From the sequence record MW598459: 64,000 bases of DNA; one strand, written 5' to 3'. Positions within the stretch are counted from its first letter, which is position 1. Every line of letters starts with the position of its first letter. Origin of the DNA: Escherichia phage vB_EcoM_RZ. The notes under the pieces were generated by a model, which saw only the letters and a list, made by a program, of their open reading frames with translations, had not been told where the DNA came from and did not search any database. Both the position numbers and the translations under genes were made by a program. Shown here one piece after another: positions 1-64,000 of the stretch.

Positions 1-2
1 CT

Positions 3-941
<939 letters not shown>

Positions 942-970
942 AAGTAAAGCAAACTATTAGAGGACTCAAA

Positions 971-2950
971 ATGGCTTTATTATCTCCGGGCATTGAGCTC
1001 AAAGAAACAACGGTCCAAAGCACTGTTGTTCGTAACGCGACGGGTCGTGCGGCGCTGGTTGGTAAATTCCAGTGGGGCCCAGCTTTCCAGGTAACTCAGA
1101 TTACAAACGAAGTTGAACTTGTTGATTTGTTTGGTGGTCCGAATAATGAAACAGCAGATTACTTTATGAGTGGGATGAACTTCCTGCAATATGGTAATGA
1201 CCTCCGTACTGTACGTGTTGTTAACCGTGACGAAGCTAAAAACGCATCCCCGATTGCTGGCAATATTGAAACTACCATTGTAACTGCTGGTACAAACTAT
1301 GCTGTCGGTGATGTTATTCAGGTTAAACACAACCAGACTGTTGTTGAACCAGCTGGCCGTGTGACCAAGGTCGATGTTGATGGTAAAATTCTGGCAATCT
1401 TTATTCCTACCAATAAGATTATTGCATTTGCTAAAACTATTAATCAGTATCCTAATTTGGGCAGTGCATGGACTGCAGAAGTTACGACCACTTCTTCCGG
1501 TGTATCTGGTACCATCACTGTCGGGAAAATTGTTACCGATTCTGGCATTCTGTTGACTGAAGCAGAAAACAGTGAAGAAGCAATTACTTCTCTGGAATTC
1601 CAGGCATCATTGGCAAAATATGCAATGCCGGGTGTTGTTGCTCTTTATCCTGGTGAAATTGGTTCGACTCTTGAAGTTGAAATCGTATCCAAAGCTGAAT
1701 TTGAAAAAGGCGCAACTGCAAATCTGGATATTTTCCCCGGTGGTGGTTCCCGCGCTTCTATAGCTCGTGCAGTGTTTAACTATGGTCCTCAGACCGAAAA
1801 CCAATATGCAATTATCGTTCGCCGCGATGGTGCAATCGTCGAAAACGTTGTTTTGTCTACTAAGCAGGGCGAAAAAGATGTTTATGGTAATAACATTTAC
1901 CTGGATGACTACTTTGCAAAAGGTACTTCCAACTACATCTATGCAACATCTCGCAACTGGCCTGTAGGCTTCAGTGGTATCATCAATCTGTCTGGTGGTA
2001 TTTCTGCAAACGATAAGATTACCGCTGGTGATTTGATGCAAGGTTGGGACCTGTTCGCTGACCGTGAAGCTCTGCATATCAACCTGCTTATCGCTGGTGC
2101 TTGTGCTGGTGAAGGTGATGCGACCGCTTCCACTGTTCAGAAGCACGTAGTTTCTATTGCTGACGAACGTCAGGATTGCTTGGCATTCATTTCCCCGCCG
2201 AAAGGTCTGTTGGTTAACGTTCCTCTGACCCGTGCAGTGGATAACCTGATTGACTGGCGTACAGGTGCTGGTGCATTTGATACTGATAACATGAATATCA
2301 GCACGACTTATGCAGCGATTGATGGCAACTATAAATATCAGTATGATAAATATAACGACGTTAACCGTTGGGTTCCTCTGGCAGCTGATATGGCTGGACT
2401 GTGTGCTCGTACTGATGATGTTTCTCAGCCTTGGATGTCTCCGGCAGGTTATAATCGTGGTCAGATTCTGAACGTTCTGAAATTGGCTGTTGAACCACGT
2501 CAGACCCAACGTGACCGCATGTATCAGGAAGCTATCAACCCGGTTGTTGGTTTCGCAGGTGGTGATGGTTTTGTTCTGTATGGTGATAAGACTGCAACTA
2601 AAGTTCCATCTCCGATGGACCATATCAACGTTCGCCGTCTTACGAATATGCTGAAGAAAAATATCGGTGACGCATCCAAATATAAACTGTTTGAGCTTAA
2701 CGATAACTTCACTCGTGCATCATTCCGTATGGAAACTTCTCAATACTTGGATGGTATTCGTGCGCTCGGTGGCATTTATGAAGGTCGTGTGGTTTGTGAT
2801 ACTACTAACAACACCCCGGCGGTTATTGACCGAAATGAGTTTGTTGCTAGCATTTATTATAAACCTGCCCGCAGTATTAACTATATACAGCTTAATTTCG
2901 TTGCCACTAGCACTGGTGCTGATTTCGATGAGCTGATTGGGCCACAATAA
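971..2950 (+). CDS. 18: Tail sheath protein gp18
   Basis: 659 aa, same length as T4 gp18; N-terminus MALLSPGIELKETTVQS matches T4 gp18; position after gene 17. Confidence 0.95.
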   Translation: MALLSPGIELKETTVQSTVVRNATGRAALVGKFQWGPAFQVTQITNEVELVDLFGGPNNETADYFMSGMNFLQYGNDLRTVRVVNRDEAKNASPIAGNIETTIVTAGTNYAVGDVIQVKHNQTVVEPAGRVTKVDVDGKILAIFIPTNKIIAFAKTINQYPNLGSAWTAEVTTTSSGVSGTITVGKIVTDSGILLTEAENSEEAITSLEFQASLAKYAMPGVVALYPGEIGSTLEVEIVSKAEFEKGATANLDIFPGGGSRASIARAVFNYGPQTENQYAIIVRRDGAIVENVVLSTKQGEKDVYGNNIYLDDYFAKGTSNYIYATSRNWPVGFSGIINLSGGISANDKITAGDLMQGWDLFADREALHINLLIAGACAGEGDATASTVQKHVVSIADERQDCLAFISPPKGLLVNVPLTRAVDNLIDWRTGAGAFDTDNMNISTTYAAIDGNYKYQYDKYNDVNRWVPLAADMAGLCARTDDVSQPWMSPAGYNRGQILNVLKLAVEPRQTQRDRMYQEAINPVVGFAGGDGFVLYGDKTATKVPSPMDHINVRRLTNMLKKNIGDASKYKLFELNDNFTRASFRMETSQYLDGIRALGGIYEGRVVCDTTNNTPAVIDRNEFVASIYYKPARSINYIQLNFVATSTGADFDELIGPQ

Positions 2951-2992
2951 GACTTTACTTCTGATTTAACTTGGGTTATAATGCGCGTATAA

Positions 2993-3000
2993 TATAAATA
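2993..3000 (+). promoter_or_regulatory. T4-type late promoter TATAAATA upstream of the HNH gene
   Basis: Exact TATAAATA 18 nt upstream of the GTG start at 3018. Confidence 0.5.
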
Positions 3001-3017
3001 CGCGCAAGGATTTACAA

Positions 3018-3623
3018 GTGATTATTTCTAAATTTGTTGAAGTTAAAATACGAAATCATGCAAAATGGTGGAGTGAATACTTAGGTAAAACTCTAACATA
3101 CCATGATGTAATTTCTGTTCCAGTTGAACAAATGCCAGATAATAGTAATAAAAAGATTGAGTGTTCCTGTGATGAATGTGGGGTACATTTTGAGCGCGGC
3201 ATTCAGCTGCTTCGTCGTGTTGATAAACATTTATGTAAAGCATGTTCAAGAAAAGATATTGGACAAAAGAATGTTATTGCGCAAGGTGGTGTACCAAGAC
3301 CATGGCAACGCGGTGAAAAACATCATAGCTGGAAGGGTAATAAGCGCGAATTCTATTTGTATGCTCAACGCGTTCATGCATTGACAAGAGCAAAACATCT
3401 AAAGAATATTTGGTCAACATGGGAAAATGCAGATAAGATAGGAAAATGTGGAGAAGATGGTGCATATCAACTTGACCACAAAGTTTCTATTGCATATGGA
3501 TTTTATAATCACATACCAGAGACTGTTATCGCTTCGCTCAACAATTTAGAAATAGTCACTTGGGAATCTAATAGGTCCAAAGGAAAATCAAATAGTATTG
3601 ACTTATGGGATATATTATCCTGA
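3018..3623 (+). CDS. Free-standing HNH homing endonuclease (GTG start) inserted between genes 18 and 19
   Basis: 201 aa ORF; N-terminal CxxC...CxxC zinc-finger-like motif (ECSCDECG...LCKACS); GEKHHSWKG motif; C-terminal HNH-like motif (QLDHKVSIAYGFYNHIPETVIASLNNLEIVTWESNRSKG); AAGGA ribosome-binding site before the GTG; T4 has no gene at this position. Confidence 0.7.
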   Translation: MIISKFVEVKIRNHAKWWSEYLGKTLTYHDVISVPVEQMPDNSNKKIECSCDECGVHFERGIQLLRRVDKHLCKACSRKDIGQKNVIAQGGVPRPWQRGEKHHSWKGNKREFYLYAQRVHALTRAKHLKNIWSTWENADKIGKCGEDGAYQLDHKVSIAYGFYNHIPETVIASLNNLEIVTWESNRSKGKSNSIDLWDILS

Positions 3624-3647
3624 CAGTAAATGTAATTAAGCAGTAAA

Positions 3648-3700
3648 CCGTAGAACCATTATACAATGCTATAAATAAAAGCATATCATCGGTTCTACGG
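3648..3700. repeat. Inverted repeat with 10 bp arms (CCGTAGAACC / GGTTCTACGG) enclosing a 33 nt loop that carries promoter-like elements
   Basis: Arms at 3648-3657 and 3691-3700 are perfect reverse complements; the loop contains TATAAATA on the plus strand (3670-3677) and TATAAT plus a TGCTTTT box on the minus strand. Confidence 0.55.
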
Positions 3701-3758
3701 ACTCCTCAGAGCTCCTCCAGCGACCTAAATACATTTATTGATGAATCATATTACCTAG

Positions 3759-3766
3759 TATAAATA
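3759..3766 (+). promoter_or_regulatory. T4-type late promoter TATAAATA upstream of gene 19
   Basis: Exact TATAAATA about 50 nt upstream of the gp19 ATG at 3819. Confidence 0.6.
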
Positions 3767-3818
3767 CATGCATCAGGGACGCGTTCGCGCGACCTGTGTC
3801 TATAAAGAGGATTCCTTA

Positions 3819-4310
3819 ATGGAGTTGACCGATATCACACGCGCTTTCGAATCCGGCGACTTTGCTCGCCCTAACCTGTTCGAAGTCGAAATCCCATTCC
3901 TGGGTAAAAACTTTGCTTTCCATTGTAAAGCAGCCCCGATGCCTGCTGGCATTGTAGAAAAAGTTCCTGTTGGTTACATGAACCGTAAAATCAACGTTGC
4001 GGGCGACCGTACATTTGATGACTGGACTATTACGATTTATAACGACGATGCTCATAAAGTTCGTCAAGCAATTGTTGATTGGCAAAATCTGTGTCACGGT
4101 ATGACTAACGAAATCACCGGTGCAGCTCCTGCTGATTATAAGAAAACCGCTACTGTCCGCCAGTTCCATCGTGATGGCAAGACCGTTACGAAAGAAGTTG
4201 TTATTACCGGCATGTGGCCAACCAACGTTGGGGAAGTCCAGATGGATTGGGACTCCAATAACGAAATTGAAACGTTCGAAGCGACGTTCGCAATTGACTG
4301 GTGGGAATAA
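3819..4310 (+). CDS. 19: Tail tube protein gp19
   Basis: Translation from the internal ATG (MELTDITRAFESGDFARPNLFEVEIPF...) matches T4 gp19; AAAGAGGA ribosome-binding site 8 nt upstream; the upstream in-frame ATG at 3768 lies inside the promoter region. Confidence 0.9.
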   Translation: MELTDITRAFESGDFARPNLFEVEIPFLGKNFAFHCKAAPMPAGIVEKVPVGYMNRKINVAGDRTFDDWTITIYNDDAHKVRQAIVDWQNLCHGMTNEITGAAPADYKKTATVRQFHRDGKTVTKEVVITGMWPTNVGEVQMDWDSNNEIETFEATFAIDWWE

Positions 4311-4311
4311 G

Positions 4312-4319
4312 TATAAATA
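4312..4319 (+). promoter_or_regulatory. T4-type late promoter TATAAATA upstream of gene 20
   Basis: Exact TATAAATA immediately after the gp19 stop. Confidence 0.55.
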
Positions 4320-4327
4320 AAGTTATT

Positions 4328-4345
4328 ATGAGGCTTCGGCCTCAT
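4328..4345 (+). other. Stem-loop (ATGAGGC-UUCG-GCCUCAT) between genes 19 and 20
   Basis: 7 bp stem with UUCG tetraloop; not followed by a T-run, so more likely an RNA stabiliser or attenuator than a strong terminator. Confidence 0.45.
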
Positions 4346-4367
4346 TTCCCAAACTTCGGAGACTCTA

Positions 4368-5942
4368 ATGGCAGGTTTTAATACAATACTAAATTTTCTT
4401 AAGCCTTGGGCTAAAGAAGATGAACAAGAATATAAGCAACAAGAAAAAAATAATTTAGAGTCAATGACCGGGCCGAAGTTTGATGATGGGGCTCGCGAAA
4501 TTGAGTCACAAGAACAAAACGTCCCGTATAATGCATTGATGCAACAGATGTTCGGGAGCAATGAACCTGAAGTAAAAAATACCAGGGAATTAATTGACAC
4601 CTACCGCAACTTACTAAATAATTATGAAGTTGATAACGCAGTGCAAGAAATTGTGTCTGATGCTATCGTTTTTGAAGACGGTAAAGATGTTGTAGCTCTT
4701 AACCTTGATGCTACCGAATTTAGTCAGAAAATTAAAGACCGAATCCTCGAAGAATTTTCGGAAGTCAATAACCTCCTTAATTTCGAGCGCAAAGGTTCTG
4801 ACCACTTTAAACGTTGGTATGTGGATTCTCGAATTTTCTTCCACAAAATTATCAACCCATCAAAACTTAAAGATGGAGTTCAAGAACTTCGTCGCCTTGA
4901 CCCAAGACAAATCCAGTTCATCCGTGAAATCGTTACACGCATGGAAAACGGTACAAAAATTGTCGACGGTTACAGAGAATATTTTGTATACGATACTGGC
5001 CATGAAAGTTATTGTGCCGATGGTCGTATATATGAAGCAGGTACTAAAATAAAAATTCCTCGTGCGGCGATTGTATATGCGCATTCTGGATTACTTGATT
5101 GCTGCGGCAAGAATATCATCGGATACTTGCAACGAGCAATTAAACCTGCAAACCAATTAAAACTATTAGAAGATGCTTTAGTCATTTATCGTATAACTCG
5201 TGCTCCAGACCGCCGAGTCTTTTATATCGATACCGGGAATATGCCGTCCCGTAAAGCAGCAGCACACATGCAACATATTATGAACACGATGAAAAACCGT
5301 GTCGTATATGATGCAACTACGGGTAAAATCAAAAACCAACAGCACAACATGTCAATGACGGAAGACTATTGGTTGCAACGTCGTGATGGTAAAGCAGTCA
5401 CTGAAGTTGATACACTCCCGGGTGCACAAGGCATGTCGGATATGGACGATGTTCGCTGGTTTAAGAACAACCTATATCAGGCTCTCCGAATTCCATTATC
5501 TCGTATCCCTAATGACCAAAACAGTGGTGTTATGTTTGATGCGGGCGCGACAATTACTCGCGATGAATTGAATTTCTCTAAATGGATTCGACAGCTACAG
5601 AATAAATTTGAAGAAGTTTTCCTCGACCCACTTAAAACCAACCTTATCCTGAAAAAAATTATTTCAGAAGAGGAATGGGAAAAGGAACTAAATAATATTA
5701 AAGTTACGTTCAACCGTGATAGCTATTTCACTGAAATGAAAGATGCAGAAATCATGGAACGCAGAATCAATATGCTAACGATGGCTGAACCGTTTATCGG
5801 TAAATATATTTCGCATCAAACGGCTATGAAGGATTTCCTCCAGATGTCTGATGAAGAAATTAATCAAGAAGCTAAGCAAATTGAATTGGAGTCCAAAGAG
5901 GCTCGTTTCCAAAACCCTGAAGAAGAAGAAGAGGATTTCTAA
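4368..5942 (+). CDS. 20: Portal vertex protein gp20
   Basis: 524 aa, same length as T4 gp20, with extensive identity (e.g. ...[34 protein letters not shown]...); GGAG ribosome-binding site. Confidence 0.95.
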
Positions 5943-6202
5943 TGGATGATTTATTTGAAGCCATTAAATCAAACGACCTCGTAGCCGTTCGCAAATATTT
6001 TGCTGAAAACATTGGCCCAGTATGCGGTAGTTTGATTGAAGAACGTAAGATTGAAATTGCACGTTCCATCATGATTGAAGGCGAAGAGCCTAAAGATGAT
6101 GAAGATGAAGACAAGGACGACGGTAAAGCAGAAAAGAAAGACAAAAAAGAATCTGATGACGCTGACGAAGGCGACGATGATGAAGATGAGGACGATGAAT
6201 AA
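5942..6202 (+). CDS. 67: Prohead core protein gp67
   Basis: 86 aa with acidic D/E-rich C-terminus; TAATG overlap with gp20; T4 gene order 20-67-68-21. Confidence 0.8.
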
Positions 6203-6630
6203 TGTTTATTATCCCTGATGATTACGAATTAACTCTTGAAAACATCGAAAGTGTTTCCGAAGAAGCTCAGGGACAATTTGATTCATTATCTGAAGCCTTA
6301 GAAAAAGACGATATAAATATTATTGTAGAAAACATGTTTGCAGCCGGTGAATACGAAAAAGCAACGGTTATCGGCGCTCTGAATGAAGGTGTTCAGCTTA
6401 ACGAATTTATCGTTAAACATGTATCGTCTCGCGGTGAGTTAACCCGCACAAAAGACCGAGCTACTCGTAAGCGTAATGCTTTCCAAACAACTGGTCTTTC
6501 TAAAGCTAAACGTCGTCAAATTGCCCGTCTGGCTACTAAAACGAAAAGAGCAAACCCATCTACGCAAATCAGAGCAGAGCGCAAGCGCAAAAAAGCTCGA
6601 GCTAAGCGTAAAGCATTCGGACTTGATTAA
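6202..6630 (+). CDS. 68: Prohead core protein gp68
   Basis: 142 aa with basic C-terminal tail; position between 67 and 21 as in T4. Confidence 0.75.
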
Positions 6631-7268
6631 TGGAACAGAAACCAGAGTTACTAATCGAACACTGGGGTCAACCGGGCGAAATTAAAGATGGTGTACCGAT
6701 GTTGGAATCTCATGATGGTTCCAGCAGCGGTTTAAAGCCAGGACTTTATATTGAAGGTATTTTCCTACAAGCTGAAGTTGTTAACCGTAATAAACGACTT
6801 TATCCTAAACATATTTTGGAAAAAGCCGTTGCGGACTATATCGCCGAACAGGTTGAAACCAAGCAGTCTCTTGGAGAATTAAACCATCCACCTCGTGCAA
6901 ACGTTGACCCTATGCAGGCGGCAATTATTATCGAGGAAATGTGGTGGAAAGGGAATGATGTATATGGCCGCGCTCGTATTATCGAAGGCGACCATGGCCC
7001 AGGTGATAAACTTGCTGCGAATATAAGAGCAGGTTGGATTCCTGGTGTATCTAGTCGTGGACTTGGTTCCCTGACTAAATCAGCAAAAGGTTATAGCATC
7101 GTTAATGAAGGTTTTAAATTGACGGTTGGAGTAGACGCAGTATGGGGGCCAAGTGCTCCGGACGCTTGGGTCAAACCAAAGCAGATTACAGAATCACAAA
7201 CGGCTGTTGCCGATACCAGTGCCGATGACGCCTTTATGGCTCTCGCAGAGGCTTTAAAGGCGTTATAA
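6630..7268 (+). CDS. 21: Prohead core scaffold protease gp21
   Basis: 212 aa, same length as T4 gp21; near-identical core (GQPGEI.DGVPMLESHDG...ELNHPPRANVDPMQAAIIIE.MWWKGNDVYGRAR). Confidence 0.95.
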   Translation: MEQKPELLIEHWGQPGEIKDGVPMLESHDGSSSGLKPGLYIEGIFLQAEVVNRNKRLYPKHILEKAVADYIAEQVETKQSLGELNHPPRANVDPMQAAIIIEEMWWKGNDVYGRARIIEGDHGPGDKLAANIRAGWIPGVSSRGLGSLTKSAKGYSIVNEGFKLTVGVDAVWGPSAPDAWVKPKQITESQTAVADTSADDAFMALAEALKAL

Positions 7269-7271
7269 ATA
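7264..7271 (+). promoter_or_regulatory. T4-type late promoter TATAAATA upstream of gene 22
   Basis: Exact TATAAATA right after the gp21 stop. Confidence 0.55.
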
Positions 7272-7300
7272 AATGTATATCTTAACAACAGGACTACAAA

Positions 7301-8119
7301 ATGCTTAAAGAACAACTCATTGCCGAAGCTCAGAATATCGATGCTTCCGTTGCTCTCGATAGTATTTTCGAATCAGTTAATTTGTCCCCGGAAGCGAAAG
7401 CTACCTTCGGCACTGTATTCGAAGCTACCGTCAAGCAACACGCCATCAAACTGGCAGAATCTCACATTCACGCCATCGCTGAAAAAGCTGAAGAAGAAGT
7501 CGAAAAGAATAAAGAAGAATCCGACGAAAAAGCAGAGAAAAAACTGAAAGAATCTGCAGCTAAATTCCTGGACCACGTTGCTAAAGAATGGCTTGCTGAA
7601 AATAAACTGGCTGTCGACCGTGGCATTAAAGCTGACCTGTTCGAATCCATGTTCACCGGCATGAAAGAACTGTTCGTTGAGCACAACGTTGTTGTTCCGG
7701 AAGAATCTGTCGATGTTGTCGCAGAAATGCAGGAAGAACTGGCTGAACAGAAAGAAGAAACCGCTAGCCTGTTCGAAGAAGTTTCTAAGCGTGATGCTTA
7801 TATCAATTATGTCCAACGTGAAGTTGCGTTGACTGAAGCAACTAAAGACCTGACTGAATCTCAGAAAGAAAAAGTTGGTTCTCTGGTAGAAGGCATGGAA
7901 TACTCTGATGCATTCGGTACCAAAATTGGCGCTATCGTTGAAATGGTTAAAGGACAGGTAGAACCCACCGACAAACCAATCACCGAAGCCGCTATAAATA
8001 AAAATGTAGACGATGCTGCGGCACTGAATTACATTTCAGAAGCAGTTGAAGAAAAAGGCGCCAAGCCTACCCTGTCCTTCGCGGACTTGTCTGCTCTCGC
8101 AGCATCACGAATTTCTTAA
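7301..8119 (+). CDS. 22: Prohead scaffolding core protein gp22
   Basis: 272 aa, acidic and coiled-coil-like (E/K/A-rich); position between 21 and 23. Confidence 0.85.
   Translation: MLKEQLIAEAQNIDASVALDSIFESVNLSPEAKATFGTVFEATVKQHAIKLAESHIHAIAEKAEEEVEKNKEESDEKAEKKLKESAAKFLDHVAKEWLAENKLAVDRGIKADLFESMFTGMKELFVEHNVVVPEESVDVVAEMQEELAEQKEETASLFEEVSKRDAYINYVQREVALTEATKDLTESQKEKVGSLVEGMEYSDAFGTKIGAIVEMVKGQVEPTDKPITEAAINKNVDDAAALNYISEAVEEKGAKPTLSFADLSALAASRIS
7993..8000 (+). promoter_or_regulatory. T4-type late promoter TATAAATA inside the 3' end of gene 22, upstream of gene 23
   Basis: Exact TATAAATA about 140 nt upstream of the gp23 ATG; T4 likewise has a gene 23 late promoter within gene 22. Confidence 0.55.
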
Positions 8120-8140
8120 TTTAATAAGGTTATACAACAC

Positions 8141-9700
8141 ATGAAAAAGAATGCATTAGTTCAAAAATGGTCCGCTCTGCTGGAAAACGAAGCTCTTCCG
8201 GAAATCGTTGGTGCTTCTAAACAAGCTATCATCGCTAAAATCTTTGAAAACCAGGAACAAGATATTCTGACCGCTCCTGAATACCGTGACGAAAAAATCT
8301 CCGAAGCATTTGGTTCTTTCCTGACCGAAGCTGAAATCGGTGGTGACCATGGTTATGATGCTACCAATATTGCTGCTGGCCAGACCTCTGGTGCAGTAAC
8401 TCAGATTGGGCCGGCAGTTATGGGTATGGTTCGTCGTGCTATCCCGCATCTGATTGCGTTTGATATTTGTGGCGTACAGCCTCTGAACAACCCGACTGGC
8501 CAGGTATTTGCACTGCGTGCAGTATACGGTAAAGACCCTGTCGCTGCTGGTGCTAAAGAAGCTTTCCATCCGATGTATGCTCCGAACGCTATGTTCTCTG
8601 GTCAGGGCGCTGCTCAGACTTTTGAAGCACTGGCTGCAAGCAAAGTTCTGGAAGTTGGTAAAATTTATTCTCACTTCTTCGAAGCAACCGGTTCTGCACA
8701 CTTCCAGGCTGTTGAAGCTGTAACTGTTGATGCTGCTGCTACCGATGCTGCTAAACTTGACGCTGCTGTTACCGCTCTGGTTGAAGCTGGTCAGCTGGCT
8801 GAACTGGCTGAAGGTATGGCTACCTCCATCGCCGAACTGCAAGAAGGTTTTAACGGTTCCCAGGATAACCCGTGGAACGAAATGGGCTTCCGCATCGACA
8901 AACAAGTTATCGAAGCTAAATCCCGTCAGCTGAAAGCAAGCTACTCCATCGAACTGGCACAGGACCTCCGCGCTGTTCACGGTATGGATGCTGATGCCGA
9001 ATTGAGTGGTATTCTGGCTACCGAAATTATGCTGGAAATCAACCGCGAAGTTATCGATTGGATTAACTACTCCGCACAGGTTGGTAAATCTGGTATGACC
9101 AACACCGTTGGCGCTAAAGCTGGTGTGTTTGACTTCCAGGACCCGATTGATATCCGTGGTGCTCGTTGGGCTGGTGAAAGCTTCAAAGCTTTACTGTTCC
9201 AGATTGATAAAGAAGCCGCTGAAATCGCTCGTCAGACCGGTCGTGGTGCAGGTAACTTCATCATCGCTTCCCGTAACGTAGTTAACGTGCTGGCTGCTGT
9301 TGATACTTCTGTTAGTTATGCTGCTCAGGGTCTGGGTAAAGGTTTCAACGTTGACACCACTAAAGCTGTGTTCGCTGGTGTACTTGGTGGTAAATACCGC
9401 GTATACATCGACCAGTATGCTCGTGCAGATTACTTCACCATCGGTTACAAAGGCGCTAACGAAATGGATGCTGGTATCTACTACGCACCATATGTTGCAC
9501 TGACCCCGCTGCGTGGTTCTGACCCGAAAAACTTCCAGCCGGTTATGGGCTTCAAAACCCGTTACGGTATCGGTATCAACCCGTTTGCTGACCCTGCTGC
9601 TCAGGCTCCGACCAAGCGCATTCAGAACGGCATGCCGGACATCGTTAACAGCCTTGGCTTGAACGGTTACTTCCGCCGCGTATATGTTAAAGGAATTTAA
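8141..9700 (+). CDS. 23: Major capsid protein gp23
   Basis: 519 aa (T4 gp23 is 521 aa); strong match to remembered T4 gp23 throughout. Confidence 0.97.
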   Translation: MKKNALVQKWSALLENEALPEIVGASKQAIIAKIFENQEQDILTAPEYRDEKISEAFGSFLTEAEIGGDHGYDATNIAAGQTSGAVTQIGPAVMGMVRRAIPHLIAFDICGVQPLNNPTGQVFALRAVYGKDPVAAGAKEAFHPMYAPNAMFSGQGAAQTFEALAASKVLEVGKIYSHFFEATGSAHFQAVEAVTVDAAATDAAKLDAAVTALVEAGQLAELAEGMATSIAELQEGFNGSQDNPWNEMGFRIDKQVIEAKSRQLKASYSIELAQDLRAVHGMDADAELSGILATEIMLEINREVIDWINYSAQVGKSGMTNTVGAKAGVFDFQDPIDIRGARWAGESFKALLFQIDKEAAEIARQTGRGAGNFIIASRNVVNVLAAVDTSVSYAAQGLGKGFNVDTTKAVFAGVLGGKYRVYIDQYARADYFTIGYKGANEMDAGIYYAPYVALTPLRGSDPKNFQPVMGFKTRYGIGINPFADPAAQAPTKRIQNGMPDIVNSLGLNGYFRRVYVKGI

Positions 9701-9720
9701 TCCTAGATTAAATTAAATAG

Positions 9721-9751
9721 AAAGGGACCCTTGAGGTCCCTTTCTTGTTTT
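9721..9751. terminator. Bidirectional intrinsic terminator (GGGACC-loop-GGTCCC flanked by A- and T-runs)
   Basis: 6 bp GC stem at 9724-9729 / 9735-9740, followed by TTTCTTGTTTT; A-run upstream allows function on the minus strand too. Confidence 0.7.
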
Positions 9752-10032
9752 CATACCATACCATTTAAATGAACTTCTACCCGGCGCTTGATAAGGTCTC
9801 TGAAGTTAACATTGTTTTCTTGAAGTTTCAACCAGTTACCATTTTTATCTTTAGTGTGAGTAGAATAATTACCATTCCACCAGAAATCAGTGTCATATGC
9901 TAAGTTTTCATATTTTTTAACTAGTTTGTTCAGAGCATTACCATTAACACCATTTGGGTATTTGTTGACCAAGGCAATAACTTCAATTTCCAGATTTTTA
10001 AAGGTGTTCAGAAGGAAAGTTGCTTTGTTCAT
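9751..10032 (-). CDS. Hypothetical early protein (93 aa) embedded between genes 23 and 24
   Basis: Minus-strand ORF with its own early promoter and conserved leader (CTGGAG...ATG); T4 carries segD at this position instead. Confidence 0.5.
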   Translation of the reverse strand: MNKATFLLNTFKNLEIEVIALVNKYPNGVNGNALNKLVKKYENLAYDTDFWWNGNYSTHTKDKNGNWLKLQENNVNFRDLIKRRVEVHLNGMV

Positions 10033-10073
10033 TTTTAAACTCCAGGTTTTGTTTGTTAACTCAGTATGGAATC

Positions 10074-10103
10074 ATTATGTCTTATCTTAATCTGGTTGTA
10101 AAC
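10074..10103 (-). promoter_or_regulatory. Early-type promoter (GTTTACA -35, CATAAT -10) with conserved leader
   Basis: Minus strand reads GTTTACA, then a 17-18 nt spacer, then CATAAT; followed by the ACTGAGTTA(A/C)CA leader and CTGGAG ribosome-binding site shared with cassettes at 31988 and 48868. Confidence 0.55.
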
Positions 10104-10109
10104 AACTTT

Positions 10110-10117
10110 TATAAATA
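10110..10117 (+). promoter_or_regulatory. T4-type late promoter TATAAATA upstream of gene 24
   Basis: Exact TATAAATA about 25 nt upstream of the gp24 ATG. Confidence 0.55.
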
Positions 10118-10142
10118 AAGTATATCACAAAAGGAAATAGCA

Positions 10143-11423
10143 ATGGCTAAAATTAACGAACTCTTAAAAGAGTCGACCACGACCACAAGTTCTTCGATTG
10201 GTCGACCGAATCTAGTAGCTTTAACCAGAGCTACGACTAAACTGATTTACACCGATTTAGTAGCACAACAGCGCACATCCCAGCCACTGGCGGCATTATA
10301 CGGTCTTAAATACCTGACTCAGCAAGATGAATTATCTTTCCAGACTGGTGCAACCTATTCCGGTGCAGTATCAGCAAAAGACCGTGCGACCATTCCGGTT
10401 TTTGTTGCTGGCACAGTTTATGCTAAAGACGATTTGTTCCAGTTTGAAAATGTAGTTTATAAAGCGCTGGTAGCAACTCCATTTGCTGGAGCAACGGGCG
10501 ATGAGTATGACCAGCTTCAAGAAGCGATGGTTAAATTGACCATCCGTATTATGTCCGAAGCTGCAATCACCGAACGTTTTGAAGGACCACAGGAAGTCGA
10601 AATTGCCGAAGCTAAATTTTTGGTTAACAAATGGAATGCTCCGGTTAAATCTCGTAAGCTGAAAAGCACTGTTACAGTGGAACTGGCCCAGGACCTGGAA
10701 GCAAATGGTTTTGACGCTCCAAACTTCCTGGAAGACCTGTTAGCTACCGAAATGGCTGATGAAATTAACAAAGATATCCTGCAATCCCTGGTAACAGTTT
10801 CCAAGCGTTATAAAGTTGCTGGGCTCTGTGATGATGGCCTGATTGACCTGTCTTATACTAACTCTCCGGAAGCTTCACGCAAGTTGTACGAAATCATGTG
10901 TGAGATGGTCTCCCATATTCAGCGGGCAACTTCTTACACCGCAACATACGTTGTTGCTTCTACGCGTGTAGCTGCAGTTTTGGCTGGTTCTGGTTGGTTG
11001 AAGCATCGTCCACAAGATGAGAAATATCTCTCCGATAATGCGTATGGTTTCTTGGATAATGGTCTACCGCTTTATTGCGATACGAACACTCCATTTGATT
11101 ATGTGACTGTTGGTGTTAAAGAAGATTTCGGTGGGAAAGAGATGGTGGGTTCACTGTTTTATGCACCTTATACCGAAGGTCTTGACCTGGAAGACCCTGA
11201 ACATGTTGGTTCGTTCAAAGTTGTCGTTGACCCAGAAAGTTTGCAGCCGTCTATTGCATTAATGGTTCGTTATGCGTTAGCAGCTAACCCTTATACAGTG
11301 ACTGCTGATGATAAACAAGCTCGTATTATTGATGCAACAAATATGGATTTGATGGCAGGACGTTCAGATATGTCTGTACTGCTTGGTGTGAAACTTCCTA
11401 AAGTTCTGACTGAAATAAATTAA
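10143..11423 (+). CDS. 24: Capsid vertex protein gp24
   Basis: 426 aa (T4 gp24 is 427 aa); gp23-like paralogue at the expected position. Confidence 0.93.
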   Translation: MAKINELLKESTTTTSSSIGRPNLVALTRATTKLIYTDLVAQQRTSQPLAALYGLKYLTQQDELSFQTGATYSGAVSAKDRATIPVFVAGTVYAKDDLFQFENVVYKALVATPFAGATGDEYDQLQEAMVKLTIRIMSEAAITERFEGPQEVEIAEAKFLVNKWNAPVKSRKLKSTVTVELAQDLEANGFDAPNFLEDLLATEMADEINKDILQSLVTVSKRYKVAGLCDDGLIDLSYTNSPEASRKLYEIMCEMVSHIQRATSYTATYVVASTRVAAVLAGSGWLKHRPQDEKYLSDNAYGFLDNGLPLYCDTNTPFDYVTVGVKEDFGGKEMVGSLFYAPYTEGLDLEDPEHVGSFKVVVDPESLQPSIALMVRYALAANPYTVTADDKQARIIDATNMDLMAGRSDMSVLLGVKLPKVLTEIN

Positions 11424-11455
11424 AAAGGGACCTTCGGGTCCCTTTATTTTTATTC
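11422..11455. terminator. Bidirectional intrinsic terminator (GGGACC-UUCG-GGUCCC)
   Basis: GC stem with UUCG tetraloop, A-run before and TTTATTTTTATT after; sits between convergent genes 24 and rnlB. Confidence 0.75.
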
Positions 11456-12457
11456 ACTAACTAATGCAATCCAAACATGTCTTAATGTTTCTCTTACATT
11501 TGCGATGAGTTGCTTTTTAACTTCAACAGGATTTTCCGTCAGGGACAATTCAAGACCTTCGCGCCCCGCTTCTTCCAGAATATCTTGGACTGTTAACCCC
11601 ATTACTTTTCCAAAATCCTTCGGTGTTACTTCCCCAATTTTACTGATAACATTGTTGATACGGTTAACAGTCACATAATCAGTGAAATTCCACAGTAAAT
11701 CCATATCATTTTGGCTCAGAACCACTGCAGCCTTAATAGGCTTATCAGACTTTTTCTTTTCACTGAATTTAGAGTTCTTACATTTAATCGCTACACGCTC
11801 GCCGTTAGGTAACCATGCAGGAACATCAGGTTTTAATACAAATCCTTCAGCAGTGAATACTTTACCTTCCACCTTTGCATCAAAATCAGTGGTATTTGCT
11901 GTAGTCAAACCTGCGTTATCCACTGTAAAATTGTAATCAGGGACAACAGAATCCAGGTCATTAGGGAGCTTAATTAATTCTTCAAAACTACCTGTAGCCA
12001 GGCGCGGCGCAACCTTAAACTTATGGATAATACAGAATGCTTCCATCAGGGTGTCAGTCAGGACGGATTCAAAACCATCTTCTTTAGTAACGCGGATATC
12101 AAATACATAAAAATCTTTATCACCGTAATCCACATTCTTCTGGATACCTGCCCCGGCAAACTCACCATAAATCTGGTATGCCTGGTAATTAATATCCTGC
12201 AAAAGTTTCTGCACAGATTTAATAGAATCTGCATAGTTCTTTAATACAATTTCATAACCATAGAAATCTTCTGCAGGCAGGATAGGTCCAGTGCGTTTCG
12301 CACATGTTACATTGTCTTGTTCAATGATTAATGAAAAGTTGGTACCATGAATCTTCTCGCGAGCTACCCATTCACCGCTGGTGAAGCCTTGCAGGCGAAT
12401 CTTTTCAATGAACTTGTTGTTATAGTGATTTTCAAGGCTGTTGTATTTCTTAAACAT
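11450..12457 (-). CDS. rnlB: RNA ligase 2 (RnlB)
   Basis: 335 aa; near-identical to remembered T4 Rnl2 (MFKKY.SLENHYN.KFIEK...[25 protein letters not shown]...); contains the ligase KxHG lysine motif. Confidence 0.92.
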
Positions 12458-12555
12458 AATCTCTCACTTTTGATGTTATAAATATCATTATAAATTAGAC
12501 CCACTATACTTTCTTTCTCTGAAAGGAATTAATAGTCGCAAAGGGGTCTAGAACC

Positions 12556-12584
12556 ATTATACCACAATTTTATTTGAAGCAAAA
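12556..12584 (-). promoter_or_regulatory. Middle promoter with MotA box (TGCTTCA, 13 nt spacer, TATAAT) upstream of rnlB
   Basis: Minus strand reads ttTGCTTCAaataaaattgtggTATAATgg. Confidence 0.55.
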
Positions 12585-12587
12585 AGG

Positions 12588-12851
12588 TCAGAATTTTACA
12601 TACAGCATTGGCTTGGCTTCTTGCCAATCATAATTCCAGGTAAATGATGTAAATTTTTCTGCTCGCAGAAATTCAGATATCTTTGCGCGGTTTCCTTCTT
12701 CATACTCTTTTTCAGAAACTGCCATATTAACAGCATCTTTGCCATTTTCAGCGGCGGCAATAGCCACTTTGCGGAATATAGCAATAAAGTCATTTGCAAC
12801 TTTATCTTGTGACTCTTTGGCCATTTGACGTAGTTCTTCTGCGAATGTCAT
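12588..12851 (-). CDS. Hypothetical protein (87 aa), T4 24.2/24.3 position
   Basis: ORF in the gap between rnlB and hoc; ATGA-type overlap with the upstream gene. Confidence 0.5.
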   Translation of the reverse strand: MTFAEELRQMAKESQDKVANDFIAIFRKVAIAAAENGKDAVNMAVSEKEYEEGNRAKISEFLRAEKFTSFTWNYDWQEAKPMLYVKF

Positions 12852-13051
12852 TTCTTCACCTTTTTGTTATTCAAACGTTTACGATAAACAATCTTTTCTT
12901 TCGCTTTAAATTTAGCTTTAGCTTGTTCTACATCAACCCAGGCCTTTGCCATCTCTTTAGCAGTCCCGCCTAATACCTTGGCAATTTCAATAAATGTCAT
13001 ACCAGATTCATGCAGAAAATGTACTTTAACCTTATCCATAATGATTCTCAT
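12848..13051 (-). CDS. Hypothetical small protein (67 aa) with a possible helix-turn-helix
   Basis: Segment SGMTFIEIAKVLGGTAKEMAKAW resembles a helix-turn-helix; basic C-terminus. Confidence 0.45.
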   Translation of the reverse strand: MRIIMDKVKVHFLHESGMTFIEIAKVLGGTAKEMAKAWVDVEQAKAKFKAKEKIVYRKRLNNKKVKK

Positions 13052-13140
13052 GTTGAGTTAGTGAAGCTATCTTAACATGGAATTTTTAACTTGTAAACAG
13101 GGTTTTTATGCCAGGCAACGTTTGTACAGTACCATAAAAA

Positions 13141-13166
13141 CAAAGGGACCCGAAGGTCCCTTTTTA
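13141..13166. terminator. Bidirectional intrinsic terminator (GGGACC-CGAA-GGTCCC)
   Basis: GC stem with tetraloop, A-run upstream and T-run downstream, immediately after the hoc stop on the minus strand. Confidence 0.7.
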
Positions 13167-13167
13167 A

Positions 13168-14016
13168 TTAATAAACGTAATCGTATATAATACCAGCTTC
13201 TAAAGCGGTGCGATGAATAATTCGACCATTACGAGATTCTTGTACATCAACCTCTGGATAGTCGGTAATCATTTTTTGAAGGGTATATCGGTGCAAATAA
13301 TACGGGCTATCTGGAGCATCAGTTTTCCAGTCTTGCCCAGCAAGAGTCATTTTCTGAATTTCGTCCATAACCCACCAACCACACCAGATATAAGCTGAAT
13401 TACGAACTGGCAGCGGATGAACGTAAGGTAGTTCGCCCTCTGGTTCAGGAGCTACTTTAGCCGTGACTGTTACATTACCAGTTTTTGTAACGGTTACAGG
13501 GTTATAATCAGTAGCAGATACAACAACAGAAACTTCAATTACCTGGGAACCTTCGGTGCTTGTATCGATTGCTAGAGTATCCGTGGTGTCAACTACAGGA
13601 GAACCGTCTTTCTTCCATGAATAGGCAAAAGTAGCACCAGCAGGCGCGCCAACTACATCTGCTTTAAATGAAGCTAGGGTGTCTTCCGGAACATTAATCG
13701 AAGCTGGAGTTAATGTCACAGAAACACCAGACATTGTTTTATTCTGGATAGTTAAAGTTGTTTCGGCTTCAGCTGTTTCTGGTTCGCCGTCCGCTGGTGT
13801 AGTTGTTGCAACAACTTTAATAGTCTTACTGTCTGCTGGACCAACAGCAACATAATCCATTGCAGCAGTCACAGAAGATTGAGGAACGCCATCAACGGTC
13901 CAGACAAATGATTCGGTACCTTCAGCTGCAGCACCGGAACCGGTCGCAGTGAAATTGGTTGTTGCTCCAATAACGGCCGTAGCCGTCAAAGGAGCAATAG
14001 TTACGGTATAAGCCAT
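13168..14016 (-). CDS. hoc: Hoc outer capsid protein (shorter than T4 Hoc)
   Basis: 282 aa; C-terminal capsid-binding region matches T4 Hoc (YNPVTVTKTGNVTVTAKVAPEPEGELPYVHPLP...SAYIWCGWWVMDEIQKMT...); fewer Ig-like repeats than the 376 aa T4 protein. Confidence 0.85.
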   Translation of the reverse strand: MAYTVTIAPLTATAVIGATTNFTATGSGAAAEGTESFVWTVDGVPQSSVTAAMDYVAVGPADSKTIKVVATTTPADGEPETAEAETTLTIQNKTMSGVSVTLTPASINVPEDTLASFKADVVGAPAGATFAYSWKKDGSPVVDTTDTLAIDTSTEGSQVIEVSVVVSATDYNPVTVTKTGNVTVTAKVAPEPEGELPYVHPLPVRNSAYIWCGWWVMDEIQKMTLAGQDWKTDAPDSPYYLHRYTLQKMITDYPEVDVQESRNGRIIHRTALEAGIIYDYVY

Positions 14017-14025
14017 AATAAACCC

Positions 14026-14691
14026 TTATTTTAAAGTGACAAAAGATGAGTTACGAGTTTCTCGTACTAGAACAGACCCATTACGATTGATGTAATAAAT
14101 CAAACTGAATAGAGTTTGGTGTGCGGTGGGATGTGGGAAAGCAGTTGGACGTTCTTTCCAATCTGGAGTCTCGGCAATCCACTGATAAATCCACCATGGA
14201 ACAGTGCAGAATCCAGGGTTCTTACCAATAAGCATTAAATTCGGGCTAAAGTTTTTTGGCAGAGCAAATACGGGTTTTTCAGATTCGATAACCTTAGCAA
14301 CAGCAGCTTCGAACCTTTCTTCGACAAAAGGAATATCTTCTTCAACCACAACAACTGGTTCTTCGATTTCAACAACTTCAACCTTTGCTTCGGTTGGAGC
14401 ATCAAATAAGAGTTTAGCTTCTTCTTTAGCTGACTCATCGCCATCAAATTTAGCACCTGACAATTCATCATCGGCATCGATAAGGTCAGTGATGCTCAGG
14501 CCTTCATTATCATCAGGCATAGGCATGTCAGCAAATGCTTTAAGTCCTGCTTCCAGGTCAGCCAACATATTATCAAAGGTTTTTGTTTTCTTAACATCAA
14601 CACCAAGTGATGCTGCATATTCGGCTAATTTTTCTTTGGCTTCTTTTTTCTCGAGGACACGAATTTCCTCAATGTAGTTCTTGTCAATCAT
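14026..14691 (-). CDS. inh: Putative Inh (inhibitor of prohead protease)
   Basis: 221 aa acidic protein at the T4 inh position between hoc and uvsW; assignment by synteny and size rather than by motif. Confidence 0.55.
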   Translation of the reverse strand: MIDKNYIEEIRVLEKKEAKEKLAEYAASLGVDVKKTKTFDNMLADLEAGLKAFADMPMPDDNEGLSITDLIDADDELSGAKFDGDESAKEEAKLLFDAPTEAKVEVVEIEEPVVVVEEDIPFVEERFEAAVAKVIESEKPVFALPKNFSPNLMLIGKNPGFCTVPWWIYQWIAETPDWKERPTAFPHPTAHQTLFSLIYYINRNGSVLVRETRNSSFVTLK

Positions 14692-14709
14692 GATGAACCT
14701 CGGTTAGTG

Positions 14710-14717
14710 TATAAATA
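14710..14717 (+). promoter_or_regulatory. T4-type late promoter TATAAATA upstream of uvsW
   Basis: Exact TATAAATA about 30 nt upstream of the uvsW ATG at 14746. Confidence 0.5.
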
Positions 14718-14745
14718 TAGATATATTTATTACCTTGGAATCATC

Positions 14746-16245
14746 ATGGATATTAAAATCAACTTTCTAAATTTTAGTCACGTGCATGTTGAATGTGAAG
14801 ATGGAATCTTCTACGAACTCCGTGATTACTTCAGCTTCGAAGCTGAAAACTATCGCTTCAATCCAAAGTTCAAGCAGGGAGTTTGGGACGGACGAATCCG
14901 CCTCCTGGATTACAACCGTAAATTACCATACGGTTTGGTTAATCAAATTAAAAAGTTCGCTGACCAGTTTGGCTATTCATTCTGGATTGACCCACAAATC
15001 ACCGAGAAAGAAGAAATCTCTCGCGAAGAATTCAACAAATGGGTCGAGTCAAAAGAAATCTATTCAGGCAATACCAAGATAACGCCCCATTGGTATCAAT
15101 CTGACGCCGTATATGATGGTCTGGTCAACAGAAGAAAGATTCTGAACTTACCTACGTCTGCAGGTAAAAGCCTCATCCAGGCGCTTCTGGCGCGATATTA
15201 TCTCGAGAACTATGAAGGCAAGGTGCTTATCCTTGTTCCTACAACTGCGCTTGTTGACCAGATGATTAATGACTTTGTTGATTATCGGCTTTTCCCTCGT
15301 GCAGCTTGTCTGGGTATTCGTTCTGGGACTAAACGCGATTCTGATGCGATGATTTATGTATCGACTTATCAGACGGCTGTAAAACAACCTAAAGAATGGT
15401 TTGAACAGTTTGGCCAGTTTATGAATGACGAATGCCACATGGCTACAGGTAAATCGATTTCGACGGTTATCGAAGGCCTTACGAATTGCATGTTTAAATT
15501 TGGTCTGTCAGGTTCACTCCGTGATGGCAAAGCCAACCTTATGCAATATATGGGTCTGTTTGGTGATATCTTTAAACCAGTATCAACATCTAAATTAATG
15601 GAAGATGGCCAGGTTACTGACCTTAAAATAAATAGTATTTTCCTTCGTTACCCTGATGAATTCACCGTTAAAATGAAAGGTAAAACTTATCAGGATGAAA
15701 TCAAGGTAATTACAAAAGCTACACGCAGAAATAAATGGGTAACAAACCTTGCCCTCAAGCTTTCTAAAAAAGATGAAAACGTCTTTTTGATGTTTAAGAA
15801 TATCGAGCACGGTAAATCGATGTTTGAAATGATTAAGGAAGCTGGTCATGAAAAAGTGTATTATGTTTCTGGGGAAGTCGATACCGAAACTCGTAATGCT
15901 CTGAAGGTCATGGCAGAGAATGGAAAGGGAATTATTGTTGTAGCTTCATATGGTGTATTCTCGACGGGGATTTCCGTTAAAAACCTCCATCATATTATTT
16001 TCGCTCACCCAGTCAAGTCAAAGGTAATTGTACTCCAGACAATTGGTCGTGTGCTTCGAAAACATGAATCCAAATCGACCGCAAACGTGTGGGACATTGT
16101 GGATGATATGGGGGTCAAACCCAAATCAGCAAACGCTAAAAAGAAATATGTTCATATTAACTTTGCGCTTAAACATGCACTAGAACGTATTCAGCGGTAT
16201 GCAGACGAAAAATTCAATTATGTAATTAAACAGGTGGAAATATAA
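14746..16245 (+). CDS. uvsW: UvsW DNA/RNA helicase
   Basis: Translation from the ATG at 14746 (MDIKINFLNFSHVHVECEDG...) matches the T4 UvsW N-terminus; helicase motifs present (LNLPTSAGKS Walker A, DECH box); the GTG at 14707 in the ORF track lies inside the promoter. Confidence 0.92.
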   Translation: MDIKINFLNFSHVHVECEDGIFYELRDYFSFEAENYRFNPKFKQGVWDGRIRLLDYNRKLPYGLVNQIKKFADQFGYSFWIDPQITEKEEISREEFNKWVESKEIYSGNTKITPHWYQSDAVYDGLVNRRKILNLPTSAGKSLIQALLARYYLENYEGKVLILVPTTALVDQMINDFVDYRLFPRAACLGIRSGTKRDSDAMIYVSTYQTAVKQPKEWFEQFGQFMNDECHMATGKSISTVIEGLTNCMFKFGLSGSLRDGKANLMQYMGLFGDIFKPVSTSKLMEDGQVTDLKINSIFLRYPDEFTVKMKGKTYQDEIKVITKATRRNKWVTNLALKLSKKDENVFLMFKNIEHGKSMFEMIKEAGHEKVYYVSGEVDTETRNALKVMAENGKGIIVVASYGVFSTGISVKNLHHIIFAHPVKSKVIVLQTIGRVLRKHESKSTANVWDIVDDMGVKPKSANAKKKYVHINFALKHALERIQRYADEKFNYVIKQVEI

Positions 16246-16472
16246 TGAAATCCTTCGAAGAAATTATGTACGAAGCATCAATTGAAGGCTTTATGGCTAA
16301 GATTGGTTCCTGTCAGACCATGGACGGTCTGAAGGAGTTGGAAGGCTATTATAAGAAACGCAGCAAAGAAGCTGAACTGAAAGATTCCGATGATATCAGT
16401 GTTCGCGATGCTCTTGCCGGTAAACGCGCCGAGCTTGAGGATATGGACGACGAAGAAGACGAAGATTTCTAA
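16245..16472 (+). CDS. uvsW.1: UvsW.1 small acidic protein
   Basis: 75 aa; overlaps the uvsW stop (ATAATG); acidic C-terminus (DMDDEEDEDF); T4 has a 76 aa UvsW.1 here. Confidence 0.75.
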   Translation: MKSFEEIMYEASIEGFMAKIGSCQTMDGLKELEGYYKKRSKEAELKDSDDISVRDALAGKRAELEDMDDEEDEDF

Positions 16473-16529
16473 ATAAAAAGGCCCCAACCAAAAGGAAGGG
16501 GCAAAACCAAAAATGGTTAACAACACTAG

Positions 16530-16697
16530 CTAAATTAAAAGTTGGGTCTCGTTCAGTTGCTCTTCTGTATTTTCCGTAACTGGCAAACTCTGAACATAAT
16601 TATAACAGGCGCCCGGATGCACCGGACCTTGGTCTGTATCCACAACCAATGCAGAATCGATTGGAGTTTTACAGACAACACAAATCTTATCTGACAT
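16530..16697 (-). CDS. Small Cys-containing protein (55 aa), uvsY.-2 position; possible zinc ribbon
   Basis: Below the 60 aa ORF-track cutoff; hand-translated MSDKICVVCKTPIDSALVVDTDQGPVHPGACYNYVQSLPVTENTEEQLNETQLLI; strong GAGGAG ribosome-binding site; CxxC...HxxxC spacing. Confidence 0.55.
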   Translation of the reverse strand: MSDKICVVCKTPIDSALVVDTDQGPVHPGACYNYVQSLPVTENTEEQLNETQLLI

Positions 16698-16725
16698 GAT
16701 TGTCTCCTCAGTTAAACTTACATAT

Positions 16726-16836
16726 CTATTTAGTGCTCTTCATAATAGCAGCACGAGCTTTCATCTCATTAACAATTTCGGTTATTCGGTTTGCAGAGAT
16801 AACCATCTCGTCGAGAATCTTACTAATATTTTTCAT
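16726..16836 (-). CDS. Candidate micro-ORF (36 aa) directly after uvsY.-1
   Basis: Hand-translated MKNISKILDEMVISANRITEIVNEMKARAAIMKSTK; the ATG abuts the upstream stop (TAAATG) with AAGGAA ribosome-binding site 8 nt upstream. Confidence 0.3.
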   Translation of the reverse strand: MKNISKILDEMVISANRITEIVNEMKARAAIMKSTK

Positions 16837-17070
16837 TTAATTTTCCTTAAAGTATCTCATACCGGTATCTATTCCCATATTGTGAGAATAGAACGCATCA
16901 TCGATGTATCCTGCAAATTTACCTTTAACATAGATAACATCTTCACCACAAGGGTGGTCAGCGCAGATACGAATATCTGCACGATTCAATTTCCATTCCT
17001 TCATCATATACTTAATTTCTTCTTCGAACTCTTCGTCTTGGTTAAACGCATCGTCGATAGAATATCGCAT
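16837..17070 (-). CDS. Hypothetical protein (77 aa), uvsY.-1 position
   Basis: ORF directly downstream of uvsY with 1 nt start/stop overlap; Cys/His-containing. Confidence 0.55.
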   Translation of the reverse strand: MRYSIDDAFNQDEEFEEEIKYMMKEWKLNRADIRICADHPCGEDVIYVKGKFAGYIDDAFYSHNMGIDTGMRYFKEN

Positions 17071-17504
17071 TACTTGCCCGCCTCAAATTGTCTTATTTCT
17101 AACATATGTTTAAGTGCGAAACTTCGTGACTTAACACCATCTAATGCAGCGCTACAGAAGTCCTGGAGCAGTGTCCAATACTGAATTGACGTATCAATCT
17201 TCAGTACGCTTGAATCTGCGGCCATGACTGTTTTCAATTCTGACTTCTCGTACACATCCATGCATACTTCTTCCCCTGGGTCACCCCTTCCTGTATAATG
17301 GTCTAGTCGTTTTTTCAGTGCAGTTTTCTTCTGAATCTCAAGACGCATTATTTCTTTCTTGCAGTTGGTATACAATCTCAACCATTTGCTATGCAACAAA
17401 ACGTTGTTTTGTGTTTCATATTGAAGTTGTGTACCATCAATTTTTAAATCTGCATCTAACTCATCCTGAAAGACTTCTAACTTATATTCAATCTCTGTTT
17501 TCAT
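17070..17504 (-). CDS. uvsY: UvsY recombination mediator
   Basis: Translation from the ATG at 17504 matches T4 UvsY (…LQYE..NNV.L.SKWL……RGD…DVYEKSE.KTV..AD..VLK.DTS.QYW..L.DFCS.ALD..KSR.FA.KH…FEAGK); the upstream ATG at 17534 sits inside the promoter -10. Confidence 0.85.
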   Translation of the reverse strand: MKTEIEYKLEVFQDELDADLKIDGTQLQYETQNNVLLHSKWLRLYTNCKKEIMRLEIQKKTALKKRLDHYTGRGDPGEEVCMDVYEKSELKTVMAADSSVLKIDTSIQYWTLLQDFCSAALDGVKSRSFALKHMLEIRQFEAGK

Positions 17505-17532
17505 AATGTATCCAATGTAAGGGTCTAGAACC

Positions 17533-17560
17533 ATTATACAGCCATAAAATTAAAGCATTA
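17533..17560 (-). promoter_or_regulatory. Middle promoter with MotA box (TGCTTTA, 12 nt spacer, TATAAT) upstream of uvsY
   Basis: Minus strand reads aaTGCTTTAattttatggctgTATAATgg; T4 uvsY is likewise transcribed from a middle promoter. Confidence 0.6.
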
Positions 17561-17947
17561 ACCGTTTTGACTTAGCTGAATCCTGATTTGTTCGAGGGTA
17601 TCAGGGTCATCAACAATGCTGAACTGAACTGTTACGATAATGGAGTTATCATCATACATAGGGACAACTGCCACCTGTAGATTGCTTATCCTTGGTTCGA
17701 AGTTCCGCACCGCGGAGACGATGTTGCGTTTAATGGTATCTGTGATTAATGGAGTGATATTCTCGAAAAGCTGATTACTTATATCACATCCAAATTCAGG
17801 CATAAAAGGCCTTGACCCTTTTCTTGTGGTGATTATTCCCAAAAGACTGTTCTTAACAGACCTTGCACCAGTTACTTTAGCAACGTCTTTATCCCAACTT
17901 GTAGATAAGTCGGGAGACACATCGCTATACATTTTGTTTATATTCAT
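17558..17947 (-). CDS. 25: Baseplate wedge protein gp25
   Basis: 129 aa; strong match to T4 gp25 (SLLGIITTRKGSRPF.PEFGCD.S.QLFEN.TPL). Confidence 0.9.
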   Translation of the reverse strand: MNINKMYSDVSPDLSTSWDKDVAKVTGARSVKNSLLGIITTRKGSRPFMPEFGCDISNQLFENITPLITDTIKRNIVSAVRNFEPRISNLQVAVVPMYDDNSIIVTVQFSIVDDPDTLEQIRIQLSQNG

Positions 17948-18604
17948 TTACATAAACTTAAAGAATTCTTTAAGCCCCTTAATTACATGGACAGAATGTG
18001 CTCCGCACTCGCAAGAGATAGGAATAGCCATTTGGACCTGTGGCTTGAGAAGTTCTTCTGTTAGTGCATTTATATCATCGAGGGTAATTGCATTGTACAG
18101 GTCCTCGATTTCAGCTTCATTTAAGTCATCAACAACGATGCGCTCACCGCCTTCCGTGATAATATATTCGATACAACAAGCAATCATTTTTCCTTTATCA
18201 CCATCTTCAAACAGTCCAGGATAACGGAATTTAATTTTAAACGCCCCGAAATCACGAATAACTTCAGACTCATCCACGATGCTTGCGCGACTTATAGTCA
18301 CAGGAATATCTTGTTCCTTTCCGCACTCACATACCCATGTATGCTCGACGTTAACAGCTCCGAGACTATTTGCCCAGAGATTAATAAGAAGCAGCTCGGC
18401 TTCCTGTTTGTTTAACCCTTTAGCATCAGTGCATTTATTAAGCAGTTCAATTATTGCAGGTTCCATACGCTTTTCTAATTTTGCCTGAAGCAAATCTTTG
18501 TATTCGCGCAAGGTAAAAGCCCTACAATTTATAGTTTTATTTTTAATTTGGACAATAAATTCATAAGTCATAATTTGCTCCTTTACTGTATTTATAAATA
18601 TCAA
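17948..18604 (-). CDS. 26: Baseplate hub protein gp26
   Basis: 218 aa ORF immediately upstream of gene 25 on the same strand, divergent from gene 51 as in T4. Confidence 0.8.
   Translation of the reverse strand: MIFINTVKEQIMTYEFIVQIKNKTINCRAFTLREYKDLLQAKLEKRMEPAIIELLNKCTDAKGLNKQEAELLLINLWANSLGAVNVEHTWVCECGKEQDIPVTISRASIVDESEVIRDFGAFKIKFRYPGLFEDGDKGKMIACCIEYIITEGGERIVVDDLNEAEIEDLYNAITLDDINALTEELLKPQVQMAIPISCECGAHSVHVIKGLKEFFKFM
18589..18600. promoter_or_regulatory. Palindromic bidirectional late promoter (TATTTATAAATA) between divergent genes 26 and 51
   Basis: The 12-mer is its own reverse complement and contains TATAAATA on both strands (plus 18593-18600, minus 18589-18596). Confidence 0.55.
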
Positions 18605-18624
18605 TAAAGATAAAAGGGGATTCT

Positions 18625-19377
18625 ATGGCCAATATCGTAAGATGTGAAATGCCAGACGGAGTTCATCGTTTCAAACCGTTTACAGTCGCTGATTACCGTG
18701 ATTTACTGCTTGTGCGAAACGACATGAACAACAAACCCGTCGAAGAACAAAAACAATTATTAGACGAACTGTTGGAAGATTATTTTGGAGAGTATCCAAA
18801 AGCATGGAGGCCTTACATATTTCTGAAGGTATTCACTTCCTCTATCGGTAAGACAAAAGTCCCGGTAGCGTTTGAATGTCAAAAATGTAAAAAGACAAAG
18901 CAGACTTTGTTTAACCTGAATCAGGGTCCATTAGTAAATCCAACGATGGAAACCGCCGGGATAAAAATACAATTTAAGTTCCCTGAAGTGGAATATAAAG
19001 ATAAGTCAGAGCTTGTCTTGAATACCATCCAGACTGTCGAAGACTCGGAACAAAAATACAATTGGGAAGACCTTCCTGAAGAAACAAAGATGCAGGTTAT
19101 CGATGCAATTGATATAGAGAGCCTCGAAGCACTCCTTAAGAAAATGCATTCGGTTTATATTCCATTTACATATGGCTGTTGTGAAAAGCACAAAACCGAA
19201 TACACTGACCTGCTTGACGTCTTTAAGCTTATCCTTAACCCGGATGAAGTCTTTGTATTTTATCAAATTAACCACTTGCTGGTAAAGAATCAATATTCGC
19301 TGGATAGCATCATGCATATGATTCCTATTGAACGAGGTATTGCTTTATCACTAGTTGAGAAGGACTTGAAAAAATGA
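18625..19377 (+). CDS. 51: Baseplate hub assembly catalyst gp51
   Basis: 250 aa (T4 gp51 is 249 aa); Cys-rich; position and orientation match T4. Confidence 0.8.
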
Positions 19378-20543
19378 CAGTTAAATCTATGCAGCGCGAA
19401 GGCTTTCCTAATATCAGCATCCGCCTTTACGAAGATTATGATGCATGGCTTGAGCACCGTTTTGTGGAACTAGCTGCTACCTTTACAACGTTAACCATGC
19501 GCGATTCCCTTTACGGAAGAAATGAAGGTCTCTTGCAATTCTATGATACGAAAAACCTACATACAAAAATGAATGGTGAACAGGTTATTCAGATTTCCGT
19601 TAAGAATGCCAACTCTGACCGAACCCAATCTAGAATATATGGAAGTAAACACTTTGCCGTTTCCGTGGATTCAAAGGGTGATAACATAATTACAATTCAG
19701 TTGGCTCCTATTCACGAAATTGAAGACTTGAAATTTAGTCGTATGTTTTACCCGAGCGTACAGGAAACATTAGTCGAAATGGCCGGGGTAATTTATCAAG
19801 ATAGACCATTACTTTCCCCACCAATAAACGGCATAAACGTTTATGCTCCTAACGTTCCATGGTGTGATTCGATGCACCAATATATGGAATTCATAAGGGA
19901 AGTTGGCCTGTCGGTAGAAACTGATAAATTTGTTTTTGTATGGGAAGATATTGATGGGATAAGTATCCAGGATTATGAATGGTTAACATCACAAGAGCCA
20001 ATTAATTTTGTGGTGGGGGAACCTCGATTGGTTGGGCAATTTGTACAAAACCTGACTACTCCTTTAGCCTTCGATTTTGAATGGTTAACAAAGGCAAACC
20101 AACACACAAGAAAACCATACGAAAACGCAACTGTGTATGCGCATTCATTCCTTGATAAGAACGCAACCAGAATAACTTTTGGGGAAGGACAAAACAGTAT
20201 TCTGGTATCTCGTTCCGGTGGCTATGCAGATTACACATACCGAAATGGTTTCGAGGAAGCACAACGATTGATAACTATGTCACAATACGACGGTTACGCG
20301 CATTGCAAAACATACGGGAACTTTGAACTGACCCCGGGTGATAAGATAAATTTCTTTGACCCTAAGAACCAATTCAAATATGATTTTTACGTAGACGAAG
20401 TTATTCATGAAGTGAGTAACAATACATCAATTACAAACCTCTATATGTTTACCAATGGTAAGCCTATCGAAGTTGAAGAACCACCGAAGGTTAAAAATGA
20501 ACTTAAAACTGATTCTGCCGACGAAGAAAATACAGCTGGGTGA
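19374..20543 (+). CDS. 27: Baseplate hub protein gp27
   Basis: 389 aa (T4 gp27 is 391 aa); ATGA overlap with gene 51. Confidence 0.88.
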
Positions 20544-21015
20544 TAAAGAGATTCATGTTCCTAAGCTTGGTCTCAAGCATCACAATCTGATTAAAAACGA
20601 ACCTAACCCATACGCTGCATTAAGAAAGATTATGCAATCGATATTCCCTAATCTTACAGCAGCCGAATCCGACTTTGTATCTTTACATCTCCTGGAATTC
20701 AATGGTAAGCTAAAAGACAAACGCGAGATTAATGGATTTACATATAAGCTGGATGATGTTTATATCTGTCAGCGCCTTGAATTTTCTTATCAAGGGAAGA
20801 CATTTAAATTCCGCTCCAATAAACCGTATGAAGAATTCGGACCAGTTGACAATCTCCTGGAGACCCTTTATCTCGGGGAAGATGTTCCAGACTTTCTGGA
20901 TATGCCTGCTTTTGTTGCTAAGTGGGCAGACGATATCACAAGCACATTAGCAATCCCGGGCCCGAATGGTCCTGTTAAGGGGTTACTGAAAATAATGGAA
21001 CTCCTAAATGAATAA
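20497..21015 (+). CDS. 28: Baseplate hub distal subunit gp28
   Basis: Start taken at the ATG at 20497 (GAAGG ribosome-binding site), giving 172 aa (T4 gp28 is 177 aa); the upstream in-frame ATG at 20455 is an alternative start. Confidence 0.75.
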
Positions 21016-22753
21016 GAACTCCGAACAAACGAGCTTCAGACGCGGTGGACCGAATAAAAAGCTTATTGAAGAATTAGCACCACAAAGGAGGGCGGAAGCC
21101 CTCTCTGCCGAACAGAATGACGAACTATCGAATCTGAATACAACTCTTACAAATACTCAGGCCGCAACCGAACTTGTGTCGGAAGCTATTGAGGATAAGG
21201 GTAATCAGATTATCGAGAATATCCAAACCAATAATGGAGTCCTCCAGGATATCAGTGCTGGGGTCGAACTGACGGCCGAAGCCACCGAGAAGACTCAACA
21301 AGGGATTAAAAACCTCACGGATATTCTCTCGGATAAACTCGACAAACTCAGTGCAATGATAAGCGGTAAACTAGGCGTCACGTCTCCTGTGGCTGGTTCT
21401 GAAAGCCTTAAACCTGTGGAGGATGCATTACCAGAGCCTGAAGAGAATAAGCCCACGGCGAGCGTTCCAGAGCTCATACCGCCAGAAGAACAAAAGCCAG
21501 ACGCAGACTTCATTCCAGAACCAGAACAGCCAAAAACCGATGCAGAAGGTAAAGAGACTAATACCTGGTCACTTGGTGATAAGCTTGATACCCTTTCGAA
21601 GATAACCGAAAAAGGATTTAAGGCATCGGTTTCTGTTGCTGACCGAATCTCCGGGATGCTGTTCAAATATACAATTACGGCAGCAGCCGAAGCAGCCAAG
21701 CTTATTGGTGGATTATTGTTGTTGGTATTCGGTATCGATGCGATACGAGTTTACTTCCAATATTTCATGAAGCAATTCGAAAAAGGATGGGCCGAATTTA
21801 ATGACAAGTTCAAAGAATGGGGACCGTTACTCGAAGGACTAATGACTTGGGCTAAGAATGCTGAAGCGATGTTTAGTGAAAGGAACTGGTTGGGATTAGC
21901 TGAAGCTATTATCCGTGGGATGGTTAACTTAACGAAGAACATGGCTCAACTTCTTATGCTTGGGATTTCGAAACTGATTTCAGCTATCTTAAACAAAATC
22001 CCTGGGATGGGTGATTTAGCAGATAATGTGGAAGCCTCGGCTTTGATGTCTTATCAGCAAAATACAGGGGCAACTCTGGATGATGAAGACCAAACCAAGA
22101 TAGCAAAATATCATGACAAACGTTCGGCCGAAGCAATGGAAGCTGCAGAGAAGATGAATAAGAAGTATAAGGATAAACCTGAACTAATTAATCAAGCCGA
22201 AAAATATGGTAACCTTACCAAGGAACAAGCTGACCAGCTTCGCGCGGGTGGTATTGACACAAGCTTCAGAGACCTTCCAGAAGAAGAACGTCTGGACTAT
22301 TTCAAGAAGCGTGACAAAGCGCAGGCTGATATTATTCGTTTGACCCAAACTGCTGACAACCTAATGAAGCCAGATGCGACCGATAAAAAGAATGCGCTGG
22401 AAATGAGAGCTAACATTGAAAAACAATTAGCTGACCCTGCTATGGCAAAAGGTGGAGCTCCGAAAGACTTGAATATACGTGCTCTCCTGGAAAAACTTGA
22501 TAAGTCTCTTGAGAAGTTCAAAGATGAACCGAAGGTTAAACCGCCAGACATTAAGACTTCTCCGGATGCGCAACAAGCCGCGAAGGTTGATGAAGGCATG
22601 AAGGCCAAAGAAAATAAATACAAGGATGCACCGGCCCAGGCCCAAATTAACACAGTCAATAATATTCAGAAGACTTCCAGGACGCAATACAATATGCCTC
22701 CCCAAAGTTCAACCCCTGCCCCTGGCATGAGACAGGCTACGAGAATTAACTAA
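21008..22753 (+). CDS. 29: Baseplate hub and tail length determinator gp29
   Basis: 581 aa (T4 gp29 is 590 aa); position between 28 and 48. Confidence 0.85.
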   Translation: MNKNSEQTSFRRGGPNKKLIEELAPQRRAEALSAEQNDELSNLNTTLTNTQAATELVSEAIEDKGNQIIENIQTNNGVLQDISAGVELTAEATEKTQQGIKNLTDILSDKLDKLSAMISGKLGVTSPVAGSESLKPVEDALPEPEENKPTASVPELIPPEEQKPDADFIPEPEQPKTDAEGKETNTWSLGDKLDTLSKITEKGFKASVSVADRISGMLFKYTITAAAEAAKLIGGLLLLVFGIDAIRVYFQYFMKQFEKGWAEFNDKFKEWGPLLEGLMTWAKNAEAMFSERNWLGLAEAIIRGMVNLTKNMAQLLMLGISKLISAILNKIPGMGDLADNVEASALMSYQQNTGATLDDEDQTKIAKYHDKRSAEAMEAAEKMNKKYKDKPELINQAEKYGNLTKEQADQLRAGGIDTSFRDLPEEERLDYFKKRDKAQADIIRLTQTADNLMKPDATDKKNALEMRANIEKQLADPAMAKGGAPKDLNIRALLEKLDKSLEKFKDEPKVKPPDIKTSPDAQQAAKVDEGMKAKENKYKDAPAQAQINTVNNIQKTSRTQYNMPPQSSTPAPGMRQATRIN

Positions 22754-22761
22754 GGAATAAC

Positions 22762-23856
22762 ATGAAAGTAAAAGAACTCGATATTGATATTGCGGGTTTG
22801 TTTAACGGAGGTTCTAAGACCTCTGCGGGGCAGTCAAAAGCTGCCCCGACTCAAGCTACTATTGTGGCGCAATATCCAGCAGAACGAGCTTCCGGTAATG
22901 ATTCTTCAGATGATATGCGAGTTAATGACCTTTATAAAAATGGTCTGTTATTCACGGCATACAATTTCAGTTCAAGAACATCTCCGGAATTACGCTCAGA
23001 TAGGTCAAGCCAATTGACTTCATTAAAGAACGTTTCAAATGGTGCTTCATTTAACCCGGTTAAAAGTTTAACATCTTTTGCTAAATCGAAATTAACCGGC
23101 GCAGGCTCAACGGGTAAAAGTTTTGATTCAAACGCTGTTGCAAATATCCTATTGCCTCGTTCGAAGTCTGATGTAGAATCCGTGTCGCATCGATTCAATG
23201 ATGTTGGTGAATCTCTTATTACGAAAGGGGGCGGCTCAGCCACCGGTATTCTTAGTAACATCGCATCGACTGCAGTTTTTGGCGCACTCGAATCAGTTAC
23301 AAACGGTGTAATGGCCGACCACGGTGAACAGATTTATACAACCGCACGAAGCATGTATGCTGGCCCGGATAACAGGACAAAAGTTTATACCTGGGAAATG
23401 ACTCCACGTTCGGCCCAGGACTTAATCCAGATAGTGAAGATATACGAGATTTTTAACTATTACTCCTATGGGGAAACAGGTAAAAGTTCGTTTGCTTCCG
23501 AGTTGAAAGATAAAATCGACACATGGTATAAATCTACCTTCAAAAAAGAAGCAATTGATAACTTTGATGGTAAGTTACTCGGTGAAGAGATAACAAGCTT
23601 CCTAACGAACGTTCTGGTGGTCTCTAACCCTACTATCTGGTATATCCGCAACTTCGGTGATACAAGCTCGTACGATGGTCGTGGGGAGCTATTTGGGCCA
23701 TGTCAGATTCAGAGCATAAGATTTGATAAATCTCCGGATGGTCATTTCGGCGGATTAGCTATTGCTCCTAACCTGCCATCGACTTTTGTACTTGAAATCA
23801 CTTTCCGTGAAATCATTACGCTTAACCGTGGCTCGTTATATGCGGAGGGTTTCTAA
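22762..23856 (+). CDS. 48: Baseplate tail tube cap gp48
   Basis: 364 aa, same length as T4 gp48; synteny. Confidence 0.85.
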   Translation: MKVKELDIDIAGLFNGGSKTSAGQSKAAPTQATIVAQYPAERASGNDSSDDMRVNDLYKNGLLFTAYNFSSRTSPELRSDRSSQLTSLKNVSNGASFNPVKSLTSFAKSKLTGAGSTGKSFDSNAVANILLPRSKSDVESVSHRFNDVGESLITKGGGSATGILSNIASTAVFGALESVTNGVMADHGEQIYTTARSMYAGPDNRTKVYTWEMTPRSAQDLIQIVKIYEIFNYYSYGETGKSSFASELKDKIDTWYKSTFKKEAIDNFDGKLLGEEITSFLTNVLVVSNPTIWYIRNFGDTSSYDGRGELFGPCQIQSIRFDKSPDGHFGGLAIAPNLPSTFVLEITFREIITLNRGSLYAEGF

Positions 23857-24815
23857 TGTTTACTTTACAAGAATTCCAAACGCAGGCGATTAATATCGAC
23901 TTACAAAGGAATAACCTTTTTAGTGTGGTCTTCGCGACCACACCTTCCTCCAAATCTCAGAATCTTCTGGACCAGTTTGGTGGCGCATTATTCAGCAACC
24001 TTCCTGTTAACTCAGATTGGTTTGGTTTAACGCAAGGCGACTTAACTCAAGGGATAACAACTCTTGTTACTGCTGGGACACAAAAGCTTATTCGCAAATC
24101 AGGGATAAGCAAATATCTTATCGGGGCAATGAGTAACCGTGTTGTGCAATCATTATTGGGGGAATTCGAGGTTGGTACTTACCTGCTTGATTTCTTTAAT
24201 ATGGCCTATCCAACGGCTGGTCTATTGGTCCACTCTGTTAAGCTTCCGGATAACACGTTGAACTACGAAATGGACCTCAACCATAACGCACCAAATATCA
24301 AGATAACAGGAAGAGAATATTCTCCATTGGTATTGAGCTTTAGAATGGATTCAGAGGCAGGGAACTACAGAGCATTTAACGATTGGGTCAACTCTGTACA
24401 GGACCCAGTTACCCAGCTAAGGGCTTTGCCTGAAGACGTTGAAGCTGATATTCAGGTTAACCTTCACTCACGAAATGGTTTGCCCCATACGGTTGTTATG
24501 TTAACTGGTTGTGTTCCTGTAAGTGTATCAGCGCCTGAATTGAGTTATGAAGGGGATAATCAGATAGCTACATTTGATGTGACTTTTGCTTATCGCGTTA
24601 TGTCAACTGGTGCGGTGGGAAGAGCTGCTGCATTGGAATGGTTAGAAGATAAGGTTATTAAGGGTGTATCCGGTATTAGTTCAGATAACAACTTGAACGC
24701 AGAAGTTGCCAAATTGAGCCGCTTGTCTGGTGCCCAATCTGGATTAACAAGTCTGTACAATACGTTCACTGGTTCTGGGAGAACAGTCTCTGGTGGAAGT
24801 CAACGTATATTATAA
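23856..24815 (+). CDS. 54: Baseplate tail tube initiator gp54
   Basis: 319 aa (T4 gp54 is 320 aa); gp19-like tube-fold protein; synteny. Confidence 0.85.
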   Translation: MFTLQEFQTQAINIDLQRNNLFSVVFATTPSSKSQNLLDQFGGALFSNLPVNSDWFGLTQGDLTQGITTLVTAGTQKLIRKSGISKYLIGAMSNRVVQSLLGEFEVGTYLLDFFNMAYPTAGLLVHSVKLPDNTLNYEMDLNHNAPNIKITGREYSPLVLSFRMDSEAGNYRAFNDWVNSVQDPVTQLRALPEDVEADIQVNLHSRNGLPHTVVMLTGCVPVSVSAPELSYEGDNQIATFDVTFAYRVMSTGAVGRAAALEWLEDKVIKGVSGISSDNNLNAEVAKLSRLSGAQSGLTSLYNTFTGSGRTVSGGSQRIL

Positions 24816-24848
24816 AAAGAAAGGGACCCGAAGGTCCCTTTTTATTTG
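24816..24848. terminator. Bidirectional intrinsic terminator (GGGACC-CGAA-GGTCCC)
   Basis: GC stem with tetraloop flanked by A- and T-runs between convergent gene 54 and the alt.-1-like gene. Confidence 0.75.
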
Positions 24849-25132
24849 CGGAATGAAATGAAACCTGCTGCAGTCATTACAGCTTCTTTCTTAGCAAAGA
24901 CTGTAATTGCAATTGGTGCTTCAGATTCAAGTTGTCCAGTTACTACACCATTAAAAATATTTTCTGTTTGTTCAGAATTTACAAAGTTTTCAACAGGGCG
25001 AAGGTCAAACTTCTTATCTTCACCAAATACACGGCGCAATTCATTACCCACCGCGCTGTCAAACTCTTCTGAAGCCGGGATAACATTCTCAACTACCAGT
25101 TCCTGACCATTAAAGCGAAAAGATGATTTCAT
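24842..25132 (-). CDS. Hypothetical protein (96 aa), alt.-1 position
   Basis: Start taken at the ATG at 25132 preceded by GAGGAAAACAAA; the longer ORF-track start at 25165 falls inside the promoter -10. Confidence 0.5.
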   Translation of the reverse strand: MKSSFRFNGQELVVENVIPASEEFDSAVGNELRRVFGEDKKFDLRPVENFVNSEQTENIFNGVVTGQLESEAPIAITVFAKKEAVMTAAGFISFRK

Positions 25133-25163
25133 TTTGTTTTCCTCATGTGCAATTGATATGAAC

Positions 25164-25193
25164 ATTGTATCGCACTTCCTTGTGCTTGTAAAC
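25164..25193 (-). promoter_or_regulatory. Early-type promoter (GTTTACA, 17 nt spacer, TACAAT) with conserved CATGAGGAAAACAAA-ATG leader
   Basis: Minus strand reads GTTTACAagcacaaggaagtgcgaTACAAT; the same leader precedes the gene at 35663. Confidence 0.55.
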
Positions 25194-25195
25194 CC

Positions 25196-27256
25196 CTACG
25201 AAAGGAATTTAGGAGGAATAGCTTCCAAATTAATACAACTAGCAAGAATACCAAGACCTTGATTGACTTTCTTCGTTACCCCAGAGGATGCAAACGATGC
25301 AAAGTCAACAGATTCTACTGGCTCTTCTGTTTCCTCGCCCTGATAAACGACAAGCTCACCAGTTTCCATCAACACATCACCATCATAGATAACTGCATTT
25401 TCATCCAGTTGGTCCGTAGTCTGGATATCAGCTTCCAGCATTTTGACGTTCGCGTTTCCTTGATACGAAGCATCAGTAATTTTGGTAATCTTAACTACAG
25501 TCCCACGAGGAAGAATAACTTCCTGCTCGGACGGGTTGCTTGACAATTCCCCAGGAACAATTACGTTAATTAAGTCCGCCCCAGAAATTTTCCAACCAAC
25601 ATGCATCATTACGTGGTCGCGGCGTGCATCCGGCATATCTGGTAAAACAATTTCGTCATCAGCCTGGAAAGATGTCCCATCACGATAGTCCTGATGAACT
25701 GCAGCCATAGCAACGTTCGCCACCCAGCCACCAAAGATAATCGGTTTAAACGACGTTGATACATAGTTCCTGAAATAAAATAATTTAGATTTCTTAATTT
25801 TATCAAATGTAGGAACGTTTAAATATTGACCACGCCAAAGAGTTGTATTAGGCGGCAACTTATGTCCAATTTCAAAGGCCGAATCCAATTCCTTAATTGT
25901 TTCGACAACTCTGTCTAGATTTAGGAATTCAGCTTCTTCTTCATAATATTTGCCCATCAAATAATTATTAATATCGACATAGTTTGCTCCACAATAATCT
26001 GCAATTGCTTCTCGCTGACCATAATGGAAACGGTTGTCAGTATACCCTGCTGTGAAATTAAGAGTATTTTCTGATGCTTCTTCGGCAAAGTCTTTAACTG
26101 CAACACGAATGGCGCTTGTGTATTCTTTTTCCCAGAGCGAGGCTGCATAAGTGGCTGCATCCAGGTTAGGAGGAGCATCATTCATTTTTCTTTCGATAAA
26201 TGCGGCTTTGCGAAGGTTAAGAATCTCTGCACATGATTCGGCAAAAATCTGCATCTGCTTCATACTGCCAACAGGAGCACGTTTAAGTTCACGATGCATA
26301 CGGTTAAAAATTGGGTCAGAGTCTTCAACACGAATTTCTTCTTTCCAAACACCATTTGCTCGCATAGCCTCATCTGCTGCGCGCATACGAGCCATAGTAT
26401 TCGTTTCGGAAGGTCGAACAAAAATTTCCAGTTCTTCATAATCATCGATAAGTTCTGCCGTAGCCGGTCGACTAAACTTAGCAGCTTCTGCATCAATTTC
26501 GTCCCAACCGTCTGGTACGGAATCACTTGGAGCGTACTGGGCTTGCGCAATAGCTCGGCGACTGATTTTAGTTTTCTGGGCAACAGCAGCATCGGTCTTT
26601 TTGTTTGCTGCGTCAATCAGAACTTCGGCTGCGATTTCTTGTTTGGAGACTTGTGCGCCTGTATCTTTATTAGTGAATACATCGCCGACTTTAGTTTCAA
26701 CTTTTTGATATTTCTCAGGGACCGGTGGCATACCATCAACCGAAAGCAGGTCAACACCCTTTTTGTACATAATTACATAAGCGTTCTTTTTACCGAGGCC
26801 AGAAGCATTCGGAAGAACATGATAACGCCCGCTGGTTTTCATTTGAATCAGTCGATTCATAATACGAATAACAGCTTGGTCTTGTCCTTTCATCTTTTTG
26901 GATGGGAAACGGAACAAGACTACATCAGGTTTGCCTAGTTTAATGCTTTCCCAGACTGTAACAAAAATCAGGTTAATTGCATCAAGAGGTTTTTCACCTA
27001 GACCACCCTTCAGAGGAACAGCATGGCCATGTGAAGTCCCGGAGAGCAGGAATACCTCGGCAATTGCATCACCGCGTTTATACTGTTTAACTGTTTCTTT
27101 GCCCGTGAATTGCATCAAACGTGCCATAAGAGAATTGGTCCCAGGAACACCGAATTGCCAAACCTGTGGGACCTTGTATTTTGGATTCATATTAATGACA
27201 GGATAACCGAAGGCTTCGATATATTTGTCAAAGAGTTCATTTAATTGTTCAGACAT
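25196..27256 (-). CDS. alt: Alt ADP-ribosyltransferase
   Basis: 686 aa (T4 Alt is 682 aa); C-terminal ADP-ribosyltransferase signature (YVSTSF... SEQEVILPRG, i.e. STS and ExE motifs); position matches T4. Confidence 0.85.
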   Translation of the reverse strand: MSEQLNELFDKYIEAFGYPVINMNPKYKVPQVWQFGVPGTNSLMARLMQFTGKETVKQYKRGDAIAEVFLLSGTSHGHAVPLKGGLGEKPLDAINLIFVTVWESIKLGKPDVVLFRFPSKKMKGQDQAVIRIMNRLIQMKTSGRYHVLPNASGLGKKNAYVIMYKKGVDLLSVDGMPPVPEKYQKVETKVGDVFTNKDTGAQVSKQEIAAEVLIDAANKKTDAAVAQKTKISRRAIAQAQYAPSDSVPDGWDEIDAEAAKFSRPATAELIDDYEELEIFVRPSETNTMARMRAADEAMRANGVWKEEIRVEDSDPIFNRMHRELKRAPVGSMKQMQIFAESCAEILNLRKAAFIERKMNDAPPNLDAATYAASLWEKEYTSAIRVAVKDFAEEASENTLNFTAGYTDNRFHYGQREAIADYCGANYVDINNYLMGKYYEEEAEFLNLDRVVETIKELDSAFEIGHKLPPNTTLWRGQYLNVPTFDKIKKSKLFYFRNYVSTSFKPIIFGGWVANVAMAAVHQDYRDGTSFQADDEIVLPDMPDARRDHVMMHVGWKISGADLINVIVPGELSSNPSEQEVILPRGTVVKITKITDASYQGNANVKMLEADIQTTDQLDENAVIYDGDVLMETGELVVYQGEETEEPVESVDFASFASSGVTKKVNQGLGILASCINLEAIPPKFLS

Positions 27257-27282
27257 AATAGGTTCCTTATAAAATATGATGT

Positions 27283-27290
27283 ATTTATAC
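27283..27290 (-). promoter_or_regulatory. T4-type late promoter TATAAATA upstream of alt
   Basis: Exact TATAAATA on the minus strand about 25 nt upstream of the alt ATG; Alt is a packaged late protein in T4. Confidence 0.5.
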
Positions 27291-27291
27291 T

Positions 27292-27320
27292 AAAAAAGGG
27301 CCGAAGCCCTTTTGTTATTT
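27292..27320 (-). terminator. Intrinsic terminator (GGGC-CGAA-GCCC plus T-run) after DNA ligase
   Basis: GC stem with tetraloop followed on the minus strand by TTTTTTAG. Confidence 0.65.
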
Positions 27321-28853
27321 TAACCCGGTCTTTGACCAGTCGCCAAATACATCTTCGAATGTGTCTGCATGGTCTTTATCGAAACGGAACCCTTTGATAA
27401 TCGGCAGGAACAATGCAACCGTATTATCTTTACGAGTTTCGGAAGTCAACCAACCATTACATTCACAGTCAGCAATCATTCCAACCAATTCACCTTTACG
27501 AGCTTTAACCATTAAGGCTTCACGGTCCATTTCATGACGCTCATCAATCGGAATAGAAACCCATTTTTTGGTTTTCTTATCTTTAACTTGAGTTGTGTCT
27601 TTAAAACCAGAACCACAGTTATTTCTAATCTTACCACAAGAAGAACGAAGCACAACACCGCCAATCTTATTCGGGTCTTTATCGTGCTCGTAATATTCAA
27701 TGATTTCCATTGCAATGTCAATTACTTCTTTGAACTTATACAGGTTCTTTGAGCGCTTGTTTTCCCAAATCGATGCCATGTTCTTAAGGATAATACCTTC
27801 AAGACCTTCATCCACATATTTCTTATAGATAACCTTCGCTTCATCGAGATTGTTAACAACATGGTTTTCAATCAGAATCATGCGGTCGAAACCATGTAGC
27901 ACCACGTTATCTGCAATCATCTTTTCCAGAACAGCAAAACGCACATCATATTTCAACGGATTGAGAATCTTAACATCAGAATAGACTTCAATCAGTGGAA
28001 CATAATCCCAAACCTGGAATTTCATGCAAGAAGCTTCTGTTGCAGAAATAGTTCCTTTCAATGATTTGTTTGCCAGACCATTTGAAAAGGTTCTTGATTC
28101 CGCAGTTTCTTGTACAGGGGCAATCTCATCTGAATCGTCAAAAAGGAAGCCCAAACCGTCATTCTGGGGAGCTATTTTCTGTTCATGATATACTAACTCA
28201 CCGTCAATCAAAACGCCCTCAGGATGTCTCTCACGCGCTTCACGGGTAGCTTCAATCAATTCCTTTTTAAGGAGGTCAAGCTTGAGGTATTCGTTGCCAG
28301 CTCGGGATAACAATCGAACATCATCCAACTCATCGCCACGAACTTCTGCAAAACACCGAGCGCCGTCGGCTTTCAATTGCGCAAAGGCCGGGAACTTAAT
28401 GTTCTTGGCAATACCAGCTTCATCATAGGAAGAAGCGAGCATCTGCGGTTGTTCAGGAATTAAACCTTTCCAAACCTTATTTGCAATTGATACGGATGCC
28501 CCGCATTCCAGGTCACGCATCATCACACGGCGAAGAACTTCAACATCTGCTTTTTTACCATCAGCAATATAGCCAGATAATTCCTCGATTGCAGCATTAC
28601 CTGTTAATTTACGAGAGGCTAATGTAAATTCGATAAAGTCAAGCATATCATCAATATTCAACATGCCAAAGCTTTGAGACGTTGTACCAGGTTTAGGCCA
28701 TTTCTTAATATAGAACTGGATGCCTTTGGAATATGTCAAACGATACACACGTTTGAGGGTTTCATTGTCAGAATACGATTCCAGAATAGCTTGTTTCTCT
28801 TTAGTGGAATCGGTTGCAGCAATTTCATTTAAAATATCTAAAATCATAATCAC
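27315..28853 (-). CDS. 30: ATP-dependent DNA ligase gp30
   Basis: 512 aa; extensive identity to remembered T4 DNA ligase including the adenylation motif KADGAR. Confidence 0.95.
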   Translation of the reverse strand: MIMILDILNEIAATDSTKEKQAILESYSDNETLKRVYRLTYSKGIQFYIKKWPKPGTTSQSFGMLNIDDMLDFIEFTLASRKLTGNAAIEELSGYIADGKKADVEVLRRVMMRDLECGASVSIANKVWKGLIPEQPQMLASSYDEAGIAKNIKFPAFAQLKADGARCFAEVRGDELDDVRLLSRAGNEYLKLDLLKKELIEATREARERHPEGVLIDGELVYHEQKIAPQNDGLGFLFDDSDEIAPVQETAESRTFSNGLANKSLKGTISATEASCMKFQVWDYVPLIEVYSDVKILNPLKYDVRFAVLEKMIADNVVLHGFDRMILIENHVVNNLDEAKVIYKKYVDEGLEGIILKNMASIWENKRSKNLYKFKEVIDIAMEIIEYYEHDKDPNKIGGVVLRSSCGKIRNNCGSGFKDTTQVKDKKTKKWVSIPIDERHEMDREALMVKARKGELVGMIADCECNGWLTSETRKDNTVALFLPIIKGFRFDKDHADTFEDVFGDWSKTGLK

Positions 28854-28856
28854 CTC

Positions 28857-29138
28857 TTAGTCGTTGGCTCTATTATATGCCACATCTTCCAAAAGCAAAT
28901 CCAGGCGTTTGTGATAAGTGAACACAAATTTAGTCGACCCATCCGGTTTCATTTTAGTCATGAAGTGAACATAGATAAATCCTTGCTCAACGCATTCACG
29001 CCAAACGGGGTTATCTTTAGCCGGATTAATATCAAACGAGTAATTATGATTCACATGACGAATAAACTGGTTAACATGACCGTAATCCATCGTGGTAGTT
29101 GGACCACGGTCAGAAATAGTATGAACGACAAACATCAA
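28857..29138 (-). CDS. Hypothetical protein (93 aa), 30.1 position
   Basis: ORF with ATGA overlap to the upstream gene. Confidence 0.5.
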   Translation of the reverse strand: MMFVVHTISDRGPTTTMDYGHVNQFIRHVNHNYSFDINPAKDNPVWRECVEQGFIYVHFMTKMKPDGSTKFVFTYHKRLDLLLEDVAYNRAND

Positions 29139-29959
29139 TTACCCCCTTGGCCACCGGTCGGTTGATTGTACCAGTATTCAATACCAGTACCTACACGCTG
29201 GCCATATTGATATGGATATGCTGGATTATATCCAGGAGTCCACGGTTGACCAGGCTGCCAGCCTTGCTGCATTTGTTGTTGAAGGCGTCGAGTTTCACGA
29301 AACAGCTCTTCCAGTTTACGGAGTTCATCTGGAGTGAATTCTGGTTTGACCGGTTCATCTTTGTGTTTCAGTTTAAGCTGTCCAGCAACATCGTCCCAAT
29401 TAAAAACTTTGGAAGCTGTTTTAGGAATAGCATCACGTTCGCCGCGGGCCATCCAATAAACCGGAACCTCAAGAATTTCACTCGCATGGTCGCAATGGTG
29501 TGCAAGGTCATCAATATAACAAATGACATTATATTTGTTTTTTGCCTTCTGAAACAAATCCTCTTTAGAGGCTGTATGACCACACATCATCACTTCTTTA
29601 AACGCTCCAGGGAACAAAGCATTCAGGTTAAATTGACGATTCAAGCGTGCGTCAATGGAATCACCCAGGGCTGTAACAGCCACAAAATCATATTGCTCTT
29701 TGAGGTTATTAATAACCCTTAATGCATCCGCATAAGGAGACAAATAGCGAATAAAGTCTGAACAGTTATATTTTTCAATTAACTGCGCGCCTAACTCTTC
29801 ATCACAATTGAAAAGTTTACCAGGGGTCACAAATTTTTCATCCTGAATCATCTTAAGGATATGTTCCAGGGGTAAATTATATTTTTGGGCGAAATAAGGT
29901 AAGCCAGACTGCCATGACAAACATACGCCATCAATATCTGTTAAAATAACGGGTTTCAT
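29135..29959 (-). CDS. HAD-like hydrolase-fold protein with Q/P/Y/G-rich C-terminal tail
   Basis: 274 aa; N-terminal LTDIDGV (HAD motif I, DxDG), later VTALG and YIDDL motifs; last ~50 residues are low complexity (QQQMQQGWQPGQPWTPGYNPAYPYQYGQ...GGQGGN). Confidence 0.5.
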   Translation of the reverse strand: MKPVILTDIDGVCLSWQSGLPYFAQKYNLPLEHILKMIQDEKFVTPGKLFNCDEELGAQLIEKYNCSDFIRYLSPYADALRVINNLKEQYDFVAVTALGDSIDARLNRQFNLNALFPGAFKEVMMCGHTASKEDLFQKAKNKYNVICYIDDLAHHCDHASEILEVPVYWMARGERDAIPKTASKVFNWDDVAGQLKLKHKDEPVKPEFTPDELRKLEELFRETRRLQQQMQQGWQPGQPWTPGYNPAYPYQYGQRVGTGIEYWYNQPTGGQGGN

Positions 29960-30423
29960 AATGCATCTCTCAATTGGTTAAGTATGTCAATAAATTCTTG
30001 TTCAGTCAATATTGTATCATGAACAGTAAGGTGGCTCGCCATCGAATGCTTTAAAACTTTGCCTTTTGTAGCTTGTAATGCGTCGCGGAATCCTTTGTTT
30101 TGGAGCGCTGCTTCAAAATATGCATTTGTATACAACTCTTTCCATGCTGCAGAGTATCTTGAAAAGGGAATTCCAAGCCAGAAAAGCGTCCCACGGTCCG
30201 CAGCTCTTGCATAAGCTCTTCCACTTTGCTGGGCGGCCAATCCGGACATCCCAAATATACGTTTTTGTTGTTCATGATTTCTCACCTTGCACCCTTGTAG
30301 GAAACCTTCGAGACCTCCAAACTGGATACCCTCCATAACAAAAGGCCATTTGGCAAAGTTACTTAATGCACATGATGGCCACGGGAAATTGCTTCTTATT
30401 TCTAACTCAGACATCTTTGACAC
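29956..30423 (-). CDS. NADAR/YbiA-like domain protein
   Basis: 155 aa; LSNFAKWPF...G..F...E....Q..K pattern resembles the N-terminal motif of E. coli YbiA (FSNFAAWPI...EHYFQAQKF), plus similar downstream helices. Confidence 0.55.
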   Translation of the reverse strand: MSKMSELEIRSNFPWPSCALSNFAKWPFVMEGIQFGGLEGFLQGCKVRNHEQQKRIFGMSGLAAQQSGRAYARAADRGTLFWLGIPFSRYSAAWKELYTNAYFEAALQNKGFRDALQATKGKVLKHSMASHLTVHDTILTEQEFIDILNQLRDAL

Positions 30424-30619
30424 TGATAATATCTACATCAGCCCAATGACCATAACCAGGTAGACGGTCTTTAATAGATAATCCGCCGTCAGATTTCAGC
30501 ATTTTAATTGTTTTAGTATATGGTTCAATATTTCGGGCCCATGGACTTACGTCAGTCACGCGATAAGTAACTTCAACCATTTCTGTTCCCAAAATTTTCT
30601 GAATCAGTTTCTTAAACAC
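30407..30619 (-). CDS. Hypothetical protein (70 aa)
   Basis: Tightly packed early-region ORF on the coding strand. Confidence 0.45.
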   Translation of the reverse strand: MFKKLIQKILGTEMVEVTYRVTDVSPWARNIEPYTKTIKMLKSDGGLSIKDRLPGYGHWADVDIISVKDV

Positions 30620-30620
30620 A

Positions 30621-30815
30621 TTATCCTCGCTTTAAACATTTGATTACAGACAACTCACCACCCATGCGAACGTCTTCAGTTCCATCAACCCACAAGACTG
30701 CATATGCTTCTTTAATTTGGGTATTGCCTAATTTAAACGCAGGCAGGACCTTTGAAATCATTCCAGGAATACCCACACCTTTTAACTGAACAGTTTGTGA
30801 TAAGAATAATTTCAT
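30621..30815 (-). CDS. Hypothetical protein (64 aa)
   Basis: Tightly packed early-region ORF on the coding strand. Confidence 0.45.
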   Translation of the reverse strand: MKLFLSQTVQLKGVGIPGMISKVLPAFKLGNTQIKEAYAVLWVDGTEDVRMGGELSVIKCLKRG

Positions 30816-31102
30816 TAGAACCTCATCTGGAAACCGTGTGATTTAACATTACCGCCATTAATATCAGATGAATTAATTTCACGTGCTGCAATTGGGGCAA
30901 TATCAATGTCGCGTCTAAGCTTGGTGATTGCCAGAGTATCGCGTCCATTAACAGTCCGGAATTCTAGTGGGCAAACTACATCAACATAGTTCTTAATGGA
31001 ATCACGTGTTGGTTCACACCCAGCAGGAACATTAGGGCCTTTTTTAGAGAAAACAACTTCACAGAAATTTTTACGTGTATCAAAGTAAGTAGTCATAAAC
31101 AT
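30815..31102 (-). CDS. Hypothetical protein (95 aa)
   Basis: ORF with 1 nt stop/start overlap to the downstream gene. Confidence 0.5.
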   Translation of the reverse strand: MFMTTYFDTRKNFCEVVFSKKGPNVPAGCEPTRDSIKNYVDVVCPLEFRTVNGRDTLAITKLRRDIDIAPIAAREINSSDINGGNVKSHGFQMRF

Positions 31103-31140
31103 AGTATTTTACTCAAGGGGGCTTTCGCCCCCATTTAAGA

Positions 31141-31506
31141 TTAGATATCAAATTCATTAAGAACTACATCAAAGATTGCTTCCAGGTGTTCAGGTTTTGC
31201 TTTGTTGCTCAGGATATGACGAATCCAAGTTTTAACCAGAAGCTTGCGATTAACACCATTCCAGCAAGGATGAGTCCCTAAATCACGCTCACGGAAATCA
31301 TCATCTAATGCGATTTTGAATACCGAACCTTCCATCGTGATTGAAAGAGTGATACCATTTTCAAATCGCATATAAACGTAGTTAGGAGTCATATACTGTT
31401 CAATTTCACACACTGAACCGTTTTGATGTTTCCACAAGCAAATAACTTCAGAAGAACCTGGGATGCAGTTAGAAACATATTTGCGTTCAAAGTTGATGTA
31501 GTTCAT
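31141..31506 (-). CDS. Hypothetical protein (121 aa)
   Basis: ORF preceded by the conserved CTGGAGAATAAA-ATG leader. Confidence 0.5.
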   Translation of the reverse strand: MNYINFERKYVSNCIPGSSEVICLWKHQNGSVCEIEQYMTPNYVYMRFENGITLSITMEGSVFKIALDDDFRERDLGTHPCWNGVNRKLLVKTWIRHILSNKAKPEHLEAIFDVVLNEFDI

Positions 31507-31577
31507 TTTATTCTCCAGTTGTTTTCATTTGTTGGTACAGGTCTATAATATCATAACCTGTACCAAAGTAAACTGTT

Positions 31578-31946
31578 TTATGCGACTTTAATCCAATTAT
31601 CTAAATTTAATTCACCCTTAGCTTTCATTTTTTCAATCAGAAGGTCTGCAGTGGTGCGACCATTTTGATACCATGTAACATCTTCAGAATAACCAGTTTC
31701 TTCATCTTCATAGGTCTTACAACGAATCTTACCAATAATCAAAGTTTTCAGTTCGTAGGTATCACCAGTAAAAAAGTTTGTTACCATAATTTTCCAAGAG
31801 AAGTCATCAGAAGGACCTTCTGGAGTCATGCAACCTACAAATTCAAACTGCTCTTTATACAAGTGCCATTGCATCTCTTTAGTTTCGATTGCTTTGTAGC
31901 CGTCGTGGTCTTTACCTTTGATGTATGAGTTAAGATTGATTTTCAT
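31578..31946 (-). CDS. Hypothetical protein (122 aa)
   Basis: ORF preceded by the shared promoter-leader cassette. Confidence 0.5.
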   Translation of the reverse strand: MKINLNSYIKGKDHDGYKAIETKEMQWHLYKEQFEFVGCMTPEGPSDDFSWKIMVTNFFTGDTYELKTLIIGKIRCKTYEDEETGYSEDVTWYQNGRTTADLLIEKMKAKGELNLDNWIKVA

Positions 31947-31987
31947 TTTATGCTCCAGTGTTTTATTGTGTAACTCAGTATGAAATC

Positions 31988-32017
31988 ATTATGCACTGGA
32001 CCAACCCTGTTGTAAAC
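31988..32017 (-). promoter_or_regulatory. Early-type promoter (GTTTACA, 17 nt spacer, CATAAT) with conserved leader
   Basis: Near-identical to the cassettes at 10074-10103 and 48868-48897, including the CATACTGAGTTACACAA leader. Confidence 0.55.
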
Positions 32018-32029
32018 CCCTTTATGGAA

Positions 32030-32057
32030 AATAAAAAAGGGACTCCGAAGAGTCCCT
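32030..32057 (-). terminator. Intrinsic terminator (GGGACTC-CGAA-GAGTCCC plus T-run)
   Basis: 7 bp GC stem with tetraloop followed on the minus strand by TTTTTTATTTT; directly after the 53 aa gene. Confidence 0.7.
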
Positions 32058-32061
32058 GAAC

Positions 32062-32223
32062 TTATGCTTTCGGCTTACCAAAGCAAGCTGCATCGGCGCG
32101 CAATACCGCACGAGCACGAGCCTGAAGTTTATCAGTCACCTGATTGATTCGCTTGTTGGACGCACGCTTGTAACCAGCGCGTTTGGAGGAGCCATCAACA
32201 ACTTTAACTTCTTTCTTAGCCAT
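32062..32223 (-). CDS. Small highly basic protein (53 aa)
   Basis: Below the ORF-track cutoff; hand-translated MAKKEVKVVDGSSKRAGYKRASNKRINQVTDKLQARARAVLRADAACFGKPKA; flanked by a strong terminator. Confidence 0.5.
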   Translation of the reverse strand: MAKKEVKVVDGSSKRAGYKRASNKRINQVTDKLQARARAVLRADAACFGKPKA

Positions 32224-32621
32224 ATTAAATTCTCTTTAAAATAGAATGCAGGACTTATTGGCATTGCCTGCGCAAGCCCTCGAAGGGAACATTAGGTTTC
32301 GGATATTTAACGACAGGATAACCATAAACCTCGTCATCATACCTTATAGCTCTTATCTGTTGCACACCGTTAGCTTAAAGGTTCCGGGTTCGATTTCTCG
32401 AGGATAAGATATATACTGATGGATATATAGGCCTTGAGGCGTACTCCCGATTGGCCATCACCTCGGGGTAGCATGCACTTGCCGCTATAAGAATAACATT
32501 CAAGAGGTACACCGTAAAACTGCCGGGGTCTTAAAACTATAATGATTCGCAAATCATTAATCAGACGGTTCGACGGCTCCTCGATTTTCTAGCCGCACTA
32601 AGGTAGCGAATCACCTACAGC
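32224..32621. other. GC-rich ORF-free island (~400 bp), candidate structured non-coding RNA or decayed insertion
   Basis: No ORF of 60 aa or more with a credible start on either strand; a 100 nt stretch (32431-32530) counts 54% GC against an AT-rich genome; contains local hairpins (TAATGATT-CGCA-AATCATTA at 32539-32558; CCCT-CGA-AGGG near 32277-32287). Confidence 0.4.
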
Positions 32622-32876
32622 TTACTTCAGGGTTACGACAAAATGGCGAACAGCTTTACGGGCAGCAGATGCCAGCGGCTTAGCAAATTTCAGTTCATCT
32701 TTTGCTTCGAGCACTGCGCGAAGGTCGGTTTGAACCGGGTTAAGATGTTTGAAATACTGCAGAATTTCCAGTGCTTCGGCTTCAACATCAATAGATGCGC
32801 CGTAGTTTTCGTGACCGTTATTCCATGCAGTGCGTTGCAGTTCGAGAGCGTGTTGTAATTGTTTGTTTAAAGACAT
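32622..32876 (-). CDS. rIII: Putative rIII lysis-inhibition accessory protein
   Basis: 84 aa from the ATG at 32876 with GAGG ribosome-binding site; position immediately downstream of gene 31 as in T4; the TTG start at 32945 in the ORF track is less likely. Confidence 0.6.
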   Translation of the reverse strand: MSLNKQLQHALELQRTAWNNGHENYGASIDVEAEALEILQYFKHLNPVQTDLRAVLEAKDELKFAKPLASAARKAVRHFVVTLK

Positions 32877-33030
32877 TTTAGAAGCCTCAATATGAAGTGA
32901 ATATTTGGTGGACACGTTCTTCTGAATTTCACTTCCTTTCGGCAAGTCTCTCAGTTGTAGTCCACCGTTTAGGATTGGCTAACCCCATACACCAGCAAAG
33001 CTCTGTATGACATCAACCAATCCATATTAT

Positions 33031-33038
33031 TATTTATA
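33031..33038 (-). promoter_or_regulatory. T4-type late promoter TATAAATA upstream of rIII
   Basis: Exact TATAAATA on the minus strand between gene 31 and rIII. Confidence 0.45.
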
Positions 33039-33047
33039 ACGCTAATT

Positions 33048-33395
33048 TTACTTATAAAGACAAGGAACAGCTTTATAATGACAAGTCACAAATTTCTGCT
33101 TAACTTCTTTAGCCTGCTTAAGTCCCAGTGCAACCAGAGGATGTGGAACGTTTGCAATCTTGCCAACCGGAAGAGGAGTCAAATCACCTACTTCGCAGAA
33201 TCCTTCAGGAACATCCGGACCAACCGAAAATACTTCACACATCTCCGGGATTTCACCCTGATGGAGTTTTCCGATAACGATACCTGATGCCGTAGTTTCT
33301 TCATCACCAGCTTGCTTTGGCTCAGAAACCAAAATAATATATTCACCTACTGCTTTAATTGGTAATTCCATATTTAATCCATGTTGTTTGGTCAT
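33048..33395 (-). CDS. 31: Co-chaperonin gp31 (GroES-like)
   Basis: 115 aa; near-identical to T4 gp31 (LPI.AVGEY.ILVSEP.QAGDEE.T.SG...[20 protein letters not shown]...[30 protein letters not shown]). Confidence 0.92.
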
Positions 33396-33426
33396 GTATT
33401 AATAATAGCATGCATTGTTTGAAGCA

Positions 33427-33726
33427 TTAAAGGACGAGCAGAGTCTCGGTCTGCAGTCCATTCACGGAAATCAATTTATTGAAACAGAATGAACGCCATT
33501 CATTAAGCTTGGTATCAAATACCCGGATATAGCTAACTGGTTCTTTATTGGCTTCTGGTCCAGGGGCCTGGATTTCTTTATACGGTAGCAGGTCCAGGTC
33601 GCGAGTACAAGTCATACGACGGATGCTACCATCTGCTTTTTCAAACAGAACTTCGTGAAAACCAACAGACAAAATAGTCTTGACTTTTTCACGGAGACGA
33701 ATTGTTTCTTGTTCAGTTAAAATCAT
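33427..33726 (-). CDS. Hypothetical protein (99 aa), 31.1 position
   Basis: ORF between cd and gene 31. Confidence 0.5.
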   Translation of the reverse strand: MILTEQETIRLREKVKTILSVGFHEVLFEKADGSIRRMTCTRDLDLLPYKEIQAPGPEANKEPVSYIRVFDTKLNEWRSFCFNKLISVNGLQTETLLVL

Positions 33727-33728
33727 AA

Positions 33729-33962
33729 TTATTCCAGAATAGTTTTGATAGTGGTTGCATTACGCTCTTTTAGAGCTCTTAATAGGCTATGGCAATTATC
33801 AAGAATAGGCACCGTTTTATATTTCATTTCGGGGCGAACCCACTCGGATTTATAGTACGATTTCCAACGAGAGAAAAAGTATTTTTTATATTCTACTGAA
33901 TAGGCTACCAGGTTTTCACCTTTTGAGTTCAGACCTGAAAACTTAACTAGACGAAATTTCAT
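33729..33962 (-). CDS. Hypothetical protein (77 aa), 31.2 position
   Basis: ORF immediately downstream of cd with overlapping stop/start. Confidence 0.5.
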   Translation of the reverse strand: MKFRLVKFSGLNSKGENLVAYSVEYKKYFFSRWKSYYKSEWVRPEMKYKTVPILDNCHSLLRALKERNATTIKTILE

Positions 33963-34543
33963 TATTCACCACAAAATTCGTTAATGTTTTCCCAGTTCAA
34001 TTTGTCTAGACTACGCTTAGGCACATTGAACACCTCAATTCCCGCGTTCTTCAGGATATCATCCCAACCAGGAATATTCTTATCATACGTTTCACAGTAA
34101 ACCAATTTCTTGATTCCTGATTGAGAAATTGCCTTTGCACAATCAGGACAAGGAGAAAGCGTCACATACATAGTAGCGCCTTCAATTGACGAACCCATTC
34201 TGGCTGCGAACAGAATCGCATTAAGCTCAGCATGAATTTCGTTGTTCTTTGACCATGCAGAATGTTCTTCGCGATGAGCTTTCGCCAATACAAAACGGTC
34301 AACCTGACTGAATCTCACGCATTCTGGCTTATGACCAGGGATGAGAACAGGTTTAGGTTTATTCAGTAACCAACCTTGCTCTTCCGCATGCTCGCAACAG
34401 TTAACCCCACCTGCAGGGGAACCATTATACCCTGTAGAAATAATGCGGCCATTCTTTTCAATAACAGCTCCCACTTTCCAGGAGCAACATTTGGATTCTT
34501 GAGATACAAGGTATGCGATTTGCAGAACAGTAGTTGGTTTCAT
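33962..34543 (-). CDS. cd: dCMP deaminase
   Basis: 193 aa, same length as T4 Cd; zinc-binding deaminase motifs HAE (CEHAEEQ) and PCxxC (SPCPDCAK). Confidence 0.92.
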   Translation of the reverse strand: MKPTTVLQIAYLVSQESKCCSWKVGAVIEKNGRIISTGYNGSPAGGVNCCEHAEEQGWLLNKPKPVLIPGHKPECVRFSQVDRFVLAKAHREEHSAWSKNNEIHAELNAILFAARMGSSIEGATMYVTLSPCPDCAKAISQSGIKKLVYCETYDKNIPGWDDILKNAGIEVFNVPKRSLDKLNWENINEFCGE

Positions 34544-34879
34544 TTACATCACCACGAGATAATTGGTTTTAATAGTTTCAACACGATATAATTCATGTCG
34601 CAATTTAGTAATGCTCTTAACATGTGTTGTAATTATACTATCACCGTCGCTGAAGCGTTTTTTCTTATCGCCAAAAATCACCCCAAACATTCGCTCACCA
34701 ATTTCTACAGGAGCTTCTGTGATAACAACCGCATCATAATTACTTGGGTGAATACTTTTAAACAGAGCATCATTCACAAGCGTTACTTTGATAAATGCAG
34801 CTGTCTCCGGGTCCAACTTACGATGGTCACCCAAATCATTTTTAAGTGCTTCCTGAAAAATATCCATTAAATTCATCAT
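34544..34879 (-). CDS. Hypothetical protein (111 aa)
   Basis: ORF in the cd-pseT interval. Confidence 0.5.
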   Translation of the reverse strand: MMNLMDIFQEALKNDLGDHRKLDPETAAFIKVTLVNDALFKSIHPSNYDAVVITEAPVEIGERMFGVIFGDKKKRFSDGDSIITTHVKSITKLRHELYRVETIKTNYLVVM

Positions 34880-35121
34880 TGAATATACACTCGCTGCGCT
34901 TCAACCAGACCGTCAGAACCCAATTTCAGTTGGGTCAACTGGTCACCACCTTTTAGAGTAATTTTCGGATTAATGACAATCATAAAACTGCGTGCAGATT
35001 CCTGAATAACTTGCAAAGTCGCAGCAGGGAATCGCTGTGATACGCGGTTAATCATCTCTTGAGCAAATGCCTTCACTTTTTCGTGGAACTCTTCAACAGT
35101 AATTGGGGTTTCGCTAAGCAT
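34876..35121 (-). CDS. Hypothetical protein (81 aa)
   Basis: ORF in the cd-pseT interval with ATGA overlap. Confidence 0.5.
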   Translation of the reverse strand: MLSETPITVEEFHEKVKAFAQEMINRVSQRFPAATLQVIQESARSFMIVINPKITLKGGDQLTQLKLGSDGLVEAQRVYIQ

Positions 35122-35663
35122 CAGATTGTCTCCTGTTTTACTTGTTTAACGATAGAAGCTTTTGTGATATCACCTTTGATAATATAACAATCTTCTGCAG
35201 TACCGCGGTTTAACAGGCGCTCTGCTTCGTCTTCCGCATATTCTTTTGACACATGACGAGAGTTAATCTCAATCTTGCCATTTTTAACCACAAGCAATTT
35301 CCAAACTGATGCAAGTTTTACTGGCACAGGTTCAACTTCTGGCTTAACACCAACTTCTGCCTGGATGAAATAATCAAATTCATCAGACAATGGACCAGCA
35401 GAAACAAACATTGCCCCATGATGCCTGTTCTGTGTGCCAGATATTTTTGGCAAATCCACAAAATCATTTTCATCAATCAAACGAATCTCACAAACTTTTT
35501 TACCGCCGCTGATGTCATCGGATAAAATCTTAACTTCAAACGGAGTCATACCGATGTATCCAGCAATTTGGTAATTGGCTGCCCAGCCTCCGGCAATAAA
35601 CTGTTTTTTGGCATTTTCAGATACAAATTTGTAAAACTTACCTTCTTCAAAGAAATCGCTCAT
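35121..35663 (-). CDS. Hypothetical protein (180 aa), member of a three-gene paralogue family
   Basis: N-terminus EGKFYKFVSENAKKQFIAGGW resembles the genes at 49160-49528 and 49878-50240; GAGGA ribosome-binding site. Confidence 0.55.
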   Translation of the reverse strand: MSDFFEEGKFYKFVSENAKKQFIAGGWAANYQIAGYIGMTPFEVKILSDDISGGKKVCEIRLIDENDFVDLPKISGTQNRHHGAMFVSAGPLSDEFDYFIQAEVGVKPEVEPVPVKLASVWKLLVVKNGKIEINSRHVSKEYAEDEAERLLNRGTAEDCYIIKGDITKASIVKQVKQETI

Positions 35664-35692
35664 TTTGTTTTCCTCATGTGTTGATGAAATTC

Positions 35693-35721
35693 ATTATACA
35701 CCATCCATGGTGAAAGTAAAC
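35693..35721 (-). promoter_or_regulatory. Early-type promoter (GTTTAC, 17 nt spacer, TATAAT)
   Basis: Minus strand reads GTTTACtttcaccatggatggtgTATAAT, followed by the CATGAGGAAAACAAA-ATG leader. Confidence 0.6.
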
Positions 35722-35723
35722 AC

Positions 35724-36002
35724 TTAAATTGCTTCGACAACTACCGTTTGTTTCTGGAAGTCCATTTTGCATGAAATAGCCAAAATATGGTTATCAATTT
35801 TAAATGGAACAATTGCAAATGCTGCACCAGGCGTGAGTTGAACAGTGATTGCATCAACTGCATCCGGGAACATGATTTCCAGAATAGCAGACAAACGACC
35901 GTGCACTTTTAGTTCAGTCGACACGTCGACGCTTTCGTATAGATAATCAGATACAATCTGACTAAAAAGTACTTTAACAATTTCAGAATATGTAGGAAAC
36001 AT
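35724..36002 (-). CDS. Hypothetical protein (92 aa)
   Basis: ORF downstream of a MotA-box middle promoter. Confidence 0.5.
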   Translation of the reverse strand: MFPTYSEIVKVLFSQIVSDYLYESVDVSTELKVHGRLSAILEIMFPDAVDAITVQLTPGAAFAIVPFKIDNHILAISCKMDFQKQTVVVEAI

Positions 36003-36048
36003 TTCTTTTCTCGCTTAGTTATTGGGGTATCCAAAGGACCTAGACCCC

Positions 36049-36076
36049 ATTATACCATAAAATTTTTAAAGCGTTA
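36049..36076 (-). promoter_or_regulatory. Middle-type promoter (CGCTTTA box, 12 nt spacer, TATAAT)
   Basis: Minus strand reads cGCTTTAaaaattttatggTATAATgg; one mismatch to the MotA-box core TGCTT. Confidence 0.45.
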
Positions 36077-36289
36077 ATGGACGGTATGCACCTTGACATT
36101 AACGATAAATCGGTCAATGACTTCAGTCAGCGGAACGAATTCAACATAATATTCGCCCTTGTACCGTTCGTTGATGTCATTACGCAGTGCAGCCAGGTTA
36201 TTGATAAGAGCAGGAGACATATTCTGACCTACCAGTTTCTGAAGCTCTTTATAAGCTTCTTCTTCAACTTCATGGTGTTTGTTATACAT
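36074..36289 (-). CDS. Hypothetical protein (71 aa; the alternative upstream ATG at 36358 would give 94 aa)
   Basis: The ATG at 36289 has a GGAAG ribosome-binding site and overlaps the upstream stop by 8 nt; the longer version would overlap the upstream gene by 77 nt. Confidence 0.4.
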   Translation of the reverse strand: MYNKHHEVEEEAYKELQKLVGQNMSPALINNLAALRNDINERYKGEYYVEFVPLTEVIDRFIVNVKVHTVH

Positions 36290-36479
36290 AATGTTCTTCC
36301 AAGAAGGCCAAGAGTTCTGGAGCGGATTTAAAGATACCGCCATCGACCTTGTCTTCATCTTTATAGTCCATTACATCCAGGCCAATACGTCCATCAGTTA
36401 AAGGCCATACGCTGAAAAAGTATTCGTAACGTTTTTCAATCTCTTCGATTGTGCGAAAAATTTTTTCAATGTTATTCAT
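36282..36479 (-). CDS. Hypothetical protein (65 aa)
   Basis: ORF in the pseT upstream cluster. Confidence 0.45.
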   Translation of the reverse strand: MNNIEKIFRTIEEIEKRYEYFFSVWPLTDGRIGLDVMDYKDEDKVDGGIFKSAPELLAFLEEHYV

Positions 36480-36671
36480 AAGTTTTCCATGGTAATTGGA
36501 TTCGAGTTTGTTTTACAGTAAGCTCGACCTCGGGATTCAATTTTTTCAATCGGAGACATTCTTCCCAGGCGTCTGATTCGTTACTGAACGTATAGAAACG
36601 GCCGTCAATAACTACAATCTTTTTCTGATTGGTAATATTAACAATGGCCCAGGTATCGCAATAATAGCCCA

Positions 36672-36672
<1 letters not shown>
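36472..36672 (-). CDS. Hypothetical protein (66 aa)
   Basis: ORF immediately downstream of pseT with 1 nt overlap. Confidence 0.45.
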
Positions 36673-37890
<1,218 letters not shown>

Positions 37891-37894
<4 letters not shown>

Positions 37895-38373
37895 ACACCA
37901 AGCTCCTTATAAAGTTCTTCGCGGCAAGTTTTAAGGATTTTACCAGTTTCATAAGCTGCACTTTCAGAAACATCACCAAGTGCAGCGGCAGATTGCATTT
38001 GACCATGGCGTTTAGCTGCATATTCAAAACTTTTTACTAGCTCACGAATACGTTCTTTTTCATTGTACTCTTCAATGAATTCAGGGTATTCCCAAACTGG
38101 GCGCATCATACGATACCACTGTTGGATGGTAATATAATTACTTCCATCCAGATTAATAATTTGCGAAGGCTTAATAGCGCCCGGAGCATAAAAAGTTACC
38201 TGTCTTACTACATCAATACCGTCCACCATAGCCCAAGCAAAATCGAAAGTTGCCTTCTTTTCAATTGGTGTACTTGCACAGGACCCTAATTTTAAGAGCT
38301 TTTGTAATGCAGGGGATTTAACACCTGAAATGTATTCAGGCTTAGCCACAAAACTGTTATCACGTAATGTCAT
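37891..38373 (-). CDS. Hypothetical protein (160 aa), pseT.1 position
   Basis: Start taken at the ATG at 38373 with strong GAGGA ribosome-binding site; the longer ORF-track version begins with TTG inside the promoter region. Confidence 0.5.
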
Positions 38374-38409
38374 AATATTTTCCTCAAATATTTTATAATC
38401 CGTGGGAGC

Positions 38410-38439
38410 ATTATACTCTGCTCCCATAAGTTTGTACAC
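38410..38439 (-). promoter_or_regulatory. Early-type promoter (GTGTACA, 17 nt spacer, TATAAT) with the -10 in a hairpin loop
   Basis: Minus strand reads GTGTACAaacttatgggagcagagTATAATgctccc; GGGAGCA / TGCTCCC inverted repeat flanks the -10. Confidence 0.5.
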
Positions 38440-38542
38440 TACTTTCCAAAAAGACCTTGGACACATAAAGTGGCCGCAATTCCAAAACAAAAACAGAATG
38501 CACCAAATCTAACAATATCCCAACCAAGGCTACAGGTCTCAA

Positions 38543-38833
38543 TCATTTACAACGTTCCTCTTTTAGTTCAGAACGATAATAACATAACATACCTTTTTGG
38601 TCATGTACATATCTTTTTACATCATTCATCCAAATCCTGAATTCTTGCGATGCTTCAAAAGGCATACCAACCCAGGCTTGACCCTCAATTACCTTAACTT
38701 CCCATTGCTGTTTGTAATCAGCCAATGCAACAGGCCAATTAGGATGAACTTGGATTGTGGGCTCCACAACGGGCTTCTGGGCACATGAAACGAGTCCAAT
38801 AGCCAAACATACTGCCATGATAGATTTCATCAT
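38543..38833 (-). CDS. Outer-membrane spanin (o-spanin lipoprotein), pseT.2 position
   Basis: 96 aa; N-terminal signal peptide with lipobox-like LVSC (MMKSIMAVCLAIGLVSCAQ); lies downstream of an i-spanin-like gene, as for T4 pseT.3/pseT.2. Confidence 0.65.
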   Translation of the reverse strand: MMKSIMAVCLAIGLVSCAQKPVVEPTIQVHPNWPVALADYKQQWEVKVIEGQAWVGMPFEASQEFRIWMNDVKRYVHDQKGMLCYYRSELKEERCK

Positions 38834-39183
38834 TTGGTGAGCTCCTGAAAGTCCTGGGCGAACTTATCAAAAGACTGATTAATCTGTTTTTCAACTAATT
38901 TAGGCTTCGCAGCCACAACCTTAGTACGTTTTGCATCTGCACGAAGTTTATCATTTTCCTTCTGTAGGTGTTCAACATATTCCTGACGCTGTTGGTCAAG
39001 GAGATTAATTTGATTAACCTGGTCTTTTATTGATTGCAGATTTTTCGCATTATCTTCTGCGACTTTGGTGACTTCCGCCACCGCTGTCTTGAGATTATCC
39101 ACTTTTGCTTTTAGATAGAAACCACTACCAGCAGTTACTACCAGGGCGAGCATAAGCCCTGCAGTGAGATTACTTATTTGCAT
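38830..39183 (-). CDS. Inner-membrane spanin (i-spanin), pseT.3 position
   Basis: 117 aa; N-terminal transmembrane helix (LTAGLMLALVVTAGSGFYL) followed by a coiled-coil-like K/E/Q-rich region; ATGA overlap with the o-spanin gene. Confidence 0.65.
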   Translation of the reverse strand: MQISNLTAGLMLALVVTAGSGFYLKAKVDNLKTAVAEVTKVAEDNAKNLQSIKDQVNQINLLDQQRQEYVEHLQKENDKLRADAKRTKVVAAKPKLVEKQINQSFDKFAQDFQELTK

Positions 39184-39677
39184 AACTTGATGATTACCTC
39201 AACAATATCATCCTGGGATAAACCATTCAGGAGGATGTGATTTGTACTGTCAGATGCTGAAATGCGGAACTGATTACCAACTTCATCCGCCATATCATCC
39301 TGGGTTAACACTGGGTGTTTAATTCCCAGGCGGTGTTGAAGTGTCAGGGGTTCAACCACAACATAACAAACACATCCATTGATATGCACATTAGGTTGGG
39401 TCTGATTGATGAACACTTCTGCATCATATTTAACCAAATGGTTCTTTAAGAAGTCAACCATTTCAGGAACAGATTCATGCAGTGCTTCTTTCCGCTCTTC
39501 TGATTTTTTATCGCGATATTCTTTTTGTTTCGCCTTCAACTTTTTGTTAGAGGCGAGTTTTTTCCGCAGGTCAGTCATAAGACCAATTTTCTTGGTCCCT
39601 TTATAGACATAAATTCCGTCATGACGGTCACCATATTCATTGACAATCATTTCATTTGAAATCAGTTGCATATCCAT
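39174..39677 (-). CDS. alc: Putative Alc (inhibitor of host transcription on cytosine-containing DNA)
   Basis: 167 aa from the ATG at 39677 (GAGGA ribosome-binding site), same length as T4 Alc; position between pseT.3 and gene 63 as in T4; assignment by size and synteny. Confidence 0.6.
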   Translation of the reverse strand: MDMQLISNEMIVNEYGDRHDGIYVYKGTKKIGLMTDLRKKLASNKKLKAKQKEYRDKKSEERKEALHESVPEMVDFLKNHLVKYDAEVFINQTQPNVHINGCVCYVVVEPLTLQHRLGIKHPVLTQDDMADEVGNQFRISASDSTNHILLNGLSQDDIVEVIIKLCK

Positions 39678-39924
39678 AATATTTTCCTCATTAGTAGCGG
39701 TTATAACCCCGGGGACCAAAAGAGTTGGCACCCAGGCGCTCATCTTTCTTTTTGGCTCTTGCTCTAAACCCGGAATCACCTGTTTGAGCTTTCAGTTCTT
39801 TTAACAATTTGGCCTTTAGGTCAGTAATGAAACCAATCCGGCGGTCTCCCTTATAGACATAGATTCCATCATTTCTGTCACCATATGCCTTTGTAACTCT
39901 GTCATTTGTAATTAAGTTTAACAT
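39569..39924. repeat. Direct repeat (~105 bp, period 250 bp) duplicating the alc 5' coding region
   Basis: Copy 1 at 39569-39677 and copy 2 at 39819-39924 share blocks such as GGTCAGT.AT.A.ACCAAT and CCTTATAGACATA.ATTCC.TCAT...GTCACCATAT; the encoded peptides share ...YGDR.DGIYVYKG...IG..TDL.AKL.K.LKA. Confidence 0.6.
39691..39924 (-). CDS. Hypothetical protein (77 aa) paralogous to the Alc N-terminus
   Basis: Start at the ATG at 39924 downstream of an early promoter; MLNLITNDRVTKAYGDRNDGIYVYKGDRRIGFITDLKAKLLKELKAQ aligns with Alc residues 1-50. Confidence 0.5.
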   Translation of the reverse strand: MLNLITNDRVTKAYGDRNDGIYVYKGDRRIGFITDLKAKLLKELKAQTGDSGFRARAKKKDERLGANSFGPRGYNRY

Positions 39925-39955
39925 GTTTTGGTCCTCATCAGTAGTTGATGGAACC

Positions 39956-39985
39956 ATTATGTATAGAAAGAAGGGGCTTGTACAC
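39956..39985 (-). promoter_or_regulatory. Early-type promoter (GTGTACA, 17 nt spacer, CATAAT) with the -35 in a hairpin loop
   Basis: Minus strand reads aaggGGTGTACAAGcccctt...CATAAT; AAGGGG / CCCCTT stem at 39971-39990; conserved GGTTCCATCAACTACTGATGAGGA leader follows. Confidence 0.5.
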
Positions 39986-39994
39986 CCCTTTTTA

Positions 39995-41131
39995 TTATTC
40001 AGGAAGGATTACTTCCGCCTGGTAGTCTAACGGAATGTAAAGTTTATGATTTTTAAGGAAAACTTTATTGATTTGAGCAATCGTTTGTTCAGTTTCCTGT
40101 GGGCGTTGATAGGTGTTCATTAATACGGAGAACAATCCCGGATATGGTTTACATAACTCTTGACCTTTAATCGCAAACTCGCGACGGTCTTTTCCTGCTA
40201 ACTGTTTTTGTGCATCAAGCAACAGTCCAAGAGTGTTGGACAGATAATCCAGATGTGTTGCAGTAAAGGCAGTAACTTTTTCACGAGCATAAGTATCGCC
40301 AGTAAACATGGCAATAACATCATCCGCGCCGCCAGCAACAACAACTTCAAACAGTCGCTCATTATTATTAATGGAGTCTTTAGTATGATGCAGAGCACAA
40401 TACCATTCTGTTTTCATCTTGAACTTCTGACCGTTAGCCATCTCATAGACGAAGCCTTCAATCTCTTTCATACCGCGAACATTCTCAATGGTTGCCGGGT
40501 CATATGCTTCAACCAGGAAAGGACGAAGCGCTGCATCTTTGAACAGCTCCTGATAAGGAATATATTCACCAGTTTCATTATGACGAACGTTCAGTAAAAT
40601 CAGGTCACGTTCCTGGTAAGGCAAAACAATGCGGTTGGTCGGTGCAACATATTCCATGTTGCATGTATAACCAGCTTCAGTGATTTCAGTCACACGAGCC
40701 CTGAATGCACTGCGATGTTCTTGTTTAAACACCTGCAAGGATTCAGCTGCTTGGGAGCTTTTGATTGACCCTTTGGATTTAAAGGCGATATTGGTCTGGT
40801 CCATATAAGTGGAAACCAAACTACCATCAGCTTTTGCAGTAACCAGGACAACTTCATCAAGGTTAAGGTCCATGGTCATTGGATTCTCACCCAGATTAAA
40901 GAATTTTTCCATAGGACGAGCAGCAATGCGAACTGGACCATTGTCATCCATTTCAAACATAATGCCACGGCACTCCAGCGCATCATCAAGAAGCCAATCA
41001 CTATAGGAAGCATAGTTATAGCTAAAGATGCGGAACTTAGTTTCAAATGGAGAAACAAAATCCGTATAGAAAAACTTACCTTTATCGGATTCGGCACAAA
41101 GCTTCATTAAGTTATCATATAATTCAATCAT
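39995..41131 (-). CDS. rnlA: RNA ligase 1 (RnlA, gene 63)
   Basis: 378 aa (T4 Rnl1 is 374 aa); strong match (YRIFSYNYASYSDWLL.DALECRGIMFEMD...VRIA.RPMEKFFNL.ENP.TM...DGSLVSTY). Confidence 0.92.
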   Translation of the reverse strand: MIELYDNLMKLCAESDKGKFFYTDFVSPFETKFRIFSYNYASYSDWLLDDALECRGIMFEMDDNGPVRIAARPMEKFFNLGENPMTMDLNLDEVVLVTAKADGSLVSTYMDQTNIAFKSKGSIKSSQAAESLQVFKQEHRSAFRARVTEITEAGYTCNMEYVAPTNRIVLPYQERDLILLNVRHNETGEYIPYQELFKDAALRPFLVEAYDPATIENVRGMKEIEGFVYEMANGQKFKMKTEWYCALHHTKDSINNNERLFEVVVAGGADDVIAMFTGDTYAREKVTAFTATHLDYLSNTLGLLLDAQKQLAGKDRREFAIKGQELCKPYPGLFSVLMNTYQRPQETEQTIAQINKVFLKNHKLYIPLDYQAEVILPE

Positions 41132-41544
41132 TTCTTCACCTTATGTTGGTAATTCCACGGGGGATTAAAAAGCTTGATGAACATCGGCTCTTCCAGAGAC
41201 ATCGTTTCGACTGACATTGTGCCAAGTTCATTGGTCATTGACAGATTGAAACATTGTCGTGCATAGAATACCACCTTTTTGCCTTCTTGTAAAGCTTCAT
41301 GTATCATCCGGGATTTGTTTGAATCACTCGTCTGTTCGATTCGGTTAATTGCAGTCCGGTAATAGTTGATACGCTTCTTAAGGTTGTTCGTCTTACCAAT
41401 ATACACTAGTTCATCATCAACTGAAATAGCATAGATAACATTTTTCTTGTTTGCGAGAGTAAGGATAGGGATTTTATCATCGACTAACTCTAACTCCGCG
41501 TATTTTATAAAACTGTATTCGTCAGCGATTTGTTTCATAGACAA
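41128..41544 (-). CDS. denA: Endonuclease II (DenA), GIY-YIG family
   Basis: 138 aa (T4 EndoII is 136 aa); near-identical (EYSFIKY.ELEL...NVIYAI...DELVYIGKT.NL.KRINYYRTAINR...FYARQCFNLSMTNELGTM...FIKLFNPPWN.QHK). Confidence 0.9.
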   Translation of the reverse strand: MSMKQIADEYSFIKYAELELVDDKIPILTLANKKNVIYAISVDDELVYIGKTNNLKKRINYYRTAINRIEQTSDSNKSRMIHEALQEGKKVVFYARQCFNLSMTNELGTMSVETMSLEEPMFIKLFNPPWNYQHKVKK

Positions 41545-41566
41545 AAAGGGCCGAAGCCCTTTCCTT
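41541..41566 (-). terminator. Intrinsic terminator (GGGC-CGAA-GCCC plus T-run) after nrdB
   Basis: GC stem with tetraloop followed on the minus strand by TTTTTGT. Confidence 0.6.
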
Positions 41567-42743
41567 ATAGATATTTACGGAAACCAGCAAGAACGTTCTC
41601 ATCGACGTCATTGTCAATCTGGGCTACCAGGTAAGCAGACAACTCAACTTCTTGTGGTGCTGATTGCACATTATCAGAGTTAAGATATTCGCGAATCCAT
41701 GGAATCGGGTGCTTAGTAGATTCTAACACGATTTCACACGGGAGACCGCATTGCTTCATACGAGAAACCGTCAGGTAATCGATGAACCGGTTAAGAATCT
41801 CGACGCTCAGCCCAGGGAGTCCACCATCTTTAAACAGATGCACGGCCCATTCTTTTTCCTGGCGATTAACTTCCATGAAAATGGCTGCGGCTTCTGCTTC
41901 ACATTCGTGAGCGATTTTAACCCATTCGTCACCGTCAACACCAGTCTGCAGCTGACGAAGAATATATTGGGTCCCCTTAAGGTGGAGCTGTTCATCACGG
42001 GCGATGAACTTCATTATCTTCGCATTGCCTTCCATGATTTCCATGTTCTTATGGAAGTTGAAAGTGCAAGCAAAAGATACATAAAAACGAATAGCTTCCA
42101 GGGCATTAATGACATGCAGACAGAGATAAAGAGACTTCATCAATGCTCGTTTGGCGATAGCTTCTTGTTTGATAGCTCGTTCCAAACGTTCGTCCGCTTC
42201 GGGAGTTTCTTTGGCCAGTTCAACAAAAGCAATCTGGTTTTGCCATTGACGAGTTTTATTCAGAACATCATCATAGTAATGGCCAATGGATTCTGCACGC
42301 TTCATGATTGCATCATCTAACAGGATTTCGTCGAATACCTTCGCCGGGTCCGTATAGAGATTTCGCATGATGTGCGTATAAGAACGAGAGTGAATTGTCT
42401 CGCTGAATGTCCAGGTCTGAATCCATGTATCAAGACTTGGGTCAGAAACTAATGCGGCTAATGCTGCAGCTGGAGCACGACCCTGGATACTATCCAGAAG
42501 TGATTGGTATTTCAGGTTGTTGGTAAAAATATTTTGTTGATGTTCAGGAAGCTTATTAAATTGAGCTCCGTCCATCATCAGGTTTACTTCCTCTGGACGC
42601 CAGAAGAATGATAATTGCTTTTCTGTTAATTCTTCGAAAACTTTATGACGCTGGATATCATAACGGGCAATCCCCAATCCTGAACCGAAGAACATTGGCT
42701 CGGCTAAAACATCCACCGGAGTGGTATTAAAAACTGTACTCAT
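41565..42743 (-). CDS. nrdB: Ribonucleotide reductase beta (small) subunit NrdB, intron-less
   Basis: 392 aa continuous ORF (T4 NrdB is 388 aa after splicing); di-iron class Ia features; T4 nrdB carries a group I intron, absent here. Confidence 0.93.
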   Translation of the reverse strand: MSTVFNTTPVDVLAEPMFFGSGLGIARYDIQRHKVFEELTEKQLSFFWRPEEVNLMMDGAQFNKLPEHQQNIFTNNLKYQSLLDSIQGRAPAAALAALVSDPSLDTWIQTWTFSETIHSRSYTHIMRNLYTDPAKVFDEILLDDAIMKRAESIGHYYDDVLNKTRQWQNQIAFVELAKETPEADERLERAIKQEAIAKRALMKSLYLCLHVINALEAIRFYVSFACTFNFHKNMEIMEGNAKIMKFIARDEQLHLKGTQYILRQLQTGVDGDEWVKIAHECEAEAAAIFMEVNRQEKEWAVHLFKDGGLPGLSVEILNRFIDYLTVSRMKQCGLPCEIVLESTKHPIPWIREYLNSDNVQSAPQEVELSAYLVAQIDNDVDENVLAGFRKYL

Positions 42744-43468
42744 TTATTAACCTTTATCCTTCCTCTGACCCATCCATCGGGGATAATTTCAGAGGATTCA
42801 ATTAATTTATTTGTAAACCCGTCATTAATACAGATTTTACCACGGGCACCTTTATATTGTCGTGGAGTTATTTTATCAAATGTGGGTTGAAGCGAATATG
42901 ACCATCTAAATCCATAGGCATATTGAAATTTTCCACTCGCACAATACTTGATGTTTGATGCGTTTCCATTTACGGACCGAGCTGCTTCTTGCAATGACCT
43001 AAATTTTTCAACAAATTCACCATCAAGAGTAAATTGATAAATTTCTGTAGATGGAACAGCTAACTTATTCTTTTCACTTACAATTTGCTTAGATTCTTCA
43101 CTGTGATGCTTACCCAACATACCACGGGGATGTGGGTTATTTTTCCAGTGTTCCTTAAAGAATTCAGAATTTGCTTTGGCAAATAGCTTTCGATGGAAAC
43201 TATACAAGTTATTATTAATACGATTTCCAGCTTTATCCGTTGCCATTAAAGTTAGGGCCGAGACCAATCCAAAATGACCGGGATTTATTTTGCATAAAAG
43301 CAAATGAGCAATAAAATGTTCTCGAGCTGTTAACTCGACAAGGTTTGTTCTTTCATCAGTACCGCCCATACATCTTGGGATAATATGATGAATCTCTTTA
43401 TATTCGGTTAAAGGTTCCCGGGTTTTACCCCGGGATATTAAATTATTATAAATGTTTTGATAATTCAT
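42740..43468 (-). CDS. mobE: Free-standing HNH homing endonuclease between nrdA and nrdB (MobE-like)
   Basis: 242 aa; HNH motif EIHHIIPRCMGGTDERTNLVELTAREHFIAH; same intergenic position as T4 mobE; TAATG overlap with nrdA and ATGA overlap with nrdB. Confidence 0.8.
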   Translation of the reverse strand: MNYQNIYNNLISRGKTREPLTEYKEIHHIIPRCMGGTDERTNLVELTAREHFIAHLLLCKINPGHFGLVSALTLMATDKAGNRINNNLYSFHRKLFAKANSEFFKEHWKNNPHPRGMLGKHHSEESKQIVSEKNKLAVPSTEIYQFTLDGEFVEKFRSLQEAARSVNGNASNIKYCASGKFQYAYGFRWSYSLQPTFDKITPRQYKGARGKICINDGFTNKLIESSEIIPDGWVRGRIKVNK

Positions 43469-45723
43469 TACAGTTTACATGCCGAGCAATCATCAGCTTT
43501 TGGCATTTCCAATTCATAATCGTCAGTTCCCGAGCCATCACGAGTATTGTGATAGTAAAAATTCTTGATTCCGTAGTACCAACCATACATCAAGTCGTCA
43601 AGCATAACTGACATCGGAACTTTTCCTTTCGGATAATTCTGCGGGTCATAATATGTGTTTGCTGATGCTGACTGACAAATCCATTTCAACATAATCGCAA
43701 CTTGGGTCAGATAAGGTTTGTTACCTTGCTTAGCTAACACCCATGCGTAATCGTACAATCCTTTATTGTGCTCAATATTGGGCACGACTTGATTAAAGGA
43801 ACCCTCTTTTGACTCTTTAATAGAGACTGGTCCACGCGGAGGTTCGATACCGTTTGTACTGTTAGAAACTTGGGAAGATGACTCACAAGGCATAAGTGCT
43901 GATAATGTGCTATTACGGATGCCATGTTCAACCAGGTCTTCCCGCAACTGCGCCCAGTCACAAACGTAGTTTGGAGCTGCGATTTGGTCAATCTTTTTAT
44001 TGTACCAGTCGATAGGTAATTCGCCTCGAGCCCAACGAGTGTCTGAATAATATTCGCAAGGTCCTTTTTCTTTGGCGAGCTTGATTGATGCTCGGATAAG
44101 GCCATATTGTAATCTCTCGAACAGTTCATGTGTTAAATCGTTTGCATCAGCATAGGAAGCGAAATTGCTTGCCAACCATGCAGCATAGTTAGTAACCCCA
44201 ACACCCAGGTTGCGCCGTTTTTTGGCTTTCAGAGCTTCTTTAACCGGATAACCCTGGTAGTCCAACAGATTATCAAGAGCACGAACTTGTACTTCGGCCA
44301 GCTCGTTAATTTTATCTTGGTCCTGCCAGTCAAAACTATCCAGAACAAATGCAGACAATGTGCACAATCCGATTTCAGCATCTTCGCTGTTCACATCAGT
44401 AGTCGGGATTGCAATTTCGCAGCAAAGGTTTGATTGACGAATCGGAGCCTTATCACGGATGAACGGAGTGTAGTCATTCACGTTATCGACGAACTGCGGA
44501 TAAACCCTGGCTGTACCGGAACGTTCGGTCATGAATAATTCAAATACATCTTTTGCTTTGATGCGTTTCTTACGAACCGTCGGGTCTTTTTCTAAAGCTT
44601 CATATAACTCGCGGAATTTATCTGGGTTATCAAAATATGAATAATACAATTCCCCGCCAGCTTCGTGTGGACTAAACAGGGTGATGTAATCATTCTTAGC
44701 CAGTCGTTCCATCATCAGGTTATTCAGCTGGACACCATAGTCCATATGTCTGATGCGGTTTTCTTCAACGCCCTTGTTGTTCTTCAGAACGAGTAAATTT
44801 TCAACTTCCAAATGCCAAATAGGATAATAAGCAGTAGCAGCGCCGCCACGGATTCCACCTTGTGAACATGATTTAACAGCTGTTTGGAAATGTTTCCAGA
44901 ACGGAATAACACCAGTATGCTTGACTTCGCCCATACCGATTTTAGAACCTTCAGCACGAATCATGCCAACGTTGATACCGATACCTGCACGCTTACTGAT
45001 ATATTCGATGATTGAATTAGCAGTTTTATTAATTGACTTCAGGGAGTCCGCCGCTTCGATAACCACACATGAACTGAACTGCCTGGTAGGTGTTCTGGCG
45101 CCCGCCATGATAGGTGTGGGCAACGAAACCTGTCGGGTGGATACTGCATCATAAAAACGGCAAACGTGCTTCAGACGGTCCGTTGGTTCATCCTGGTGCA
45201 GTGCCATGCCAATGGCCATGATAGCGAACTGTGGAGTCTCATAGATTTTCCCAGTGGTTTTATCTTTAACCAGGTATTTCTCTTTAAGCTGCATTGCGCC
45301 TGCATAAGTCAGGTCAAAATCGCGTTCGTGCTTAATACGAGATTCCAGGTAAGTAATCTCTTCAGCGGAATAGCTTGACAACAGCTCCGGGTCATATTTA
45401 CCTTCATTAACACAATAAGAAATCTGGTCAATAAAAGAACGTGGCTCAAATTGTCCATAAACATCTTTACGCAGAGCAAACATCGTAGCCTTCGCTGCAA
45501 CGTATTGGTAATCTGGTTCTTCAACCGAGATAAGCCCAGCAGATACTTTGATGATAACCGTCTGAATATCGCGAGTAGTCATACCATCGCGCAGATGTGG
45601 TTTAATTGTTTCGTATAATTCGTATGGGTCGATATTAGTTCCTTCACATGACCAGGAAAGAACTTTAATAATTTTTTGGCCATCAAAATCTTGAGATACA
45701 CCACTACTTTTTTGTACTTGCAT
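43468..45723 (-). CDS. nrdA: Ribonucleotide reductase alpha (large) subunit NrdA
   Basis: 751 aa (T4 NrdA is 754 aa); N-terminal ATP-cone-like region and active-site cysteine context (NLCCEI). Confidence 0.95.
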   Translation of the reverse strand: MQVQKSSGVSQDFDGQKIIKVLSWSCEGTNIDPYELYETIKPHLRDGMTTRDIQTVIIKVSAGLISVEEPDYQYVAAKATMFALRKDVYGQFEPRSFIDQISYCVNEGKYDPELLSSYSAEEITYLESRIKHERDFDLTYAGAMQLKEKYLVKDKTTGKIYETPQFAIMAIGMALHQDEPTDRLKHVCRFYDAVSTRQVSLPTPIMAGARTPTRQFSSCVVIEAADSLKSINKTANSIIEYISKRAGIGINVGMIRAEGSKIGMGEVKHTGVIPFWKHFQTAVKSCSQGGIRGGAATAYYPIWHLEVENLLVLKNNKGVEENRIRHMDYGVQLNNLMMERLAKNDYITLFSPHEAGGELYYSYFDNPDKFRELYEALEKDPTVRKKRIKAKDVFELFMTERSGTARVYPQFVDNVNDYTPFIRDKAPIRQSNLCCEIAIPTTDVNSEDAEIGLCTLSAFVLDSFDWQDQDKINELAEVQVRALDNLLDYQGYPVKEALKAKKRRNLGVGVTNYAAWLASNFASYADANDLTHELFERLQYGLIRASIKLAKEKGPCEYYSDTRWARGELPIDWYNKKIDQIAAPNYVCDWAQLREDLVEHGIRNSTLSALMPCESSSQVSNSTNGIEPPRGPVSIKESKEGSFNQVVPNIEHNKGLYDYAWVLAKQGNKPYLTQVAIMLKWICQSASANTYYDPQNYPKGKVPMSVMLDDLMYGWYYGIKNFYYHNTRDGSGTDDYELEMPKADDCSACKL

Positions 45724-45756
45724 GTTTTCCTCTATAGTTCAAAAGGGTTGGGAACC

Positions 45757-46002
45757 TTAAATTGTCTCTGGTAGTTCCGAAGTCATTTCATCATTATATT
45801 CTTCTTCTGACTGGACAGTGATGTCAAAATATGACTGGACGTCACCGGCTGAATCATGACAGTAGACACGTTCATGTCTTTTGGCCAGAAATTTGATTCC
45901 GTCAATAGTGATATAAGAATTTGGGGCAGGTAAATCCTGTTCGGTAAATTGTGGCATTTCAAAAATGACTTCGCCTGACTGGCGTTTAAATCGTAAATTC
46001 AT
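45757..46002 (-). CDS. Hypothetical protein (81 aa)
   Basis: ORF in the td-nrdA interval. Confidence 0.5.
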   Translation of the reverse strand: MNLRFKRQSGEVIFEMPQFTEQDLPAPNSYITIDGIKFLAKRHERVYCHDSAGDVQSYFDITVQSEEEYNDEMTSELPETI

Positions 46003-46061
46003 AATTTCCTCTCATTAAATTTTAAATAATTATATCACGGTGTCCTGGAGCGGAATCGTAT

Positions 46062-46361
46062 TTATGTACCCAAATCCTCGAGCGAAAAGGTGTCTTTGAA
46101 AAGTTTGTTAACGACCAGAGCGATAATATCACCATGACATGACTTCGGTTTGCATGTGCAGGCTAATCGCATTCCGCGGAGAGTTTCAAGGTGTTCTCTT
46201 TTGATTTCACCCGATTTAATCTTTGCTATGAAATATTCTTTAAAGTTTTTTATGTTTTCTTCTCGGGTACCATCTTTATATGGGTTTCCCCACATGGTAC
46301 CCCGTTGAATATTCACATCAAAGTCGGATTGATATTTGTTAACAACCCGACAGGCTTTCAT
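46062..46361 (-). CDS. Hypothetical protein (99 aa), possibly DUF4326-like
   Basis: Motifs GNPYK...R and L.CTCKPKSCHGDII recalled as typical of a phage family found near nrd genes; recollection only, not searched. Confidence 0.45.
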   Translation of the reverse strand: MKACRVVNKYQSDFDVNIQRGTMWGNPYKDGTREENIKNFKEYFIAKIKSGEIKREHLETLRGMRLACTCKPKSCHGDIIALVVNKLFKDTFSLEDLGT

Positions 46362-46423
46362 AATAGGAAGTTAAGCCCGACCATTACGGCCAGAAATAAA
46401 ATACCGGCAATTTGAATTTTCAT
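46358..46423 (-). CDS. Candidate hydrophobic micro-protein (21 aa), translationally coupled on both sides
   Basis: Hand-translated MKIQIAGILFLAVMVGLNFLL; its ATG overlaps the upstream stop (TAATG) and its TGA overlaps the downstream ATG (ATGA). Confidence 0.35.
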   Translation of the reverse strand: MKIQIAGILFLAVMVGLNFLL

Positions 46424-46619
46424 TATACCTCGACAATAAACCAGATAGACCGATTGAAATCATCATATTCATACGATTTAATCACACGCATAACATAAAG
46501 TTCTTTGTTCTGGACAAAAATCGTTGTTTTCTCTTTAGGCAGTTCATCGAGACTTATGTTCATTTTTTCAAACAGCACCTCATTGGTGCCGTATCTATTG
46601 TTTACTATACGAATATTCA

Positions 46620-46620
<1 letters not shown>
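46423..46620 (-). CDS. Hypothetical protein (65 aa)
   Basis: ORF immediately downstream of td with 1 nt overlap. Confidence 0.45.
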
Positions 46621-48395
<1,775 letters not shown>

Positions 48396-48396
<1 letters not shown>

Positions 48397-48587
48397 TATA
48401 TTTTCCTCAAATATTTTTTAACCATATAATATTGAAATTCAAACATTTTGGAATCAATTACCCAAATCTGACGTTTAGGACACTCATTCAAACGCACCGC
48501 GGAACATCCAGAGGAAAGGAATGAATACTGTTCCTTTTCTGTTTCAGAAAGACATGTTCTTAAAAAGCGGAAAAATAAATCATGCAT
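48396..48587 (-). CDS. Hypothetical small protein (63 aa)
   Basis: Start taken at the ATG at 48587, overlapping the stop of the upstream 82 aa gene by 8 nt; the 139 aa ORF-track version would run out of frame across that gene. Confidence 0.35.
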
Positions 48588-48828
48588 TTTTATTTGCCTT
48601 AACGACTTTCCAGTCAGCTTTAAATTGGTCAACATCAGAGTGGTGAATCCAGAAACCAGATGAGCTACCATCTTCATAAAGAGGACAACCATCACACTCA
48701 TCTTTCCAACCCATTGCACACAAAGTTTCTTCAGCTTTTTCCAGAGCTTCTGGATTGTTACCCTGGATTGTGAAATACCATTTACCTTTAACTTCTGAAT
48801 CTTTGATGCTCTCACGTTGTAATTTCAT
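48580..48828 (-). CDS. Hypothetical protein (82 aa)
   Basis: Preceded by the shared early promoter-leader cassette with CTGGAGAATAAA-ATG; Cys-containing (CAMGW...ECDGC). Confidence 0.5.
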   Translation of the reverse strand: MKLQRESIKDSEVKGKWYFTIQGNNPEALEKAEETLCAMGWKDECDGCPLYEDGSSSGFWIHHSDVDQFKADWKVVKANKNA

Positions 48829-48867
48829 TTTATTCTCCAGTTTTGTTGTGTAACTCAGTATGGGACC

Positions 48868-48897
48868 ATTATGTCATAGCCCCATTTGGTTGTACAC
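48868..48897 (-). promoter_or_regulatory. Early-type promoter (GTGTACA, 17 nt spacer, CATAAT) with conserved leader
   Basis: Near-identical to the cassettes at 10074 and 31988 through the ribosome-binding site. Confidence 0.55.
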
Positions 48898-48903
48898 TAC
48901 TTT

Positions 48904-49170
48904 TTAAATTTTATCAAGCCATTTTCCAAGTTTAGTCATTTCCTTGGTGGCCTTTTCCATACTTCTGAACTTAATTAATAAAGGATGAACATCCATACCC
49001 ATCACCAGATTGGTTGCAAGACTGTGCTCACCAACAAGCCATAATGAGTATGTTTGAACATCCAGACCATAATTTCTGTCTTTATGAACTCGTACACCCA
49101 TTACTTCAAACTGTTCGCTTGCTTTTTCTACTGCATCCAGGAAATCATCTTTAGTCATGTTAGACCCCAA
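48904..49170 (-). CDS. Hypothetical protein (88 aa)
   Basis: ORF in the frd-32 interval. Confidence 0.5.
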   Translation of the reverse strand: MGSNMTKDDFLDAVEKASEQFEVMGVRVHKDRNYGLDVQTYSLWLVGEHSLATNLVMGMDVHPLLIKFRSMEKATKEMTKLGKWLDKI

Positions 49171-49528
49171 AAGTTGCTTTAATCAGTGCAATGACTTCTG
49201 CTGCATTTTTGTGATTGACTTGCACATGAATGGTTTGGGTATCAACATCAGGAGCATCACCATCAACTTCCAGGAAGTGACGGAATTCCCATTCACCAAG
49301 TTCAAAGTACTCATCAGAATCACCCATACTATTCAGGATGGTGCCATCTTTCATTTCAACTTTTTCAACAAAATAATCGCCATCAATAAAGCACATGTCC
49401 AGGACTTTGAAGGAACTACCATGTTGTTCCATCAACTTAATCATACGCGAATTGTCATCAGGACTACCAGCGATGAATTGTTTTTTGGCAGCAGGGTCTA
49501 ATACGTAAAATTTACCAGTTTCCATCAT
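49160..49528 (-). CDS. Hypothetical protein (122 aa), paralogue family member
   Basis: Shares GKFY...KKQFIAG and D(S/D)(D/E)YFEL(G/S)E(W/E)EF blocks with the genes at 49878-50240 and 35121-35663. Confidence 0.55.
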   Translation of the reverse strand: MMETGKFYVLDPAAKKQFIAGSPDDNSRMIKLMEQHGSSFKVLDMCFIDGDYFVEKVEMKDGTILNSMGDSDEYFELGEWEFRHFLEVDGDAPDVDTQTIHVQVNHKNAAEVIALIKATFGV

Positions 49529-49587
49529 TTTAATTTCCTCATATTCAATTGAGGGAACATATTATCATGTTCCAGTTGGTTTGTATA

Positions 49588-49815
49588 CTAAGCTTGAATC
49601 AAGCCCATATAAAATTCAGCATCTTCCGGGTGCATCCCTTCGCAATATTCATTTTGCATAAAGCGGGTAAGGTCTTTGAGAGGACCTTGAACTTCAATTT
49701 GAATACTAAAGAATTGGGTATCTTTAATGTAAGTCATACACAAAGAAGGATACCGATTACGAATAACTTCGTAAGTGTATTCAAAATCAACGATATCAAT
49801 ATTAACCTTGGCCAT
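49588..49815 (-). CDS. Hypothetical protein (75 aa)
   Basis: ORF preceded by a GAGGAAAATAAA-ATG leader. Confidence 0.5.
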
Positions 49816-49877
49816 TTTATTTTCCTCATGTAGTTGATGGGTCTATAATAACATAATCATAGACCCGTTGTAAACTG

Positions 49878-50240
49878 CTATTTGAAAGCTTTTTGTAGAA
49901 GTTCAATGATTTGGTCGACGTTATTAGCATCTACAACACAATTAATAGAAACCGCCCCCGAAGGTGTTTTTGTATAATTGGAGTATTCACGGAAGCAATA
50001 AAACTCTTCTTCGCTAAGTTCAAAATAATCATCACCCATGCCATCATCATTATAGATTGCACCATTAGCACAAATGATTTCGGTTACATAATCATAGCCG
50101 TCTGCACTTGATATTGATTTAACTTCAAACCAACCGCCATTTTCTTGGATGATGTCGACCATACTAGCATTCGATGAACTAATATCAATGAAAGATTTAA
50201 TACGATGTGGATTGAACTCATATTTTTTGCCGATTTCCAT
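49878..50240 (-). CDS. Hypothetical protein (120 aa), paralogue family member
   Basis: Paralogue of the gene at 49160-49528 (GKKYEFNP...; DDGMGDDYFELSEEEF). Confidence 0.55.
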   Translation of the reverse strand: MEIGKKYEFNPHRIKSFIDISSSNASMVDIIQENGGWFEVKSISSADGYDYVTEIICANGAIYNDDGMGDDYFELSEEEFYCFREYSNYTKTPSGAVSINCVVDANNVDQIIELLQKAFK

Positions 50241-50278
50241 TTTTATTTCCTCAGTTGTTATCAGTAGTTGATGGAATC

Positions 50279-50308
50279 ATTATGCCTTAGCTCAAAGGAC
50301 TTGTACAC
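50279..50308 (-). promoter_or_regulatory. Early-type promoter (GTGTACA, 17 nt spacer, CATAAT)
   Basis: Minus strand reads GTGTACAagtcctttgagctaaggCATAAT, followed by the CCATCAACTACTGATAACAACTGAGGA leader. Confidence 0.5.
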
Positions 50309-50320
50309 TACTTTTTGAAA

Positions 50321-50347
50321 ATAAAAAGGGGACCCGAAGGTCCCCTT
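50321..50347 (-). terminator. Intrinsic terminator (GGGGACC-CGAA-GGTCCCC plus T-run) after gene 32
   Basis: 7 bp GC stem with tetraloop followed on the minus strand by TTTTTATTTTC; the gene 32 stop is at 50351. Confidence 0.75.
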
Positions 50348-50350
50348 ATA

Positions 50351-51262
50351 TTAAAGGCCAGCCAGCAGGTCATCAAGACCATCATCGGAAGGCTCTGGAG
50401 TGCTTGGGGCAGTCGCAGTGCGTTCAGACTTAGCAGGTTTGCTGGAAGTGAAGTCTTCCATATCTTTATCGAAATCGTCCAGGTCAGCACCCAGTTTATC
50501 GGCTTGTGCAGCAGCTTTAGAAGCAGCGCCACCGAGAGCAGCTGTGCCCATTACTTTAGAGAATTTCTTCTGATTCTCTTCAAGAGATTTAAATACCAGC
50601 AATTCATTCAGGTCAGACATGTCGTCCCAAAGTTTTTTCTGGAATGCTTCATCATTGATACCGGCGATTTCAGACTGGTTCATGAATTTGGAATCATCGT
50701 AGTTTTTATAACCGGAAACCAGTTTAGATTTCAGTACGAAGTTTGCACCATCAAACGGACAAGTTACATCAACAGCTTCTTCGCCCATGTCAACATCAAC
50801 TTCAACCATCTGGTTGATTTTGTCCATGATTTTCTTACCAAAGCGATATTTGAATACTTGGCCTTCGTTAGACGGAACAGCAGGGTCTTTAATGACCAGG
50901 ATGTTAGCCCAGTAAGAAGTATTACGCTTCAGTTTACGATATTCAGATTCGTTTGTATTGTACAGGTCATTCTTATTCATGTACGCACACACAGGGCAGT
51001 TTTCATAATCGCCGTGAGTAGAAGTACAGTTTTCAATATACCATTGACCAGCATTTTTAAAGCCGTGGTTAACGAGCTTGATGAATGGAGATGGATTTTC
51101 TTCATTCTTAGAAGGCAGGAAACGAATAACCGCAGAGCCGACGCCATCAGTATCTTTCAGTTTCCATTCTTTTTTATCGTCAGAAGAGAAACCAGCGCCA
51201 CCTTTCAGAGCGTTAAGGGAAGCAGCCAGGTCAGCAGGGTTTTTACGTTTAAACATAGACAT
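50351..51262 (-). CDS. 32: Single-stranded DNA-binding protein gp32
   Basis: 303 aa (T4 gp32 is 301 aa); strong match (VIRFLPSKN...HGFK..G.WYIE.C.STHGDY..PV.C.Y..KNDLYNT...[34 protein letters not shown]); acidic C-terminus. Confidence 0.95.
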
Positions 51263-51311
51263 ATGATTTTCCTTAGATTATTTGATTTTTAGCAGTTGTT
51301 TTGATTACGTA

Positions 51312-51950
51312 TTAATTATACTTCAAAGTGATTGAAGCGATAAACTTTTGAAATTCAGAATCAAGATGGGGATTCCATCCTAATTTGAATTTATTTATAA
51401 TGGAAATACCGGTCGTGTGTGTACACGGTAAACCAGTTTCTCTTGCCATAATAACTGGACCAAGTCTGGAAGTTCTATGCGGTCCTATATACCAGTCATA
51501 ATATATTCCAGCATTTAACCAAACTAAATGAGCACCTTTAGCTATTGTATTAGGATGTTCCCAAGGCAATAAACCTTTAAGGTGAGAATTTAATTTCATA
51601 TTTATTTTATGTGATTCTGATTTTGGTTTACCTTTTAATGAAGACTTAAAGGTTCCACGAGCACTCGCCTTATTGAAAAACAATGGCGATTTAACCACAT
51701 TATAGTGTTGATGGTAAAACTCTTCTTCTGACAACACATCGTCACACACATGCAGAATTTTAACGGTTGGTTTTTCAGACAATGCCTCAATAAAACGAGA
51801 TTGTTTGCATGAAGACCAGTATTCTTTATTATGTGAATCAATTATAACACCATTTTCAAAAGCACAATTATGCTTTGACCCAATGTAAAAATAAGGAGGC
51901 GTTTTATTTTTCAGACGAGTTTCAAATGTAAACCAATATACAACATTCAA
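51312..51950 (-). CDS. GIY-YIG homing endonuclease-like protein (Seg-like), TTG start
   Basis: 212 aa; N-terminal VVYWFTFETRLKNKTPPYFYIGSKHN resembles a GIY-(10-11 aa)-YIG motif; no in-frame ATG upstream of the motif, so a TTG start overlapping the gp59 stop (TTGA) is required; T4 has segG at this position. Confidence 0.6.
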   Translation of the reverse strand: MNVVYWFTFETRLKNKTPPYFYIGSKHNCAFENGVIIDSHNKEYWSSCKQSRFIEALSEKPTVKILHVCDDVLSEEEFYHQHYNVVKSPLFFNKASARGTFKSSLKGKPKSESHKINMKLNSHLKGLLPWEHPNTIAKGAHLVWLNAGIYYDWYIGPHRTSRLGPVIMARETGLPCTHTTGISIINKFKLGWNPHLDSEFQKFIASITLKYN

Positions 51951-52600
51951 AACTTACACCCTTTAACAGTCTCGATGAACAATTTACGGGCTTCAAGAGA
52001 ATCGATATTTAAGATTTTCTTATAAGCATTTAGTTTAGTTGAATACTTTTCCCAAACCAAGTCGTTAGTCTGTTCATCATGTTGGTCTATTATACCTAAA
52101 AATGAATCAAGCAAACAAAACGTTTCAAATGAAATAACATTCGATTGGAGAAGTTTGAAAATATAACTTGTATTCACTTTAGTATTATACTCGAAAATCT
52201 CTTGGAGCGATTTGACTTCGACTTTCTTACTGAAGTAATAGATGTTCTTTATATCATCTTCGTATACTTGTCTAATTCTTTTAAGTCGGCCAATGTATTC
52301 TCTATAAAATATCAGAGCATCGGCATCACTTATATCGCCTATCCATGCATCCTGGTTCGCAACCAGGTTTGACATGAATATTAACGTTAATTCTTTAAGA
52401 GTGTACTTATCGCTAAGCTTTTCGAAAAAATACTTATCGCGACGTTTTTGATAAGCACTATCGGAGATTCGCATGGTCCAGTTATATTTGATAATATCAT
52501 AACGACCCGAAAAATGCTGTTTGATGGATAAGTACAGTTGGTATACTGATTTACCATTTATATATCGGTTGTTATTTGGAGGCATGCGAATCGTAATCAT
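51947..52600 (-). CDS. 59: Helicase loader gp59
   Basis: 217 aa, same length as T4 gp59; near-identical (DGKSVY.LYL.IKQH..G.YD.IKYNW.MR.SD.AYQKRRDKYFF.KLS.KY.LKEL.LIF.SNLVANQDAWIGDISDADAL.FYREYIGRLK). Confidence 0.93.
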   Translation of the reverse strand: MITIRMPPNNNRYINGKSVYQLYLSIKQHFSGRYDIIKYNWTMRISDSAYQKRRDKYFFEKLSDKYTLKELTLIFMSNLVANQDAWIGDISDADALIFYREYIGRLKRIRQVYEDDIKNIYYFSKKVEVKSLQEIFEYNTKVNTSYIFKLLQSNVISFETFCLLDSFLGIIDQHDEQTNDLVWEKYSTKLNAYKKILNIDSLEARKLFIETVKGCKF

Positions 52601-52917
52601 AACAAAAAGTCCAGCGTATTAGTTTTCTGTGTACGAGACATACTCGGGCGAAGCAAGTTATCATCATATGCTTCATTCATAATCTTATCGACGATTCCCG
52701 CAGGGATATATCGCGCAAAATTACCTTCAGGAATTCCACGTTCTTCCAACCAGGCAGTCGCAGCTTCCAGATAAGACATTTCAGTTGTCTCGACCATGGC
52801 TTCAATATCAAGCCCGTTTTGCTGCTTACTAATCGCCCCGGAAGGCGATTCAGTTTTCTGTGTATCAAAATTAACTAAAGAGGACATCATAGAGCTCCAC
52901 AGCTTCGGTTTTTTCAT
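52597..52917 (-). CDS. 33: Late transcription accessory protein gp33
   Basis: C-terminus ...RYIP.G...KI.NEAY.DNL.RP......K...LDFL matches remembered T4 gp33; start is ambiguous (ATG at 52917 gives 106 aa; ATG at 52890 with GGAG ribosome-binding site gives 97 aa). Confidence 0.7.
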   Translation of the reverse strand: MKKPKLWSSMMSSLVNFDTQKTESPSGAISKQQNGLDIEAMVETTEMSYLEAATAWLEERGIPEGNFARYIPAGIVDKIMNEAYDDNLLRPSMSRTQKTNTLDFLL

Positions 52918-53140
52918 CTTCAAAACGCTCACGAGTGCCTTTATGATACAGGCCGAGCTGTGTATTGAACATCTTACCGTCAACGCCTAATTCGGTTTTT
53001 GCCTTGTCTTTAAGGTCTTTAATTTCGTCTGCATATGCTTCCATTTTTAATTTGGTATCGGAAGCAGCTTTAATCAGCTTGGCTAGTTCAGCACCATGAG
53101 TATCAGGACAAAATTCAACTTTCACTTTTTTCTCTTTCAT
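52871..53140 (-). CDS. dsbA: dsDNA-binding late transcription enhancer DsbA
   Basis: 89 aa, same length as T4 DsbA; position between rnh and gene 33. Confidence 0.75.
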   Translation of the reverse strand: MKEKKVKVEFCPDTHGAELAKLIKAASDTKLKMEAYADEIKDLKDKAKTELGVDGKMFNTQLGLYHKGTRERFEDEKTEAVELYDVLFS

Positions 53141-53148
53141 AATATACC

Positions 53149-54093
53149 TTAATAAAATTCAGCAATATTTGCAGTTAGTTTAGACAGACCAGACTTAACA
53201 AAGTAAGGATAAACTTTACTTTTGGCTGGGATAACGTAGTTATTATATCGTTCTAATATTGAAGCGGATATTTCCGTTGGGATAAAGTCCATATCAATCA
53301 ACAATTGGTTTTCACAGAATCTATTATATTGCTCTTCTGTTAAAAGCGTTTTCAAAACGTCATGGTCGTAATAGTTGAGTGCAATTTGTTCAAGCTCAGC
53401 TGCACGGGTTGGCGGAGTACGTTCACCTTCTTCATGAGTGTAATAAAAATCACCACGAACCTTGATGCTCGACACGTTATCTTTTTTGTCGCCTTTAACA
53501 ACCTTTGTCACGCAATCCATAAGGGCATCGCCTGATTTAGTTTTGACATATTTTTTCTGCATCGGGGACCATTGTTTCACCCCAGGGAATTTATGCAACT
53601 GGGTAAAGTCACCATCCGAAGAAACAACCATAACCGGATGTCCGAGACTGGTGAGCAACTTCGTTAATACTGCAATATGGTCGTCTGCCTCGACTTTATC
53701 AATATTCATCACGATGTAAGGCATGTATTTTTCCATTTCATCGATGATGATGTGCATGGCAGCATGTAGACCTTCCCAATCGAATTGAGACTCTTCACGA
53801 GCCTTTGCACGGTTTTTCTTATAATAATAAGATTTAGTCCGGCGCCAATAGCCATTCTTCGAGTTATCAACACAAATAATTGGAATTGTATAACCAAGCT
53901 TTTTGAACTGTACGATATTTTTTCGGATAGAGTTCAGAACCAAGTGTCTGGTCATTGCAGTTGTTACTTTCGGAAAGCCTGCGTCTTTGCCGAATTCCTG
54001 AAAGGCTGCAGCCATGATGAGCTGACTAAAATCGAGTAACTGAAAACCTTCTTTTTGACGGTCTTCTTCAGGGAGTAAAAAATCTAAATTCAT
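53149..54093 (-). CDS. rnh: RNase H (5'-3' exonuclease / flap endonuclease)
   Basis: 314 aa (T4 RNase H is 305 aa); strong match (GYW.RR...YYYKKNR.KAREES..DWEG...MPYIVM.IDK.EADDHIAVL...SSDGDFTQLHK.P.VKQWSPM.KK). Confidence 0.92.
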   Translation of the reverse strand: MNLDFLLPEEDRQKEGFQLLDFSQLIMAAAFQEFGKDAGFPKVTTAMTRHLVLNSIRKNIVQFKKLGYTIPIICVDNSKNGYWRRTKSYYYKKNRAKAREESQFDWEGLHAAMHIIIDEMEKYMPYIVMNIDKVEADDHIAVLTKLLTSLGHPVMVVSSDGDFTQLHKFPGVKQWSPMQKKYVKTKSGDALMDCVTKVVKGDKKDNVSSIKVRGDFYYTHEEGERTPPTRAAELEQIALNYYDHDVLKTLLTEEQYNRFCENQLLIDMDFIPTEISASILERYNNYVIPAKSKVYPYFVKSGLSKLTANIAEFY

Positions 54094-54124
54094 ATGAACC
54101 TCTGTTCAATTAGTTGACTCGATT

Positions 54125-54151
54125 ATATTAGCATAAAATTTTTAAAGCAAT
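54125..54151 (-). promoter_or_regulatory. Middle promoter with MotA box (TGCTTTA, 12 nt spacer, TAATAT) upstream of rnh
   Basis: Minus strand reads tTGCTTTAaaaattttatgcTAATAT. Confidence 0.5.
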
Positions 54152-54158
54152 ATAAATA
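54151..54158 (+). promoter_or_regulatory. T4-type late promoter TATAAATA upstream of gene 34
   Basis: Exact TATAAATA about 30 nt upstream of the gp34 ATG; the divergent rnh middle promoter shares the same intergenic region. Confidence 0.6.
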
Positions 54159-54188
54159 CACATATACCAATCAATAAGGATAAAGCAC

Positions 54189-57100
54189 ATGGCCGATATT
54201 TTAAAACCAGCATTCAGAGCAACATCCGGTCTCGATGCTGCTGGTGAGAAAGTCATTAATGTCGCAAAAGCTGATTACTCAGTTTTATCAGACGGCGTTA
54301 ACGTAGGTTTCTTTATAGAAGAAAACACAATTCAACAATATGATGCGACGCGCGGATACAAAAAGAACTTTGCGGTTATTAATGATAACCGTATTTGGGT
54401 TGCTCAACGTGATATTCCGGCACCAGCTGGAGCATTTACCCCTCAGTATTGGTTAGCAACTCGTACTGACCCTAAATGGGAAACTGTTGCATCTCCAACT
54501 CGTCAGCTTAGCTCCGGGGAATTTATCGCAGTCGACTCAGCTGCAAGCTTTACCACATTTACATTGCCTCCGAACCCGACTGATGGTGATACCATCGTTA
54601 TTAAAGATATCGGCGGTAATACCGGTTATAATGAAATTAAAGTTCAATCGAGCAATGTGCCTGGTCAAGGTAACCAAAAGATTGTTCGCTTTGGTAATCA
54701 GTATTCAGAAGTTTTAATTACCAAACCATTCTCTTATAACATGCTTATCTTTTCAAACCGCTTATGGCAATTTTGGGAAGCAGGTAACGAAGAACGTGGT
54801 ATCAGAGTAGAACCGTCGACCGGACGTTTCCATGCACAAGCTGGCGACTTTATTATGCGTCGTTATACAACTGGTGCACCGATTACTTTCATTCTTCCTA
54901 AGTATGCAAACCAGGGTGATATTGTCAAATCTGTTGATATCGATGGTATGGGACCAACGTTCCACCTGATGGTTGAAACCTTTGACACTAGTTCCAGTCT
55001 TGATAAAGCTGGTCAGCATCAAATGGAATTCCGTACCACAGGTGATGGTTTCTTCGTTTATGATGCTGCCGAAAAACTCTGGCATGTTTGGGACGGTGAT
55101 TTTAAAACTCGTCTGCGCGTTATTCGTGACAGCGTTAAACTTTTACCAAACGAAAGCGTCATTGTATTTGGCGAAGATAACTCAACTCCGGCAACGATTA
55201 ATATCGATTTACCGACTGATGTTTTACAAGGTGACATTGTTAAAATTGCATTGAACTATCTCCGTAAATCGCAGACTGTTAATATAAGAGCTGCTGTTGG
55301 CGATAAGATTGCATCTGACATTAAATTGCTGCAATTCCCTAAACGTTCCGAGTATCCACCAGATACAACTTGGGTGTTGGTTGATTCATTGACCTTTAAT
55401 GGCAACATCAGTTATACTCCGGTTATTGAATTATCATATGCAGAAGATACAGTGTCTGGAACAAGTTATTGGGTTGTCGCTCAGAACGTCCCGACTGTCG
55501 AACGAGTTGACTCATTAAATGATTCCACGCGCGCACGTCTTGGTGTTATTGCTCTGGCAAACCAGACTCAGGCAAACGTTGACCATGAAAATAACCCAGA
55601 GAAAGAACTTGCAATTACCCCTCAGACTTTGGCCAACCGTGTTGCTAAAGAGAACCAACGAGGTATTGCCAGAATCGCAACGACTGCTCAAGTAAATCAG
55701 AACAGCGATTTTGCATTTGTTGATGATGTAATTATTTCTCCGAAAAAACTCAATGAACGTACGGCAACAGAAACGAGACGTGGGCTCGCAGAACTCGCCA
55801 CACAGCAAGAAACCGATGCAGGTGTAGATGATACCACAATTATCACTCCGAAGAAACTACAAGCGCGCCAGGGCTCAGAATCGCTATCTGGTATTGTAAC
55901 TTACGTTTCAACAACCGGTGCAACTCCTGCTGCTTCGCGTGAATTAAATGGTACAAACGTTTATAATAAAAATACGGTTAATCTGGTTGTTTCTCCGAAA
56001 GCTCTTGACCAGTACAAAGCTACTTACACCCAACAAGGTGCGGTTATTCTTGCGGTTGAAAGTGAAGTAATTGCTGGTACTTCTCAATCTGGATGGGCAA
56101 ACGCAGTCGTTACTCCAGAAATGTTACATCGCAAAACTGCTCTTGATTCCCGTATCGGTTTAATCGAGATTGCAACTCAAGTGGAAACAGATGCAGGAAC
56201 CGATTATACCAGAGCTGTGACTCCTAAAACGTTAAATGACCGTAAAGCATCAGAAACGTTAACCGGCATAGCCGAGATTGCTACGCAATCAGAATTTGAT
56301 ACTGGAACTGATGATACTCGTATCTCAACTCCATTAAAAATTAAAAATAGATTTAATAATACTGCTCGTACTTCTGTTAATGCATTAAGTGGTTTAGTAG
56401 AAACAGGGACGCTCTGGGACCATTATAGCCTGAATATTCTTGAAGCAAATGAGACTCAGCGTGGTACAGCAAGATTAGCAACTCAGGGTGAAGTCAATAC
56501 CGGCACTGACGATAAAACAATCGTTACTCCGCTTAAATTGATGTCGAAAAAAGCCACTGAAAATGCCGAAGGTATTGTTCGCATCGCGACAAACGCAGAA
56601 GCAACAGCAGGCACATCAAAAGTCTTGGCCATCAGTCCGTCAGCGCTGAAATATATTGCACAAACGGAAACAACCTGGGAAGCATCTGAAACCCTACGTG
56701 GATTTGTTCGTTTATCTTCTGGTACAGCTACTTCGGCTGCAACTACAACGACTGGTGCAGGATTTACATATGCAAATGGTGTGTATACTCCGGACCCAAG
56801 TAAACTGGTTAGCTATTCAAAATCTGGTTATGCAGTTTCACCTTACGAATTAAACCGCGTATTGCAAAACTTCTTACCGATAAATGCGATGGCTGTTAAT
56901 GCTGAAAAACTGGATAACCTTGATTCGACCCAGTTTATTCGTCGTGATATTGCTCAGACTGTTGAAGGTGTGTTAACTCTTACTAAACAGACAAATATAT
57001 CTGCTCCGGTTGTATCGACGAGCACTGCAGTGTTTACTGATGTAACGGCTGGCACTTCGACGTTCGGAACTGTGAACGTTGTTAACGGAACTAACAAGTG

Positions 57101-58145
57101 GAAAATCACCGCTCCTTCCACCGGAACGACAATGACTATTGGCGATACGACTAACGTATTGACATTAAACACCGCCTCGGGTAATGCTGCTGTACTGAAC
57201 AACCTTAGCGCCGGAAATGATGTTCAAGCCAAAAATAATTACGTTCTAAATGGTCGTACTATCGCAACCACAACGGGTGAAGCTTCTGGTGCAACTCTGG
57301 CTCTGGGTGATAACTCGCAGAATTTAGTGCTTAAAACTCTTGATGCTGGTAATATCATAGCAAATGGTGGCGGTGCATTTAAAGTCCTGACCGAGAAAAA
57401 CGCTGTTGAGATTGTAGATAGAAACTTTGTTAACCAAGGCGGTGATACAATGTCTGGTGTGCTCCATGTGAATGCTCCGGTCCGTGTATTCGGTACGAAA
57501 CCAAGTCTTATCGCACAAGCTCCGACTGCAGATACTGTTGGCTTCTGGTCTGTCGATATCAATGATGAACCGACTTATAGTCAGTTCCCTGGTTATTGGA
57601 CAATGAAGTTAAAACGTCAGGTAAACATTGATACAGTTCAAACTAAACCTGCTGGGGTAACTGATGAAGTTTGGAATGCTTCTGGTTGGTTAACTGAAAA
57701 TGGAACTTTCGCCTCGCCTGTTATTCGTTATCGTAATGACGATGGTACACTCGGTGATGAAGTATTAGGTAGCTCTGGCCAAAAACTGCGCGGAACCTGG
57801 TTTGACTATTCGGTTCGTGATAAACAAATTAAATATCCTGGTACATTAACTCAGTTTGGTAATACGCTGGATTCATGCTATCAAGATTGGGTTTGTTATC
57901 CAACTGGATTGAACGGTGGTACTATTCGTTATACTCGTACATGGCAGAAAAATAAATCTGCATGGACGACTTTCGCAATGGTTTACACCGCGGATAACCC
58001 TCCGTCTGCAGAGGATGTTGGTGCATTACCGGCCGACAACACAACAATGGGGAACTTAACCATTCTCGATTGGTTGCGTATCGGTAACGTGCGCATCATC
58101 CCAGACCCGACCACTAAATCCGTTAAGTTTGAATGGGTTGAATAA
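54189..58145 (+). CDS. 34: Long tail fibre proximal subunit gp34
   Basis: 1318 aa (T4 gp34 is 1289 aa); repetitive beta-rich fibre sequence; position after rnh. Confidence 0.9.
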   Translation: MADILKPAFRATSGLDAAGEKVINVAKADYSVLSDGVNVGFFIEENTIQQYDATRGYKKNFAVINDNRIWVAQRDIPAPAGAFTPQYWLATRTDPKWETVASPTRQLSSGEFIAVDSAASFTTFTLPPNPTDGDTIVIKDIGGNTGYNEIKVQSSNVPGQGNQKIVRFGNQYSEVLITKPFSYNMLIFSNRLWQFWEAGNEERGIRVEPSTGRFHAQAGDFIMRRYTTGAPITFILPKYANQGDIVKSVDIDGMGPTFHLMVETFDTSSSLDKAGQHQMEFRTTGDGFFVYDAAEKLWHVWDGDFKTRLRVIRDSVKLLPNESVIVFGEDNSTPATINIDLPTDVLQGDIVKIALNYLRKSQTVNIRAAVGDKIASDIKLLQFPKRSEYPPDTTWVLVDSLTFNGNISYTPVIELSYAEDTVSGTSYWVVAQNVPTVERVDSLNDSTRARLGVIALANQTQANVDHENNPEKELAITPQTLANRVAKENQRGIARIATTAQVNQNSDFAFVDDVIISPKKLNERTATETRRGLAELATQQETDAGVDDTTIITPKKLQARQGSESLSGIVTYVSTTGATPAASRELNGTNVYNKNTVNLVVSPKALDQYKATYTQQGAVILAVESEVIAGTSQSGWANAVVTPEMLHRKTALDSRIGLIEIATQVETDAGTDYTRAVTPKTLNDRKASETLTGIAEIATQSEFDTGTDDTRISTPLKIKNRFNNTARTSVNALSGLVETGTLWDHYSLNILEANETQRGTARLATQGEVNTGTDDKTIVTPLKLMSKKATENAEGIVRIATNAEATAGTSKVLAISPSALKYIAQTETTWEASETLRGFVRLSSGTATSAATTTTGAGFTYANGVYTPDPSKLVSYSKSGYAVSPYELNRVLQNFLPINAMAVNAEKLDNLDSTQFIRRDIAQTVEGVLTLTKQTNISAPVVSTSTAVFTDVTAGTSTFGTVNVVNGTNKWKITAPSTGTTMTIGDTTNVLTLNTASGNAAVLNNLSAGNDVQAKNNYVLNGRTIATTTGEASGATLALGDNSQNLVLKTLDAGNIIANGGGAFKVLTEKNAVEIVDRNFVNQGGDTMSGVLHVNAPVRVFGTKPSLIAQAPTADTVGFWSVDINDEPTYSQFPGYWTMKLKRQVNIDTVQTKPAGVTDEVWNASGWLTENGTFASPVIRYRNDDGTLGDEVLGSSGQKLRGTWFDYSVRDKQIKYPGTLTQFGNTLDSCYQDWVCYPTGLNGGTIRYTRTWQKNKSAWTTFAMVYTADNPPSAEDVGALPADNTTMGNLTILDWLRIGNVRIIPDPTTKSVKFEWVE

Positions 58146-58153
58146 GAGGTAAT

Positions 58154-59284
58154 ATGGAAAAATTTATGGCAGAGTTTGGACAAGGATACGTCCAAACGCC
58201 AGTTATATCAGAAAATAATGCCGTTAAATTTAAAATGAGTATAGCAGGGAGCTGTACTCTTTCCACGGTGAAATCGTATATCAAATTTCAGGATGAACAA
58301 ATCGGACCAACTACTTTTGGCAATGGTTTGACTCTATTAGAAATTGATACAACTACGAATAAAATTGTTAACACGAAAAACTATTCATTGACCAGCACAC
58401 ACGATGTAATCAGTCAGGCATTAATCACCTTTGTGGAATCTGTTCCAGCTGGAAGATTGATTGCTTTTATTTCTTCTGGGAAATTAAATGCTTCACAGAC
58501 ATTAATTGACTGGTTTCGTAAATGCGGTTCAAGAGCATTCCCCGAGAAATGGTTGATTGATAAAGTTGATACATCGTACTCGGCTTTTTACATAACCGGC
58601 CGGAACGTAATTGTTTCGGAGCATGTTAAGTATAATGACGGAATGTTAGTTGAGGATGTTTCAACTCCGCTTGAAGTCATTTATGATACCTTTAGTGATA
58701 TAGGAGCAACAGGCTATCCTGTGCGCATAACGGAAGACGAGAGCACGTATTCATCAACAGGTGATGGAACATCAACCGCGATTAGAAGGTTCCCCACAGA
58801 GGACCTAGTGACTCCTATGAGCACATATAACCTTTTACCTTTGGATGTGCTTTACCTGAAGTTTCAGATGTCATTTGACGCTGAACTGAAAGCCGCCGGG
58901 ACTGTAAGGACTTCGGTTCGATTCTTTAAAAGTCCTAGCACTTCTCCAATATCAAATACAAACATCGATATTGCAGCGAACGTTCCAGCTGGTGCATGGG
59001 CAAGTTTCGAAAGATATGTCGAGATTCCAGCGGGAGCCGATGGCTTTACAGTAGTAACATCAAGGACTGTAGCTGTGGGAACTGGGTCAATACGTAATAT
59101 TGTTATTGGTGAGATAACCAGAGGTGACTCGGCATTCAAACCAGCTGAATTTGGTGTCAACGGCATAAGGATGTCATATGCAAACGATGCAACAAATACA
59201 GGCAATACAATTGTAACATTACCAGATGCACAAGCTCCGAGAGCCGGCAAGATATACGCAGCCGAACTACGAGAAAAACAATAG
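58154..59284 (+). CDS. 35: Long tail fibre hinge connector gp35
   Basis: 376 aa (T4 gp35 is 372 aa); synteny 34-35-36-37. Confidence 0.85.
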   Translation: MEKFMAEFGQGYVQTPVISENNAVKFKMSIAGSCTLSTVKSYIKFQDEQIGPTTFGNGLTLLEIDTTTNKIVNTKNYSLTSTHDVISQALITFVESVPAGRLIAFISSGKLNASQTLIDWFRKCGSRAFPEKWLIDKVDTSYSAFYITGRNVIVSEHVKYNDGMLVEDVSTPLEVIYDTFSDIGATGYPVRITEDESTYSSTGDGTSTAIRRFPTEDLVTPMSTYNLLPLDVLYLKFQMSFDAELKAAGTVRTSVRFFKSPSTSPISNTNIDIAANVPAGAWASFERYVEIPAGADGFTVVTSRTVAVGTGSIRNIVIGEITRGDSAFKPAEFGVNGIRMSYANDATNTGNTIVTLPDAQAPRAGKIYAAELREKQ

Positions 59285-59306
59285 GACTCTTCGGAGTCCT
59301 TTTTTC
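59284..59306 (+). terminator. Intrinsic terminator (GGACTC-UUCG-GAGUCC plus T-run) after gene 35
   Basis: 6 bp stem with UUCG tetraloop followed by TTTTTT. Confidence 0.7.
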
Positions 59307-59308
59307 GT

Positions 59309-59316
59309 TATAAATA
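59309..59316 (+). promoter_or_regulatory. T4-type late promoter TATAAATA upstream of gene 36
   Basis: Exact TATAAATA directly after the terminator and about 35 nt upstream of the gp36 ATG. Confidence 0.6.
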
Positions 59317-59351
59317 CAAAATATCATATGCCGGTTGAAGAGGACTTATAA

Positions 59352-59999
59352 ATGGCAGATTTAAAACTAGGCTCAACAGCTGGAGGTTCGGTCCTCTGGC
59401 ACCAGGGTAATTTCCCATTAACACCAGTCAGTAATGACTTATATTTCAAAACTTATAAAATTTATTCCGAATATAACAAGCCACAAGCAGTCGATAACGA
59501 TTTCGTTTCTAAAGCTCTTGGCGGTAATTATAAAGCAAACGTATATTTCGAACAAGGCCTGACATTTAACGATTCAAATGGTTACGGGATTAAGTTGGGA
59601 GCGAGAACAGGTGGTGCACCATTTACTGCATCTTTCCGTATTAAAGGGCCGTTTGGATTTGAGACTGAAACGGGAACACCATTCGTTATTTTTGACCCTG
59701 ACACTACGACGGGAGTAAAACGTCTTATTGTTATGGGTGATACGTTAGCTCGACAGATTTATGATGAAACAGGGCGTGTATTTTCTCCAGGGAATACTCC
59801 GTCAAAAGCTCAAGTTGGTCTTGGTAATGTAACTAACCAGCAACAGGTGGAACTAAATAATAGTACATTGCAAACAATGACAGGTAACTTGTCAGCACCT
59901 AATTTCTTCTCTAGGAACCCAGCATCAGACCCGGCTCACGTGCCCCGTTTTGACCAAATCGTTCTTAAAGACTCCGTACAAGATTTTGGATATTATTAA
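59352..59999 (+). CDS. 36: Long tail fibre distal connector gp36
   Basis: 215 aa (T4 gp36 is 221 aa); synteny. Confidence 0.85.
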   Translation: MADLKLGSTAGGSVLWHQGNFPLTPVSNDLYFKTYKIYSEYNKPQAVDNDFVSKALGGNYKANVYFEQGLTFNDSNGYGIKLGARTGGAPFTASFRIKGPFGFETETGTPFVIFDPDTTTGVKRLIVMGDTLARQIYDETGRVFSPGNTPSKAQVGLGNVTNQQQVELNNSTLQTMTGNLSAPNFFSRNPASDPAHVPRFDQIVLKDSVQDFGYY

Positions 60000-60007
60000 G
60001 AGGCATT

Positions 60008-63000
60008 ATGGCTACTTTAAAACAAATACAATTTAAAAGAAGTAAGGTTGCCGGCGTTCGTCCGGCGCCAACAGTTCTTGCTGAAGGTGAACTGGCTATC
60101 AACCTGAAAGACCGCTTACTTTTTACTAAAGATGACACCGGCGCCATCATCGACCTTGGCTTTGCTAAAGGTGGTAATATTGACGGTAACGTTATTCATA
60201 AAGGAAATTACAATCAAACCGGCGCCTATACTATAGCCGGAGATATTTCACAAACGTCTGGACATTTTACTACTACTGGTAATATAACAGCAAATGGTGA
60301 TATTACTGCAAAAGCCCGTTTAATGACAGATAACGGTGAAGTTCTTGTACGAGGTACAGGAACCACTCATGTTCGATTCCAGGATTTGGCTGATGCTCGC
60401 GAAAGAGGTATAATTTATTCTCAAAACCGTACTGGGGATACCAAGCAAATCTTGAACGTTCGTGTCCAGGATTATACTAATTCAACATCTAATATTTTTG
60501 CATTCAACGGTGACGGTTTATTTTATGCTCCATCTATTTCCGGTGGAACATCAATAAAATCTCCGGTAATTTATACTAATACCGTTGATACCGGTAATAA
60601 ATCAGCTCTTGATTATGATATATCTTCATTGGCAAATAATAATCCTGCAAGTTCAAGTGCAACATCTATTAACTATCTTAGAATAAGTAGACATGCTGTC
60701 GATGGAATTAGGTATCGTGAACTTAATAATGTAAATGGTATTTCATGGCATTCTATTTCTACAGCCGGAACAGCTAAGTATCTTTGGTCATTTAATGCAG
60801 ATGGAGATGTCAAAACATCAAATTCTCTTTCCGTTGGCCTACCTGGGGATAGCTCAGGATACTCAACATTAGGTCCGTCTGCTATCGCACTTGGCGACAA
60901 TAACACAGGTTTGAAATGGAGACAAGACGGCCAGTTCCATATAGTTAATAATGGAGCTTATACTTTACTTACAACTCCGACTGAAGTTACAAGCCTTAAA
61001 CAGTTAGTTGCGGGTTATTCAACCAACGGTTCTGATTTAATTCTCCCTACAGCCCAAAACTATCCATTAGTTATTGTTAATACTACTAATGATAAAAACG
61101 GCTTCGGTGACGGTCAAACTCTTTTAGGATATCACCAAAGCGGCAAATATCACCATTATTTTCGTGGCAAAGGTGTAACAAACGTTAACACCGATGGTGG
61201 GTTGTTGGTTACTCCTGGTAACGTTGAAGTCCGTGGTGGTTCGGTTAATATTGATGGTCTCAGTAATGCTTCGACAGTGCTTTTTAAAGGAAATACAACA
61301 GGAAGTAGTTCAGTTGATAATATAGAGCTCAAAGTTTGGGGTGACACTTTTAATACGGTAGATGGTTCTCGTAAAAACGTAATGGAAACATCTGATGCTA
61401 CCGGCTGGATGCATTATATTCAACGAACTACAGCAGGTAAAGTCGAATCCTATTTAAATGGTACCATGAATGTAATTGAAGGATTGACTGTCAATCAAGA
61501 TACATCCTTAAAACGCAATCTGTATGTTTCCAATGAAATTAAAGTTCGCGCTGCTAGTGGTCTTCGTATTTGGAACGATAAGTACGGTGTTATTTTTCGA
61601 AATTCGGAAGACCAGCTGCATATTATCCCGACCAATGTTAATGCCGGCGAAAGTGGCGGATTAGGCCCATTACGCCCATTAAGTATTACGTTAGACACTG
61701 GTCAAGTTAAAATCCCTAATTTAGCGGCTGACCAAGTTTCTTTTATTGCTAACAGCGTATTAGAATTCCCTGCTGGTAATGGTGCATCTTATGCCAACCA
61801 GAATACGACTAAAGCTCCGTTGTATCAAACACTTGGTGCAGCAACCCAAGCATTCTATCCAATTACCAAGCAGAAAAATACAGTTTCTAATGTAACTATT
61901 ACTCAAGGTATGGACCGCGCTACAAGCGAATACCGAATTGTTGCTCAAGGCGATTTGCTTGGTGATGGTGATGCTACAGGATTAAAATATTGGCGCTTTA
62001 CCAAAGAAGGTAACTTCATGGCTCAGAACCGCTTATATGCCGGTACAGCTTATATGAATACCGATGGTAATATTGCAGGTTCTATTTGGAAAAAGTATAG
62101 CGGTGCTACTAACCTTGATGCAGCAGTGAATACTCGTGTCGGTAAAAGTGGTGACACAATGACCGGGCGTTTAACTCTTAATGCAAACTCGGATGCTATT
62201 GTTATTAACAGTGCTGCAACCGAATCTGGTTATATGAAAGGACAAAAAGCTGGTATTGATAACTGGTATGTAGGTAACGGCGGTGCCGATAATGCTGTAT
62301 CAATTTATAGTTTTCAAACTAATTCAGGCGTAAATATTAATGCAGACGGCGATATTGCTTTAAACCCACAAGGTTCAGCCACTTTTAATTTTAATAGGGA
62401 CCGTCTTTTTATTAATGGCTCTGTCTGGGCATCCCACCAGGCTGGCGATTGGGGAAACCAATGGAAGCAAGAAGCACCGGTATTTGTTGATTTTGGTAAT
62501 GTTGGTAATGATAGTTATTATCCGATTATCAAAGGAAAATCTGGTATTACTAACGAAGGATTCATATCAGGTGTAGATTTCGGTATGCGTCGTATCACTA
62601 ATAACTGGGCGCAAGGTATTATTCGTGTAGGTAACCAGGAAAACGGTTCTGACCCACAAGCTATCTATGAATTCCACCACAATGGAGTTCTGTATGTTCC
62701 TAACATGGTTAAAACTGGAGCAAGATTATCAGCTGGTGGTGGTGACCCTGTATGGACCGGTCCGTGTCTTGTTATTGGTGATAATGATACAGGATTAGTT
62801 CATGGTGGTGACGGCCGAATCAATATGGTTGCAAATGGTGCACATATTGCATCTTGGTCTAGCTCTTACCATATCCATGAAGGTCTTTGGGATACTCATG
62901 GTGCTTTGTGGACTGAAACAGGAAGAGCTATTATTTCTTTTGGTCATTTAGTCCAACAAAGTGATGCCTATTCTACATATGTTCGAGATGTTTATGTCCG

Positions 63001-63337
63001 TTCTGATATTCGTGTTAAAAAAGACCTTGTTAAATTTGAAAATGCTTCTCAGAAGCTTTCTAAAATTAACGGTTACACTTATATGCAGAAACGTGGCCTG
63101 GATGAAGAAGGTAATCAGAAATGGGAACCTAACGCTGGTTTAATTGCTCAAGAAGTTCAATCTATTTTACCTGAATTGGTTGAAGGCGACCCTGATGGCG
63201 AAGCTTTACTTCGTTTGAACTATAACGGTGTAATTGGTTTAAATACAGCTGCAATCAATGAGCATACTGCAGAAATTGCAGAACTTAAGTCAGAGATTGA
63301 AGAACTTAAAGCATTAATTAAATCATTGTTAAAATAA
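60008..63337 (+). CDS. 37: Long tail fibre distal subunit gp37 with a C-terminal intramolecular-chaperone-like domain
   Basis: 1109 aa; N-terminal part gp37-like; the last ~120 aa contain an SDIRVKKDL motif followed by a coiled-coil ([22 protein letters not shown]), resembling auto-cleaving chaperone domains of other phage fibres. Confidence 0.88.
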
Positions 63338-63342
63338 TAAGA

Positions 63343-63358
63343 GGGGCTTCGGCCCCTT
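63343..63358 (+). other. Stem-loop (GGGGC-UUCG-GCCCC) between genes 37 and 38
   Basis: GC stem with UUCG tetraloop, no clear T-run; overlaps the GGAGG ribosome-binding site of gene 38. Confidence 0.4.
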
Positions 63359-63368
63359 GGAGGTTTAT

Positions 63369-64000
63369 ATGGCAGTTCAAGGACCGTGGGTAGGGTGGTC
63401 TGCAGTAGTTAATACTGGACAAAATTGGATGGGCGGCGCCGCCCAGCGATTGAGAATGGGTATTCCGTTTTGGATGAGTAATATGAACGGTCGGTCTGTT
63501 GAAGTAATTCACACACTTGGAGCAGACCATAACTTTAATGGGCAATGGTTTAGGGACCGCTGTTTTGAAGCAGGTGCTGCCCCTATTGTGTTTAATATCA
63601 CAGGTGATTTAGTATCTTATACTAAAGATGTTCCATTGTTCTTTATGTATGGTGATACTCCTAATGAATATGTTACTTTGAATATTCATGGTGGGGTTCA
63701 TATGTGGGGACGTGGTGGTAATGGTGGGACCCGTGTTTGGATAGCAGGTACAAATGGTGGTGATGTAATTCAAAACGACATTGGAGGCAGACTCCGTATC
63801 TGGAACTATGGCGTTATAGCTTCAGGTGGTGGCGGTGGTGCCGGATGTGCTTCAAATAACTCTTGGCTTGCAGCTGGTACTGCCGGTGGCGGCGGCGGTA
63901 GACCATATGGATTAGGTGGTGCTAATGGTGCCGTAAACCCAGGTGGCAACGCTAGTTATACAGGCCCTGGTGGCGGCGGTAGCTTTGGCGGTCAGTGGGG
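63369..64000 (+). CDS. 38: T2-type gp38 receptor-recognising adhesin with glycine-rich motifs (3' end outside the window)
   Basis: Open frame from the ATG at 63369 to the window edge; N-terminus matches remembered T2-type gp38 (...[59 protein letters not shown]); poly-Gly stretches (GGGGGAG, GGGGG) follow. Confidence 0.8.

What the first reader, a model, noticed from the sequence alone, without database searches (positions are those of the whole stretch)
29135..29959. HAD-like protein with a low-complexity Q/P/Y/G-rich C-terminal tail
The N-terminal ~220 aa carry HAD-type motifs (DIDGV, YIDDL), suggesting a phosphatase or nucleotidase. The last ~50 aa (QQQMQQGWQPGQPWTPGYNPAYPYQYGQ...GGQGGN) are unusual for a phage enzyme and resemble prion-like low-complexity sequence, which could mediate condensation or protein-protein interaction.
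Basis: seen in the sequence. Interest (0 to 1): 0.35.

Follow-up and report, generated by a model that had tools for sequence, protein, structure and literature searches.

The report
T4 gp30.2-type phosphatase with tethered tail
This gene is the counterpart of phage T4's uncharacterised gene 30.2, a probable nucleotide phosphatase whose odd-looking C-terminal tail is real and under selection, and looks like a flexible tether ending in a short conserved docking peptide rather than a prion-like domain.

Summary
The ORF exists as described, on the minus strand (29135-29959, 274 aa). It is the Gaprivervirus ortholog of T4 gene 30.2 (66% identity).

**HAD core.** Residues 1-198 are a confident HAD-superfamily fold with a helical cap. 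All four catalytic motifs are conserved in 108 homologs: D8, D10, K132 and D150/D151 are invariant and T96 nearly so. The closest solved structures are 5'(3')-deoxyribonucleotidases, so a Mg-dependent nucleotide phosphatase is the best reading. No curated family model is passed.

**Tail.**
- It is not a frameshift artefact. The other two frames are full of stops, and tail dN/dS among close relatives is 0.03-0.10.
- It consists of a confident helix (210-232), a disordered proline/aromatic-rich linker, and a 12-residue tip, GTGIEYWYNQPT.
- Among relatives with this tip type, the tip is as conserved as the catalytic core (64% vs 62%), while the linker is not (24%).
- The Q/G-rich "prion-like" composition is peculiar to this lineage.
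- About 45% of homologs have no tail.
- Long tails co-occur with the downstream gene 30.1 (DUF3045), but AlphaFold2 predicted no docking.

**Phenotype.** Published T4 transposon data show 30.2 is dispensable in LB, in M9 and under DarTG1 defence. It is therefore not the missing partner of the neighbouring anti-defence enzyme AdfN.

This is a modestly interesting, ordinary accessory enzyme.

The parts
29135..29959 (-). CDS of the gp30.2 ortholog, 274 aa plus TGA stop
   Evidence: ORF list and sequence. 66% identical to T4 30.2 over residues 1-270, and 99.6% to Escherichia phage EAWsc9. PHROG 420, E = 1e-78.
29366..29959 (-). HAD-superfamily catalytic domain (residues 1-198): Rossmannoid core plus helical cap
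   Evidence: AF2 pLDDT above 90. Foldseek against PDB finds HAD hydrolases and deoxyribonucleotidases at E = 5e-8 to 1e-6. Pfam PF00702 and PF06941 give weak hits in 23 and 19 of 108 homologs.
29924..29938 (-). HAD motif I, D8-I-D10-G-V (nucleophile Asp8, acid/base Asp10)
   Evidence: D8 and D10 are invariant in 108 sequences. D8 aligns with the mutated nucleophile of mouse cdN D12N, PDB 2jao.
29702..29914 (-). Helical cap inserted after motif I (residues 16-86), with conserved W16, F43, Y64 and the block Y64-N-x-S-D-F-I-R-Y-L73
   Evidence: AF2 helices 16-26, 32-40, 46-49, 54-65 and 77-86. Conservation. W16, F43 and Y64 align with F20, F46 and Y67 of mouse cdN.
29672..29674 (-). HAD motif II, Thr96
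   Evidence: Invariant in A1 and at least 90% conserved in A2. Aligned with the Thr of cdN.
29564..29566 (-). HAD motif III, Lys132
   Evidence: Invariant in 108 sequences.
29507..29512 (-). HAD motif IV, Asp150-Asp151 (Mg2+ ligands) within YIDDL
   Evidence: Invariant in 108 sequences.
29264..29332 (-). Tail helix, residues 210-232 (TPDELRKLEELFRETRRLQQQMQ)
   Evidence: Predicted as a helix with pLDDT about 86-94 in both AF2 runs.
29192..29263 (-). Disordered Q/P/G/aromatic-rich linker, residues 233-256
   Evidence: pLDDT 66 falling to below 50. Mean pairwise identity among class-A relatives is 24%; P and aromatic residues are common to all, Q-richness is specific to this lineage.
29156..29191 (-). 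Conserved C-terminal tip, residues 257-268, GTGIEYWYNQPT (class A: [ILV]E[YW][LWY]xx[QR]P[TK])
   Evidence: Found 6-10 residues from the C-terminus in 19 of 108 representatives, including T4 and Klebsiella and Citrobacter phages. Mean pairwise identity 64%, against 62% for the core and 24% for the linker. Unique within the window.
28857..29135 (-). Downstream gene 30.1 (DUF3045, 92 aa). Its ATG overlaps the 30.2 stop (TGATG). It co-occurs with long-tailed 30.2.
   Evidence: Pfam PF11243, E = 2.5e-18. Junction sequence. Co-occurrence table.
29956..30423 (-). Upstream gene 30.3/adfN (NADAR ADP-ribosylglycohydrolase). Its stop overlaps the 30.2 start (ATGA). Context only, not functionally required together.
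   Evidence: Pfam PF08010, E = 4e-64. PMC11825919. HIDEN-SEQ data.
27315..28853 (-). DNA ligase gene 30, the most constant neighbour of 30.2 across T4-like phages
   Evidence: Pfam PF01068. The ligase starts within 600 bp downstream of 30.2 in 65 of 75 complete loci.

Best explanation
The ORF encodes the ortholog of phage T4 gp30.2. It is a Mg2+-dependent HAD-superfamily phosphomonoesterase whose capped fold most resembles 5'(3')-deoxyribonucleotidases. It most likely dephosphorylates a nucleoside monophosphate or a similar small phosphoester.

The mechanism is inferred from the family. Asp8 attacks the phosphate to form an aspartyl-phosphate. Asp10 acts as general acid/base. Thr96 and Lys132 hold the phosphate, and Asp150/Asp151 hold Mg2+. 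Conserved aromatic cap residues (W16, F43, Y64) would sandwich the base or sugar.

The C-terminal 76 residues are a lineage-variable appendage made of an ordered helix, a disordered proline/aromatic-rich spacer and a conserved 12-residue tip. I read this as a flexible tether that docks the enzyme, through the tip, onto a partner. The partner is probably phage-encoded and still unidentified; gp30.1 is the leading but unproven candidate.

Shown: orthology, fold, catalytic motifs, that the tail is real and under selection, tip conservation, and dispensability in T4. Inferred: the substrate class, the docking role of the tip, and the partner.
For: Orthology:
- tblastn finds 1437 phage records, including T4 30.2 at 66% identity.
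- PHROG 420, E = 1e-78.

Fold and motifs:
- AF2 pLDDT is above 90 over residues 1-200.
- Foldseek against PDB hits HAD hydrolases at E about 5e-8. Mouse and human cdN and mdN give rmsd 4.3-4.9 and TM 0.63-0.68. The S. epidermidis deoxyribonucleotidase-like protein 3bwv gives TM 0.65-0.70.
- BFVD neighbours are annotated as 5' nucleotidase or PNK phosphatase.
- D8, D10, K132, D150 and D151 are invariant, and T96 is at least 90% conserved, in 108 homologs.
- HMMER aligns D8/D10/W16/F43/Y64/T96 with the nucleophile, acid/base, F20, F46, Y67 and Thr of mouse cdN.
- Intracellular 5'-nucleotidases are Mg-dependent HAD enzymes with enzyme-specific caps and rely on pi-stacking with the base (PMC3946280).

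The tail is real and constrained:
- The alternative frames are closed.
- Tail dN/dS is 0.03-0.10 among Gaprivervirus relatives, against 0.02-0.05 for the core.

Tether plus tip:
- pLDDT falls from about 66 to below 50 across residues 233-274 (below 50 for 249-274).
- Pairwise identity is 24% for the linker against 64% for the tip and 62% for the core.
- Three tip classes all sit within 10 residues of the C-terminus.
- E. coli phages of different genera carry different tips or none, which argues for a co-evolving phage partner rather than a fixed host target.
Against: - No curated family model (Pfam, NCBIfam) is passed by the window protein. Sequence similarity to NT5C is marginal, E = 0.29-0.37. 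The substrate is therefore unproven.
- About 45% of homolog representatives work without any tail, so the tail is not needed for catalysis.
- AF2 predicted no docking of the tip on the core or on gp30.1.
- Some T4-type variants have a degenerate tip, GDAGYFNRLT.
- T4 30.2 transposon mutants show no fitness defect in LB, in M9 or under DarTG1, so no phenotype anchors the model.
Confidence: 0.6

Rival explanations
1. The tail is a prion-like low-complexity domain that drives self-association or condensation of the enzyme.
For: The last 50 residues are 78% Q/P/Y/G/W/N and of low entropy. The region is predicted disordered. The composition resembles the G/Q/P-rich disordered linker of E. coli SSB, which is reported to phase-separate (my own knowledge, not tested here).
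Against: Q/G-richness is not conserved: 9 Q in this linker against 0-5 in the other class-A linkers, and T4's tail is aromatic/N/H/T-rich. The stretch is only about 45 residues, with about 28% Q+N. Within genera, selection acts on the exact sequence (dN/dS 0.03-0.10), and a specific 12-mer is conserved across genera. That is typical of a specific interface rather than a purely compositional domain. Many orthologs lack a tail.
Confidence: 0.1
2. The tail, through its tip, binds the product of the downstream, translationally coupled gene 30.1 (DUF3045), forming a two-protein module.
For: The 30.2 stop overlaps the 30.1 start (TGATG). In 75 loci, long tail and 30.1 are both present in 24 and both absent in 41; only 3 and 7 loci are discordant (Fisher p = 2e-10, uncorrected for phylogeny). 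One nested lineage (L027/L028) lost both. P0021 is a 30.2-core::30.1 fusion (E = 4e-30). The Yersinia phiR1-RT-type proteins carry a weakly 30.1-like C-terminal domain (E = 0.003-0.013).
Against: Tail and 30.1 are both confined to one clade, so the correlation rests on few independent events. L010-L015 and L020 keep 30.1 but lack the long tail. The same tip class A occurs with two very different 30.1 subtypes, while a T-even-like 30.1 goes with tip class B. AF2 of joined gp30.1+gp30.2 left the tail at pLDDT 35-39. That is a weak test: unpaired alignment, monomer model. P0021 comes from a 1.4-kb assembly contig and may be an artefact.
Confidence: 0.2
3. gp30.2 is a DNA-end 3'-phosphatase that prepares nicks for the adjacent DNA ligase.
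For: The ligase gene starts within 600 bp downstream of 30.2 in 65 of 75 loci across very divergent T4-like phages. There is a weak PHROG hit to polynucleotide kinase (E = 0.004). PNK phosphatase domains appear among the BFVD structural neighbours.
Against: The protein has a closed helical cap of about 70 residues between motifs I and II, like small-molecule HAD phosphatases. Polynucleotide 3'-phosphatases are capless (established knowledge of HAD cap classes). The best structural matches are nucleotidases. T4 already has PseT. Gene order in T4-like genomes is broadly syntenic, so adjacency is weak evidence. Ligase is essential in T4 but 30.2 is fully dispensable.
Confidence: 0.08
4. gp30.2 is the 'additional T-even protein' that the upstream anti-DarTG1 enzyme AdfN (gp30.3) was suggested to need.
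For: The 30.3 stop overlaps the 30.2 start. PMC11825919 proposes that AdfN may require another T-even protein.
Against: In the T4 HIDEN-SEQ library under DarTG1, 30.2 insertions are not depleted (log2FC -0.12, p = 0.61), while 30.3 drops by log2FC -7.25. The NADAR gene is adjacent to 30.2 in only 15 of 75 loci. Class-A tails occur in Klebsiella-type phages that have no NADAR gene within the 6 kb of flanking sequence examined.
Confidence: 0.02
5. The aromatic-rich tail and tip act as a degradation or turnover signal that limits the lifetime of a potentially harmful nucleotidase.
For: The conserved motif lies at the extreme C-terminus. The tail is rich in aromatic residues and disordered. There is no direct test; this is inference only.
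Against: There is no similarity to known C-terminal degrons. Tail-less orthologs are common. The tip differs among phages of the same host.
Confidence: 0.07

Closest known systems
Bacteriophage T4 gene 30.2 product (hypothetical protein, 278 aa)
   Same: Ortholog: 66% identity over residues 1-270 and 84% in the core. Same gene order, 30.3-30.2-30.1-30. Same architecture of core, helix, linker and tip (GGVEYLYNRPT/GGIEYLYNRPT).
   Different: The linker is only 24% identical. It is Q/G/P-rich here and aromatic/N/H/T-rich in T4. The residues after the tip differ: GGQGGN here, SGDNIFQGAF in T4.
Cytosolic and mitochondrial 5'(3')-deoxyribonucleotidases (cdN/NT5C, mdN/NT5M; Pfam PF06941)
   Same: HAD core with a helical cap inserted after motif I. 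The DxDGV motif I, Thr, Lys and DD motifs are shared. Conserved aromatic residues lie at aligned cap positions. These are among the top Foldseek hits, with TM 0.63-0.68.
   Different: Sequence similarity is below family thresholds (E = 0.29; no Pfam hit for this protein). The cap carries its own invariant block, YNxSDFIRYL. cdN and mdN have no C-terminal helix-linker-tip extension.
E. coli SSB-type organisation: folded domain, disordered linker, conserved C-terminal tip (analogy only)
   Same: A folded domain is followed by a compositionally biased (G/Q/P-rich here), poorly conserved disordered linker. It ends in a short conserved peptide near the C-terminus. The SSB side of the comparison is my own knowledge.
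   Different: There is no sequence relationship. The tip is not acidic (SSB ends in DDDIPF). The partner is unknown. The enzyme domain is a phosphatase, not an OB fold.
T4 PseT polynucleotide kinase/3'-phosphatase (HAD phosphatase domain)
   Same: A phage HAD-type DxDxT phosphatase. There is a weak profile hit (PHROG 415, E = 0.004), and it appears among the structural neighbours.
   Different: gp30.2 has a cap domain and no kinase domain. The structural matches are weaker than to nucleotidases.

Membership tests
HAD superfamily (phosphatase type) | Rossmannoid alpha/beta core fold | tested here: met
   AF2 pLDDT is above 90 for residues 1-200. 106 PDB matches at E <= 0.001, and every one of the 50 best listed is a HAD-type enzyme.
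HAD superfamily (phosphatase type) | Motif I DxDx[TV] with both aspartates | tested here: met
   D8-I-D10-G-V. D8 and D10 are invariant in 108 homologs.
HAD superfamily (phosphatase type) | Motif II Ser/Thr, motif III Lys/Arg, motif IV acidic pair | tested here: met
   T96 (at least 90% conserved), K132 (invariant), D150/D151 (invariant).
HAD superfamily (phosphatase type) | Curated profile match (Pfam PF00702/PF13419 at gathering score) | tested here: not met
   No Pfam hit for the window protein even at E <= 1. Only sub-threshold hits in 23 and 10 of 108 homologs. NCBIfam gives none.
HAD superfamily (phosphatase type) | Mg2+-dependent phosphoryl transfer through an aspartyl-phosphate | not testable with these tools
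   Needs an enzyme assay.
5'(3')-deoxyribonucleotidase family (NT5C, PF06941) | Profile match at the Pfam gathering score | tested here: not met
   No hit for this protein. 19 of 108 homologs hit, with best E = 0.002. PDB profile search finds 2jao at E = 0.37.
5'(3')-deoxyribonucleotidase family (NT5C, PF06941) | Helical C1-type cap and overall structural similarity | tested here: met
   Helices at 16-65 between motifs I and II. 2jao, 2i7d, 4yih, 1q92, 4mum and 3bwv give TM (target-normalised) 0.63-0.70.
5'(3')-deoxyribonucleotidase family (NT5C, PF06941) | Aromatic cap residues that contact the nucleoside | tested here: inconclusive
   W16, F43 and Y64 align with F20, F46 and Y67 of mouse cdN in a weak HMMER alignment. 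The roles of the cdN residues come from my recollection of Wallden et al. 2007 and were not verified here.
5'(3')-deoxyribonucleotidase family (NT5C, PF06941) | dNMP phosphatase activity | not testable with these tools
   Needs an enzyme assay.
Prion-like / condensate-forming low-complexity domain | Q/N-rich, low-complexity, disordered stretch of sufficient length | tested here: inconclusive
   Disordered (pLDDT below 50) and low in entropy. However, it is only about 45 residues with Q+N about 28%. No PLAAC-type scorer was available.
Prion-like / condensate-forming low-complexity domain | Compositional bias conserved among orthologs | tested here: not met
   The Q count in the linker is 9 here against 0-5 in 13 other class-A representatives. 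About 45% of homologs have no tail.
Disordered tether with a short linear docking motif | Poorly conserved disordered linker of variable length | tested here: met
   Linker 44-65 residues long, 24% mean identity, pLDDT below 66.
Disordered tether with a short linear docking motif | Short motif conserved well above its flanks | tested here: met
   The 12-residue tip has 64% mean identity against 24% for the linker. It lies 6-10 residues from the C-terminus in 19 representatives.
Disordered tether with a short linear docking motif | Identified binding partner | tested here: inconclusive
   gp30.1 co-occurs with the tail, but AF2 shows no docking. AdfN is excluded by published genetics.

The most novel reading that the evidence does not exclude
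The helix-linker-tip tail could be a viral version of the 'disordered linker plus conserved tip' module used by hub proteins such as SSB. It would recruit a nucleotide phosphatase to a phage replication or repair hub, either through gp30.1 next to DNA ligase or by partitioning into a condensate. The tip classes would then be lineage-specific adaptations to a co-evolving partner.
Probability: 0.12. Interest if true: 0.55.

Novelty: new member of a known kind. Interest (0 to 1): 0.3.

Why it matters
Gene 30.2 is conserved next to DNA ligase in most T4-like phages examined, yet has no assigned function. No paper in the library searched mentions gp30.2.

Assigning it to the capped HAD nucleotidase-like phosphatases, with all catalytic residues intact, gives a concrete enzymatic hypothesis for a quasi-core T4-like gene.

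Separating the tail into a variable spacer and a conserved tip, and noting its co-occurrence with gene 30.1, gives testable handles: tip mutants and pull-downs.

It also removes two tempting but wrong readings. The tail is not a frameshift artefact, and gp30.2 is not a required AdfN cofactor.

The practical impact is modest, because T4 mutants show no phenotype under the conditions tested so far.

Tried and rejected
1. **Frameshift artefact.** Rejected. The other frames are closed. The tail is conserved in-frame in relatives. Tail dN/dS is 0.03-0.10.
2. **AdfN partner.** Rejected by published T4 transposon data and by the lack of a consistent NADAR neighbour.
3. **Tip docking on the core or on gp30.1.**
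   - AF2 of the monomer and of the joined window proteins gp30.1+gp30.2 both left the tail at low confidence. This is a negative result from a weak test.
   - Building a block alignment with MAFFT took several attempts. It only worked with 12 gp30.2 homologs, which lowered confidence for the HAD part.
4. **A second protein in the window carrying the tip motif**, which would suggest a shared docking site. None was found.
5. **Curated family assignment.** Pfam and NCBIfam give nothing for this protein. The PDB sequence search is marginal.
6. **Literature.**
   - 'gp30.2' and 'DUF3045' returned no papers.
   - T4, 30.2 and haloacid dehalogenase together returned none.
   - The T4 genome review PMC150520 is not held.
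   - The main text of the CRISPRi-ART paper does not mention 30.2.
7. **Tip class against 30.1 subtype.** No co-variation was seen.
8. **MotA box upstream of 30.2.** The -10 element of the T4 middle promoter PM30.2 is conserved, but no clear MotA box was found.
Full report
**Observation**

The window has an ORF at 29135..29959 on the minus strand, 274 aa, starting with ATG and ending with TGA. DIDGV lies at residues 8-12 and YIDDL at 148-152. The last 50 residues are 78% Q/P/Y/G/W/N, with sequence entropy clearly below that of the rest of the protein. The description is therefore correct, apart from the strand and the length of the core, which is about 198 aa rather than 220. The two other reading frames over the tail are full of stop codons.

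**Identity and context**

- tblastn against phage genomes finds 1437 records. The best is Escherichia phage EAWsc9 (Gaprivervirus, 99.6%), and T4 30.2 matches at 66% over residues 1-270.
- PHROGs places the protein in phrog_420, 'unknown function', at E = 1e-78.
- The minus-strand neighbours are 30.3/adfN (PF08010, NADAR; its stop overlaps the 30.2 start), 30.1 (DUF3045; its start overlaps the 30.2 stop as TGATG) and DNA ligase gene 30.
- In 75 complete related loci from IMG/VR, the ligase begins within 600 bp downstream of 30.2 in 65. A NADAR gene is directly upstream in only 15.

**The catalytic domain**

- No Pfam or NCBIfam model is passed by this protein. Sequence searches of the PDB give only a marginal match to mouse cytosolic 5'(3')-deoxyribonucleotidase (E = 0.29-0.37).
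- An alignment of 108 homologs shows D8, D10, K132, D150 and D151 invariant and T96 nearly so. These are the four HAD motifs.
- The alignment also shows a strongly conserved cap block, Y64-N-x-S-D-F-I-R-Y-L73 (S67 and L73 invariant; Y64, N65, F69, I70 and Y72 at least 90% conserved), and an invariant W16.
- AlphaFold2 with this alignment gives pLDDT above 90 for residues 1-200, with a helical insertion after motif I.
- Foldseek against the PDB returns HAD enzymes. The hits include mouse and human cdN and human mdN (TM 0.63-0.68, rmsd 4.3-4.9 Å) and a staphylococcal deoxyribonucleotidase-like protein (TM 0.65-0.70).
- Viral neighbours beyond the orthologs are annotated as 5' nucleotidases or PNK phosphatases.
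- Scanned individually, 23 of 108 homologs touch PF00702 and 19 touch PF06941 (NT5C) below threshold.
- In the HMMER alignment to 2jao, D8 falls on the mutated nucleophile (D12N), D10 on D14, and W16, F43 and Y64 on F20, F46 and Y67. By my recollection of Walldén et al. 2007, those cdN residues line the nucleoside pocket. That role was not verified here.
- PMC3946280 confirms that intracellular 5'-nucleotidases are Mg-dependent HAD enzymes with specific caps and depend on pi-stacking.

I conclude that this is an active HAD phosphomonoesterase. A nucleoside-monophosphate-like substrate is the best guess, but it is only a guess.

**The tail**

Among 108 representatives, 49 have fewer than 20 residues after the core. 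The rest carry extensions of 20 to 130 residues.

In the window protein the extension has three parts:
- a helix, residues 210-232, with pLDDT about 90 in two independent AF2 runs;
- a linker, residues 233-256, with low confidence;
- a tip, residues 257-268, GTGIEYWYNQPT, followed by six residues.

The tip pattern [ILV]E[YW][LWY]xx[QR]P[TK] recurs 6-10 residues from the C-terminus in 19 representatives. These include T4 (GGVEYLYNRPT) and Klebsiella- and Citrobacter-phage types (GTGIEYLNRQPT). Other lineages have different terminal motifs, LRAYY and LLNKVTAND.

For 14 class-A representatives, mean pairwise identity is 62% in the core, 24% in the linker and 64% in the tip. Against T4 the figures are 84%, 24% and 58%.

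Proline and aromatic residues are common to all the linkers. Q-richness is peculiar to this lineage, with 9 Q against 0-5.

Among four Gaprivervirus relatives the tail has 14-16 synonymous but only 2-7 non-synonymous differences. That gives dN/dS of 0.03-0.10, against 0.02-0.05 in the core. The tail is therefore translated and constrained. Between genera it has diverged much faster than the core: dN is 0.73 against 0.13 between the window and T4.

This pattern fits a flexible tether with a specific terminal interface better than a purely compositional, prion-like domain.

**Looking for the partner**

*AdfN.* PMC11825919 suggests that AdfN(gp30.3) may need another T-even protein, and 30.2 is translationally coupled to it. 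Published HIDEN-SEQ data for T4 contradict this idea:
- 30.2 has 72 of 72 TA sites disrupted and is classed as non-essential.
- Under DarTG1 its insertions are unchanged (log2FC -0.12, p = 0.61), while 30.3 falls by log2FC -7.25.
- LB versus M9 is also neutral (-0.10, p = 0.61).
- Class-A tails also occur in phages with no NADAR gene within the 6 kb of flank examined.

This idea is refuted.

*gp30.1.* Evidence in favour:
- An HMM of gp30.1 finds the gene directly downstream of 30.2 in 34 loci.
- Of the 75 complete loci, 24 have both a long tail and 30.1 and 41 have neither. Three have only the tail and seven only 30.1 (Fisher p = 2e-10, not corrected for phylogeny).
- One nested lineage lost both (L027/L028).
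- One homolog (P0021) is a clear 30.2::30.1 fusion. The Yersinia phiR1-RT type has a weakly 30.1-like C-terminal domain.

Evidence against:
- Both traits are confined to one clade.
- L010-L015 and L020 keep 30.1 without a long tail. L010-L015 do end in a tip-like AVEWIARG.
- Tip class does not track 30.1 subtype.
- AF2 of the joined window proteins folded gp30.1 confidently (pLDDT about 75-91) but left the tail at 35-39.

This AF2 test is weak, because the alignment was unpaired, the gp30.2 part was shallow and a monomer model was used. The hypothesis stays open at low probability.

*Shared docking site.* No other ORF in the window carries the tip.

*Host versus phage partner.* E. coli phages of different genera carry different tips or none. 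That argues against a fixed host target.

**Comparison with what is known**

The gene is the ortholog of T4 30.2, a known but uncharacterised ORF. A few database records already call homologs 'HAD-superfamily hydrolase' or '5'(3')-deoxyribonucleotidase'. No paper in the searchable library mentions gp30.2 or DUF3045.

It meets the structural and motif definition of the HAD superfamily. It does not meet any curated sequence-profile threshold, including NT5C. I therefore describe it as working like a capped HAD nucleotidase, without filing it as a member of the NT5C family.

The tail's organisation resembles the 'linker plus tip' design of SSB only by analogy.

**Verdict**

The HAD interpretation is supported. 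The prion-like interpretation is not supported as a conserved property. A tether-and-tip reading is preferred but unproven.

This is a new, better-described member of a known kind of enzyme, of modest interest. Its main value is a set of concrete, testable hypotheses for a widely conserved T4-like accessory gene.

Noticed in passing
window 29956-30423 (-): A full-length ortholog of T4 30.3/AdfN (PF08010, E = 4e-64), the NADAR ADP-ribosylglycohydrolase that counters DarTG1. It extends to the end of the family profile (positions 2-138 of 138). RB69 carries a truncated allele that gives only reduced activity. This phage is therefore predicted to resist DarTG1.
   Followed up: partly
window 28857-29135 (-): gp30.1 (DUF3045, 92 aa) folds confidently in AF2 as beta-beta-alpha-alpha-beta-beta-alpha (pLDDT about 75-91). 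Only 33 cluster representatives were found, and all the named ones are T4-like phages. Y74 is invariant and G52, L81 and E84 nearly so. Its function is unknown, and it is non-essential in T4 (21 of 21 TA sites disrupted).
   Followed up: partly
P0021; P0062/P0064; L035:6001-6939 and L073: Possible natural fusions of the 30.2 core with a 30.1-like domain. P0021 is clear (E = 4e-30) but comes from a 1.4-kb assembly. The Yersinia phiR1-RT/TG1-type proteins of 312-328 aa are weak matches (E = 0.003-0.013).
   Followed up: partly
L008:3464-4318 and L009:6001-6849 (T4-like IMG/VR genomes): Some T4-type 30.2 genes have a degenerate tip, GDAGYFNRLT instead of GGIEYLYNRPT, while keeping the terminal SGDNIFQGAF. 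Tail dN/dS rises to 0.23-0.35 in these comparisons.
   Followed up: no
L010-L015 (212-aa forms): A lineage has lost the helix and linker but keeps gene 30.1. Its protein ends in ...NNAAVEWIARG, which resembles the class-A tip core ([IV]E[YW][ILW]). It may be a minimal tip attached directly to the core.
   Followed up: no
window about 29995-30015 (-), inside the 3' end of 30.3: The -10 element of the T4 middle promoter PM30.2 (GATGATACAAT) is conserved (CATGATACAAT). No clear MotA box (TGCTT) is seen upstream in the window.
   Followed up: partly
T4 genes 30.4 and 30.3 (HIDEN-SEQ, bioRxiv 10.1101/2025.11.20.689424, Data S6): Under DarTG1 the only two significant T4 genes are 30.3 (log2FC -7.25) and the upstream 30.4 (log2FC -1.79, adjusted p = 0.014). 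The 30.4 effect may be polarity on 30.3 or a real contribution. The window has a 70-aa ORF at the corresponding position (30407-30619, -).
   Followed up: no

Follow-up and report, generated by a model that had tools for sequence, protein, structure and literature searches.

A further full-length allele of adfN (T4 gene 30.3), encoding a probable phage NADAR, in Escherichia phage vB_EcoM_RZ

The window analyzed is a stretch of 64,000 nucleotides from Escherichia phage vB_EcoM_RZ (MW598459). Within it, alt, gene 30 (DNA ligase), 30.1 (DUF3045), 30.2, 30.3 and 30.4 are arranged on the minus strand in the order of T4 and RB69, and beyond 30.4 rIII, gene 31 and cd follow, again in T4 order. The closest records were those of Gaprivervirus phages (Tevenvirinae). 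The following features were assigned; residue numbers are those of the 152-aa product of 30.3.

25196..27256, minus strand: Alt ADP-ribosyltransferase (PF03496, E=3.6e-19), 2.7 kb from adfN
29135..29959, minus strand: gene 30.2, 274 aa, putatively HAD-type phosphatase-like (phrog_420, E=1e-78), with an ATGA overlap with adfN
29956..30414, minus strand: adfN, the T4 gene 30.3 ortholog, CDS of 152 aa plus stop, a predicted phage-type NADAR DNA ADP-ribosylglycohydrolase
29959..30003, minus strand: C-terminal alpha helix, residues 138-152 (helix 138-151 in the model; full T4-like C-terminus in the alignment)
30046..30048, minus strand: codon CAT of His123 in the last beta strand, which marks phage NADARs (invariant in 59 sequences; strand 120-123 in the model)
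30286..30288, minus strand: codon AAG of Lys43, the ADP-ribose-contacting lysine (K43 of T4 AdfN), conserved in T4 and RB69 and aligned with the Lys of YbiA
30307..30309, minus strand: codon GAA of Glu36, the catalytic glutamate (E36 of T4 AdfN), invariant in 59 sequences and aligned with the Glu of YbiA SEHYFQAQK
30407..30619, minus strand: gene 30.4 ortholog, 70 aa (phrog_2042, E=1.9e-34), in the T4/RB69 position, its stop overlapping the adfN start codon
30415..30423, minus strand: three-codon GTG extension in the ORF list, probably untranslated as part of adfN

The ORF list contained a minus-strand ORF of 155 aa with a GTG start at 29956..30423, the one described in an earlier note on this DNA. 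Judged from the sequence, it was confirmed as a real gene and not a chance reading frame, and homologs were found in 1509 phage records by tblastn. Translation most likely begins at the ATG at 30414, which would give a product of 152 rather than 155 aa. This codon shares bases with the stop of gene 30.4 (70 aa), which lies upstream (ATGTCTGA), and the shorter product aligns position by position with gp30.3 of T4, which is also 152 aa long. Based on this overlap and the gapless end-to-end alignment, the gene was placed at 29956..30414. The lengths of gp30.3 homologs in the databases, 150-153 aa, agree with this start. At the other end, the stop of adfN and the ATG of gene 30.2 (274 aa), the next gene downstream, overlap in the sequence ATGA.

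A protein of 100% identity is encoded by the closest relative, Escherichia phage EAWsc9 (PQ341120, 3510..3968), in which no CDS is annotated at this place, and nearly all other records label the gp30.3 homologs as 'hypothetical protein'. Many other full-length alleles are 86-96% identical to the window protein. Many database homologs are fragments of 86-126 aa, and some are fused to PF11097, PF06919 or PF06019, which are families of neighboring genes. Such fragments and fusions suggest that frameshifts or deletions, of which RB69 is an example, are frequent at this locus in T-even relatives.

On the minus strand, a strong terminator-like hairpin (32057-32038; 8-bp stem with five G-C pairs, T-run) follows gene 30.9 and is itself followed by a promoter-like site, TTTACA-17-CATAAT, at 32016-31988. 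Hairpin and promoter-like site (31988..32057) may mark the start of a putative transcription unit from 30.8 to 30. The promoter scan returned 10 promoter-like sites versus a mean of 10.3 by chance, which is no excess, and the operon structure is therefore only suggestive. The annotated T4 30.3' has its counterpart in an internal +1-frame ORF of 74 aa (30051..30275, minus strand). As an overlapping gene this ORF was rejected as probably due to chance: shuffling of synonymous codons reached at least its length in 18% of cases for the window gene and in 6% for T4, and the ORF is interrupted in RB69 and absent from most distant homologs.

Family assignment was carried out with Pfam and by direct comparison to T4. 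The protein matched PF08010 (Phage_30_3) at E=4e-64; the score of 215 bits exceeds the cut-off of 36, and the match spans positions 2-138 of the 138-position model. Identity to T4 gp30.3 was 86% over 152 of 152 residues without gaps, 22 of the 152 positions being different. A Pfam scan of the single protein gave no match to PF08719 (NADAR) at E<=1; gp30.3 proteins have a Pfam family of their own, which accounts for this result. The earlier note had read the protein as a member of the NADAR/YbiA family and had named the Pfam NADAR search as a check. That check came out negative, and taken alone it would have led to a wrong rejection of the reading. Searches with the single protein against the PDB sequences (E<=10) and against NCBIfam returned nothing, and none of the PADLOC models, including DarG, was matched.

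The relationship became visible only with profiles and structural comparison. A profile built from nine gp30.3-family proteins matched E. coli YbiA in the PDB at E=0.0012 (hmmsearch). The family comprised 1390 clusters at 50% identity in an exhaustive HMMER search, and 59 diverse members of these clusters, 30-40% identical to the query, were used for the family alignment. With hhalign, the resulting 59-sequence profile was matched to YbiA across the whole domain (138 columns, 94.2% probability, E=1.1e-7). PF08719 was likewise matched by nine of these 59 members at E<=0.01; conversely, YbiA matched PF08010 at E=0.004 and PF08719 at 1.5e-38. In the structure comparison proposed by the earlier note, the best structural match of the protein was YbiA, which is annotated as an N-glycosidase. 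Membership in the NADAR superfamily is supported by this profile-profile and structural evidence, the homology being remote but consistent. Several gp30.3-family members are 290-480 aa long with 2-3 matched stretches (tandem NADAR domains). In many others the domain is located at the C-terminus of proteins of up to 559 aa, which are multidomain, unlike the core-only phage protein.

The N-terminal NADAR-type motif noted earlier is present (LSNFAKWPFVMEGIQFGGLEGFLQGCK), although its spacing had been written with one position too many: there are three residues between E36 and Q40 instead of four. In the 59-sequence alignment N19, E36, H123 and T137 are invariant, and Q40 is conserved in at least 90% of the sequences. 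E36, Q40 and K43 align with the E, Q and K of YbiA, and the assignment to the NADAR/YbiA superfamily is upheld by these conserved catalytic residues together with the profile-profile match. The AlphaFold model of gp30.3 had a pLDDT of 80.9 and a pTM of 0.78; residues 9-16 were poorly defined (pLDDT <50). The position of H123 is occupied by His in phage NADARs, by Glu in the YbiA family and by Asp in DarG1 (PMC11125620, PMC11543638). In gapless register, L121-K122-H123 stands against L-V-E of YbiA, which is the published equivalence; in the hhalign alignment a gap of one residue is introduced here. The RB69 allele stops at residue 137 through a frameshift, whereas the alignment continues in the window and T4 proteins.

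The T4 ortholog has been studied in detail. T4 30.3 was recognized bioinformatically as a phage NADAR and hydrolyzes guanine-ADPr but not thymine-ADPr in vitro (PMC11125620); cytosine-ADPr is not hydrolyzed either, so that the specificity is for guanine only (PMC12945103). Johannesman et al. traced the resistance of T2 and T4 against DarTG1 to gene 30.3, which they gave the new name adfN, for anti-DarT factor NADAR (PMC11825919). A T4 deletion mutant was sensitive to DarTG1, which makes AdfN necessary in T4, and ectopic AdfN was sufficient for rescue of RB69 (PMC11825919). The purified T4 protein strips ADP-ribose from DarT1-modified DNA and does not bind DarT1 (PMC11825919). The E36A variant was inactive in vitro and gave only partial rescue in vivo, K43A also gave only partial rescue, and a protein cut at the RB69-like end had lower activity, the C-terminal helix being needed for full activity (PMC11825919). 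In uninfected cells T4 AdfN fails to neutralize DarT1 or to replace DarG1, and T5 and Bas25 were barely rescued (PMC11825919); these failures suggest an additional T-even-specific factor or context, and the mechanism described for AdfN is in this respect incomplete.

The window gene shares with T4 adfN the length of 152 aa, E36, K43 and H123, the C-terminal helix and the site between 30.4 and 30.2. The difference consists of the 22 substitutions and of the host genome, which is a Gaprivervirus here and a Tequatrovirus in the case of T4. Family, fold, conserved residues, intact C-terminus and synteny were read in the present analysis; activity and counter-defense are those of the T4 protein as described in the literature, and are carried over to this allele by its 86% identity with T4 AdfN. 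The gene is very probably the Gaprivervirus ortholog of T4 30.3 (adfN), acting by the same mechanism. It is thus an already known gene, AdfN, a phage NADAR, of which a further full-length allele and not a new mechanism was found. The proposal of the earlier note that the product erases DarT-made ADP-ribose adducts as counter-defense is supported by the YbiA profile match, the catalytic residues and the published data on the T4 ortholog (PMC11825919, PMC11125620, PMC12945103).

Comparison to other NADARs places the protein more precisely. RB69 gp30.3 occupies the same locus and is 85% identical over residues 1-137, but the last 15 residues, which form the C-terminal helix, were lost by the frameshift, whereas the window allele is full length; RB69 is DarTG1-sensitive without AdfA (PMC11825919). 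The NADAR clade closest to phage gp30.3 is DarG1 according to Johannesman et al. (PMC11825919). The DarG1 antitoxins (BC4488 family, e.g. Geobacter lovleyi 8bat) share guanine-ADPr hydrolysis with the T4 ortholog. In contrast to them, the window gene is an orphan without an adjacent DarT toxin; its neighbors are 30.4 and 30.2, and the only ADP-ribosyltransferase nearby is Alt. The window protein further differs from DarG1 by His instead of Asp in the last strand and by its core-only architecture (152 aa versus 219 aa in 8bat, without the N-terminal extension), and T4 AdfN is no substitute for DarG1 in uninfected cells.

With E. coli YbiA (PF08719, PDB 2b3w) the motif SNFa.wPf..dG..f.s.E.f.Qa.K is shared. 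YbiA has Glu in its last strand, however, and the window protein with His123 falls outside the YbiA family sensu de Souza and Aravind. In addition, ybiA is a chromosomal gene in a LexA-controlled operon beside dinG, its product is annotated as an N-glycosidase of riboflavin intermediates, and YbiA gives no protection against DarT1 in vivo (PMC11125620). The AdfN proteins of Bas32 and Bas60 are likewise NADARs which are specific for guanine-ADPr and counter DarTG1 (PMC11825919). They belong to other NADAR clades, were acquired independently and need no T-even context, whereas the gp30.3 clade is fully functional only during Tevenvirinae infection.

Several other explanations of the gene were weighed against counter-defense. 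The protein might act as a small-molecule N-glycosidase on soluble ADP-ribose-derived immune signals or, as YbiA, on riboflavin intermediates instead of DNA, and the best structural match, YbiA with its N-glycosidase annotation, is in keeping with this. The experiments on the T4 ortholog, in which ADP-ribose was removed from DNA and DarTG1 was countered, and the replacement of the YbiA-defining last-strand Glu by His make it very unlikely, with room left for a second, additional activity. The chance is smaller still that the phage, like RB69, has an allele that is weakened or inactive and is DarTG1-sensitive in spite of the gene. Shortened gp30.3 products of 89-126 aa, some of them fused to other Pfam families, are indeed common in related phages and metagenomes, and the RB69 allele contains a frameshift, but the window ORF is full length with E36, K43, H123 and the C-terminal helix intact, and it has a 100% identical counterpart in EAWsc9 as well as many full-length alleles at 86-96% identity. 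The earlier note had also considered self-regulation, and an Alt gene about 2.7 kb away, on which this idea was built, was confirmed at the coordinates listed above. According to this explanation the enzyme would reverse ADP-ribosylation or RNAylation by the phage's own Alt, ModA and ModB, and its place near alt, on the same strand, would follow from that. Alt modifies arginine side chains of proteins, whereas the T4 NADAR was active only on guanine-ADPr among the nucleic-acid adducts tried and not on thymine- or cytosine-ADPr; moreover, the gene is fully explained by its DarTG1 phenotype. In other phages 30.3 is located apart from alt, namely in a tRNA cluster of Aeromonas phage 44RR2.8t.2, by genes 47/46 in Vibrio phage QD01 and by a helicase gene in Rhizobium phage RL38J1, and no Alt match was found in the 30.3 loci of these three phages. 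The gene is also away from the ligase block in the Aeromonas, Vibrio and Rhizobium phages. The window Alt is 36% identical to T4 Alt over the full length, and about 36% to RB69 Alt, while identity to T4 is 69% for the ligase and 86% for gp30.3; the low value for Alt beside the high value for gp30.3 indicates that the two are not co-evolving. Alt diverges much faster than its neighbors ligase and gp30.3. Given the guanine specificity and the absence of linkage in several relatives, self-regulation found no support and is highly improbable; the proximity of alt and 30.3, already remarked on by Iyer et al., is attributed to the conserved gene order of the Tevenvirinae.

A related question is whether gp30.2 might be the T-even factor which AdfN is reported to need. 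In the sequence ATGA the end of 30.3 overlaps the start of 30.2, so that the genes are translationally coupled, and the pair is kept in the Tevenvirinae and in the Acinetobacter Twarogvirinae. Adjacency was surveyed by tblastn and in the loci of six distant phages. The two genes adjoin each other in T4 and RB69 as well as in Acinetobacter phage Stupor, and are two genes apart in Citrobacter phage Margaery. In a Vibrio phage, 30.3 lies in another neighborhood and its end is overlapped by a bona fide NT5C gene distinct from 30.2 (PF06941, E=4.7e-12), which also favors a functional link. On the other hand, Klebsiella phage 15882-6 and the Aeromonas phages 44RR2.8t.2 and 31 carry 30.3 and 30.2 at widely separated sites, RB49-like phages have no 30.2 beside 30.3, and the co-occurrence in Straboviridae is explicable by shared descent. 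All four HAD motifs of gp30.2 (D8xD10G, T96, K132, D150D151) were invariant in five homologs, and a weak similarity to NT5C (5'(3')-deoxyribonucleotidases) was detected. A profile of the five homologs retrieved only a 5'(3')-deoxyribonucleotidase from the PDB (E=0.95), hhalign against the Vibrio NT5C aligned only the DxD motif with 25% probability, and a single-sequence AlphaFold model of residues 1-200 was of unusable quality (pLDDT 43). Since the linkage is lineage-restricted, gp30.2 as the partner of AdfN was kept only as a low-probability lead and is unlikely. The C-terminal part of gp30.2, about 80 aa (29135..29380, minus strand), is rich in Q, P, G, Y and W (QQQMQQGWQPGQPWTPGYNPAYPYQYGQ...). 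This tail occurs only in Tevenvirinae homologs, is highly variable among T4, RB69 and the window phage, and is lacking in gp30.2 of the Acinetobacter and Citrobacter phages.

The course of events that fits AdfN-type counter-defense best would be as follows. The gene would encode a minimal, core-only N-glycosidase of the NADAR fold and would probably be expressed in the leftward pre-replicative transcription unit that spans gene 30.8 through the gene for the ligase, with a timing that we infer. Upon infection of a DarTG1 host, the DarT1 toxin would be released, guanines of the phage DNA would be ADP-ribosylated and replication would be blocked. AdfN would then cut the bond between the ribose and guanine N2, so that ADP-ribose is freed, the DNA is unmodified again and the phage replicates. 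The distal ribose and the diphosphate would be held by Glu36 and Lys43, and His123 in the last strand would stand in for the Glu or Asp of other NADARs.

For annotation, PF08010 should be mapped to AdfN/phage NADAR by the pipelines, as a plain Pfam NADAR scan misses the gene. For the biology of the phage, resistance of this Gaprivervirus to abortive-infection systems of the DarTG1 type is predicted, which would be useful in the choice of phages for DarTG1-carrying E. coli hosts.

Follow-up and report, generated by a model that had tools for sequence, protein, structure and literature searches.

The open reading frame (ORF) of 53 aa located at 32062..32223 of the DNA analysed here (the window: a stretch of 64,000 nucleotides of Escherichia phage vB_EcoM_RZ, sequence record MW598459) is very probably a real gp30.9 gene preceded by a structured RNA leader. 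The reading that best explains the whole locus, to which a probability of about 0.5 is assigned, combines an orthologue of T4 gene 30.9, its transcription as part of a rIII-30.9 unit, a modular structured leader, an RNA-binding gp30.9, and regulation of the gene. The detection of the ORF in the initial annotation is correct but ordinary, and the added value lies in the mosaic of structured RNAs that precedes it. In fact, the well-studied T4 group carries at this position an untranslated stretch of 114–416 nt that is more conserved than the flanking genes, and the pseudoknot, the four-way junction, and the GNRA hairpins of this leader are present in no RNA family database.

Identity of Gene 30.9

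The source phage belongs to the VR7/SP18 group of T4-type phages (Gaprivervirus, VR7-like) and has 99.5% identity to Escherichia phage pEC-M719-6WT.2 over this stretch. The ORF, found in the ORF list and assigned by tblastn and by the phrog_1427 profile, lies on the (-) strand, includes the stop codon in the coordinates given above, starts with ATG as first reported, and encodes the strongly basic protein MAKKEVKVVDGSSKRAGYKRASNKRINQVTDKLQARARAVLRADAACFGKPKA. The K/R/A-rich composition that had been pointed out is borne out by counting the residues in the sequence (9 K, 6 R, 3 D, 1 E, and 10 A), which gives 15 basic versus 4 acidic residues and a net charge of ~+11. The A/G-rich ribosome-binding region that was also proposed is present as AAAGAGAAUUUAAU directly before the AUG but contains only a weak Shine-Dalgarno sequence of the GAG/AGAG type, about 9 nt from the start codon.

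The search at the 30.9/rIII position of T4, which had been recommended, identified the protein as a gp30.9 orthologue: it is 100% identical to gp30.9 of VR7, VR25, and SP18, has 65% identity to T4 gp30.9 (E about 3e-17), and matches the phrog_1427 profile over residues 1–53 (E=2.9e-26). The gene order rIII, 30.9, 30.8 on one strand is kept in the window, T4, VR7, and SP18. In T4, VR7, and SP18, gene 31 and cd are located upstream of 30.9. The ORF had been described as unannotated, which holds for the gene track available at that time but not for public records, since VR7, SP18, and T4 carry at the same position gene 30.9, annotated as "conserved hypothetical protein". Therefore the ORF itself is not new; the gene is already catalogued and has been listed for decades without a function.

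Conservation of the frame in related phages, on which the first proposal had been made to depend, was found in about 1000 records (997 phage records with gp30.9 in tblastn). In comparison with ten relatives, the pN/pS of 30.9 is 0.25–0.43, with pS up to 0.7, and all the length differences are in-frame. Because the frame is kept in relatives, with in-frame indels and this pN/pS, the ORF is, judged from its pattern of substitution, a true gene under purifying selection and an orthologue of T4 gene 30.9. A chance open frame might be suggested by the shortness of the ORF and by the T4 protein, which was left unclassified in one proteome study where the 30.9 RNA was assigned to the early class (PMC9697503, supplement 4); however, few tryptic peptides are expected from small basic proteins, and the numerous conserved copies, the in-frame indels, a pN/pS well below 1, and the conservation of the Shine-Dalgarno sequence, start codon, and terminator make the probability of this explanation negligible. 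It was ruled out by frame conservation.

The gp30.9 Protein Family

The gp30.9 family is small, with 16 clusters in a profile search of 1.8 billion representative proteins. Among public phage records it is found in T4-type phages and in the Salmonella phage 7-11 group, to which BFVD adds Aeromonas phage 31. The members share the motif G-x-SKRAGYKR-x-SNKR(I/V)(N/D) followed by a basic amphipathic helix; the core G-x-S-K-R-A-G-Y-K-R-x-S-N and the helix R-A-R-A-V correspond to invariant columns and are present in the window protein, and distant members retain R-x-GYKR...N-x-R. T4 gp30.9 (NP_049823, phrog_1427) has the same family, position, strand, terminator, and invariant SKRAGYKR-x-SN core as the window protein. 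It differs in length, 58 aa versus 53 aa, the window protein having a shorter Lys-rich N-terminus, and in the C-terminal half, which is of the "...LQARARAVLRADAACFGKPKA" type in the window, in common with VR7, SP18, and PEi20, and of the "...IMRRARAVLRDDASRFGKQKA" type in T4.

The model obtained with AlphaFold2 and the family alignment (mean pLDDT 72) predicts a disordered, flexible, Lys-rich N-terminus and two helices at residues 14–21 and 24–48. No family was matched in Pfam or NCBIfam, only noise was obtained against PDB sequences (SlmA, E about 0.35), and Foldseek searches with the model gave nothing in the PDB and, in BFVD, a sole match to the gp30.9 of Aeromonas phage 31 (E=0.2). From its composition and helical model, gp30.9 is most likely a small RNA-binding protein.

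The Probable rIII-30.9 Transcription Unit

All the genes in this region are on the (-) strand. The upstream cistron is rIII (32622..32876, (-) strand; tblastn and public annotation), which encodes a lysis-inhibition accessory protein. Downstream, the strong intrinsic terminator that had been noticed in the initial annotation was confirmed by a consensus scan at 32028..32057 of the (-) strand: it starts four bases past the 30.9 stop codon and consists of AGGGACUC-UUCG-GAGUCCCU (32057..32038) followed by the T-run UUUUUUAUUUU. The 8-bp stem with 5 G-C pairs, the UUCG loop, and the following TTTTTTATTTT agree with an intrinsic terminator, and this is the only terminator-like site in 31000..33500. 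At the same place T4 has GGACUCC-UUCG-GGAGUCC, in which the stem differs and the loop is the same, and a terminator after 30.9 is annotated in two public records, NBG1 and fPS-90. Immediately past the terminator, a promoter-like site, TTTACA-17-CATAAT, matches 10/12 consensus positions (31988..32016, (-) strand; consensus scan) and probably serves 30.8.

Between the rIII stop (32622) and the 30.9 start (32223), the consensus scan found no promoter-like or terminator-like site and, in particular, no sigma-70-like site on the (-) strand in 32224..32621. Inspection of the same region by eye revealed no late promoter TATAAATA and, of the MotA type, only a poor GGCTTG without a usable -10 element. 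The possibility that the transcript begins inside the GC-rich stretch, raised initially, is thus not supported by the scan, and read-through from rIII would take its place. Since no site was found between the two genes and early, middle, and late promoters are reported for T4 rIII (PMC9409239), 30.9 appears to be the last cistron of a rIII-30.9 unit read through from the rIII promoters. The in vivo expression of rIII and 30.9 is reportedly the topic of Driukas & Nivinskas 2003, a paper cited in PMC9409239.

The Leader as a Constrained Non-Coding RNA

The gap between rIII and 30.9 in the window (32224..32621, 398 nt) is non-coding. The "GC-rich island" said to adjoin the ORF does lie next to it, but its enrichment is only mild, with a GC content of 0.42–0.48 versus about 0.35 nearby. 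Its role as a long 5' leader, suggested at the outset, agrees with its being untranslated, on the same strand as 30.9, and free of internal promoters and terminators, with a pseudoknot that is always upstream of 30.9; the island may therefore be regarded as the leader of 30.9 and, at the same time, the 3' untranslated region of rIII.

The corresponding gap of T4 is 244 nt long and has nearly the same sequence as both ends of the window gap: identity to T4 is 98% in the module here called A2 and 96% from the pseudoknot module C1 through to the ATG, versus 85% in the coding sequence of rIII and 79% in that of 30.9, with a pS of 0.6. Recent recombination may be part of the reason for so high an identity in the leader. 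In all the loci considered, 47 distinct gaps were tabulated, the first 28 of them also in alignments. They range from 114 to 416 nt and resolve into recurring modules; in the shortest one, of 114 nt, C1 is still accompanied by the hairpin H, the Shine-Dalgarno hairpin, and one other hairpin. The island was also considered as a source of small proteins, which was rejected on the basis of indels between phages that are not multiples of three, and a frame initiated by AUGAUG was discarded as a protein on account of a length and phase that vary between phages. Some public records annotate leader modules as spurious proteins.

Folding of single sequences is uninformative, with z = -0.1 for the window and -2.1 for T4. 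In each of the four module alignments, instead, pairing is better on the sense strand than on its complement, owing to a total of 102 G.U cells, and the folded molecule is therefore the (-)-strand RNA. As far as comparison among phages can tell, the island is an untranslated mosaic of independently folding RNA modules and not a promoter region.

Searches of Rfam release 15 (4227 models, among them those of riboswitches, ribozymes, tmRNA, and phage motifs) gave no match at E<=1 in 5 kb, and at E<=10 with an 861-nt query only a chance miRNA match inside rIII. No description of these RNAs was found in the literature, where coverage is thin for subscription journals, including the T4 genome review, and a prior description may exist. 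As structured phage and leader RNAs the modules belong to a familiar class, within which they are candidates for new families.

Structure of the Modules

In the following, the modules are described from the start codon of 30.9 towards rIII, all on the (-) strand. The region of the Shine-Dalgarno sequence lies within a weak structure, the hairpin AUUCU/AGAAU (32229..32247; read by eye from the sequences), in which the Shine-Dalgarno-like GAG is paired. Elsewhere this hairpin is AUUUUC/GAGAAU (T4) or UCCA/UGGA (other genera); variation within each type is little and no covariation was seen. It is preceded by the hairpin E, GCAGG...CCUGC (32248..32271; sequences, by eye), at whose position other genera have a different hairpin or module D, and by the hairpin H, CCCUUCGAGGG followed by CUUG (32277..32287; alignment and motif table, by eye), which is found in nearly all gaps.

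Module C1 is predicted to form an H-type pseudoknot, with the core at 32295..32335 and a profile-match envelope of 32341..32290 (nhmmer and covariation); its 3' end is 71 nt from the AUG in the window. The stem S1 is GAC-G-AGG/CCU-GUC (32335..32329 with 32317..32312), and the loop of this hairpin pairs ~13 nt further on, across the conserved A-rich loop GUUAAAUAUCCGA, to give the stem S2, GGUU/AACC (32323..32320 with 32298..32295). S2 is freely variable in sequence and 4–9 bp long, its variants including GGUU/AACC, UGGUU/AACCA, AGGUU/AACCU, CAAGGUU/AACCUUG, GUAGUU/AACUAC, UUGUGAG/CUCACAA, and UUAGUAGUU/AACUACUAA. In an alignment of 33 sequences, 83.9% of the cells are paired, and the covariation score is 0.372 compared with 0.163 +/- 0.014 in shuffles (reached in 0/500) and at most 0.137 in slid controls. 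The register of this alignment was set by hand, with N padding to hold it in MAFFT, and for this reason the alignment leans towards the structure; the stronger argument for C1 is given by the slid controls together with the long, unrelated, and perfectly complementary S2 sequences.

Module B (32347..32488; RNAalifold, with the nhmmer match at 32486..32348) is predicted to be an RNA of ~140 nt with a four-way junction and a GNRA hairpin, the latter being UCGA-GAAA-UCGA in some phages and CUGA-GUAA-UCAG in others. RNAalifold predicts 43 pairs, 16 of which are compensatory; 98% of the cells are paired, and the score of 0.266 is reached by 0/500 shuffles, with slid controls of at most 0.056. The closing stem (P1) covaries, and the single-stranded runs are long and invariant. 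Sequences held out of the alignment also fit the structure: Erwinia phage Cronus forms 39/43 pairs with 8 double changes and Yersinia phage JC221 forms 30/41 pairs with 7 double changes, compared with 10–22 pairs in the slid controls for these two sequences.

Further upstream, module A2 (32499..32586; RNAalifold) is a long irregular hairpin with an invariant GGAG, for which 25 pairs are predicted, 7 of them compensatory even among close relatives. Module A1, GGUGAUUCGCUACCUUAGUGCGG (32589..32618; alignments, by eye), is a short conserved element located just past the rIII stop codon in the window and also after C1 or B in other phages. Module D (32906..32967; nhmmer and RNAalifold), located in the leader of rIII, is a three-tier hairpin with a GAAA loop, with 17 predicted pairs, 8 of which are compensatory. 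Covariation shows C1, B, A2, and D as real structures of the sense-strand RNA, within the limits of comparative alignment.

Distribution and Shuffling of the Modules

C1 was detected by nhmmer in exactly one copy in every one of 70 sequence sets, those of 69 loci and that of the window, and, in every gap that could be delimited, lies between rIII and 30.9, 5' of the latter. By this comparison, it is shown to be tied one-to-one to 30.9 in the enterobacterial genera of T4-type phages that were examined. In the 64-kb window, nhmmer gave only one copy each of B, C1, and D. Module D occurs once per locus: phages of the T4, RB69, and Gaprivervirus types carry it in front of rIII, those of Klebsiella, Enterobacter, and Serratia in front of 30.9. 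The order of the modules changes as well, being A1-A2-B-C1-H-E in the window, C1-A1-B-H-D in the Klebsiella type, and B-C1-H-D in the PG7 type.

The slot of B is filled by B itself, by a different cassette of ~50 nt (VR7, T2, RB69), or by nothing (T4), so that B is missing from both T4 and VR7. A stretch of 165 nt spanning B is identical in the window phage, SP18, and the Tequatrovirus MLP2, and B is 94–95% identical between phages of E. coli and those of Klebsiella/Edwardsiella, which points to exchange between genera. All matches to a B-specific pattern came from viral and metagenomic contigs of T4 size, and each of them was located between rIII and 30.9. No blastn match to B was obtained in 5,426 E. 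coli genomes, and a search of 185,579 bacterial and archaeal genomes with the pattern gave none either; a host origin of B was discarded, given that these genome searches gave no similarity to host sequences.

Two phages depart from this arrangement. In JC221, a divergent B with A1-like and H-like modules lies in an ORF-free region of ~740 nt near uvsY/uvsW, downstream of uvsY-linked genes and with a bidirectional terminator at its end; rIII and 30.9 were not found in a 33-kb stretch of the JC221 genome. In the distant relative L073, 30.9 is located directly behind an early-type promoter, without a structured leader. The initial annotation of the window, centred on the ORF, had missed that the island is a mosaic built of structured RNA modules, of which some are also found apart from 30.9.

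Possible Functions of the Leader and of gp30.9

In the preferred reading, the structured leader would set the translation level of 30.9 and the survival of both halves of the mRNA, rIII and 30.9, and gp30.9 would bind RNA, possibly feeding back on the pseudoknot C1. The leaders of T4 gene 32 and of E. coli rpsO (S15) and the alpha operon (S4) are autogenous translational operators built on pseudoknots, and because gp32, S15, and S4 work in this way an autogenous loop through the pseudoknot would be the most economical form of control; autoregulation by gp30.9 specifically, which is drawn from this analogy, is nonetheless tentative and rather doubtful. In the 30.9 leader, likewise, an H-type pseudoknot is located in the untranslated stretch 5' of a gene whose small product is of the nucleic-acid-binding type, and the start region lies within weak structure; the leader, however, has no sequence relation to these operators, and a distance of 70 to 300 nt, in which other modules can be located, separates C1 from the start codon. 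The leader thus resembles a pseudoknot-containing translational operator, but membership in this class cannot be claimed because the distance of C1 from the start varies and RNA binding by gp30.9 is only predicted. Several observations weigh against the preferred reading. RNA binding by gp30.9 finds no support in sequence, profile, or fold matches; in the Klebsiella type C1 and the start codon are ~300 nt apart and separated by B, H, and D, a distance that does not sit easily with a simple translational operator; B may be present or missing next to an unchanged protein, gp30.9 of VR7 and of the window being identical; and B is also found in the ORF-free region of JC221 near uvsY/uvsW. Furthermore, 30.9 of L073 has no structured leader, the Shine-Dalgarno hairpin does not covary, and the identity of the leader could be due in part to recombination, considering the B stretch shared in identical form with a Tequatrovirus.

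In a different explanation, possible but less probable than the preferred one, the modules, B above all and also A2, would be trans-acting non-coding RNAs excised from the rIII-30.9 transcript, which might serve as decoys of a defence system or of an RNA-binding factor of the host, and the proximity to 30.9 would reflect shared transcription and not regulation. The covarying closing stem P1 indicates that B folds as a self-contained unit, its unpaired nucleotides are invariant across genera, and it is 94–95% identical between phages of E. coli and of Klebsiella/Edwardsiella whose gp30.9 proteins are only 70–83% identical; moreover, near-identical phages may differ in having or lacking it, it lies before C1 in some phages and after it in others, and in JC221 it occurs with A1-like and H-like modules in the absence of a detectable 30.9 in the stretches examined. 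On the other hand, all the copies of B that were found, other than that of JC221, are on the sense strand in the gap between rIII and 30.9, C1 never exceeds one copy and is invariably on the 5' side of 30.9, and B has no similarity to host sequences in the genomes searched. A further explanation takes the structures to be generic mRNA stabilisers or insulators, protecting the 3' end of rIII and the 5' end of 30.9, or recombination-prone cassettes without a specific ligand. Stable intercistronic hairpins are a known means of differential mRNA decay, D precedes rIII in some phages and 30.9 in others, and one slot can hold B, the ~50-nt cassette, or nothing; however, generic stabilisers need neither invariant loops and junctions nor a pseudoknot with a conserved A-rich loop, the leader keeps 96–98% identity while synonymous sites have diverged by about 60%, and no promoter is associated with these modules; this explanation is unlikely. 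As regards cassettes, the promoter-early stem-loop (PeSL) elements that Arbiol et al. are said to have described in 2010 are reportedly shuffled among T4-type genomes at intergenic sites. They are, like the leader modules, short, non-coding, and exchanged between T4-type genomes; unlike them, the leader modules have no promoter-like sequence, are larger and more intricate, and are probably transcribed within the mRNA.

Two further explanations assign the island to known RNA classes, and both are opposed by the Rfam searches. C1, with the following hairpin and a U-rich tract, could be a riboswitch-like sensor for 30.9: its topology (a hairpin, an A-rich tail, and tail-loop pairing) resembles that of small pseudoknot aptamers, and the next hairpin, with UUUUAUUAC following it, looks like a terminator in some phages. 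This feature is nevertheless not universal, the sequence and length of S2 vary in a manner unlike a ligand pocket, the downstream gene is not metabolic, and no Rfam riboswitch was matched even at E<=10 with the 861-nt query, which makes a riboswitch highly unlikely. Scarcely tenable is the derivation of the island from a degenerate tmRNA-like RNA, with gp30.9 as a ribosome-rescue factor similar to ArfA or to the tail of SmpB. This origin was considered for the suggestive 8–10-mers that the island has in common with E. coli ssrA (GAUUUGCGAA, CAAGUGCAUGC) and for the distant 30.9 homologue of Salmonella phage 7-11, which is located downstream of tRNA-like units in a region that weakly matches tmRNA_permuted (29.6 bits, E=5.7e-4) and contains a tag-like frame, ANDNAFRVAA*. 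Yet the local alignment of the gaps to an E. coli ssrA sequence scores no better than shuffled sequences, ARAGORN finds no tmRNA or tRNA in the window, with only noise at a lowered threshold, and Rfam searches of 5 kb and 861 nt give no tmRNA match; in addition, the 7-11 RNA gives no profile match with the T4-type modules, the short blastn matches being judged due to chance, and hhalign of gp30.9 against an E. coli ArfA sequence gives a probability of 0.1, with no Pfam or NCBIfam family. On these grounds the tmRNA/ArfA-type rescue explanation was rejected as largely refuted, and it is, together with the stabiliser and riboswitch explanations, weaker than that of trans-acting RNAs. Structured phage RNAs of a comparable size, about 120–140 nt, are the species 1 and 2 RNAs of the T4 tRNA cluster (rnaC/rnaD), but the profiles of B, C1, D, and A2 found nothing in the T4 tRNA/rnaC/rnaD region.

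Whichever of these functions applies, the structured leader next to 30.9 offers an entry point into the function of this protein, the post-transcriptional control of the rIII region, and possible phage non-coding RNAs exchanged between genera. The RIII protein binds ribosomal protein S1 and blocks the activation of RegB (PMC9409239), which means that the locus is already engaged in RNA-protein interplay, a circumstance that also favours trans-acting RNAs. A broader and speculative proposal is that B and C1 are undescribed RNA families which, as a ribonucleoprotein with gp30.9 or as decoys in trans, would manipulate translation or RNA decay in the host (S1/RegB) or oppose a host defence; in that case, the pattern of presence and absence of B would reflect an arms race. 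A possible lead in this direction is the invariant GGAG of A2, which corresponds to the RegB target motif and may tie the leader to the RIII-S1/RegB axis.

Distribution and Placement of the RNA Modules

The four-way-junction RNA, module B (32347..32488, minus strand), is spanned by a 165-nt segment that is identical in the window, a Gaprivervirus sequence, in phage SP18 (L003), and in the Tequatrovirus MLP2 (L024), unlike the rIII proteins of the three phages, which differ by ~11%. The identity of the segment despite this protein difference indicates a recent exchange of the B cassette between genera. Module D folds as a hairpin in three tiers, a structure supported by covariation, and has a GAAA loop as well as conserved internal loops (CUACAAC / GAAGAACGUG). 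It is located in the rIII 5' leader in the window (32906..32967, minus strand), while in Klebsiella, Enterobacter, and Serratia phages it precedes 30.9 instead of rIII.

Helix S2 of the pseudoknot C1 is formed, in phages of the T2 type, by UAUGG / CCUAAG (C1 alignment; window 32295..32323), which corresponds to the canonical sequence of the 11-nt GAAA-tetraloop receptor, a match that may be due to chance; the position of CCUAAG is occupied by CCUAAU in the window and by CCUAUG in T4. GAAA and GUAA loops are present in modules B and D.

Coding Potential and Transcription

The sequence UAUGAUG, conserved in most phages, is located immediately 5' of C1 stem S1 (window 32336..32342, minus strand) and opens a frame that spans 10 to 34 codons depending on the phage or, in T4, is fused with 30.9; due to this variability, it probably does not encode a conserved peptide. 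Public records also contain "hypothetical protein" CDSs that overlie the RNA modules between rIII and 30.9 (window 32236..32340 and 32370..32552, minus strand; 1837-1941 and 1971-2153 in the comparison locus L001), and several of them name this stretch "1,4-alpha-glucan branching enzyme". The frames of the CDSs annotated over the modules are not conserved among phages and, for this reason, look like annotation artefacts.

On the other side of 30.9, directly after its terminator, a promoter-like site (TTTACA-17-CATAAT, window 31988..32016, minus strand) matches 10/12 positions, which suggests that 30.8 opens a new early transcription unit.

Regions in Salmonella Phage 7-11 and Yersinia Phage JC221

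In Salmonella phage 7-11 (L090, HM997019), ~580 nt of non-coding DNA (866..1443) containing two tRNA-like units are directly followed by a distant 30.9 homologue (1444..1638). Significant similarity between this RNA region and the T4-type modules was not found. A 177-nt stretch of it matches 341 phage records, among them those of Ackermannviridae and of phages with a size of ~72 kb, with an identity of 71-79% in most of the 341; the same stretch gives a weak tmRNA_permuted match in Rfam (29.6 bits) and contains a tag-like reading frame, ANDNAFRVAA-stop.

In Yersinia phage JC221 (L028, MN508817), a region of ~740 nt (896..1634) is free of ORFs and is bordered by uvsY-linked genes on one side and by a bidirectional terminator on the other. 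A divergent form of module B is located in it at 1103-1239, together with an element resembling A1 and a hairpin resembling H. The region has the appearance of an independent non-coding RNA gene assembled from the same modules. A 58-aa CDS is annotated over this region in MN508817, on the opposite strand.

Follow-up and report, generated by a model that had tools for sequence, protein, structure and literature searches.

A structured-RNA locus with a portable four-way-junction domain between rIII and 30.9 of T4-like phages

In phage T4, the start sites of genes e, soc and 49 are hidden in hairpins, and the leader of gene 32 has a pseudoknot. The locus described here, the non-coding gap between the lysis-inhibition gene rIII and gene 30.9, is akin to such translational control, with a cis-located RNA structure directly 5' of a T4-type gene, a paired Shine-Dalgarno (SD) sequence and a predicted leader pseudoknot. 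It departs from the T4 occlusion leaders in that the gap RNA is 4-10 times longer, is modular, and includes a 152-nt junction domain (the core) without counterpart in them; the core is moreover also found where no gene follows, and no repressor protein or alternative promoter is known.

T4-type genomes also shuffle short intergenic cassettes, the PeSL elements, reportedly described by Arbiol, Comeau and Krisch in 2010 as 'promoter-early stem-loop' cassettes. The present modules are similar in being short intergenic cassettes shuffled among positions and genomes in plastic regions of T4-type phages, but they lack an early promoter, the core is far larger, and the core helices show compensation on the transcribed strand, where G.U is preferred to A.C. 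As no promoter-like site is located inside the gap, we rejected a PeSL cassette as its identity. A further precedent is offered by T4 rnaC/rnaD (species 1 and 2), T-even non-coding RNAs that are likewise co-transcribed with their neighbours. These differ by locus, being part of the tRNA cluster, and a relation was discarded, with the best match of the core model there at 7 bits.

Regarding fold, the core is reminiscent of four-way-junction and orphan riboswitch aptamers through its freely covarying closing helix P1, its invariant joining strands and its GNRA loop, and of orphan riboswitch candidates through its placement in an untranslated stretch upstream of a terminator-like hairpin. Unlike riboswitches, it has no Rfam match, does not adjoin an expression platform, is optional within the lineage and occupies a second locus without a regulated gene. 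Natural permutations are known for the hammerhead and twister ribozymes, and the intergenic site, compact junction and permuted element order of the present RNA recall the small self-cleaving ribozymes of phages, from which the core differs by its larger size and the absence of a sequence or structure match, any cleavage being hypothetical. Finally, a 2023 catalogue of viral structured-RNA candidates relied, much as we do here, on covariation within intergenic regions of IMG/VR (PMC10690425). Its text treats the GP20 and GP32 leaders only, with T4-like phages and lysis genes unmentioned (PMC10690425); the catalogue itself may well contain this region. A literature search recovered no paper describing this RNA.

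The rIII-30.9 gap and its transcription unit

The window (the whole stretch of 64,000 nucleotides analysed here) is a segment of a T4-type phage genome, with pEC-M719-6WT.2 (99% identity over 2 kb) and the SP18/VR7 group as the closest records; SP18 is assigned to Gaprivervirus, Tevenvirinae. The gap and its surroundings are arranged as follows.

33048-33395, minus strand: gp31 (ORF list and annotation)
32622-32876, minus strand: rIII coding sequence (lysis-inhibition accessory protein), the upstream neighbour, 100% identical to the annotated rIII of pEC-M719-6WT.2
32224-32621: the gap, 398 bases from the rIII stop codon to the 30.9 start
32062-32223, minus strand: gp30.9 homologue, the downstream neighbour, a basic, Lys/Arg-rich protein of 53 aa (phrog_1427, E = 2.9e-26)
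32038-32057, minus strand: strong intrinsic terminator closing the transcription unit after 30.9, with an 8-bp stem including 5 G-C pairs, then UUUUUUAUUUU

The gp30.9 homologue, annotated as such in SP18 and VR7, yielded no match in Pfam, NCBIfam or PDB, and an RNA-binding fold was not recognisable by comparison with PHROG, Pfam, NCBIfam and PDB. Searches for sigma-70, late (TATAAATA) and MotA-box promoters were negative in every gap examined, and a terminator scan identified the signal 3' of 30.9 as the sole strong terminator of the unit. Because of this lack of internal promoters and the single strong terminator after 30.9, the sequences indicate that rIII, the gap and 30.9 are carried on one RNA. 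Expression of T4 rIII draws on early, middle and late promoters (PMC9409239), and the gap RNA should therefore be made throughout infection.

A sequence-only reading of the window had marked the gap as a GC-rich, ORF-free island that T4 lacks. The absence of a credible ORF between the rIII stop and the 30.9 start is real: the five ORFs of 34-60 aa that overlap the gap match nothing in Pfam or PHROG, and among 23 core homologues no frame on either strand is free of stop codons. The statement on composition survives in part, as positions 32431-32530 are exactly 54.0% GC and rank within the highest 1.1% when 100-nt windows across the stretch are compared, whereas the whole gap reaches only 43.7% (window mean 40.8%); since this is no higher than rIII (45.5%) and 30.9 (49.4%), 'GC-rich island' is an overstatement. 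Similarly, a hairpin cited as an example of short GC stems with tetraloops, TAATGATT-CGCA-AATCATTA, does exist, yet at 32540-32559 instead of 32539-32558, and its stem is A+T-rich. The comparison to T4 was wrong, as 244 non-coding bp separate rIII and 30.9 there. The two gaps are about 91% identical across their common parts, the window gap carrying an extra insert of about 158 bp relative to T4, and all Tevenvirinae-type phages examined possess a gap of 204-437 bp at rIII-30.9.

A modular RNA with a four-way-junction core

As modelled here, the gap is a chain of independently folding RNA modules, namely B, X, the core, A, C, T and the SD hairpin.

32589-32615, minus strand: module B, hairpin of 4-5 bp with a 9-nt loop and covarying arms, UCGC-UACCUUAGU-GCGG
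32496-32585, minus strand: module X, elongated hairpin domain common to T4 and RB69 (RNAalifold)
32540-32559, minus strand: tip of X with a UNCG loop, UAAUGAUU-UGCG-AAUCAUUA, the same hairpin as the example cited above
32342-32493, minus strand: core, closed four-way junction of 152 nt (covariance model R1)
32295-32341, minus strand: module A, hairpin GACGAGG/CCUGUC with a bulged G (alignment A3)
32273-32290, minus strand: module C, hairpin with a compensated CCC/GGG stem, loop UUCGA and 3' arm GGGCUUG
32248-32272, minus strand: module T, terminator-like hairpin GCAGG...CCUGC of conserved position, then a U-rich tract
32229-32247, minus strand: SD hairpin AUUCU-AUUUUAAAG-AGAAU, sequestering the 30.9 Shine-Dalgarno, with pairing kept where sequences differ

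Seven recurring units are found across genera, and side-by-side comparison of the genera shows that their order varies by lineage. Hairpin C, for example, precedes the core (5') in EcS1 and PS49 and follows it (3') in the other phages, while RB69-type phages carry a different 50-nt module where the core would sit. The arms of B covary among phages (UCAC/GUGA, UCGC/GCGG, UUGC/GCAG and AAGC/GCUA). RNAalifold assigns 25 pairs to X, 5 of which are compensated, as in the exchanges of CCGU/ACGG for CCAU/AUGG and of CUGUC/GACAG for UUGUC/GACAA. Pairing is also kept despite changes at the tip of X in one homologous locus (L208, UAUCGAUU-UACG-AAUCGGUA), and the loop, UGCG or UACG, is a UNCG tetraloop on the minus strand only.

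Module A is present in every gap examined, including that of T4. The A3 alignment has 79% paired cells, and at the base of stem 1 the two lowest pairs are changed on both sides in 8-9 of the 20 sequences. Pairing of the A loop, GGUU, with AACC further downstream is probable and would generate an H-type pseudoknot with an A-rich third loop; this stem 2 covaries (GGUU/AACC, UAGU/ACUA, GUGAG/CUCAC) and is less secure as its register varies by clade. The C stem alternates between CCC/GGG, GCC/GGC and CCUC/GAGG around a freely varying loop. For T, stems of other genera are wholly different yet always paired (GGGAGC...GCUCCC, GAACUGG...CCAGUUC, GCUCUAUG...CAUAGAGC); the covarying stems are followed by U-rich AUUCUAUUUU or AUGUAUUUCU, and the hairpin is not called by a consensus terminator scan owing to its long loop. 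Equivalents of the SD hairpin are UCUCC...GGAAGA in other genera and CCUC...GAGG in Cronus. In all genera, T and the SD hairpin, with their covarying arms, maintain a fixed spacing from the 30.9 start.

The most distinctive part of the locus is the portable 152-nt four-way-junction domain, constructed from the following elements, all of them on the minus strand.

32484-32491 with 32343-32350: P1, the closing helix of 8 pairs
32440-32471: P2, with a bulged A and a small tip
32410-32429: P3, a hairpin
32403-32409 with 32351-32357: P4, which stacks on P1 and encloses P5 and P6
32390-32401: P5, a GNRA hairpin with a GAAA loop
32364-32389: P6, a short helix enclosing a loop
32359-32374: invariant block GCUAACGGUGUGCAAC

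The core alignment comprises 23 distinct copies, on which RNAalifold predicts 40 pairs, 24 of them compensated. In the refined model of 42 pairs, 93.9% of cells are paired and 29 of the 42 pairs carry changes in both partners; for each of the five measures applied, all 500 shuffles stay below the observed value, and sliding the partners by 1-3 columns lowers pairing to 27-44%. P1 covaries at all 8 pairs, around a conserved interior in which the joining strands GGCAAGKGCAUG, CCUNNNGGCCUAU and GCUAACGGUGUGCAAC are near-invariant. Additional helices formed by 5' UGCAUG with 3' UGUGCA, or by GGCAAG with the CUUG tail of C, were considered and rejected, being either invariant or altered without compensation (Cronus, EcS1, L214).

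We then generated a covariance model, R1, from the core alignment (154 positions, 42 pairs). It recovers a single match in the window, at 32341-32494 on the minus strand (182.4 bits, E = 1.6e-45), a full-length match; other family members score 98-183 bits. When 33 distinct copies were realigned, 95.2% of cells were paired and 34 of 42 pairs compensated, values to be read with the alignment leaning towards the model. The divergent 98-bit member (L214) contributes an exchange of G-C for A-U in P6. Across the helices G.U cells outnumber A.C cells by 53 to 13, and 25 of the 33 sequences close P5 with a GAAA or GUAA loop; the RNA strand is therefore the minus strand. Thermodynamic z-scores (-0.15 for the whole gap, -1.2 for the core) are unremarkable and uninformative. 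Aggregated, the structure of the gap RNA is solid, and we hold it as practically certain that the minus strand encodes a functional structured RNA. A structured non-coding RNA had been one option of the sequence-only reading, and the compensatory base changes in helices throughout the gap, on the transcribed strand, support it.

Known RNA classes provided no identity. Across the whole window, none of the 4227 models of Rfam 15 scores at or above its gathering threshold; with E relaxed to 10, positions 31900-33100 return only chance matches, all outside the gap, and in seven divergent homologous loci nothing falls on the core at E up to 1. An Rfam search had been proposed as a check, and its empty outcome does not refute a structured RNA, since conserved structure is abundant in related phages. 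ARAGORN detects no tRNA or tmRNA genes in the window; a tRNA-like element on the plus strand (GGTTCGATT) was also discarded, being negative by ARAGORN and the complement of the P5 GNRA hairpin. Mimicry of RNase P RNA was abandoned as well: a shared 10-mer, GUGCAACAGA, performs no better than shuffled sequences (p 0.04-0.27), and several short identities between the core and M1 RNA are at chance level. We take this 10-mer to be helical (P11) in M1 RNA, while in the core it is unpaired or part of P4. A group I intron (RF00028, P3-P9) lacks an Rfam match, and the 'exon' peptides around the core correspond to hairpins A, B and C. The same applies to an intron-like split ORF (YDDEVYGYP..., VIRYLSAARK and VPFEGLR, permuted among the window, T4 and Klebsiella phages), the peptides of which are the compensated hairpins A, B and C, and the frames of which are broken in T4 and EcS1.

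Distribution of the core and a second locus

The gap was matched in 997 phage records, 406 of which hold the insert, i.e. the core; among 50 rIII loci of IMG/VR the core is present in 20. Hosts of these phages are Escherichia, Shigella, Klebsiella, Enterobacter, Citrobacter, Yersinia, Salmonella, Serratia, Erwinia and Edwardsiella, along with one Aeromonas isolate. Compared with phages of Klebsiella, Citrobacter and Edwardsiella, the core is 93-95% identical, against only 62-77% for the rIII, 30.9 and gp31 coding sequences. Sequence comparison hence indicates that the gap region is under strong purifying selection. The core is nevertheless absent from T4, T2, RB69 and S16 (with R1 searches of T4, RB69 and S16 negative), whereas the copy of other Tequatroviruses is 100% identical to that of the window.

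A second locus was found in Slopekvirus-like phages (K41P2, JC221) and IMG/VR contigs (L041 and L044), where the core is inserted in the convergent gap between uvsY.-2 and uvsW.1. These copies are diverged (117-125 bits) and full of compensatory changes; they are accompanied by hairpin C, and in JC221 also by B. No gene is located downstream of the core at this site, the copies instead preceding a convergent terminator. In the window the uvsY/uvsW gap measures about 60 nt and R1 detects no second copy there. Patterns based on rIII retrieved no Slopekvirus-type contigs, the genomes of which are rearranged, and the second-locus core is relocated or duplicated.

Outside phages, E. coli genomes contain no match to the core, and the two pattern matches in a bacterial species collection were both rejected by the covariance model as chance. 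A loose pattern retrieved only chance matches from IMG/VR, and a metagenome search returned only near-identical T4-like contigs. From its distribution the core appears to be a portable module that is optional, lost as in T4, and found in another transcript in Slopekvirus-like phages, with the remaining modules left undisturbed.

Possible roles of the gap RNA and their meaning

We give a slight preference to the view that the gap RNA acts in cis, controlling the rIII-30.9 transcript post-transcriptionally, with the core as an accessory binding domain. Behind it we place, in descending order, a trans-acting decoy or sponge, a riboswitch, and a ribozyme or processing site, with coding and DNA-level explanations effectively excluded. 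The cis reading has two parts. At the 3' end of the gap, T would give partial termination and the SD hairpin would occlude the 30.9 ribosome-binding site, together representing a gate on gp30.9 synthesis. We infer this gate from the unvarying position that T and the SD hairpin hold beside the 30.9 start, and the chances that it operates are about even. By analogy, it would follow the same logic as the T4 genes with hairpin-hidden start sites. Congruent with such a gate, more distant T4-likes are without the region: in one of them (L229) 30.9 directly abuts rIII, and no such RNA is found. A long regulatory leader had also been proposed from the sequence, in agreement with the last 45 nt being a conserved SD-sequestering hairpin behind a terminator-like hairpin.

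The second part concerns the core, which looks like an autonomous binding domain because of its closed P1, its invariant junction strands and its tolerated loss and relocation. In the most likely mode, it would bind a conserved partner, a protein or small ligand, via the near-invariant joining strands, and the partner-bound core would modulate the fate of its transcript, through stability, processing or read-through. That the core serves as a partner-binding domain acting in cis is a tentative suggestion, to which we attach somewhat less than even chances. Several observations weigh against control in cis. The module order is permuted among genera, and such permutation would be unusual if an aptamer were coupled to an expression platform; consensus rules rate T as a weak terminator; and the thermodynamic stability is unremarkable. 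Furthermore, as no gene follows at the second locus, the general function of the core cannot lie solely in cis action on a start codon downstream.

The latter finding counts for a stable RNA acting in trans, a reading we consider unlikely, if the strongest of the rivals. Here the core, B and C would be cut from the operon transcript and accumulate; as a sponge or decoy they would occupy either a conserved host factor or a defence protein directed against phages, and the genes alongside would be incidental. The same unit of core and C indeed occurs at two unrelated sites 3' of genes, one without a downstream gene. Its spread is patchy and accessory-like in close relatives, T4 being without it while other Tequatroviruses have an identical copy, and it is far better conserved than the flanking proteins, as expected for a conserved enterobacterial target. 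Conversely, the core lacks its own promoter, it resembles RNase P RNA no more than chance would allow, and, host genomes being devoid of it, mimicry of a host RNA is not obvious.

Improbable, in our judgement, is a small-molecule riboswitch, in which occupancy of a core aptamer would decide T termination or SD hairpin formation. The core does have an aptamer-type fold with covariation, including the closed P1, near-invariant junction strands and variable peripheral loops, and it lies upstream of terminator-like and SD-sequestering hairpins. However, the placement expected of an aptamer, overlapping an expression platform in a regulated gene's leader, is not seen: in the window, modules A and C stand between the core and T, the order of modules varies, and P1 does not overlap T. 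In addition, the core is dispensable in 60% of the genomes that retain T and the SD hairpin, no regulated gene is present at the second locus, and no Rfam riboswitch model matches.

More doubtful still is a self-cleaving ribozyme, or a dedicated RNA-processing site, separating the rIII and 30.9 cistrons. The setting is suggestive, as a phage intergenic location, a compact multi-helix junction, invariant joining strands and permuted modules are all encountered in known small ribozymes, but the core has no match to any ribozyme model of Rfam 15, 152 nt is large for a small nucleolytic ribozyme, and the sequences bear no cleavage-site mark.

A decayed gene, or small genes, is effectively refuted and retains a minimal probability. 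ORFs of 34-60 aa do exist, some GenBank records list them as 'hypothetical proteins', and one frame across module A yields superficially similar peptides in several phages; yet stops occur in every frame of every homologue, and the A frame is interrupted in EcS1, shifted twice in T4 and without start codon or SD. Instead of being synonymous, the substitutions compensate one another pairwise within helices; Pfam and PHROG give no match, and nucleotide conservation exceeds that of the adjoining real genes. No frame is restored by a single indel, and the proposed 'decayed remnant of an inserted element' is hence left with its second half, since by comparison with T4 the core is inserted and its behaviour is that of a portable module. 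Least probable, and already disfavoured, is a DNA-level element (with inverted repeats functioning as DNA, as in a replication origin, a recombination hotspot or the scar of a mobile element): the core being an insertion/deletion polymorphism at differing loci, and the shuffling of PeSL cassettes in T4-type genomes, count for it, but the helices tolerate G.U and not A.C (53 versus 13), the loops read as GNRA or UNCG on the transcribed strand alone, terminal repeats (inverted or direct) are limited to P1, neither an endonuclease nor a transposase is associated with the core, and the core is single-copy per genome with nothing similar in bacterial genomes.

The gap is a real locus of structured RNA, uncharacterised until now, within a model phage family. 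The T4 group is among the best-studied viruses, yet the T4 reference record leaves the region without annotation, and many GenBank records cover it with spurious calls of a 'hypothetical protein' or even a 'glycogen branching enzyme'. Annotation pipelines should, whatever the function, no longer call genes in the gap. The locus adds a well-supported orphan RNA family to a genetically easy model system and supplies a concrete hypothesis for control of the basic protein gp30.9, while T4 without the core and near-identical Tequatroviruses with it represent a natural experiment. We also envisage, as a possibility that we regard as rather unlikely, that the core together with C constitutes a new functional RNA class (a ribozyme, a small-molecule or immune-signal sensor, or a decoy for host or defence proteins), exchanged by enterobacterial T4-like phages as a portable RNA 'gene' and plugged into the 3' regions of different operons. 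Should the core bind a host or defence factor, or be catalytic, it would offer a new tool and a new chapter of phage-host RNA biology; and if such a class is real, this model phage family carries an unrecognised RNA-based accessory function.

Annotation of the gap and promoter-like sites around it

In GenBank entries that match the window at 32224-32621 (among them MZ170040.1, ON720975.1, OR539221.1, PP496997.1 and pEC-M719-6WT.2, the last with proteins WMU95679.1 and WMU95680.1), small ORFs overlapping the gap RNA are labelled 'hypothetical protein' or, in several entries, '1,4-alpha-glucan (glycogen) branching enzyme, GH-13-type'. Almost certainly, these annotations are spurious.

Another non-coding stretch, about 170 nt long, separates gp31 from rIII (window 32877-33047). 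One sigma-70-like site is assigned to it, and the stretch probably holds the counterpart of the proximal rIII promoter(s) mentioned for T4 (PMC9409239). Past the terminator that follows 30.9, two or three further sigma-70-like sites lie on the (-) strand within window 31947-32061, ahead of the 30.8 homologue, a placement that marks a new transcription unit.

Sigma-70-like sites in the window
33058-33029, (-), gp31-rIII non-coding stretch
32016-31988, (-), after the 30.9 terminator
31974-31945, (-), after the 30.9 terminator

The 3' end of the gap in other phages

In phages of Klebsiella, Enterobacter and Citrobacter, the terminator-like T hairpin is enlarged into a domain about 75 nt long that has several GAAA loops (GGGAGC-CUACAACCGAAAGAACUGUCGAAAGAAGUUGAA...-GCUCCC, in the last ~100 nt before 30.9 of the homologous loci L002, L005 and L029). 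In the divergent homologous gap of L214, the C/T/SD portion (2008-2115, (+)) gives a weak Rfam hit, below threshold, to the ribosomal S15 leader (20.5 bits, E = 0.59); this hit is probably due to chance.

RNA modules at other sites in related phages

Diverged copies of the core, together with hairpin C, were found in the convergent uvsY.-2 / uvsW.1 gap of Slopekvirus-like phages.

Diverged core copies, by phage locus
L031 793-950, (+)
L009 985-1145, (-)
L041 917-1076, (+)
L044 9219-9378, (+)

Common to K41P2 and JC221 is a further conserved non-coding sequence of about 150 nt, 3' of the core; the uvsY-uvsW block of both is inverted relative to T4. The window's own convergent uvsY.-2 / uvsW.1 gap is short (16480-16540) and contains a hairpin between T/A runs (GCCCCTTCCTTTTGGTTGGGGC) that looks like a bidirectional terminator.

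At the position of the window's core, RB69-type phages carry a distinct module about 50 nt long (CACGCGUCAGAAAAAGGUUAUCUGUCUAAGUCGUG; L004 about 1118-1168, (-), also L191 and L208). Another phage (L205) has a near-copy of it within the T hairpin. This adds to the evidence that the RNA modules are shuffled.
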